Source: an uncultured archaeon (GTDB lineage Archaea; Asgardarchaeota; Jordiarchaeia; Jordiarchaeales; Jordiarchaeaceae). Taken from it: a stretch of DNA of 11,483 nucleotides. This document shows positions 1 through 11,483 of this stretch, piece after piece. Under the pieces are notes generated by a model, which was not told the DNA's origin, made no database searches, and was given only the letters and a program-made list of their open reading frames with translations. The DNA is taken from positions 1 to 11,483 of the forward strand of contig CAZECW010000011.1 in assembly GCA_964510585.1 (NCBI GenBank), given 5' to 3'. The translations under genes and the position numbers were made by a program. Position 1 is the first letter of the stretch, and every line of letters begins with the position of its first letter.

Positions 1-139
1 CCCCATGAGGGTGCCAACATAGACGCCGTTCCCTTTGAGGGAAGGGCGTGTTAACTGGGTGATGGCACACCCATTGCTTCGAAGGCTCCCGATGAGCCAG
101 AAGCAAGAATCTCCCGACTTTAGTCGCGGAGAGTGTCAA
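1..139 (+). mobile_element. Right end of an IS200/IS605-family (IS1341/IS605-type, TnpB-associated) element; left end and any tnpA/tnpB lie outside the window
   Basis: The sequence GAAT(107-110)-CTCCCGAC-TTTA-GTCGCGGAG(111-131)-AGTG-TCAA(136-139) matches the IS608-type right-end layout: guide tetranucleotide GAAT at the foot of a subterminal hairpin and cleavage site TCAA. One frame reads KQESPDFSRGECQ, typical of the region at or just after tnpB 3' ends. The lipoate-ligase homology on the - strand breaks at this TCAA junction. Confidence 0.85.
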
Positions 140-159
140 TTATTCCTGCTCTTCGATAA
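1..159 (+). ncRNA. Candidate TnpB omegaRNA (reRNA): 3' part of the scaffold plus a flank-derived guide of about 20 nt (140-159)
   Basis: Four consecutive hairpins are visible: ACGCC-G-TTCCC/GGGAA-G-GGCGT (23-49), TGGGTG/CACCCA (56-73), TTGCTTC..GGCTC/GAGCC..GAAGCAA (74-106) and the right-end hairpin (111-131). TnpB omegaRNAs are known to derive from the IS right end and take their guide from the 3' flank. Transcription is not shown by the sequence. Confidence 0.55.
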
Positions 160-506
160 AATTCTGTCACAATTTCTCCGGCCCAAATTTTTTCTGCCGT
201 GTCTATGTTGGGAAAGATATCTTTGGTAACCACTATCCCTGCTCCCATTCCCCCAGGGGGTGCCCATAATATTCCCGCTCCTGAGGGCCTTCTTCCAATT
301 AATATTTTGTCTCTCTTTATGTTTTCGTATTTTAGTCCATCCAAGTCCTCATATTTTCCCAAACTTACTGAGGGCCTGTCCCAAGTTAACACGAATAAAG
401 TGTCCGGAATCTTCTCTGCATCTCTCAGTCGGGGAAGCGAACCAAAAAGTACGAGTATTTCTACTCCTGTCATTCTATTATCCACAACAAATCTTGCTTT
501 AGTCAT
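140..506 (-). pseudogene. Lipoate-protein ligase A family (LplA/LipM-like) gene, 5' portion, interrupted by the IS at 140/139
   Basis: PDTLFVLTWDRPSVSLGKYE and IGRRPSGAGILW match the LplA 'P.vslG' and 'RR.SGGG' motifs. A GAGG RBS precedes ATG 506. After 122 native codons (...RRAGI) the frame runs into the IS end (IDTLRD*, TAA at 122-120). The catalytic-Lys half is not in the window. Confidence 0.75.
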
Positions 507-707
507 TCCTCTTCCTCTACAAAAATTAGTTGGTTCTAAAATGTTAGTTATAATTTTATTTAAACTTTTCCTTAAATTACATAGTTATAATTATTTTTGA
601 AGAGACCCAATTTACAAGTCAAAATGAGTAATGGAACACTACTAGTATATGAAGAATAAATGCACCTATACTGTAAAAAGGTGTGGAATCCTTTTCGTAG
701 TTAAAAA

Positions 708-724
708 AATTTAACCGTTAAATT
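708..724. promoter_or_regulatory. Palindrome AATTTAAC-C-GTTAAATT, candidate transcription-factor site
   Basis: Perfect 8-bp inverted repeat with a 1-nt spacer in the divergent intergenic region. AT-rich, so a chance match is possible. Confidence 0.3.
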
Positions 725-746
725 AAAATGTATCCCGCGTTATAAC

Positions 747-764
747 TGTTGTAATATTACAACA
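747..764. promoter_or_regulatory. Perfect 18-bp palindrome TGTTGTAATATTACAACA, candidate operator
   Basis: Exact dyad symmetry read from the sequence. It lies immediately upstream of a TATA-like CTTAAAAG (about 767-774) and about 75 nt before the aminotransferase start. Confidence 0.5.
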
Positions 765-837
765 TACTTAAAAGGCTCGAAAATCCTATTCGGGTCAAAA
801 GTGTTTCAATATTAACACTAAAAATAGGTGTACCCTA

Positions 838-2049
838 ATGAAAAGATCATTTGCAGAACTTTTCTCTAGCACTGCGAATAAGTTACAGGTTTCAGTGATT
901 CGCGAGCTTCTTAAGTTAACTCAGAAGCCGGAAGTCATATCCTTTGCTGGAGGATTACCTAATCCAGACGCCTTCCCAGTCCCTCAGATACACGAAATTT
1001 GCCCCAGTGTGATTGACAACCCAAACGCGCTCCAGTATGGAACTACGGAGGGTGTACCGGAACTAAGGGAAGCTCTCAAAAAAAGGATGGCTACGAAAAA
1101 TGTAAAGTGTGAAGTTGAAAACATTCAGATCACCTCGGGATCGCAGCAGGCATTGGACATACTGGGAAGAATATTGCTTAATCCCAACGACATTGTCCTC
1201 ACAACCTGCCCCACCTATTTGGGGGCCATTCAAGCCTTCGATTTTCAGAATCCAAGATATGAATTAGTGGAGATGGACGAACACTCCGTAATTGTGGAGG
1301 ACTTGGAGGCACGCCTAGAAGATATCCAAAAGAGGGGAGAACTTAAACGGTTAAAATTCTTCTATATAACACCGACCTTCCACAACCCCGCGGGAGTAAC
1401 CATCCCTGAAAAACGCCGGAAACAAATAATGGATCTCTGCAACGCATACGATGTTCTAATAATTGAGGACGACCCATACGGAGAGCTAAGGTACAGAGGA
1501 GTAGACCAGCCCTTACTAAAATCAATGGATACCGAAGACCGCGTAGTATACCTTAGCACCTTCTCAAAAATACTGGTGCCCGGCTTCCGCATCGCATGGA
1601 TGGTGGCACCCACCGAGCTTATCAAAAAATTCGTAATGGCCAAACAAGCAGTAGATCTCTGCACAACTACATTCACCCAATACATAGGAGCAGAATACCT
1701 TAGCCGGGGATACGTGGATCAACACATTAAAAAAATCAAAGAAATCTACGGAAGAAAAATGCATATAATGCTCCAATCTATGGCAGAATATTTCCCAGAA
1801 GAGGCGCGATATGCTGAACCCGATGGAGGAATGTTCGTCTGGGTGAGGCTCCCCGAGCACATAAACACCATAGAAATATTCCCCAAAGTCGTGGAAAAGA
1901 ACGTGGCATACGTGGTAGGCTCCGCATTCTATCCCAACGGAAAGGGACTCAACACCATGAGACTAAACTTTACACACCCCACAGACGAAAAAATCGAAGA
2001 AGGAGTAAAAAGGCTAGGAAACGTACTCCACGAAATACTTAAAAAATAA
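838..2049 (+). CDS. PLP-dependent aminotransferase class I/II (ARO8/LysN-like 2-aminoadipate/aromatic transaminase family)
   Basis: 403 aa. Motifs ISFAGGLP, LQYGTTEG, ITSGSQQALD, PTFHNPAG, EDDPYGEL, and STFSKILVPGFRIAW (PLP lysine). GGTG RBS at 827-830. Confidence 0.93.
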   Translation: MKRSFAELFSSTANKLQVSVIRELLKLTQKPEVISFAGGLPNPDAFPVPQIHEICPSVIDNPNALQYGTTEGVPELREALKKRMATKNVKCEVENIQITSGSQQALDILGRILLNPNDIVLTTCPTYLGAIQAFDFQNPRYELVEMDEHSVIVEDLEARLEDIQKRGELKRLKFFYITPTFHNPAGVTIPEKRRKQIMDLCNAYDVLIIEDDPYGELRYRGVDQPLLKSMDTEDRVVYLSTFSKILVPGFRIAWMVAPTELIKKFVMAKQAVDLCTTTFTQYIGAEYLSRGYVDQHIKKIKEIYGRKMHIMLQSMAEYFPEEARYAEPDGGMFVWVRLPEHINTIEIFPKVVEKNVAYVVGSAFYPNGKGLNTMRLNFTHPTDEKIEEGVKRLGNVLHEILKK

Positions 2050-2073
2050 GCCAACCAGTTAAAACCAAACATT

Positions 2074-2086
2074 CTTCCCTTTTTAA
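2074..2086 (+). terminator. Possible pyrimidine/T-tract terminator after the aminotransferase
   Basis: CTTCCCTTTTT about 25 nt after the stop codon. Archaeal terminators are typically oligo-T. Confidence 0.3.
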
Positions 2087-2464
2087 ACATTGGCTTTGCG
2101 ACTTGCCTTCTAGGAAAAATAATCCCGCCAAAGCAGTATTTTTTTAATCGCCGCTCGAAATCGCCCACATCAGGCTATGAAACCGATAGTGCTGGAGCTG
2201 GTGCAACAATAATTCTGTTTACTGTACGAGGAATTCCGGTTTCTACTTATTGCCCATCTTTTGAGAATGCCTTAATTTTTCTCCTCCCTTTAAGTATCAT
2301 TATTTTTTGGCGAAGTACTTATACCTGGTTGCTGGAGTATTCTGTTACTCTGGATGGGCATGTTTGGAAGTAGAAAGGTTAATTAGTGAATTTAAAAAAG
2401 ATATAGCTTCAGATTTGGATCCTTTAAATCGAATCCTGAAAATAATGGATTTGGGGCGTTTTAG

Positions 2465-3523
2465 TTGGTTTCGTTTGAGGATGTTAAATTTGGTTTCGTT
2501 CCTCCACAGTATCCCCTTGACCTTATCTTGGAGACAAGCCTTTACTCGGAAAAGAAGGGGTTGGACTCCATATGGATGGCTGACCACACTGTAGGAATAG
2601 GGATTAAGAACTGGGATTTTTACGAGGCTTGGAGTGTACTGAGTGCACTGGCGGTGCAGACCAAGAATATACTTTTGGGAACTTGTGTTAGTGATCCACA
2701 TAGGCGGCATCCCGCTGTTTTGGCGCAGACCCTCATGACTCTAGACCATCTATCTAAGGGAAGAGCGATGTTGGGACTGGGAGCTGGAGAGGCCATGAAT
2801 TTGGTGCCCTACCATATAGCCTGGGATCATCCGGTGACCCGCCTCAGGGAGGCAGCCGAAGTTATCATTAAACTCCTAACTGAGGATTTTTCTAATTATG
2901 AGGGTAAATTTTTCCAGCTTGAAAAGGCCTTTATACGACCTAAAGCGGTTCAGAATCCTCACCCACCAATATACTTTGGCGCAAACTCGCCTAAAACCAT
3001 GAGAATTTGTGCCGAGTTGGGGGATGGTTGGATTCCTGTAGGTACATTTATGAAGCCTCAGGACTACAAGGCGAAATTTGAGAAAATTAGGAAGATGGCT
3101 AAGGAGGCAGGCAGGGATCCGGAGAAGATTGAACCAGCTATGTTCAACTACATGGTCGTAGCAAAAGACTATGACACCGCCTTTAAGCTGGTAGAATTTC
3201 CCGCAAAGATGCTTCTAGCTGGCTCCTACGATACACTCAAAGAATATGGTGTGGAGCCGCCCAAAATGAAACTGGATGTGTTACACTTTGTATTTAACCC
3301 AGACACCATGATGGAGGCAGCAGGGGAAGTAATTAAGATGCCCATCAAACCCATTGAGGACAGATTCATTTTCGGTTCTCCCGACGACTGCATAGACAAA
3401 ATCGCCAAGTATGTAGAGGGAGGTGTGAGACACTTTGCCATGGCTCTCTATGTCCCCTCCCGATTGAACAGGGAAACACTGGAACTCTTTGTGGAAAAAG
3501 TGGTGCCCTACTTCCGACGATAG
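2465..3523 (+). CDS. LLM-class (luciferase-like) flavin/F420-dependent oxidoreductase
   Basis: 352 aa, TTG start. Motifs DSIWMADH, EAWSVLSALA, RHPAVLAQTLMTLDHLSKGRAMLGLGAG, PPIYFGA, ELGDGWIP and FIFGSPDDCIDKI. Cofactor (F420 vs FMN) cannot be resolved by eye. Confidence 0.92.
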   Translation: MVSFEDVKFGFVPPQYPLDLILETSLYSEKKGLDSIWMADHTVGIGIKNWDFYEAWSVLSALAVQTKNILLGTCVSDPHRRHPAVLAQTLMTLDHLSKGRAMLGLGAGEAMNLVPYHIAWDHPVTRLREAAEVIIKLLTEDFSNYEGKFFQLEKAFIRPKAVQNPHPPIYFGANSPKTMRICAELGDGWIPVGTFMKPQDYKAKFEKIRKMAKEAGRDPEKIEPAMFNYMVVAKDYDTAFKLVEFPAKMLLAGSYDTLKEYGVEPPKMKLDVLHFVFNPDTMMEAAGEVIKMPIKPIEDRFIFGSPDDCIDKIAKYVEGGVRHFAMALYVPSRLNRETLELFVEKVVPYFRR

Positions 3524-3653
3524 CATCCATTAAGTAATAGATTTCTTCAAAATTTTTTTACAAGGGAACGCGACCAAATCAAAAGGTCTTAGAAAAAGGT
3601 TTTGGCTCAATTGATGGATAAAATATTTATTTGTAGGAAAAGAAGCTGAGAAT

Positions 3654-4184
3654 ATGTCACTAGTTTATCCGGCGCATTTTGAGACTGTTATAAAGATGCG
3701 GGACGGTAGGGAGGCTTTTGTAAGGCCTCTGAAGCCTGATGTTGATAGGGAAAAGCTGTTTGAGATGTACAGCACCCTCTCTAAGGAAACAAATTATTAC
3801 CGCTTTTTGAACTATCAGCCAGTCACGAGGTGGATCGTGGAACATTGGTGTGACGTGAACTATGATGATAAAATGGCTCTTGTCGCCATAGTAAATGAAA
3901 ATGGGAGGGAGAGAATAGTTGCTGATTCCCGCTACTATCTGGATAAAACCACCGGGGAAGCGGAGATAGCCATAGTGGTGCACGACGATTACCAAGAAAA
4001 AGGTCTAGGAACAAAACTACTAAGTTACACAATTGAAGTAGCAAAAAAGTCGGGAGTAAAAAAGCTATACGCCTACCTCTCCCCCACAAACAGAAGAATA
4101 ATCCATGTGGTCAAAAAGCTTGGCTTCACAGTCAAATGGGTCTACGAAGTAGGGGAATATGGAGCAGAATTACATTTACAGTGA
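3654..4184 (+). CDS. Stand-alone GNAT N-acetyltransferase resembling the GNAT domain of Pat/Pka protein lysine acetyltransferases
   Basis: 176 aa. RDGREAFVRPL, LSKETNYYRF, VNYDDKMALVA and EAEIAIVVHDDYQEKGLGTKLL (acetyl-CoA motif A, QxxGxG) match the Pat-type GNAT pattern. Confidence 0.85.
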   Translation: MSLVYPAHFETVIKMRDGREAFVRPLKPDVDREKLFEMYSTLSKETNYYRFLNYQPVTRWIVEHWCDVNYDDKMALVAIVNENGRERIVADSRYYLDKTTGEAEIAIVVHDDYQEKGLGTKLLSYTIEVAKKSGVKKLYAYLSPTNRRIIHVVKKLGFTVKWVYEVGEYGAELHLQ

Positions 4185-4273
4185 AAACTTCCTCAAAGGT
4201 TTGTTTATATTTAAAGATATTCGCCTAATTTTAGATGAAATCCTAACCTTTTGCGAATATGTGAGTTGAGCAT

Positions 4274-5296
4274 TTACATTCTGAATGGTAGTTTTGTATC
4301 GTGGGGTATAATGTCTATGTATTTGCTTCTGAACTCGTCGCTTAGCATAGGACATTCATTGAATATGCAGGGTTCACTATACATAGGGTGACTCCACATT
4401 CTATCTAGAATTGCCTTAAGCGGTTCTTCTTTGACGTTTCCAAAAGCAAGTGGCATAAAACAGCAGGGCTGAACATCTCCGTAGGGAGAAATGTAAATAT
4501 ACTCTTTATCCGCAACGCCTCTACAGCGACTCGAGGCTTGATTTTGGAAGTAAAAGTCGCGGCAAACAAATGGGTACTCTGCAATTTTTCTAACTTTCTC
4601 CTCCTCCTGTTGTGACAACCTCACGTCCACATTGTATAACCATCTTCCAGCCGGTGTAGGTAATAAGTATCTTACCCCAGTGGCTCCCAGTTCTTTTGCC
4701 ATTTGAATTACTCTCTCAAAATCGCCATTAGCTAGATTCTCCTTTGTAATGTAGGTAGATATAACGACTTTTAAACCAACACTAAGGGCGTTTTTAACTG
4801 CCTGAACAGCCTTATCGAAGCATCCCCTATATCCTCGATACTCATCGTGTTCTTCTGGATGTGGGCTGTCAATGCTAACGTAAAGTAAATCCAACCCACT
4901 GTCCTTTAACTTTTGGGCATAATCTCTATTCACCTTAATTCCATTGGTGTCCAAAAAGACGAATACCGACTTTTTCGAAGCGTAACTTATCAACTCCATA
5001 AGGTCTTCTCTCAAGGTGGGTTCTCCGCCGAAAAAGTTGACCACCAAGGCTTTGTTAGCTTGATCTAATACACTCTTAACCTGCTCGGTTGTGAGTTCCC
5101 TGTGCTTCTCCTTAACATAATTGCCAACACAACAGTGTCTGCACCTACACTGGCAATCATAGGTTATACCAAACATCAAATAGGAGACAGGACCCTTTTC
5201 TTTAAGCCACAATCCCAGCTTCTCAAGATCAAAATCTAAAGGGATACCTTTCTCCAACCATAGAGTCCCATCATCCGCATATTTACTAGGTTGCAT
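4274..5296 (-). CDS. Radical SAM protein with C-terminal SPASM/twitch-type Cys region; substrate unknown
   Basis: 340 aa. CQCRCRHC (CxxxCxxC), FFGGEPTLR, DTNG, VSIDSP..HD.YRG, and a C-terminal CRG...YISPYGDVQPC..MPLAFGNV. GAGGTG RBS at 5302-5307. Confidence 0.9.
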   Translation of the reverse strand: MQPSKYADDGTLWLEKGIPLDFDLEKLGLWLKEKGPVSYLMFGITYDCQCRCRHCCVGNYVKEKHRELTTEQVKSVLDQANKALVVNFFGGEPTLREDLMELISYASKKSVFVFLDTNGIKVNRDYAQKLKDSGLDLLYVSIDSPHPEEHDEYRGYRGCFDKAVQAVKNALSVGLKVVISTYITKENLANGDFERVIQMAKELGATGVRYLLPTPAGRWLYNVDVRLSQQEEEKVRKIAEYPFVCRDFYFQNQASSRCRGVADKEYIYISPYGDVQPCCFMPLAFGNVKEEPLKAILDRMWSHPMYSEPCIFNECPMLSDEFRSKYIDIIPHDTKLPFRM

Positions 5297-5543
5297 TCCT
5301 ACACCTCATTCTTCTCCAGTTTTTGCTCATTATCTTAACTCTAAAATTTAAATAGTTTTTGATTTTGACCCCCGCTTATACAATTTCCTCTTTTCAGTAT
5401 ATATTTTTAATATCCTTAATTTTAAAATAAACAGAGTAAAACTGTTAGAAGGTATGTGAGAAAAATAAATAACAAAACGGTGCAAAAAAAGGCAAAAATC
5501 CTTAAATTATTCCTCACAATTACGATGAGCCAAAATCTCCACA

Positions 5544-6482
5544 CTATGCTCTCTGCTTTTCCTCCATTATGGCTGCTAGGAAGTCAATTATGAGTCTTGC
5601 AGCAATCTGAGCTGTGACTCCCGCCGGATCATAAAGTGGGTTTACCTCTACCAAGTCGAACCCCACAATGTTCCCCTTCTTCGGCAGTGCGGTGAGCATC
5701 TCTCTCATTTGAAGGTATGTAAATCCTCCGGGTTCAGGGGTTCCCGTTCCAGGAGCTGTAGATGGGTCAAGGGCATCTATGTCTATTGAAACGTAAATGT
5801 TTTCGGCTTCTGGGATTTGTTCCATAACCCATTTAGATCCCTGTTTTATGGCTCTCTCCGCCGTGATTACCTTGGAGCCATATTTTTTAGCTTCGTCTGC
5901 TATAATAGTGGTGTTGAGCAGTCCTCTGATGCCTATCTGCGTTATTCCTATAACATGTTCAAGTTCTGTAACTCTTTTGAAGGGGTTCGCGTGGCTGAGT
6001 CTCACTCCCGCAATATCATCTAGGAAGTCAAGGTGTGTGTCGAAGTGAACTATTTTTAGCTTTGTGTCTTTAAATGCTCTTATTACTGGGAAAGTGATGG
6101 AGTGGTCTCCTCCTAGAGTGATGGGAAACACCTTACGGCTTATGATTTCCTGAATGTATAGTGTTATTAAATTTAGGTTTAATTCATGTAGTGTGGGTGC
6201 TACTGGCACATCGCCGAAATCGATGACTTTGGTACGTGCAAGCTTGTATCTTCCAAGCTCAATATCATATATTCCCTTATCGGGTAGAAAGAATGGGCCA
6301 TAAATTTGAGAAGCTTCCCTTATAGCTCTTGGACCATATCTTGCTCCGGAACGGTTTGTGGTTCCCTGGTCTATGGGTGCTCCCACTATTGCTACGTCTA
6401 CACCTTCTAGGTTTCTGGTGTAGGGGAATTTGCAGAAGGTTGGAATACCCACGAAGGGCATCTCTTCACCTAAATTACTCAT
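5544..6482 (-). CDS. speB: Agmatinase (ureohydrolase/arginase superfamily)
   Basis: 312 aa. GARYGPRAIR, GGDHSIT, DTHLD (DxHxD), SIDIDALDP, PGTGTPEPGG, DLVEVNP. GGAGG RBS at 6490-6494. Related guanidino-hydrolase specificities cannot be excluded. Confidence 0.85.
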   Translation of the reverse strand: MSNLGEEMPFVGIPTFCKFPYTRNLEGVDVAIVGAPIDQGTTNRSGARYGPRAIREASQIYGPFFLPDKGIYDIELGRYKLARTKVIDFGDVPVAPTLHELNLNLITLYIQEIISRKVFPITLGGDHSITFPVIRAFKDTKLKIVHFDTHLDFLDDIAGVRLSHANPFKRVTELEHVIGITQIGIRGLLNTTIIADEAKKYGSKVITAERAIKQGSKWVMEQIPEAENIYVSIDIDALDPSTAPGTGTPEPGGFTYLQMREMLTALPKKGNIVGFDLVEVNPLYDPAGVTAQIAARLIIDFLAAIMEEKQRA

Positions 6483-6636
6483 CTAAAATCCTCCTTTAAA
6501 TTGAATATTTCTCTGTGCAGGAATGTTTAAAGATTTCTCCATAGAATTGGATTTGAGGCTGAATTTTTCCGATACTGTTTTAATGGTGTTTATATTTTTA
6601 AAATTCATAAAATTTGAAAAATGAGGTGTGTTTGTT

Positions 6637-7593
6637 TTGAGGGCTTTGCTGATTGGGAATGGGCAACTGAGGGTTGTTGAAGATTATCCTAAACCTAAAG
6701 TGAGACCTGGTTGGGTTTTAGTTAAGCCTACTGTTGTTGGAATTTGTAAAACAGATTTGGAGCTTGCTAAGGGATATATGGGTTTTAGTGGTGTTCCGGG
6801 GCACGAATTTGTGGGCATCGTAGTGGAAGGTGGCGACGAGAAATTTTTGGGGAAGCGTATTGTGGGTGAAATAAACTTTGCCTGTGGCTCCTGTGATTAT
6901 TGCGCGAATGGCTTGCAGAGACACTGCCCAAACAGAAGCGTTCTGGGCATACAGGGAGCCGATGGAGCTTTTGCCGAGTTTGTTGCGCTGCCTCAAAAGA
7001 ACATTCACATTGTCCCGGAAGGTGTAAGTGATGAGCAGGCGGTGTTCATAGAGCCCCTAGCAGCTTCCCTAGAAATTCTGATGCAGACCCACATTAAGCC
7101 CACTTGGAAAGTATTGGTTTTGGGAGACGGCAAACTCGGCTTACTAGTAGCACAAGTACTCAGACTAACTGGATGCGATCTGTTGCTAGTAGGCAAACAC
7201 GAGAACAAAATGAGAATAATGAGGAATATGGGGATTAAAACCGCAACTCCTCAAGATTTGGCTCAAATAAAGGCGGATCTGGTTGTTGAGTGCACAGGTA
7301 ATCCCAAAGGCTATAATCTGGCCAAGAGCCTGGTTCGCCCCTCGGGTATAATAGTAGCCAAAAGCACGTATCACCAGGAACTCAGTTTGAACTGGTCAGA
7401 AATAGTGGTGGATGAAATCACCATTGTTGGCTCCAGATGCGGGCCCTTCCCTCCAGCAATAAGGCTTCTGGAGCAGGGACTTATTGACACAAAGCCCCTA
7501 ATAACCGCCAAATACAAGTTCACAGATGTGCTAAAAGCCTTTGAACACGCCAGTGACTCCAAAGCAATAAAGATACTTGTGGAAATGTCATAA
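6637..7593 (+). CDS. Zinc-dependent medium-chain dehydrogenase/reductase (alcohol/threonine dehydrogenase-like)
   Basis: GICKTD and GHEFVG (catalytic Zn), CGSCDYCANGLQRHC (structural Zn), GDGKLG (NAD binding). The start is placed at TTG 6637 because GAGGTG (6623-6628) sits 8 nt upstream; the ORF track starts at GTG 6628. Confidence 0.9.
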   Translation: MRALLIGNGQLRVVEDYPKPKVRPGWVLVKPTVVGICKTDLELAKGYMGFSGVPGHEFVGIVVEGGDEKFLGKRIVGEINFACGSCDYCANGLQRHCPNRSVLGIQGADGAFAEFVALPQKNIHIVPEGVSDEQAVFIEPLAASLEILMQTHIKPTWKVLVLGDGKLGLLVAQVLRLTGCDLLLVGKHENKMRIMRNMGIKTATPQDLAQIKADLVVECTGNPKGYNLAKSLVRPSGIIVAKSTYHQELSLNWSEIVVDEITIVGSRCGPFPPAIRLLEQGLIDTKPLITAKYKFTDVLKAFEHASDSKAIKILVEMS

Positions 7594-7622
7594 AAAATTG
7601 TAGGGAAGTATCCTTCTTTGCT

Positions 7623-8849
7623 CTAAATTACTCCTAGGTTGCGTATCCAGGGCTGGAGCTCTTCTCCCAATAAGTTTAGGACATTGCTTTTTTCCATATT
7701 GGGCAGCACGCTGGCTATGTAGAATATTTTATCCTCCCACTCTAATGGTTTGCAAACAATGATTTCGTTTGGTCCTAACTCTAGGGATAGGGTGCTGATG
7801 TTTAGATGGTAATTTTTGGTTAAGTTTTCCCCGAGGCATATTATTCCCATGGTGGCGGTTGTCAATACTTCTTTGGTATCTGATGAGTAATCTGCTATTA
7901 GTAGAGCCCTATTATCAAATAGCATCAAATGTGTGCTTCCCAGTAGGTCTCCATAGTCCTTCAGTATTTCCTCAATCACCGGTATAGTGCCAATGCTTTT
8001 CCTTAGGGCTGACGAAAAGCTCAGAAATAATTTATCGCTTCTAAAAATACTCGTGTTATCTATGTGGTAGCGATTGATGTGGTGCTTCCTAAAAAGCTTG
8101 GCAATGTCCCTTTTGAGCTGCTCGATTCTCTCCCCCTCCTCCTGTGACACAGAACCCTCTGAATCTGACTTGTGAAGAAAAACTGTAGTGTAGGGAGCTT
8201 CGCCCGCTTTATTGTAAATGCCAAGGATACTCTCAAGGTAGCTTAGCGCCTCATTGTACCTTTCATAATCTTGGAGGTCGAGTACAAAAATTAGCAAATC
8301 TGTGTGGGCGAAAATCTCTCCATTTCCCTCAAAGTACTTTGTCCTATATTGTCCCCTTCCACCCAAATCGTATAGTTCCACCTGCATCCAACCAAATAAA
8401 GCAGCTTCCTCTCTATGTAGGCCTTCGGTTGGTCCTGTTTCGGTGGGAATCTGCTGATTTTTGGCGGCGGGTTCACATTTTGTTAGTGTGTGTATGATTG
8501 CGGTTTTCCCCGCATTGTCCAGCCCGGCAAAAACTATTTTTTTCGGTTCCTTAAACTTTCCTTCACCGACCGCCACAAGAATCTTCGCCGCATATATCCA
8601 CTTCTCAAGCTGAGACTTTTTAATTCCCGTAAGTTGACTTAGAGATTTGGCGTCTTGCTGTGAAAGTTTCTTAACATTAACAATTTTGAGGTCTTTCAAG
8701 CTTTTGACAGTCTCAGAATCTATTCCTACAATGATTTGAGGCGAGGATTTAGGAATCTTCTCGACCTCCATACGCTCCTTGACTAGAAAACCTCTTAATC
8801 TCTCAAAACTCATAAAAGGGGCAACCCCCATTTCTAAACAAATATCCAT
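7623..8849 (-). CDS. Small GTPase (Arf-like G1, Rag-like G4/G5) with N-terminal helix-hairpin-helix-like domain and C-terminal roadblock/longin-like domain
   Basis: G1 GLDNAGKT (aa109-116), G2 GPTEG, G3 DLGGR, G4 HKSD, G5 TSI. N-terminal IVGIDSETVKSL..IVNVKKL..QDAKSLSQLTGIKKSQLEKW resembles RadA-N/HhH repeats. C-terminal helix then MLFDNRALLIAD resembles roadblock folds. The start may be the downstream ATG at 8813 (GGGGGT upstream). Confidence 0.85.
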   Translation of the reverse strand: MDICLEMGVAPFMSFERLRGFLVKERMEVEKIPKSSPQIIVGIDSETVKSLKDLKIVNVKKLSQQDAKSLSQLTGIKKSQLEKWIYAAKILVAVGEGKFKEPKKIVFAGLDNAGKTAIIHTLTKCEPAAKNQQIPTETGPTEGLHREEAALFGWMQVELYDLGGRGQYRTKYFEGNGEIFAHTDLLIFVLDLQDYERYNEALSYLESILGIYNKAGEAPYTTVFLHKSDSEGSVSQEEGERIEQLKRDIAKLFRKHHINRYHIDNTSIFRSDKLFLSFSSALRKSIGTIPVIEEILKDYGDLLGSTHLMLFDNRALLIADYSSDTKEVLTTATMGIICLGENLTKNYHLNISTLSLELGPNEIIVCKPLEWEDKIFYIASVLPNMEKSNVLNLLGEELQPWIRNLGVI

Positions 8850-8977
8850 AAAAATTTTCAGCTATTTAATATACTTAGAGAAACTCAGTAATTATAACCC
8901 TTTTGTTGTCCTTACCGAAACAAAAAGGGTATGCTCCAACCCAAAAACCATCAAAAACATAAAAAACTGATAAAGTG

Positions 8978-8994
8978 TGAAAAGCATTTATTAA
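8978..8994 (+). promoter_or_regulatory. Candidate BRE-TATA promoter for the vWA gene
   Basis: Purine run GAAAAG followed by TTTATTAA (8987-8994), about 60 nt before ATG 9056. GAGG RBS precedes the start. Confidence 0.4.
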
Positions 8995-9055
8995 TCCCGA
9001 ATCTAAATAAAACACAGGAAAAACTCTCAACAACGAGAATGCGAGGCAAAACAAA

Positions 9056-10339
9056 ATGGAACTCGAAATAGTTAAAGCCGGCGAAACCGAAGGCGCAGCA
9101 TTCATCAACCCCGAAACCGCAAAAGCCGCAGGAATCTATGAAGGAAACATAATACTATTCGAAGACCCCACCACCGGAAATTTTGGAGCAGCACCAGTAT
9201 ACACCGACAAAAAAGTAGAGAAAAACAAAATAAAAATAGACTCAACCCTCGTAGAATCCAGCGGACTTGACGAAGGCTTCACAGTCACAGTCAAAAACTA
9301 CACAGGAAAACTACAACCCCTAAGAAAAATAGTAATAGGAGTAGAACCCCTAAGCGGACAACCCCCCGAAGAAGTATTCAAACAAGCCCAAGAAAGAAGG
9401 AGCGAACTCAAAAAACTGCTAAACAAAAGAGTAATCTTCAAAAAAATGAAACTCAGATGGAAAGAACTCGAATCCAACATATCCATAGAGTCCACAGAAC
9501 CCGAACTTAAAGGACAAGAATTCGCCCTAGTCAACTGGCCCGAAATAGAAAGAGCAGAAATAGTACCCATAGGACCAGCCATGCCCTTCAACGCCATACT
9601 CCTCATCGACGTATCAGGAAGCATGAGCACCAAAGACATGAAAGTCGTCAACATAGCACCCGCCAGAGAAGGAATAGTCAGCCTCCTAGAATCAGAACAA
9701 ATCTCAAACTTCCTCAGCAGATTCGAAGAAGGAGAAGAAGTAAAAAGAAGACATGGAGCAGCATTCGCCGCACTACTATACCTAGCAGAAAAAGTAGGAC
9801 GAGGATACGGCGAAAAAGTAGCCATAGCCACCTACCACGACGAGGCCAAAATCATAAAATTCGACGGAAACGACTACTACGAAGCCGCCACCGGAAAAAT
9901 AGACCAAGTAGCAGAAACCATACTAACAGAGGTCGCATACAAGACAGGAGGGTATACTAACATGAGTGACGCTCTTCGGAAGGCGATAAGCATTCTTAAG
10001 AGGTCGTTTAGGGGTTCCGGGCAGAACATGATTATCTTTATGACGGATGGCTTTCCGCAGGGTACAGATACTGAGGAAGCTGTTATGTCCATTGTGGAGA
10101 AGGAGCTGGCTGCGCTTCCCAATGTGGTTCTTTACACTGTGGGAGTTGGTGGAGAGGTTAATGATAGATTGATGGAGAACATCGCCACTGCGACTGGCGG
10201 AGTGTACTTTAAGGCTACTGATTTGGGTAAGCTTCTCAACTGGTACAGCGAACTGGCTAGAACCTTCACGAAGGCGGTTCACCAGAAGGAGAAGAAGCCA
10301 GAGGGAGAAGCCCCCACACCTGAAACTGAAGCCGAATAA
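9056..10339 (+). CDS. CDC48/p97/NSF-type N-domain (double-psi beta-barrel plus second subdomain) fused to a von Willebrand A domain; no AAA module
   Basis: vWA with intact MIDAS: LLIDVSGSM (9608), GGYTNMSDAL, FMTDGFP, LYTVGVG, ATATGGVYF. aa1-82 (AFINPETAKAAGIYEGNII...KIKID..SGLDEGFTVTVK) follow the CDC48_N pattern; aa85-172 (KIVI..P...LKKLLNKRV...IESTEP) follow CDC48_2. The vWA call is firm and the N-domain call is moderate. Confidence 0.8.
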   Translation: MELEIVKAGETEGAAFINPETAKAAGIYEGNIILFEDPTTGNFGAAPVYTDKKVEKNKIKIDSTLVESSGLDEGFTVTVKNYTGKLQPLRKIVIGVEPLSGQPPEEVFKQAQERRSELKKLLNKRVIFKKMKLRWKELESNISIESTEPELKGQEFALVNWPEIERAEIVPIGPAMPFNAILLIDVSGSMSTKDMKVVNIAPAREGIVSLLESEQISNFLSRFEEGEEVKRRHGAAFAALLYLAEKVGRGYGEKVAIATYHDEAKIIKFDGNDYYEAATGKIDQVAETILTEVAYKTGGYTNMSDALRKAISILKRSFRGSGQNMIIFMTDGFPQGTDTEEAVMSIVEKELAALPNVVLYTVGVGGEVNDRLMENIATATGGVYFKATDLGKLLNWYSELARTFTKAVHQKEKKPEGEAPTPETEAE

Positions 10340-10346
10340 ACAAGCT

Positions 10347-10363
10347 CCCCCCTTTTATTTTTA
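10347..10363 (+). terminator. Likely oligo-T terminator of the vWA gene
   Basis: CCCCCCTTTTATTTTT directly after the stop codon. Confidence 0.4.
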
Positions 10364-10455
10364 TGCTTTATCCTAAAGTTCACTTACTGCTAAACAACTC
10401 TCTAACTTTGTTTATTTGAAAAAATGGTTGTGTGCTCGCCAGAGGGGTTGAAGGG

Positions 10456-10632
10456 CAATGTCATTAAGTTAAGCTTAAATTCTTTTCTTATACTTGTGGG
10501 GATGTAGTTTTAGGAGTTTTTTATCCTCTATTTTGGATTCATACTTTAAAAAGAAGATCCATTAAACGCGCCTTTTTGAGGCGGAACAAAAACGAGAATG
10601 CATCACCCTAATACCTTAACTTAATGCCATTG
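10456..10632. mobile_element. 177-bp MITE, probably derived from the IS4 family
   Basis: TIRs CAATGTCATTAAGTTAAG (10456-10473) and CTTAACTTAATGCCATTG (10615-10632) match 17/18. They are flanked by an exact 11-bp direct repeat GGGTTGAAGGG (10445-10455 and 10633-10643). There is no ORF in the core. Confidence 0.88.
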
Positions 10633-10907
10633 GGGTTGAAGGGTGCTGGTCAGGTGAAACCTTTAGGAGTCAGACTTATTTTTATCCTAACAATTTTTTA
10701 ATTCTTATTTTGTATCTTTGTGGGTGACTGGTATTTAATAAAAATTGGGATAAAAGAAAGTGGGAGGGGCTTTTTATTTTGGTCGCCCTTCTACACCCTT
10801 TTTAGTCTCTCTCCGAGAAATAGTTTTGTTACAGTTTTAAGTTTTACTGGTTCTCTTTTGTTTATCTGAGCGTTTTGGGTATTTTTGGTTGCTTTTGTTT
10901 TGGTGCT

Positions 10908-11186
10908 TTATTTCGTTAGTGTTATTGTCATTGCGGATACGTTGCTTTGCCCTCGGTCGTTTTCTATGGTTTCGGTGCCGATCTCGATGCTTTTTACTTT
11001 TACGTCTGAAAGGAATCTTTCTCTTGTGATTTCTGCTACGTCTACGGCTCGGCTGATGGCTCTTCCTCGAGCCTTTATTGAGACTTCCTTTGTCCCCTTA
11101 TTGAATTGGGTTATTACTGCCAAAACATAGTTCATGGTTGGTTTACTATTTCCGACAAATACGGTATTTTCGTCACTTTCCGGCAT
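10908..11186 (-). CDS. albA: Alba (Sac10b family) chromatin DNA/RNA-binding protein
   Basis: [28 protein letters not shown] and NVSAMTITL are Alba signatures. The start is placed at ATG 11186 (92 aa) because GGTGA lies 5 nt upstream; the ORF track begins at GTG 11198. Confidence 0.95.
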
Positions 11187-11284
11187 TTTCTTCACCACAC
11201 TTTACTTAATTGTGCTTTTTGCTAGTTTTTCAAAAATTGTTTACATTGTTGCGTCTAGATGTTAACATTAGTTTATTATACGCA

Positions 11285-11300
11285 CTTATAAAAATTTTCA
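11285..11300. promoter_or_regulatory. Candidate TATA box in the divergent alba / downstream-gene promoter
   Basis: The - strand reads GAAAA-TTTTTATAAG (BRE-TATA-like, towards alba). The + strand reads CTTATAAA over the same bases. Confidence 0.4.
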
Positions 11301-11419
11301 TGTTTTTTTCTGACACTATGTTCCTCGTTAGTGAATTTTTGTAAAAAAAATGGGGGGTTAATGGAAAGAAATTTGTACGGGAGGGAGGTACCGTTATACC
11401 AAAAAGGTGATACGCGTCT

Positions 11420-11483
11420 ATGACGCAAACAACAGTACCTCCCACAGATTACGGCTTCATCCCTGTCGGTTCTCTGCCCAACA
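11420..11483 (+). CDS. 5' end of a probable gene running off the window (MTQTTVPPTDYGFIPVGSLPN...)
   Basis: AAGGTGA RBS ends 9 nt before ATG 11420, and the frame is open to the window edge. G.LP resembles the N-terminus of some archaeal radical SAM proteins (G-x-L-P-x-G-C-x-x-C), but only 21 codons are visible. Confidence 0.55.
   Translation, partial: MTQTTVPPTDYGFIPVGSLPN

Follow-up and report, generated by a model that had tools for sequence, protein, structure and literature searches.

The first 139 nucleotides of the 11,483-nt stretch of Asgard archaeal DNA analysed here (the window) form the right half of a ~276-nt, protein-free IS200/IS605 element of the PATE kind. The element lies 3′ of a TTAC in an LplA-like gene, which it has split, and it carries what is by homology a TnpB omegaRNA scaffold, so that both its mobility and any use of its guide would depend on proteins supplied in trans. 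Taken jointly, these statements are in our judgement the likely explanation of the sequence. An earlier note, made from the letters of the window, had proposed an IS608-type IS200/IS605 right end next to an interrupted lplA, and its reading of the sequence stands: four hairpins, a GAAT, a TCAA ending at 139 and host sequence from 140 are all present where it placed them, the 20 nt that it gave for 140-159 are correct, and ends, target and tetranucleotides match those of IS608.

The repeat was delimited in the genome's own assembly (3.78 Mb in 217 contigs, with 434 contig ends). Searching with window positions 1-160 returned 85 HSPs, and copies internal to contigs show a further ~140 nt of the repeat to the left of window position 1. 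The complete unit measures ~276 nt plus its TTAC target (~276-283 nt across delimitations), with the 283-nt copy on contig C62 serving as reference. Further copies of the terminal hairpin, which the earlier note had proposed to look for, are abundant: 29 full internal elements and ~44 broken by the assembly give about 75 in the genome, 95-100% alike. An assembly break explains why the window starts in the middle of an element, 88 of the 434 contig ends lying inside a copy; with about a fifth of all contig ends within it, the element accounts for much of the fragmentation of this assembly.

Both ends of the element are sharply defined. TTAC closes all 90 of the 90 left flanks, and the right flank carries no repeat of it. 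On the right, the genome's right ends all (75 of 75) close with AGTGTCAA and give way to unrelated sequence, and similarity to window 1-160 always stops at 139, after ...GGAGAGTGTCAA, the flanks differing from copy to copy. AAAG on the left and GAAT on the right stand immediately 5′ of two look-alike bulged hairpins. These subterminal palindromes (left CCCCGAC...GTCGTGGGG, right CTCCCGAC...GTCGCGGAG) are direct look-alikes in the same orientation, the left-end hairpin on C139 and C62 having nearly the same sequence as H4, the last hairpin of the window's right end. From left to right the element consists of a left end with its hairpin, a short A/T-rich spacer and a ~125-170-nt multi-hairpin block that ends in H4 and TCAA; the spacer, which is found on C139 and thus lies outside the window, contains a TATA-like GGTATATAAATA that may serve as a promoter. 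End palindromes, a fixed target without duplication, the tetranucleotide code and a Y1 TnpA in the genome place the element among the IS608-like members of IS200/IS605, and a base-pairing role of the tetranucleotides at AAAG/TTAC and GAAT/TCAA is predicted from their identity to those of IS608.

The same unit has no terminal inverted repeats and no open reading frame, and so qualifies as a PATE as defined in PMC3119063; its consensus of ~276 nt is too short for a transposase and is present in many copies, as is expected of such elements. The earlier note had expected a tnpB in or near the element. There is none, and the copy contains neither tnpB nor tnpA, so that the fallback it offered, a non-autonomous copy, is the version borne out by this gene-less ~276-nt unit. 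The two frames that it had put forward as possible TnpB C-termini (stops at 19-21 and at about 54) are chance frames, the left end lying only about 140 nt upstream. A second gene-less variant of ~335 nt occurs at C58:28222-28557 and C107:6904-7234 with the same ends and core, and in it hairpin H3 is enlarged to ~80 nt and resembles the scaffold of a more distant relative on C81 described below.

The host gene is truly split. In the window a minus-strand frame at 120-506 encodes LplA-like residues 1-122 followed by six element-derived residues and a stop, and the insertion thus explains a truncated 'LplA' frame that an annotator would otherwise call a gene. C139 supplies both of the pieces that the earlier note had suggested seeking upstream, the left end and the gene's 3′ half. 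Its first 135 nt (C139:1-135), reverse-complemented, are the missing left half of the element; a single base (C) is absent between the contigs, and we infer the adjacency of C139 and the window's contig (C11) from these two contig ends. C11:506-135 aligns with residues 1-124 of an uninterrupted 364-aa orthologue from a sister genome at 94% identity, and C139:139-861 aligns with residues 124-364 of the same protein at 92%. The relatives, likewise named in the earlier note as a place where positions 1-139 might turn out to be native, are free of that sequence: orthologues in three sister genomes of the same genus run continuously across the insertion site. Joining the flanks with TTAC retained restores the frame (...RRAGI-SNVWYKHPGD...), and since this works only when TTAC is counted once, as host DNA, TTAC is the target and was not duplicated. 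At the insertion spot this genome reads AGTAAC, versus AGAGAC or AGCGAT in the two sister orthologues read. The matching left half and 3′ gene half, the many copies and the relatives without 1-139 therefore all favour a real insertion, and one that is fully resolved in an Asgard archaeon, with both ends, the target and the empty-site sequence (from sister genomes) known.

What the intact gene did is less certain. The uninterrupted orthologue scores 51.7 bits against Pfam LplA-B_cat (cut-off 27) with a weak Lip_prot_lig_C match, and the window fragment alone reaches 18.9 bits, under the threshold. Lipoate-ligase activity is accordingly only putative for a gene that is one of about 18 paralogues. 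This 3.8-Mb genome holds about 18 LplA-B_cat proteins of ~350-400 aa, examples being C94:26209-26814, C173:67120-67728 and C139:17227-18315, and most score well under typical LplA values. The family is unusually expanded, and it is unlikely that all of its members are lipoate ligases. The rebuilt IS-free junction (24 nt) was sought as an exact match in metagenome and genome contig collections, and the filled junction (25 nt) in the metagenome contig collection; neither gave a hit in these collections, which possibly do not include this genome itself.

Table 1. Features of the element end and of the interrupted gene in the window.
Feature	Position	Strand	Basis
Right half of ~276-nt protein-free IS200/IS605 element (PATE)	1..139	+	Own-genome matches, repeat delimitation, C139 join
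Hairpin H1 of the omegaRNA-like scaffold	23..49	+	Fold; helix kept by compensatory changes versus IS copies
Conserved core AACTGGGTGATGGCACACCC, including hairpin H2 (56-73)	53..73	+	Alignment and fold
Hairpin H3: outer stem 74-80/100-106, inner stem 84-88/94-98	74..106	+	Fold
GAAT, right-end DNA guide tetranucleotide (GR) for TnpA, 5′ foot of H4	107..110	+	Equals IS608 GR (PMC5934647)
Hairpin H4, right subterminal imperfect palindrome: bulged stem, UUUA loop at 119-122	110..132	+	Fold
TCAA, right-end cleavage site; last base of element A139	136..139	+	Genome-wide right ends; equals IS608 CR
Flank, predicted omegaRNA guide by position (16-20 nt)	140..159	+	Antisense to codons ~116-122 of the LplA-like gene
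5′ part of LplA-like gene, codons 1-122	140..506	-	Orthologue comparison; frame 120-506 extends 6 codons into the element

The right half of the element is strongly structured. As RNA, window 1-159 folds at an MFE of -62.8 kcal/mol (z = -4.28; 0 of 200 dinucleotide shuffles equal it) into four successive hairpins, H1 to H4 (Table 1). The core AACTGGGTGATGGCACACCC is near-invariant across all 15 aligned relatives, H3 differs in length between relatives, and H4, besides being the right subterminal palindrome, would be the guide-proximal stem of the predicted omegaRNA.

That this block is a TnpB-type scaffold, as the earlier note proposed, is upheld by homology, by position and by compensated structure. 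Window 16-139 is ~76% identical to C8:254-366, a stretch that overlaps the last ~23 codons of a tnpB and runs to the right end of that element, which by its placement is the canonical position of an omegaRNA. The single-stranded linkers AACATAG, GTTAACTGGG, GGCACACCCATT, CAAGAAT and GAGTGTCAA are conserved, H1 and H3 differ in sequence between the gene-less (MITE) and IS versions with pairing retained (the outer stem of H3 reads TTGCTTC/GAAGCAA in the window and TTGGAGG/CTTCCAA in IS copies), and 32 of the 36 differences between the two versions fall in helical columns that stay paired. The same four hairpins fold in MITE, IS and sister-species versions. Across a ten-sequence alignment 88% of cells are standard pairs, a share that drops to 36-53% if the 3′ partners are shifted by 1-3 columns, and five pairs have changed on both sides. 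Such compensatory changes give moderate support for the structure, coming as they do from a small sample of related sequences. Given the unmodified MAFFT alignment, in which H3 is misaligned owing to its varying length, RNAalifold found H1, H2 and H4 in part only, and per-segment folds with a hand-set structure on a short-form alignment were therefore used. The MFE structure also pairs 17-20 (ACAU) with 133-136 (GUGU) in both MITE and IS versions; the 3′ side of this predicted pairing is near-invariant and its 5′ side varies without compensation.

A covariance model (R1) built from the ten-sequence short-form alignment finds matches in 28 of 151 genomes of the phylum. At about 10 of its best 28 loci outside this genome a full-length TnpB frame terminates within the match, two of these with tnpA just upstream, and the remainder look like more gene-less elements. 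In the sister genome G004 the scaffold of a MITE closely matches that of the genome's own tnpA-tnpB element; the whole scaffold is thus kept in gene-less elements of both this genome (G000) and G004, so that its retention is recurrent. Rfam gave no match for window 1-1000 at E <= 1 and holds no curated TnpB omegaRNA model, and the assignment therefore rests on homology to tnpB 3′ ends; ARAGORN, run alongside, found no tRNA. On this evidence window 16-139 is best read as an orphan omegaRNA scaffold with no tnpB in cis.

Proteins that could serve the element are encoded elsewhere in the genome. Its tnpA-tnpB elements likewise follow TTAC, their left end is ~90% identical to that of the mini-element, and the two kinds have the TTAC/TCAA and AAAG/GAAT code and the hairpins in common. 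A left end with an intact Y1 TnpA (HUH motif and catalytic Tyr) and the 5′ part of tnpB is found on C7, C169 and C162, the C7 TnpA scoring 128.9 bits against Y1_Tnp in a Pfam scan, and the 3′ end of tnpB with the right end is found on C8, C54, C45 and C152. The cognate tnpB is incomplete in the assembly, about 87 codons being missing between the 5′ and 3′ pieces. On C7, tnpB lies in two frames (C7:237-707 and 2-424, minus strand) owing to a one-base frameshift relative to the C169 copy, and this split gene is a pseudogene or an assembly error.

A more distant relative on C81 (C81:5075-6787, minus strand, equal to L044:1318-3030) is a 571-codon open frame that fuses a Y1 TnpA remnant to a full TnpB and reads through the right end to TCAA. 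The TnpA remnant is without its N-terminus and has GYIQLF where intact copies read DHLHLF (the HUH motif). In the scaffold-linked TnpBs, namely that of C81 and the full-length homologues L122, L104 and L098 from sister genomes, Gly replaces the canonical RuvC-II Glu, the stretches reading KIVVGNLK, KIVLGRLR and QLVVGDLT. We considered the C81 TnpB as nuclease-dead through this Glu-to-Gly change and dropped the idea, the same Gly being present in the full-length homologues of sister genomes and a rearranged clade having been described (PMC10691335). RuvC-II-rearranged TnpB clades are predicted to be active (Altae-Tran 2023, PMC10691335), and the Gly-substituted TnpBs of this genome and its sisters match such clades and are thus probably active. 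We found no experimental test of the Gly-for-Glu RuvC-II arrangement in the literature consulted.

The earlier note had taken the guide from position 140 onward, and by position only the predicted guide is indeed window 140-159, from the lplA flank. In the reconstructed empty site TTAC stands just before window 140-159, and an IS-free allele, which the note had named as the target, would therefore offer a valid TAM and target. The predicted TAM is TTAC, the classic IS608 target, and the new TAM hoped for in the earlier note did not materialise. Elsewhere in the genome the window guide has no near-match, the best being 14-15 nt with a mismatch and without TTAC. Two other copies have guides matching 20 of 20 nt at a second site, that of C12 on C154 and that of C62 on C75. 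Empty alleles were considered for both and rejected, since in each case the flanking sequence has been duplicated and the left flanks differ. At C154:2124-2321 the C12 copy's right flank (C12:8956-9153) is found again at 98%, behind another left flank that ends in TTAC, and this right flank may be a second TTAC-targeting element at whose TTAC the mini-element inserted. C75 likewise has the 52 nt that lie 3′ of the C62 copy, there preceded by TTAC-AA.

Together these observations suggest a sequence of events in which a ~276-nt IS608-type PATE inserted 3′ of TTAC in an LplA-like paralogue and split it after codon ~122 without duplication. The Y1 TnpA of the autonomous relatives would move the element in trans by single-strand peel-and-paste, as their shared ends suggest. 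Transcription of the scaffold that continued beyond 139 would add about 16-20 nt of lplA flank to the RNA as its guide, and TnpB from the autonomous copies could load this RNA in trans and cut IS-free TTAC plus flank, favouring re-copying; for this last step we follow Meers et al. 2023 (PMC10055086) and their homing model. Compatibility with the TnpB of the nearest tnpB-linked scaffold in this genome, which is only ~76% identical, is putative. More tentatively, and at somewhat less than even odds in our view, the ~75 copies could be dispersed stand-alone guide-RNA genes served in trans by a Gly-type TnpB that a handful of autonomous elements encode, each copy policing its own empty site. If this were true, an Asgard archaeon would harbour a TnpB system that is naturally multi-guide and acts in trans, its genome would supply about 75 natural pairs of guide and target for tests of TnpB homing in archaea, and a thermophile-derived nuclease of the Gly-substituted RuvC-II arrangement would be experimentally approachable.

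The chief competitor to this reading accepts a PATE moved by TnpA and holds that its hairpins are an inert relic of a parental tnpB 3′ end, the 'guide' being mere flank. Copies that are 95-100% alike could owe their conservation to a recent burst and not to selection, and the nearest tnpB-linked scaffold in the genome is ~24% different, both of which would suit a relic. TnpA, however, needs only the subterminal hairpin and the cleavage site (PMC5934647), and yet the whole ~115-125-nt scaffold persists in distinct families of mini-elements in G000 and in G004; moreover, the MITE/IS differences are concentrated in helices that are still paired, in sequence that no longer codes for protein. We consider the relic unlikely for these reasons, and a scaffold still able to act as an omegaRNA the better account of the hairpins.

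Two further alternatives concern the origin of positions 1-139 and fare considerably worse. Homologous scaffolds do follow tnpB at other loci, and the window could on that ground open inside a full autonomous IS with tnpB just upstream of position 1, but all 29 internal copies have the same ~140 nt upstream, ending in the left end and TTAC, the matching left half and the rest of the gene lie on C139, and the tnpB-following right ends (C8 type) belong to a distinct, ~76%-identical subfamily; we regard an upstream tnpB as very improbable. Still harder to credit is that the LplA-like gene natively contains positions 1-139, or that misassembly produced them. The location of the stretch at a contig end would invite such a suspicion, against which stand three sister-genome orthologues (92-94% identity) that continue through the site without an insert and ~75 copies in unrelated contexts. 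A gene-less element inserted at TTAC is thus the reading carried forward into the comparison below.

Elements of this kind have been described before. The first definition of PATEs dates from 2011 and concerned the archaeon Haloquadratum walsbyi (PMC3119063), they 'often encode omegaRNAs' that require use in trans, and omegaRNA-bearing examples were noted in Geobacillus stearothermophilus (Meers 2023, PMC10055086); IS200/IS605 elements have been reported in >65% of Asgardarchaeota genomes (PMC13343696). Like omegaRNA-bearing PATEs, the present element has subterminal palindromes and no ORF, terminal inverted repeats or target duplication, is multi-copy with ends common to autonomous IS of the same genome, and retains a guide-RNA scaffold that would need TnpB in trans. 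Unlike them, it resides in a hot-spring Asgard archaeon (Jordarchaeia/Freyarchaeota) with about 75 copies in one family, its partner TnpBs have Gly for Glu in RuvC-II, and it is known here from sequence alone. Helicobacter pylori IS608 has the identical CL (TTAC), CR (TCAA), GL (AAAG) and GR (GAAT) (PMC5934647), bulged subterminal hairpins and insertion 3′ of TTAC without duplication, but IS608 is autonomous with tnpA and tnpB, both of which are missing here, and apart from the motifs there is no detectable sequence similarity between the two.

The omegaRNA of ISDra2 from Deinococcus radiodurans, seen by cryo-EM (PMC10097598), offers a structural comparison. It too is a multi-stem scaffold of ~116-130 nt that ends at the right end and takes its guide (16 nt in ISDra2) from the flank, the general plan being four stems in about 116-125 nt. 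In both, the stem nearest the guide bears a UUUA loop ~18-21 nt ahead of it, and brief pairing of the last pre-guide bases with the 5′ part of the scaffold is predicted here as well. The two differ in TAM (TTGAT versus TTAC here), in sequence, where no similarity is found, and in the lack of a protein in cis here; the closing pairing in our element (17-20 with 133-136) is only predicted. Because the principle has already been published, the finding is confirmatory and not new, and what this copy adds is a fully resolved gene disruption.

Elsewhere in the window, the product of a minus-strand gene at 7626-8849 has 408 aa, and in it a weak helix-hairpin-helix match precedes a small GTPase domain of the Gtr1/RagA-Arf type; GTPases of this eukaryote-like kind are typical of Asgard archaea.

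Follow-up and report, generated by a model that had tools for sequence, protein, structure and literature searches.

The window analysed here, a stretch of DNA of 11,483 nucleotides taken at its full length, comprises positions 1 to 11,483 (forward strand) of contig CAZECW010000011.1 in assembly GCA_964510585.1, which represents an uncultured Jordiarchaeia archaeon (Asgardarchaeota). The longest open reading frame at the locus under study, 7623-8849 on the minus strand, is open throughout and encodes 408 amino acids. Its product combines an N-terminal domain of two helix-hairpin-helix motifs, (HhH)2, with a Rag-like GTPase domain and a C-terminal roadblock domain (Table 1). Unless model numbering is specified, residues are those of this reading frame.

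Translation probably starts at Met13 (nt 8813), which would give a protein of 396 amino acids. This assignment comes from a comparison of six orthologous Jordarchaeia loci, among which the most divergent relative (L004) has an in-frame stop upstream of its Met13 equivalent, and GGGG(G)T is kept upstream of Met13 in all six. Because of this stop and the conserved motifs upstream of Met13, the shorter coding sequence is the more likely one. The Met13 equivalent is also the start in most database homologues. Farther upstream, a purine-rich AAAAGGG stretch stands before the TTATAAT box, and the candidate promoter GTTATAAT is kept in 6/6 loci, including that of a relative with 52% identity.

The gene is real, and all three domains of its product are under purifying selection. 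When compared with two congeners, the whole gene has a dN/dS of 0.19-0.23 at an unsaturated dS of about 0.3, and the values for each of the three domains lie between 0.09 and 0.33.

Table 1. Positions of the gene, its upstream elements and the domains and motifs of its product
Feature	Position	Strand	Basis or remark
TTATAAT box, candidate TATA/BRE promoter	8891..8897	-	in the 242-bp divergent intergenic region; putative function
GGGGGT, Shine-Dalgarno-like motif	8824..8829	-	11-16 nt upstream of the Met13 ATG; putative function
12 in-frame codons, probable untranslated 5' leader	8814..8849	-	missing or stop-interrupted in the L004 orthologue
Likeliest coding sequence (HhH - Rag-like GTPase - roadblock)	7623..8813	-	396 aa, Met13 start, stop codon included
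N-terminal leader, residues 13-32, two short helices	8754..8813	-	model helices 3-9 and 17-22 (model numbering), pLDDT 80-84
(HhH)2 domain, residues 33-95	8565..8753	-	HHH_5 profile, alignment, shape, model pLDDT 89-96
Rag/Gtr-like G domain, residues 101-285	7995..8549	-	Pfam, VIA, Foldseek
G1 P-loop GLDNAGKT, residues 109-116	8502..8525	-	sequence motif
G3/switch II DLGGR, residues 161-165	8355..8369	-	Arg at the catalytic Gln position
G4 HKSD, Rag-type, residues 226-229	8163..8174	-	sequence motif
G5 TSI, Rag-type, residues 266-268	8046..8054	-	sequence motif
C-terminal roadblock domain, residues 286-408	7626..7994	-	model topology, pLDDT 79-94; Rag superpositions
Predicted homodimer interface, residues 328-359 (316-347 in model numbering)	7773..7868	-	roadblock helix alpha2 and edge strand beta3

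Domains of the protein

The central part of the protein is best described as a Rag/Gtr-like G domain. The Pfam profile Gtr1_RagA (PF04670) matches residues 104-327 over profile positions 1-219 of 232 with 81.1 bits (cut-off 22), and the Arf profile (PF00025) matches the same protein with a lower score of 60.8 bits. A sequence-only reading of this DNA had described an Arf-type P-loop and PTxG switch I alongside Rag-type HKxD and TSI motifs, and this mixture is real: the P-loop is letter-identical to that of Sar1 (in an alignment to SAR1b), the PTxG of switch I (G2) occurs as GPTEG at residues 139-143, and the HKxD and TSI motifs are the Rag/Gtr variants of G4 and G5. The protein shares its P-loop with Sar1, and its PTxG switch I and Arf profile match with the Sar1/Arf proteins generally. 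In these, the N-terminal amphipathic helix is free and a roadblock domain is lacking, whereas here an (HhH)2 domain stands before the G domain and a roadblock domain after it.

The same reading had divided the protein into three domains with a roadblock at the C-terminus, and structural modelling bears this out. The AlphaFold model used here, built from an alignment of 36 rows, reaches a pLDDT of 88.5 and a pTM of 0.88 with the N-domain at 80-96, and it supersedes an earlier model from a 19-row alignment in which residues 1-100 remained at pLDDT 24-52. The N-terminus models as (HhH)2, and the C-terminus adopts the roadblock topology (alpha-beta-beta-alpha-beta-beta-beta-alpha) and can be superposed on that of Rag proteins. 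Among VIA comparisons, the highest Z score belongs to LokiRagO (PDB 8yl2; Z 28.3 over 282 residues, rmsd 3.3, 25% identity), followed by RagC (24.8), Gtr1 (23.2) and Gtr2 (22.8). Foldseek likewise returns 8yl2 as the best match (E 2e-20), with G and roadblock domains aligned jointly, and eukaryotic Rag/Gtr clusters of the Atlas also superpose (TM by row up to 0.82).

LokiRagO, a homotetrameric RagA-like GTPase from Lokiarchaeota, also ranks first by sequence among PDB entries (E 1.5e-22). It has the same Rag-like G domain and C-terminal roadblock, a GLDNxGKT P-loop and an HKxD G4 motif. However, it is a paralogue without the HhH domain (gene L062, 341 aa, with an N-terminal tail of only 46 residues), it keeps DLGGQ in switch II, and on our tree it branches apart from the groups that carry HhH. 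Together with the LokiRagM structures (8zla, 9m28), 8yl2 means that the pairing of G domain and roadblock in Asgard archaea is already structurally characterised; a text search found no paper on the 8yl2/LokiRagO entries. The eukaryotic RagA/B, RagC/D, Gtr1 and Gtr2 proteins (PF04670) share the G and roadblock domains, HKxD and TSI (Z 22.8-24.8 over 260-285 residues). They lack an HhH domain and a Sar/Arf-type P-loop, and the switch-II Gln of RagA and RagC is Arg here. In addition, the Ragulator/TORC1 context of the eukaryotic proteins is absent in this archaeon. Small GTPases also work with dimeric roadblock domains in the MglA-MglB system of Myxococcus and in Ragulator, although the roadblock domains of these systems are separate polypeptides that serve as GAP or scaffold, rather than being fused to the GTPase.

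Modelling of two copies predicts a homodimer that pairs through its roadblock domains (Table 1), in a manner resembling the Rag heterodimer. The ipSAE is 0.64 (0.68, 0.64 and 0.62 in individual runs), compared with 0.00 for the best of three controls, with 94% agreement of contacts between runs and a pLDDT of 83 or more for the partners. The pair passes the mark applied to such scores, which is reached by 20/30 proteins solved as pairs and by 1/23 solved as single chains; in this case the score may reflect likeness to, or memory of, solved Rag/Gtr dimers. The suggestion that the HhH module might serve oligomerisation is not supported by this prediction, which places the contact on the roadblock domain and not on the HhH. 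Two roadblock-bearing paralogues encoded in the same genome (on contigs C76 and C62) could be alternative partners in heterodimers. Oligomeric state varies within the Rag-like family, from the monomer of LokiRagM to the tetramer of LokiRagO.

A folded helical region of 83 residues precedes the G domain in the model. It begins with a leader whose FLK motif can be aligned across Asgard orthologues, and it continues with hairpin 1 (VGID), a connector helix (VKKLS), hairpin 2 (TGIKK) and a long helix (EKWIYAAKIL) leading into the G domain. The Pfam HHH_5 profile (PF14520) matches residues 42-89, which coincides with the segment (nt 8738-8574, residues 38-92) that had been proposed as HhH. This copy scores 21.4 bits within the whole protein and 25.0 bits alone, where the Pfam cut-off is 27, and HHH_5 is matched by 10/10 family members with a best E of 1.9e-8. 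A profile of the N-domain searched against 1.84 billion representatives retrieves matches that are all HHH_5 proteins (to E 1.7e-9), with a single full-length representative of the N-domain among them because the N-domains of distant orthologues are too diverged for the profile. The same profile has no significant match among PDB sequences (best E 0.68). When aligned to bona fide HHH_5 domains, the N-domain is 28-38% identical and retains both hairpins, with VGID opposite GIG/GVG and TGIK opposite GI/GV. A shape search of the Atlas with the N-domain part returns HHH_5 clusters with a TM by query of 0.64-0.71, and both Rad51/HHH_5 clusters and the C-terminal repeats of NusA are among these matches. 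In sequence, the domain is nearest to HHH_5 domains that occur in fusions with ribosomal proteins, Alba and Mrr nucleases.

Resemblance to the N-terminal domain of RadA/Rad51, which the sequence-only reading proposed, holds for the generic HHH_5 class of which that domain is one member, and does not extend to a RadA-specific relationship. The best E against RAD51D_N is 0.015 (matched by 7/10 members) and that against the Rad51 N-terminal domain 1b22 is 1.1; the protein has no RecA core, and we found no RadA-specific affinity over other HHH_5 domains. Members of the HHH_5 class, including the RadA/Rad51 N-terminal domain, likewise have two helix-hairpin-helix motifs and a connector helix. What sets this protein apart is that hairpin 1 reads GID and that the domain is fused to a small GTPase, rather than to a RecA-type ATPase, nuclease, polymerase or ribosomal protein.

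An Asgard-wide orthologous group

The protein represents Jordarchaeia in an orthologous group of three-domain proteins, about 400 amino acids long, that spans the Asgard archaea. The search of other genomes that had been suggested alongside the sequence-only reading recovered the same architecture in at least 10 Asgard families, with reading frames verified in 10 families and identities of 25-34%. Genome G137, for instance, encodes an orthologue (L051, 1390-2592, plus strand) and genome G134 does not, and L013 (1276-2484, minus strand) carries one with an acidic N-domain. In a six-frame search of genomes, 146 of the 150 matches listed begin at query residue 55 or earlier and lie in frames of about 400 amino acids, and the matches run from query residue ~28 to 350-405, collinear over all three domains. 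A profile search collects at least 250 protein clusters at E<=1e-10, all annotated 'Arf-like', and an ESM Atlas cluster of 376 members superposes over 387 residues (TM 0.87). Although the sequence-only reading had not recognised the architecture from characterised proteins, and our literature search for an HhH-GTPase-roadblock architecture in Asgard archaea found no publication, such that the three-domain design appears to be undescribed in print as far as this search shows, it is not unusual. It is old and widespread among Asgard archaea, with hundreds of database entries that date back to the first Lokiarchaeum metagenome.

A fusion specific to the Jordarchaeia lineage was considered and rejected. 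A word-indexed search had returned 11 close Jordarchaeia clusters together with proteins without an N-domain, and this picture was overturned by the six-frame and profile searches; the apparent restriction arose because single-sequence word-indexed searching is insensitive. We aligned 36 orthologues, nine from Jordarchaeia and 27 from other lineages. On a tree computed from G and roadblock columns and taken without eukaryotic sequences, the rows that bear the N-domain cluster (4 changes versus a shuffled mean of 11.8), and the Jordarchaeia clade nests among them on a stem branch of 1.14.

A further comparison is with a group of 402-amino-acid proteins named 'ADP-ribosylation factor-like protein' in Thor-, Loki-, Odin-, Hermod- and Hodarchaeota MAGs (e.g. 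LCGC14_0985430), whose three domains agree in kind, order and relative position and which show 25-31% full-length identity. Unlike the Jordarchaeia copy, members of this group have an acidic N-domain with a degenerate second hairpin and an intact GGQ. More broadly, the net charge of the N-domain spans -9 to +12 across lineages: the largest group of orthologues has an acidic domain (-1 to -5) whose hairpin 2 has no glycine, and only some lineages have a basic one, among them Jordarchaeia, in which it is strongly so (+7 to +12, pI 9.8-11.5). Given the acidic domain and degenerate hairpin of the largest group, nucleic-acid binding is unlikely to be a conserved role of the N-domain. For the copy studied here such binding would be plausible, and its basic N-domain could just as well be suited to an acidic partner protein or to the protein's own acidic roadblock domain (pI 4.5).

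GTPase motifs and gene neighbourhood in Jordarchaeia

The switch-II GGQ is present in 27/27 other orthologues versus 0/9 Jordarchaeia copies, in which the Gln position is occupied by R, K or L or the motif is missing altogether. Changes from Q to L, K or R are the classical 'GTP-locked' substitutions. One Jordarchaeia lineage has lost all G motifs, and a sister subclade has NKxD as G4. Within Jordarchaeia, identity is 66-97% for the HhH domain and 60-93% for the roadblock, and it falls to 41-86% for the GTPase domain. Moreover, in a closed genome of the same genus the ADH gene is followed directly by the VWA gene, with the GTPase gene absent between them.

The copy in the window would still bind guanine nucleotides, given that G1, G2, G4 and G5 are intact, and its hydrolysis of GTP would be poor when acting alone, given the replacement of the switch-II Gln by Arg. 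Such a protein would then function either as a long-lived scaffold in its GTP form or in reliance on a partner that supplies catalysis. Given that HhH and roadblock are the best-conserved domains, and that the G motifs have disappeared from one lineage and the gene itself from one species, constraint in Jordarchaeia might have moved from the GTPase cycle onto the HhH and roadblock flanks.

Adjacent genes provide few clues. The Jordarchaeia neighbourhood (VWA, ADH, arginase, radical SAM) is syntenic throughout, and for this reason adjacency says little on function. In the 402-amino-acid group, the gene stands head-to-head with a VWA-RING gene at 12 loci in two families, and a shared orthologous VWA partner was considered and discarded: the best relatives of the Jordarchaeia VWA protein in Thor-type genomes are other genes (43-47% identity) and not VWA-RING, and the VWA neighbour in this window, a CDC48N-VWA gene at 9056-10339, is not orthologous to the VWA-RING neighbours. 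The gene is head-to-head with an scpB-smc operon in two Asgard families and has a condensin-like HEAT neighbour in another subgroup. No consistent partner gene was found across the neighbourhoods compared. A relative with ~92% identity is represented by contigs in two hot-spring runs that are labelled metatranscriptomic and are probably DNA; its coding sequence has no indel, and one of the contigs covers both divergent genes.

Possible functions and their meaning

We consider it probable that this member of the Asgard group is a self-pairing, nucleotide-binding and hydrolysis-impaired protein whose HhH domain forms a tether to nucleic acid or to an acidic protein. Self-pairing would use the helix and edge strand of the roadblock domain, as in Rag/Gtr proteins and MglB, and the dimer would display two G domains and two HhH modules. 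The basic HhH domain has near-canonical hairpins followed by Lys/Arg, and its likeliest ligand would be the DNA or RNA backbone, or else an acidic protein. In this way, the protein would act as a dimeric tether that links nucleic acid to whatever binds the G/roadblock platform. For every member of the HhH-bearing group, nucleotide binding, hydrolysis, dimerisation and nucleic-acid binding are putative activities.

The main competitor, which we regard as possible if somewhat doubtful, holds that the N-domain is a protein-protein module, a degenerate 'pseudo-HhH' that recruits a partner or docks on the GTPase and that binds nucleic acid in no lineage. The acidic repeats of NusA and the partner-binding HhH pairs of ERCC1-XPF provide comparators for such a domain. 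The positions conserved Asgard-wide belong to the hydrophobic core or a helix face (L-x-GID, I-x-x-L, EKWI-x-x-AKIL) and not to a basic surface, and the wide charge range between lineages, the GID rather than GIG of hairpin 1 in most members and the NusA repeats among the shape matches all point the same way. Furthermore, the pTM of the model, together with the superposition on the independent Atlas model, suggests that the N-domain holds a fixed position. However, Jordarchaeia N-domains are uniformly basic with Lys/Arg pairs after hairpin 2, and several have canonical GIG hairpins, which are features typical of non-specific backbone binders. The closest relatives of the domain, fused to ribosomal proteins, Alba or Mrr, also come from nucleic-acid contexts.

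It is unlikely, although worth considering, that the last helix of the N-domain, EKWIYAAKILVAV (residues 78-95), is the equivalent of the amphipathic helix of Arf/Sar proteins and is docked on the G domain or released according to nucleotide state, thereby moving the HhH domain or attaching the protein to a membrane. This helix is the most conserved N-terminal element in all orthologues and leads straight into strand beta1, and the P-loop and switch I are of the Sar/Arf type. In addition, Arl2 (9edr_G; Z 20.1, rmsd 4.5, 188 residues) aligns from model residue 72, which places its N-terminal helix over the last part of this one. Such a switch is harder to reconcile with a helix that is continuous with a folded domain, rather than a free amphipathic peptide, and with the prediction of one model state. 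To our knowledge, there is no interswitch toggle in the Rag family.

Very improbable is the notion of an ordinary Arf-like GTPase with unremarkable extensions, or of a decaying and functionless Jordarchaeia gene: the NCBI names 'ADP-ribosylation factor-like protein' and '50S ribosome-binding GTPase', the loss of the catalytic Gln, the lineage without G motifs and the species without the gene would favour it, but Gtr1_RagA outscores the Arf profile, the best structural matches are to Rag proteins and extend over both their G and their roadblock domain, such Asgard 'Arfl' proteins group near Rag and not within the Arf clade in a published phylogeny (PMC11914678), and dN/dS is ~0.2 in all three domains with HhH and roadblock identities of 60-97%.

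Extending the tether reading that we prefer, one could speculate, at long odds, that HhH-Rag proteins are dimeric nucleotide-gated tethers that connect DNA or chromatin to a roadblock/GTPase platform, with the Jordarchaeia copies having become a GTP-locked or, in one lineage, nucleotide-free and thus constitutive DNA-binding scaffold. This would fit the head-to-head pairing with scpB-smc and the condensin-like HEAT neighbour. If instead the HhH domain merely binds proteins, the group would represent an ordinary variant of domain architecture.

Whichever of these applies, the Jordarchaeia clade offers a natural experiment, with 'GTP-locked' Q to L/K/R copies and a motif-less copy whose flanks are conserved; conservation of the flanks despite the loss of G motifs suggests which parts carry function. 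Asgard archaea have dozens of eukaryote-like small GTPases, to which current thinking ascribes membrane-related roles on the model of Rab, Arf and Rag. A widespread and ancient Rag-like subgroup with a domain typical of nucleic-acid binders provides a concrete alternative to such membrane roles, and, if its members do act as chromosome tethers, they would form a small-GTPase system whose site of action in Asgard archaea is the chromosome instead of the membrane.

Architecture of the HhH-Rag protein

The open minus-strand frame of 408 codons at 7623-8849 encodes, as computation has shown, a protein under selection in which an (HhH)2 domain is followed by a Rag-like G domain and then by a roadblock. 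The sequence-only reading had described these parts and their motifs accurately. The G motifs are readily recognized (see the table), the P-loop is that of Sar1 letter for letter when the two are aligned, and Pfam Gtr1_RagA matches residues 104-327 at 81.1 bits (cut-off 22), ahead of Arf at 60.8 bits; HHH_5 reaches 21.4 bits over residues 42-89, under its cut-off of 27. The true start is probably Met13, which would give 396 aa (nt 7623-8813). At L004, the most divergent orthologous locus, an in-frame stop lies upstream of the equivalent ATG, and all six Jordarchaeia loci share both a GGGG(G)T motif 11-16 nt 5' of this codon and a GTTATAAT box ~80 nt 5' of it. Counted from Met13, the divergent intergenic region (window 8850-9055) measures 242 bp; it holds a conserved AAAAG(G/A)GTTATAAT element, and relatives in hot-spring runs carry several small indels there and none in the CDS. 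Against two congeners (dS ~0.3), dN/dS for the whole gene is 0.19-0.23, and purifying selection acts on each of its three parts.

In a first AlphaFold model, for which 19 sequences were used, the first 100 residues were not resolved. A second, whose 36 input sequences included distant orthologues, reached pLDDT 88.5 and pTM 0.88, with pLDDT 80-96 in the N-terminal domain. By structure comparison against the PDB (VIA), residues 90-390 superpose on several solved Rag-type proteins, namely the Lokiarchaeota G-roadblock protein LokiRagO (8yl2; Z 28.3, 282 residues aligned, rmsd 3.3, 25% identity), RagC (Z 24.8, 285 residues), Gtr1 (Z 23.2, 268 residues) and S. pombe Gtr2 (Z 22.8, 260 residues). 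Foldseek, which had been recommended as a check on such a model, likewise matched Rag-type proteins. The C-terminal elements run alpha-beta-beta-alpha-beta-beta-beta-alpha, which is the roadblock order; this topology and the superposition bear out the roadblock assignment made earlier.

The N-terminal domain is all-helical in the model. In an alignment with bona fide HHH_5 domains (28-38% identity), the helices correspond, as do both hairpins, VGID and TGIK. Pfam HHH_5 is matched by 10 of 10 family members (best E 1.9e-8), and a profile of the domain, searched against 1.84 billion representatives, matches only HHH_5 proteins (down to E 1.7e-9), with L32e, L13e, S13 and Mrr nuclease as their fusion partners. 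An Atlas shape search with residues 13-99 returned HHH_5 clusters (TM by query 0.64-0.71), including Alba-HhH, Rad51-HhH, NusA C-terminal repeats and Pol IV. The domain had been likened to the N-terminus of RadA/Rad51; its HhH nature is upheld by these matches, but the resemblance is one between fellow HHH_5 members and no closer.

Coordinates of sequence motifs (ORF numbering) and of neighbouring genes at HhH-Rag loci
Feature	Location	Remark
P-loop GLDNAGKT	residues 109-116	
Switch I GPTEG	residues 139-143	
Switch II DLGGR	residues 161-165	
G4 HKSD	residues 226-229	
G5 TSI	residues 266-268	
VWA-RING gene	L013:2717-3856:+	11 further loci: L014, L016, L018, L039, L042-L048
scpB-smc	L049:6245-10951, L038:6301-10851, L035:3951-8789, L015:704-1375	
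HEAT-repeat protein, 604-617 aa	L034:3083-4897:-, L036:2914-4767:-	directly downstream of HhH-Rag paralogue
G-roadblock paralogue without HhH domain	L034:6405-7313:-	directly upstream of HhH-Rag paralogue
Similar tandem pair	L039:5010-6191 and 6294-7208	

Distribution among Asgard archaea

The three-domain protein belongs to an old Asgard family. A lineage-specific fusion was suggested by a word-indexed search, which returned just 11 close clusters, all from Jordarchaeia/'Freyarchaeota', and was ruled out by six-frame genome and alignment-profile searches. Of the 400 genomes of the phylum that were searched in six frames, 203 gave matches at E<=1e-20, and 146 of the 150 matches listed start no later than residue 55 of the query, with open frames measuring ~385-435 aa. 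When ORFs from ten families were aligned, the HhH domain proved alignable throughout (FLK ... L-x-GID ... I-x-x-L ... EKWI-x-x-AKIL). The resulting profile matched 250 or more clusters at E<=1e-10, and the top 120 are without exception 401-403 aa in length; the clusters carry the database name 'ADP-ribosylation factor-like protein' and come from MAGs of Thor-, Loki-, Odin-, Hermod- and Hodarchaeota, with one originating from the original Lokiarchaeum metagenome. Looking for the same architecture in other genomes, as the sequence-only reading had advised, located it in at least ten Asgard families. An Atlas cluster of 376 members (402-aa Asgard proteins) superposes on the model at TM 0.87 over 387 residues; the three domains are even positioned alike with respect to one another.

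When the tree is computed from the G and roadblock columns alone, sequences bearing the HhH domain cluster (4 label changes versus 11.8 expected). The Jordarchaeia clade falls within this cluster, and its stem branch is long (1.14). LokiRagO (L062, 341 aa), which has only a 46-residue tail where HhH-Rag proteins have the HhH domain, falls outside these groups and is therefore a paralogue.

Rag-like GTPase-roadblock fusions have been known in Lokiarchaeum since 2016 (PMC4917890), Rag-like architectures of the Asgard archaeon MK-D1 were modelled in 2024 (PMC10933270), and a 2025 paper put Asgard 'Arfl' proteins close to Rag (PMC11914678). None of these three papers mentions an HhH domain, and our literature text searches found no paper describing one on such GTPases. 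The protein is a Rag-like G-roadblock GTPase with an extra HhH domain, a variant common in Asgard genomes and undescribed in the literature.

Predicted dimerization, paralogues and gene neighbourhoods

A two-copy prediction passed with ipSAE 0.64 (runs 0.68, 0.64 and 0.62; best of three controls 0.00). Among proteins of solved structure, 20 of 30 pairs attained this mark, compared with 1 of 23 single chains. Because Rag/Gtr dimers have already been solved, the pass indicates likeness rather than proof. The runs share 94% of contacts, and partner pLDDT is at least 83. The protein is predicted to dimerize via its roadblock domain, through a symmetric interface of helix alpha2 and edge strand beta3 (ORF residues 328-359) that lies outside the HhH domain. 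Heterodimers with G-roadblock paralogues are also possible, since two more paralogues without the HhH domain are present in the window's genome (contigs C76 and C62) and three loci of other families carry an HhH-bearing gene in tandem with such a paralogue.

Other arrangements were observed as well. A Lokiarchaeia paralogue (L055:1051-2202:-, genome G142) keeps the HhH and G domains and has its roadblock swapped for a tail, in which a PPPPPPP run precedes a short basic helix-like motif and which may be actin-related (WH2-like). Directly downstream of another HhH-Rag paralogue, L017:526-1470:- encodes a 314-aa protein, perhaps a longin-Arf fusion, with a strong Arf domain (E 1e-47) and an N-terminal extension of ~140 residues.

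In Jordarchaeia, the GTPase gene stands head-to-head with a VWA gene whose product has a weakly CDC48_N-like N-terminus, an adjacency that is uninformative because the whole region is syntenic there. Congeners share 86-97% identity in the VWA protein, compared with 52-88% in the GTPase. The window's copy (9056-10339, +; 427 aa; CDC48_N-like match at E 0.005) ends in an acidic Pro/Glu tail, has two paralogues per genome (~45% and ~37% identity), and shares 43-47% identity, over its VWA domain, with a portion of ORFs of 730-760 aa in Thor-type genomes. At 12 loci from the Thor-type family and one other, a VWA-RING gene lies head-to-head with the HhH-Rag orthologue; its product has C-terminal RING-type zinc fingers (zf-RING_2, Prok-RING_1) and weak Ssl1/Tfb4-like similarity. 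Assignment of the Jordarchaeia VWA gene to this lineage was rejected, as the best relatives of its VWA domain in VWA-RING genomes are other genes. Two other families were sampled in four genomes, and in every one scpB is head-to-head with the orthologue and is followed by smc. Another subgroup has a downstream gene for a HEAT protein whose repeats are Cnd1/PDS5-like. In the window's own genome, scpB sits on a different contig. Neighbourhoods differ among families, so there is no single conserved partner, and the chromosome-related neighbours are only a hint.

Loss of the catalytic glutamine in Jordarchaeia

What is new here is that this lineage specifically has lost the catalytic Gln and, in one case, every G motif. 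Switch II reads GGQ in 27 of 27 non-Jordarchaeia orthologues of the alignment and in none of nine Jordarchaeia copies, where the Gln position holds Arg in the window's copy, Lys in its closest relatives and Leu in the sister subclade. A Leu here is the classical substitution that locks RagA in its GTP form. P0012, the protein of L004, occurs in two metagenomes, and its lineage no longer has the P-loop Lys/Thr, DxxG or NKxD. This pseudo-GTPase family member (L004:6001-7182:+) has GLDGSGIA as P-loop and HGGD as G4, without DxxG, and its HhH and roadblock domains are still 66-67% and 60-72% identical to those of relatives. Across Jordarchaeia, identity is highest in the HhH domain (66-97%), followed by the roadblock (60-93%), and lowest in the G domain (41-86%). 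The closed genome G117, from the same genus, has no GTPase between its ADH and VWA genes; at this syntenic place (L068, G117:C1:2438214-2446464, 4723-7293) the two lie ~320 bp apart and HhH-Rag is cleanly missing.

The Jordarchaeia HhH domain is strongly basic (net +7 to +12, pI 9.8-11.5), with canonical GIG hairpins in several members and KK or RR after hairpin 2. In the largest group of orthologues, by contrast, the domain is acidic, at net -1 to -5, and its hairpin 2 has no glycine. We consider it plausible, at somewhat under even odds, that the basic domain would bind a nucleic-acid backbone; binding to an acidic protein instead is somewhat less likely. Another possibility is that the domain's conserved last helix acts like the N-terminal helix of Arf/Sar proteins, coupling nucleotide state to HhH position, for which the sole hint is an alignment with Arl2 that starts at model residue 72. 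The original observation is confirmed, while its interpretation, that an HhH module could couple a eukaryote-like GTPase to nucleic acid or oligomerization, is supported in part only, and the architecture is a common one. As to mechanism, the window's copy would bind GTP but hydrolyse it poorly by itself, and in Jordarchaeia the function of the protein would rest mainly on its HhH and roadblock domains.
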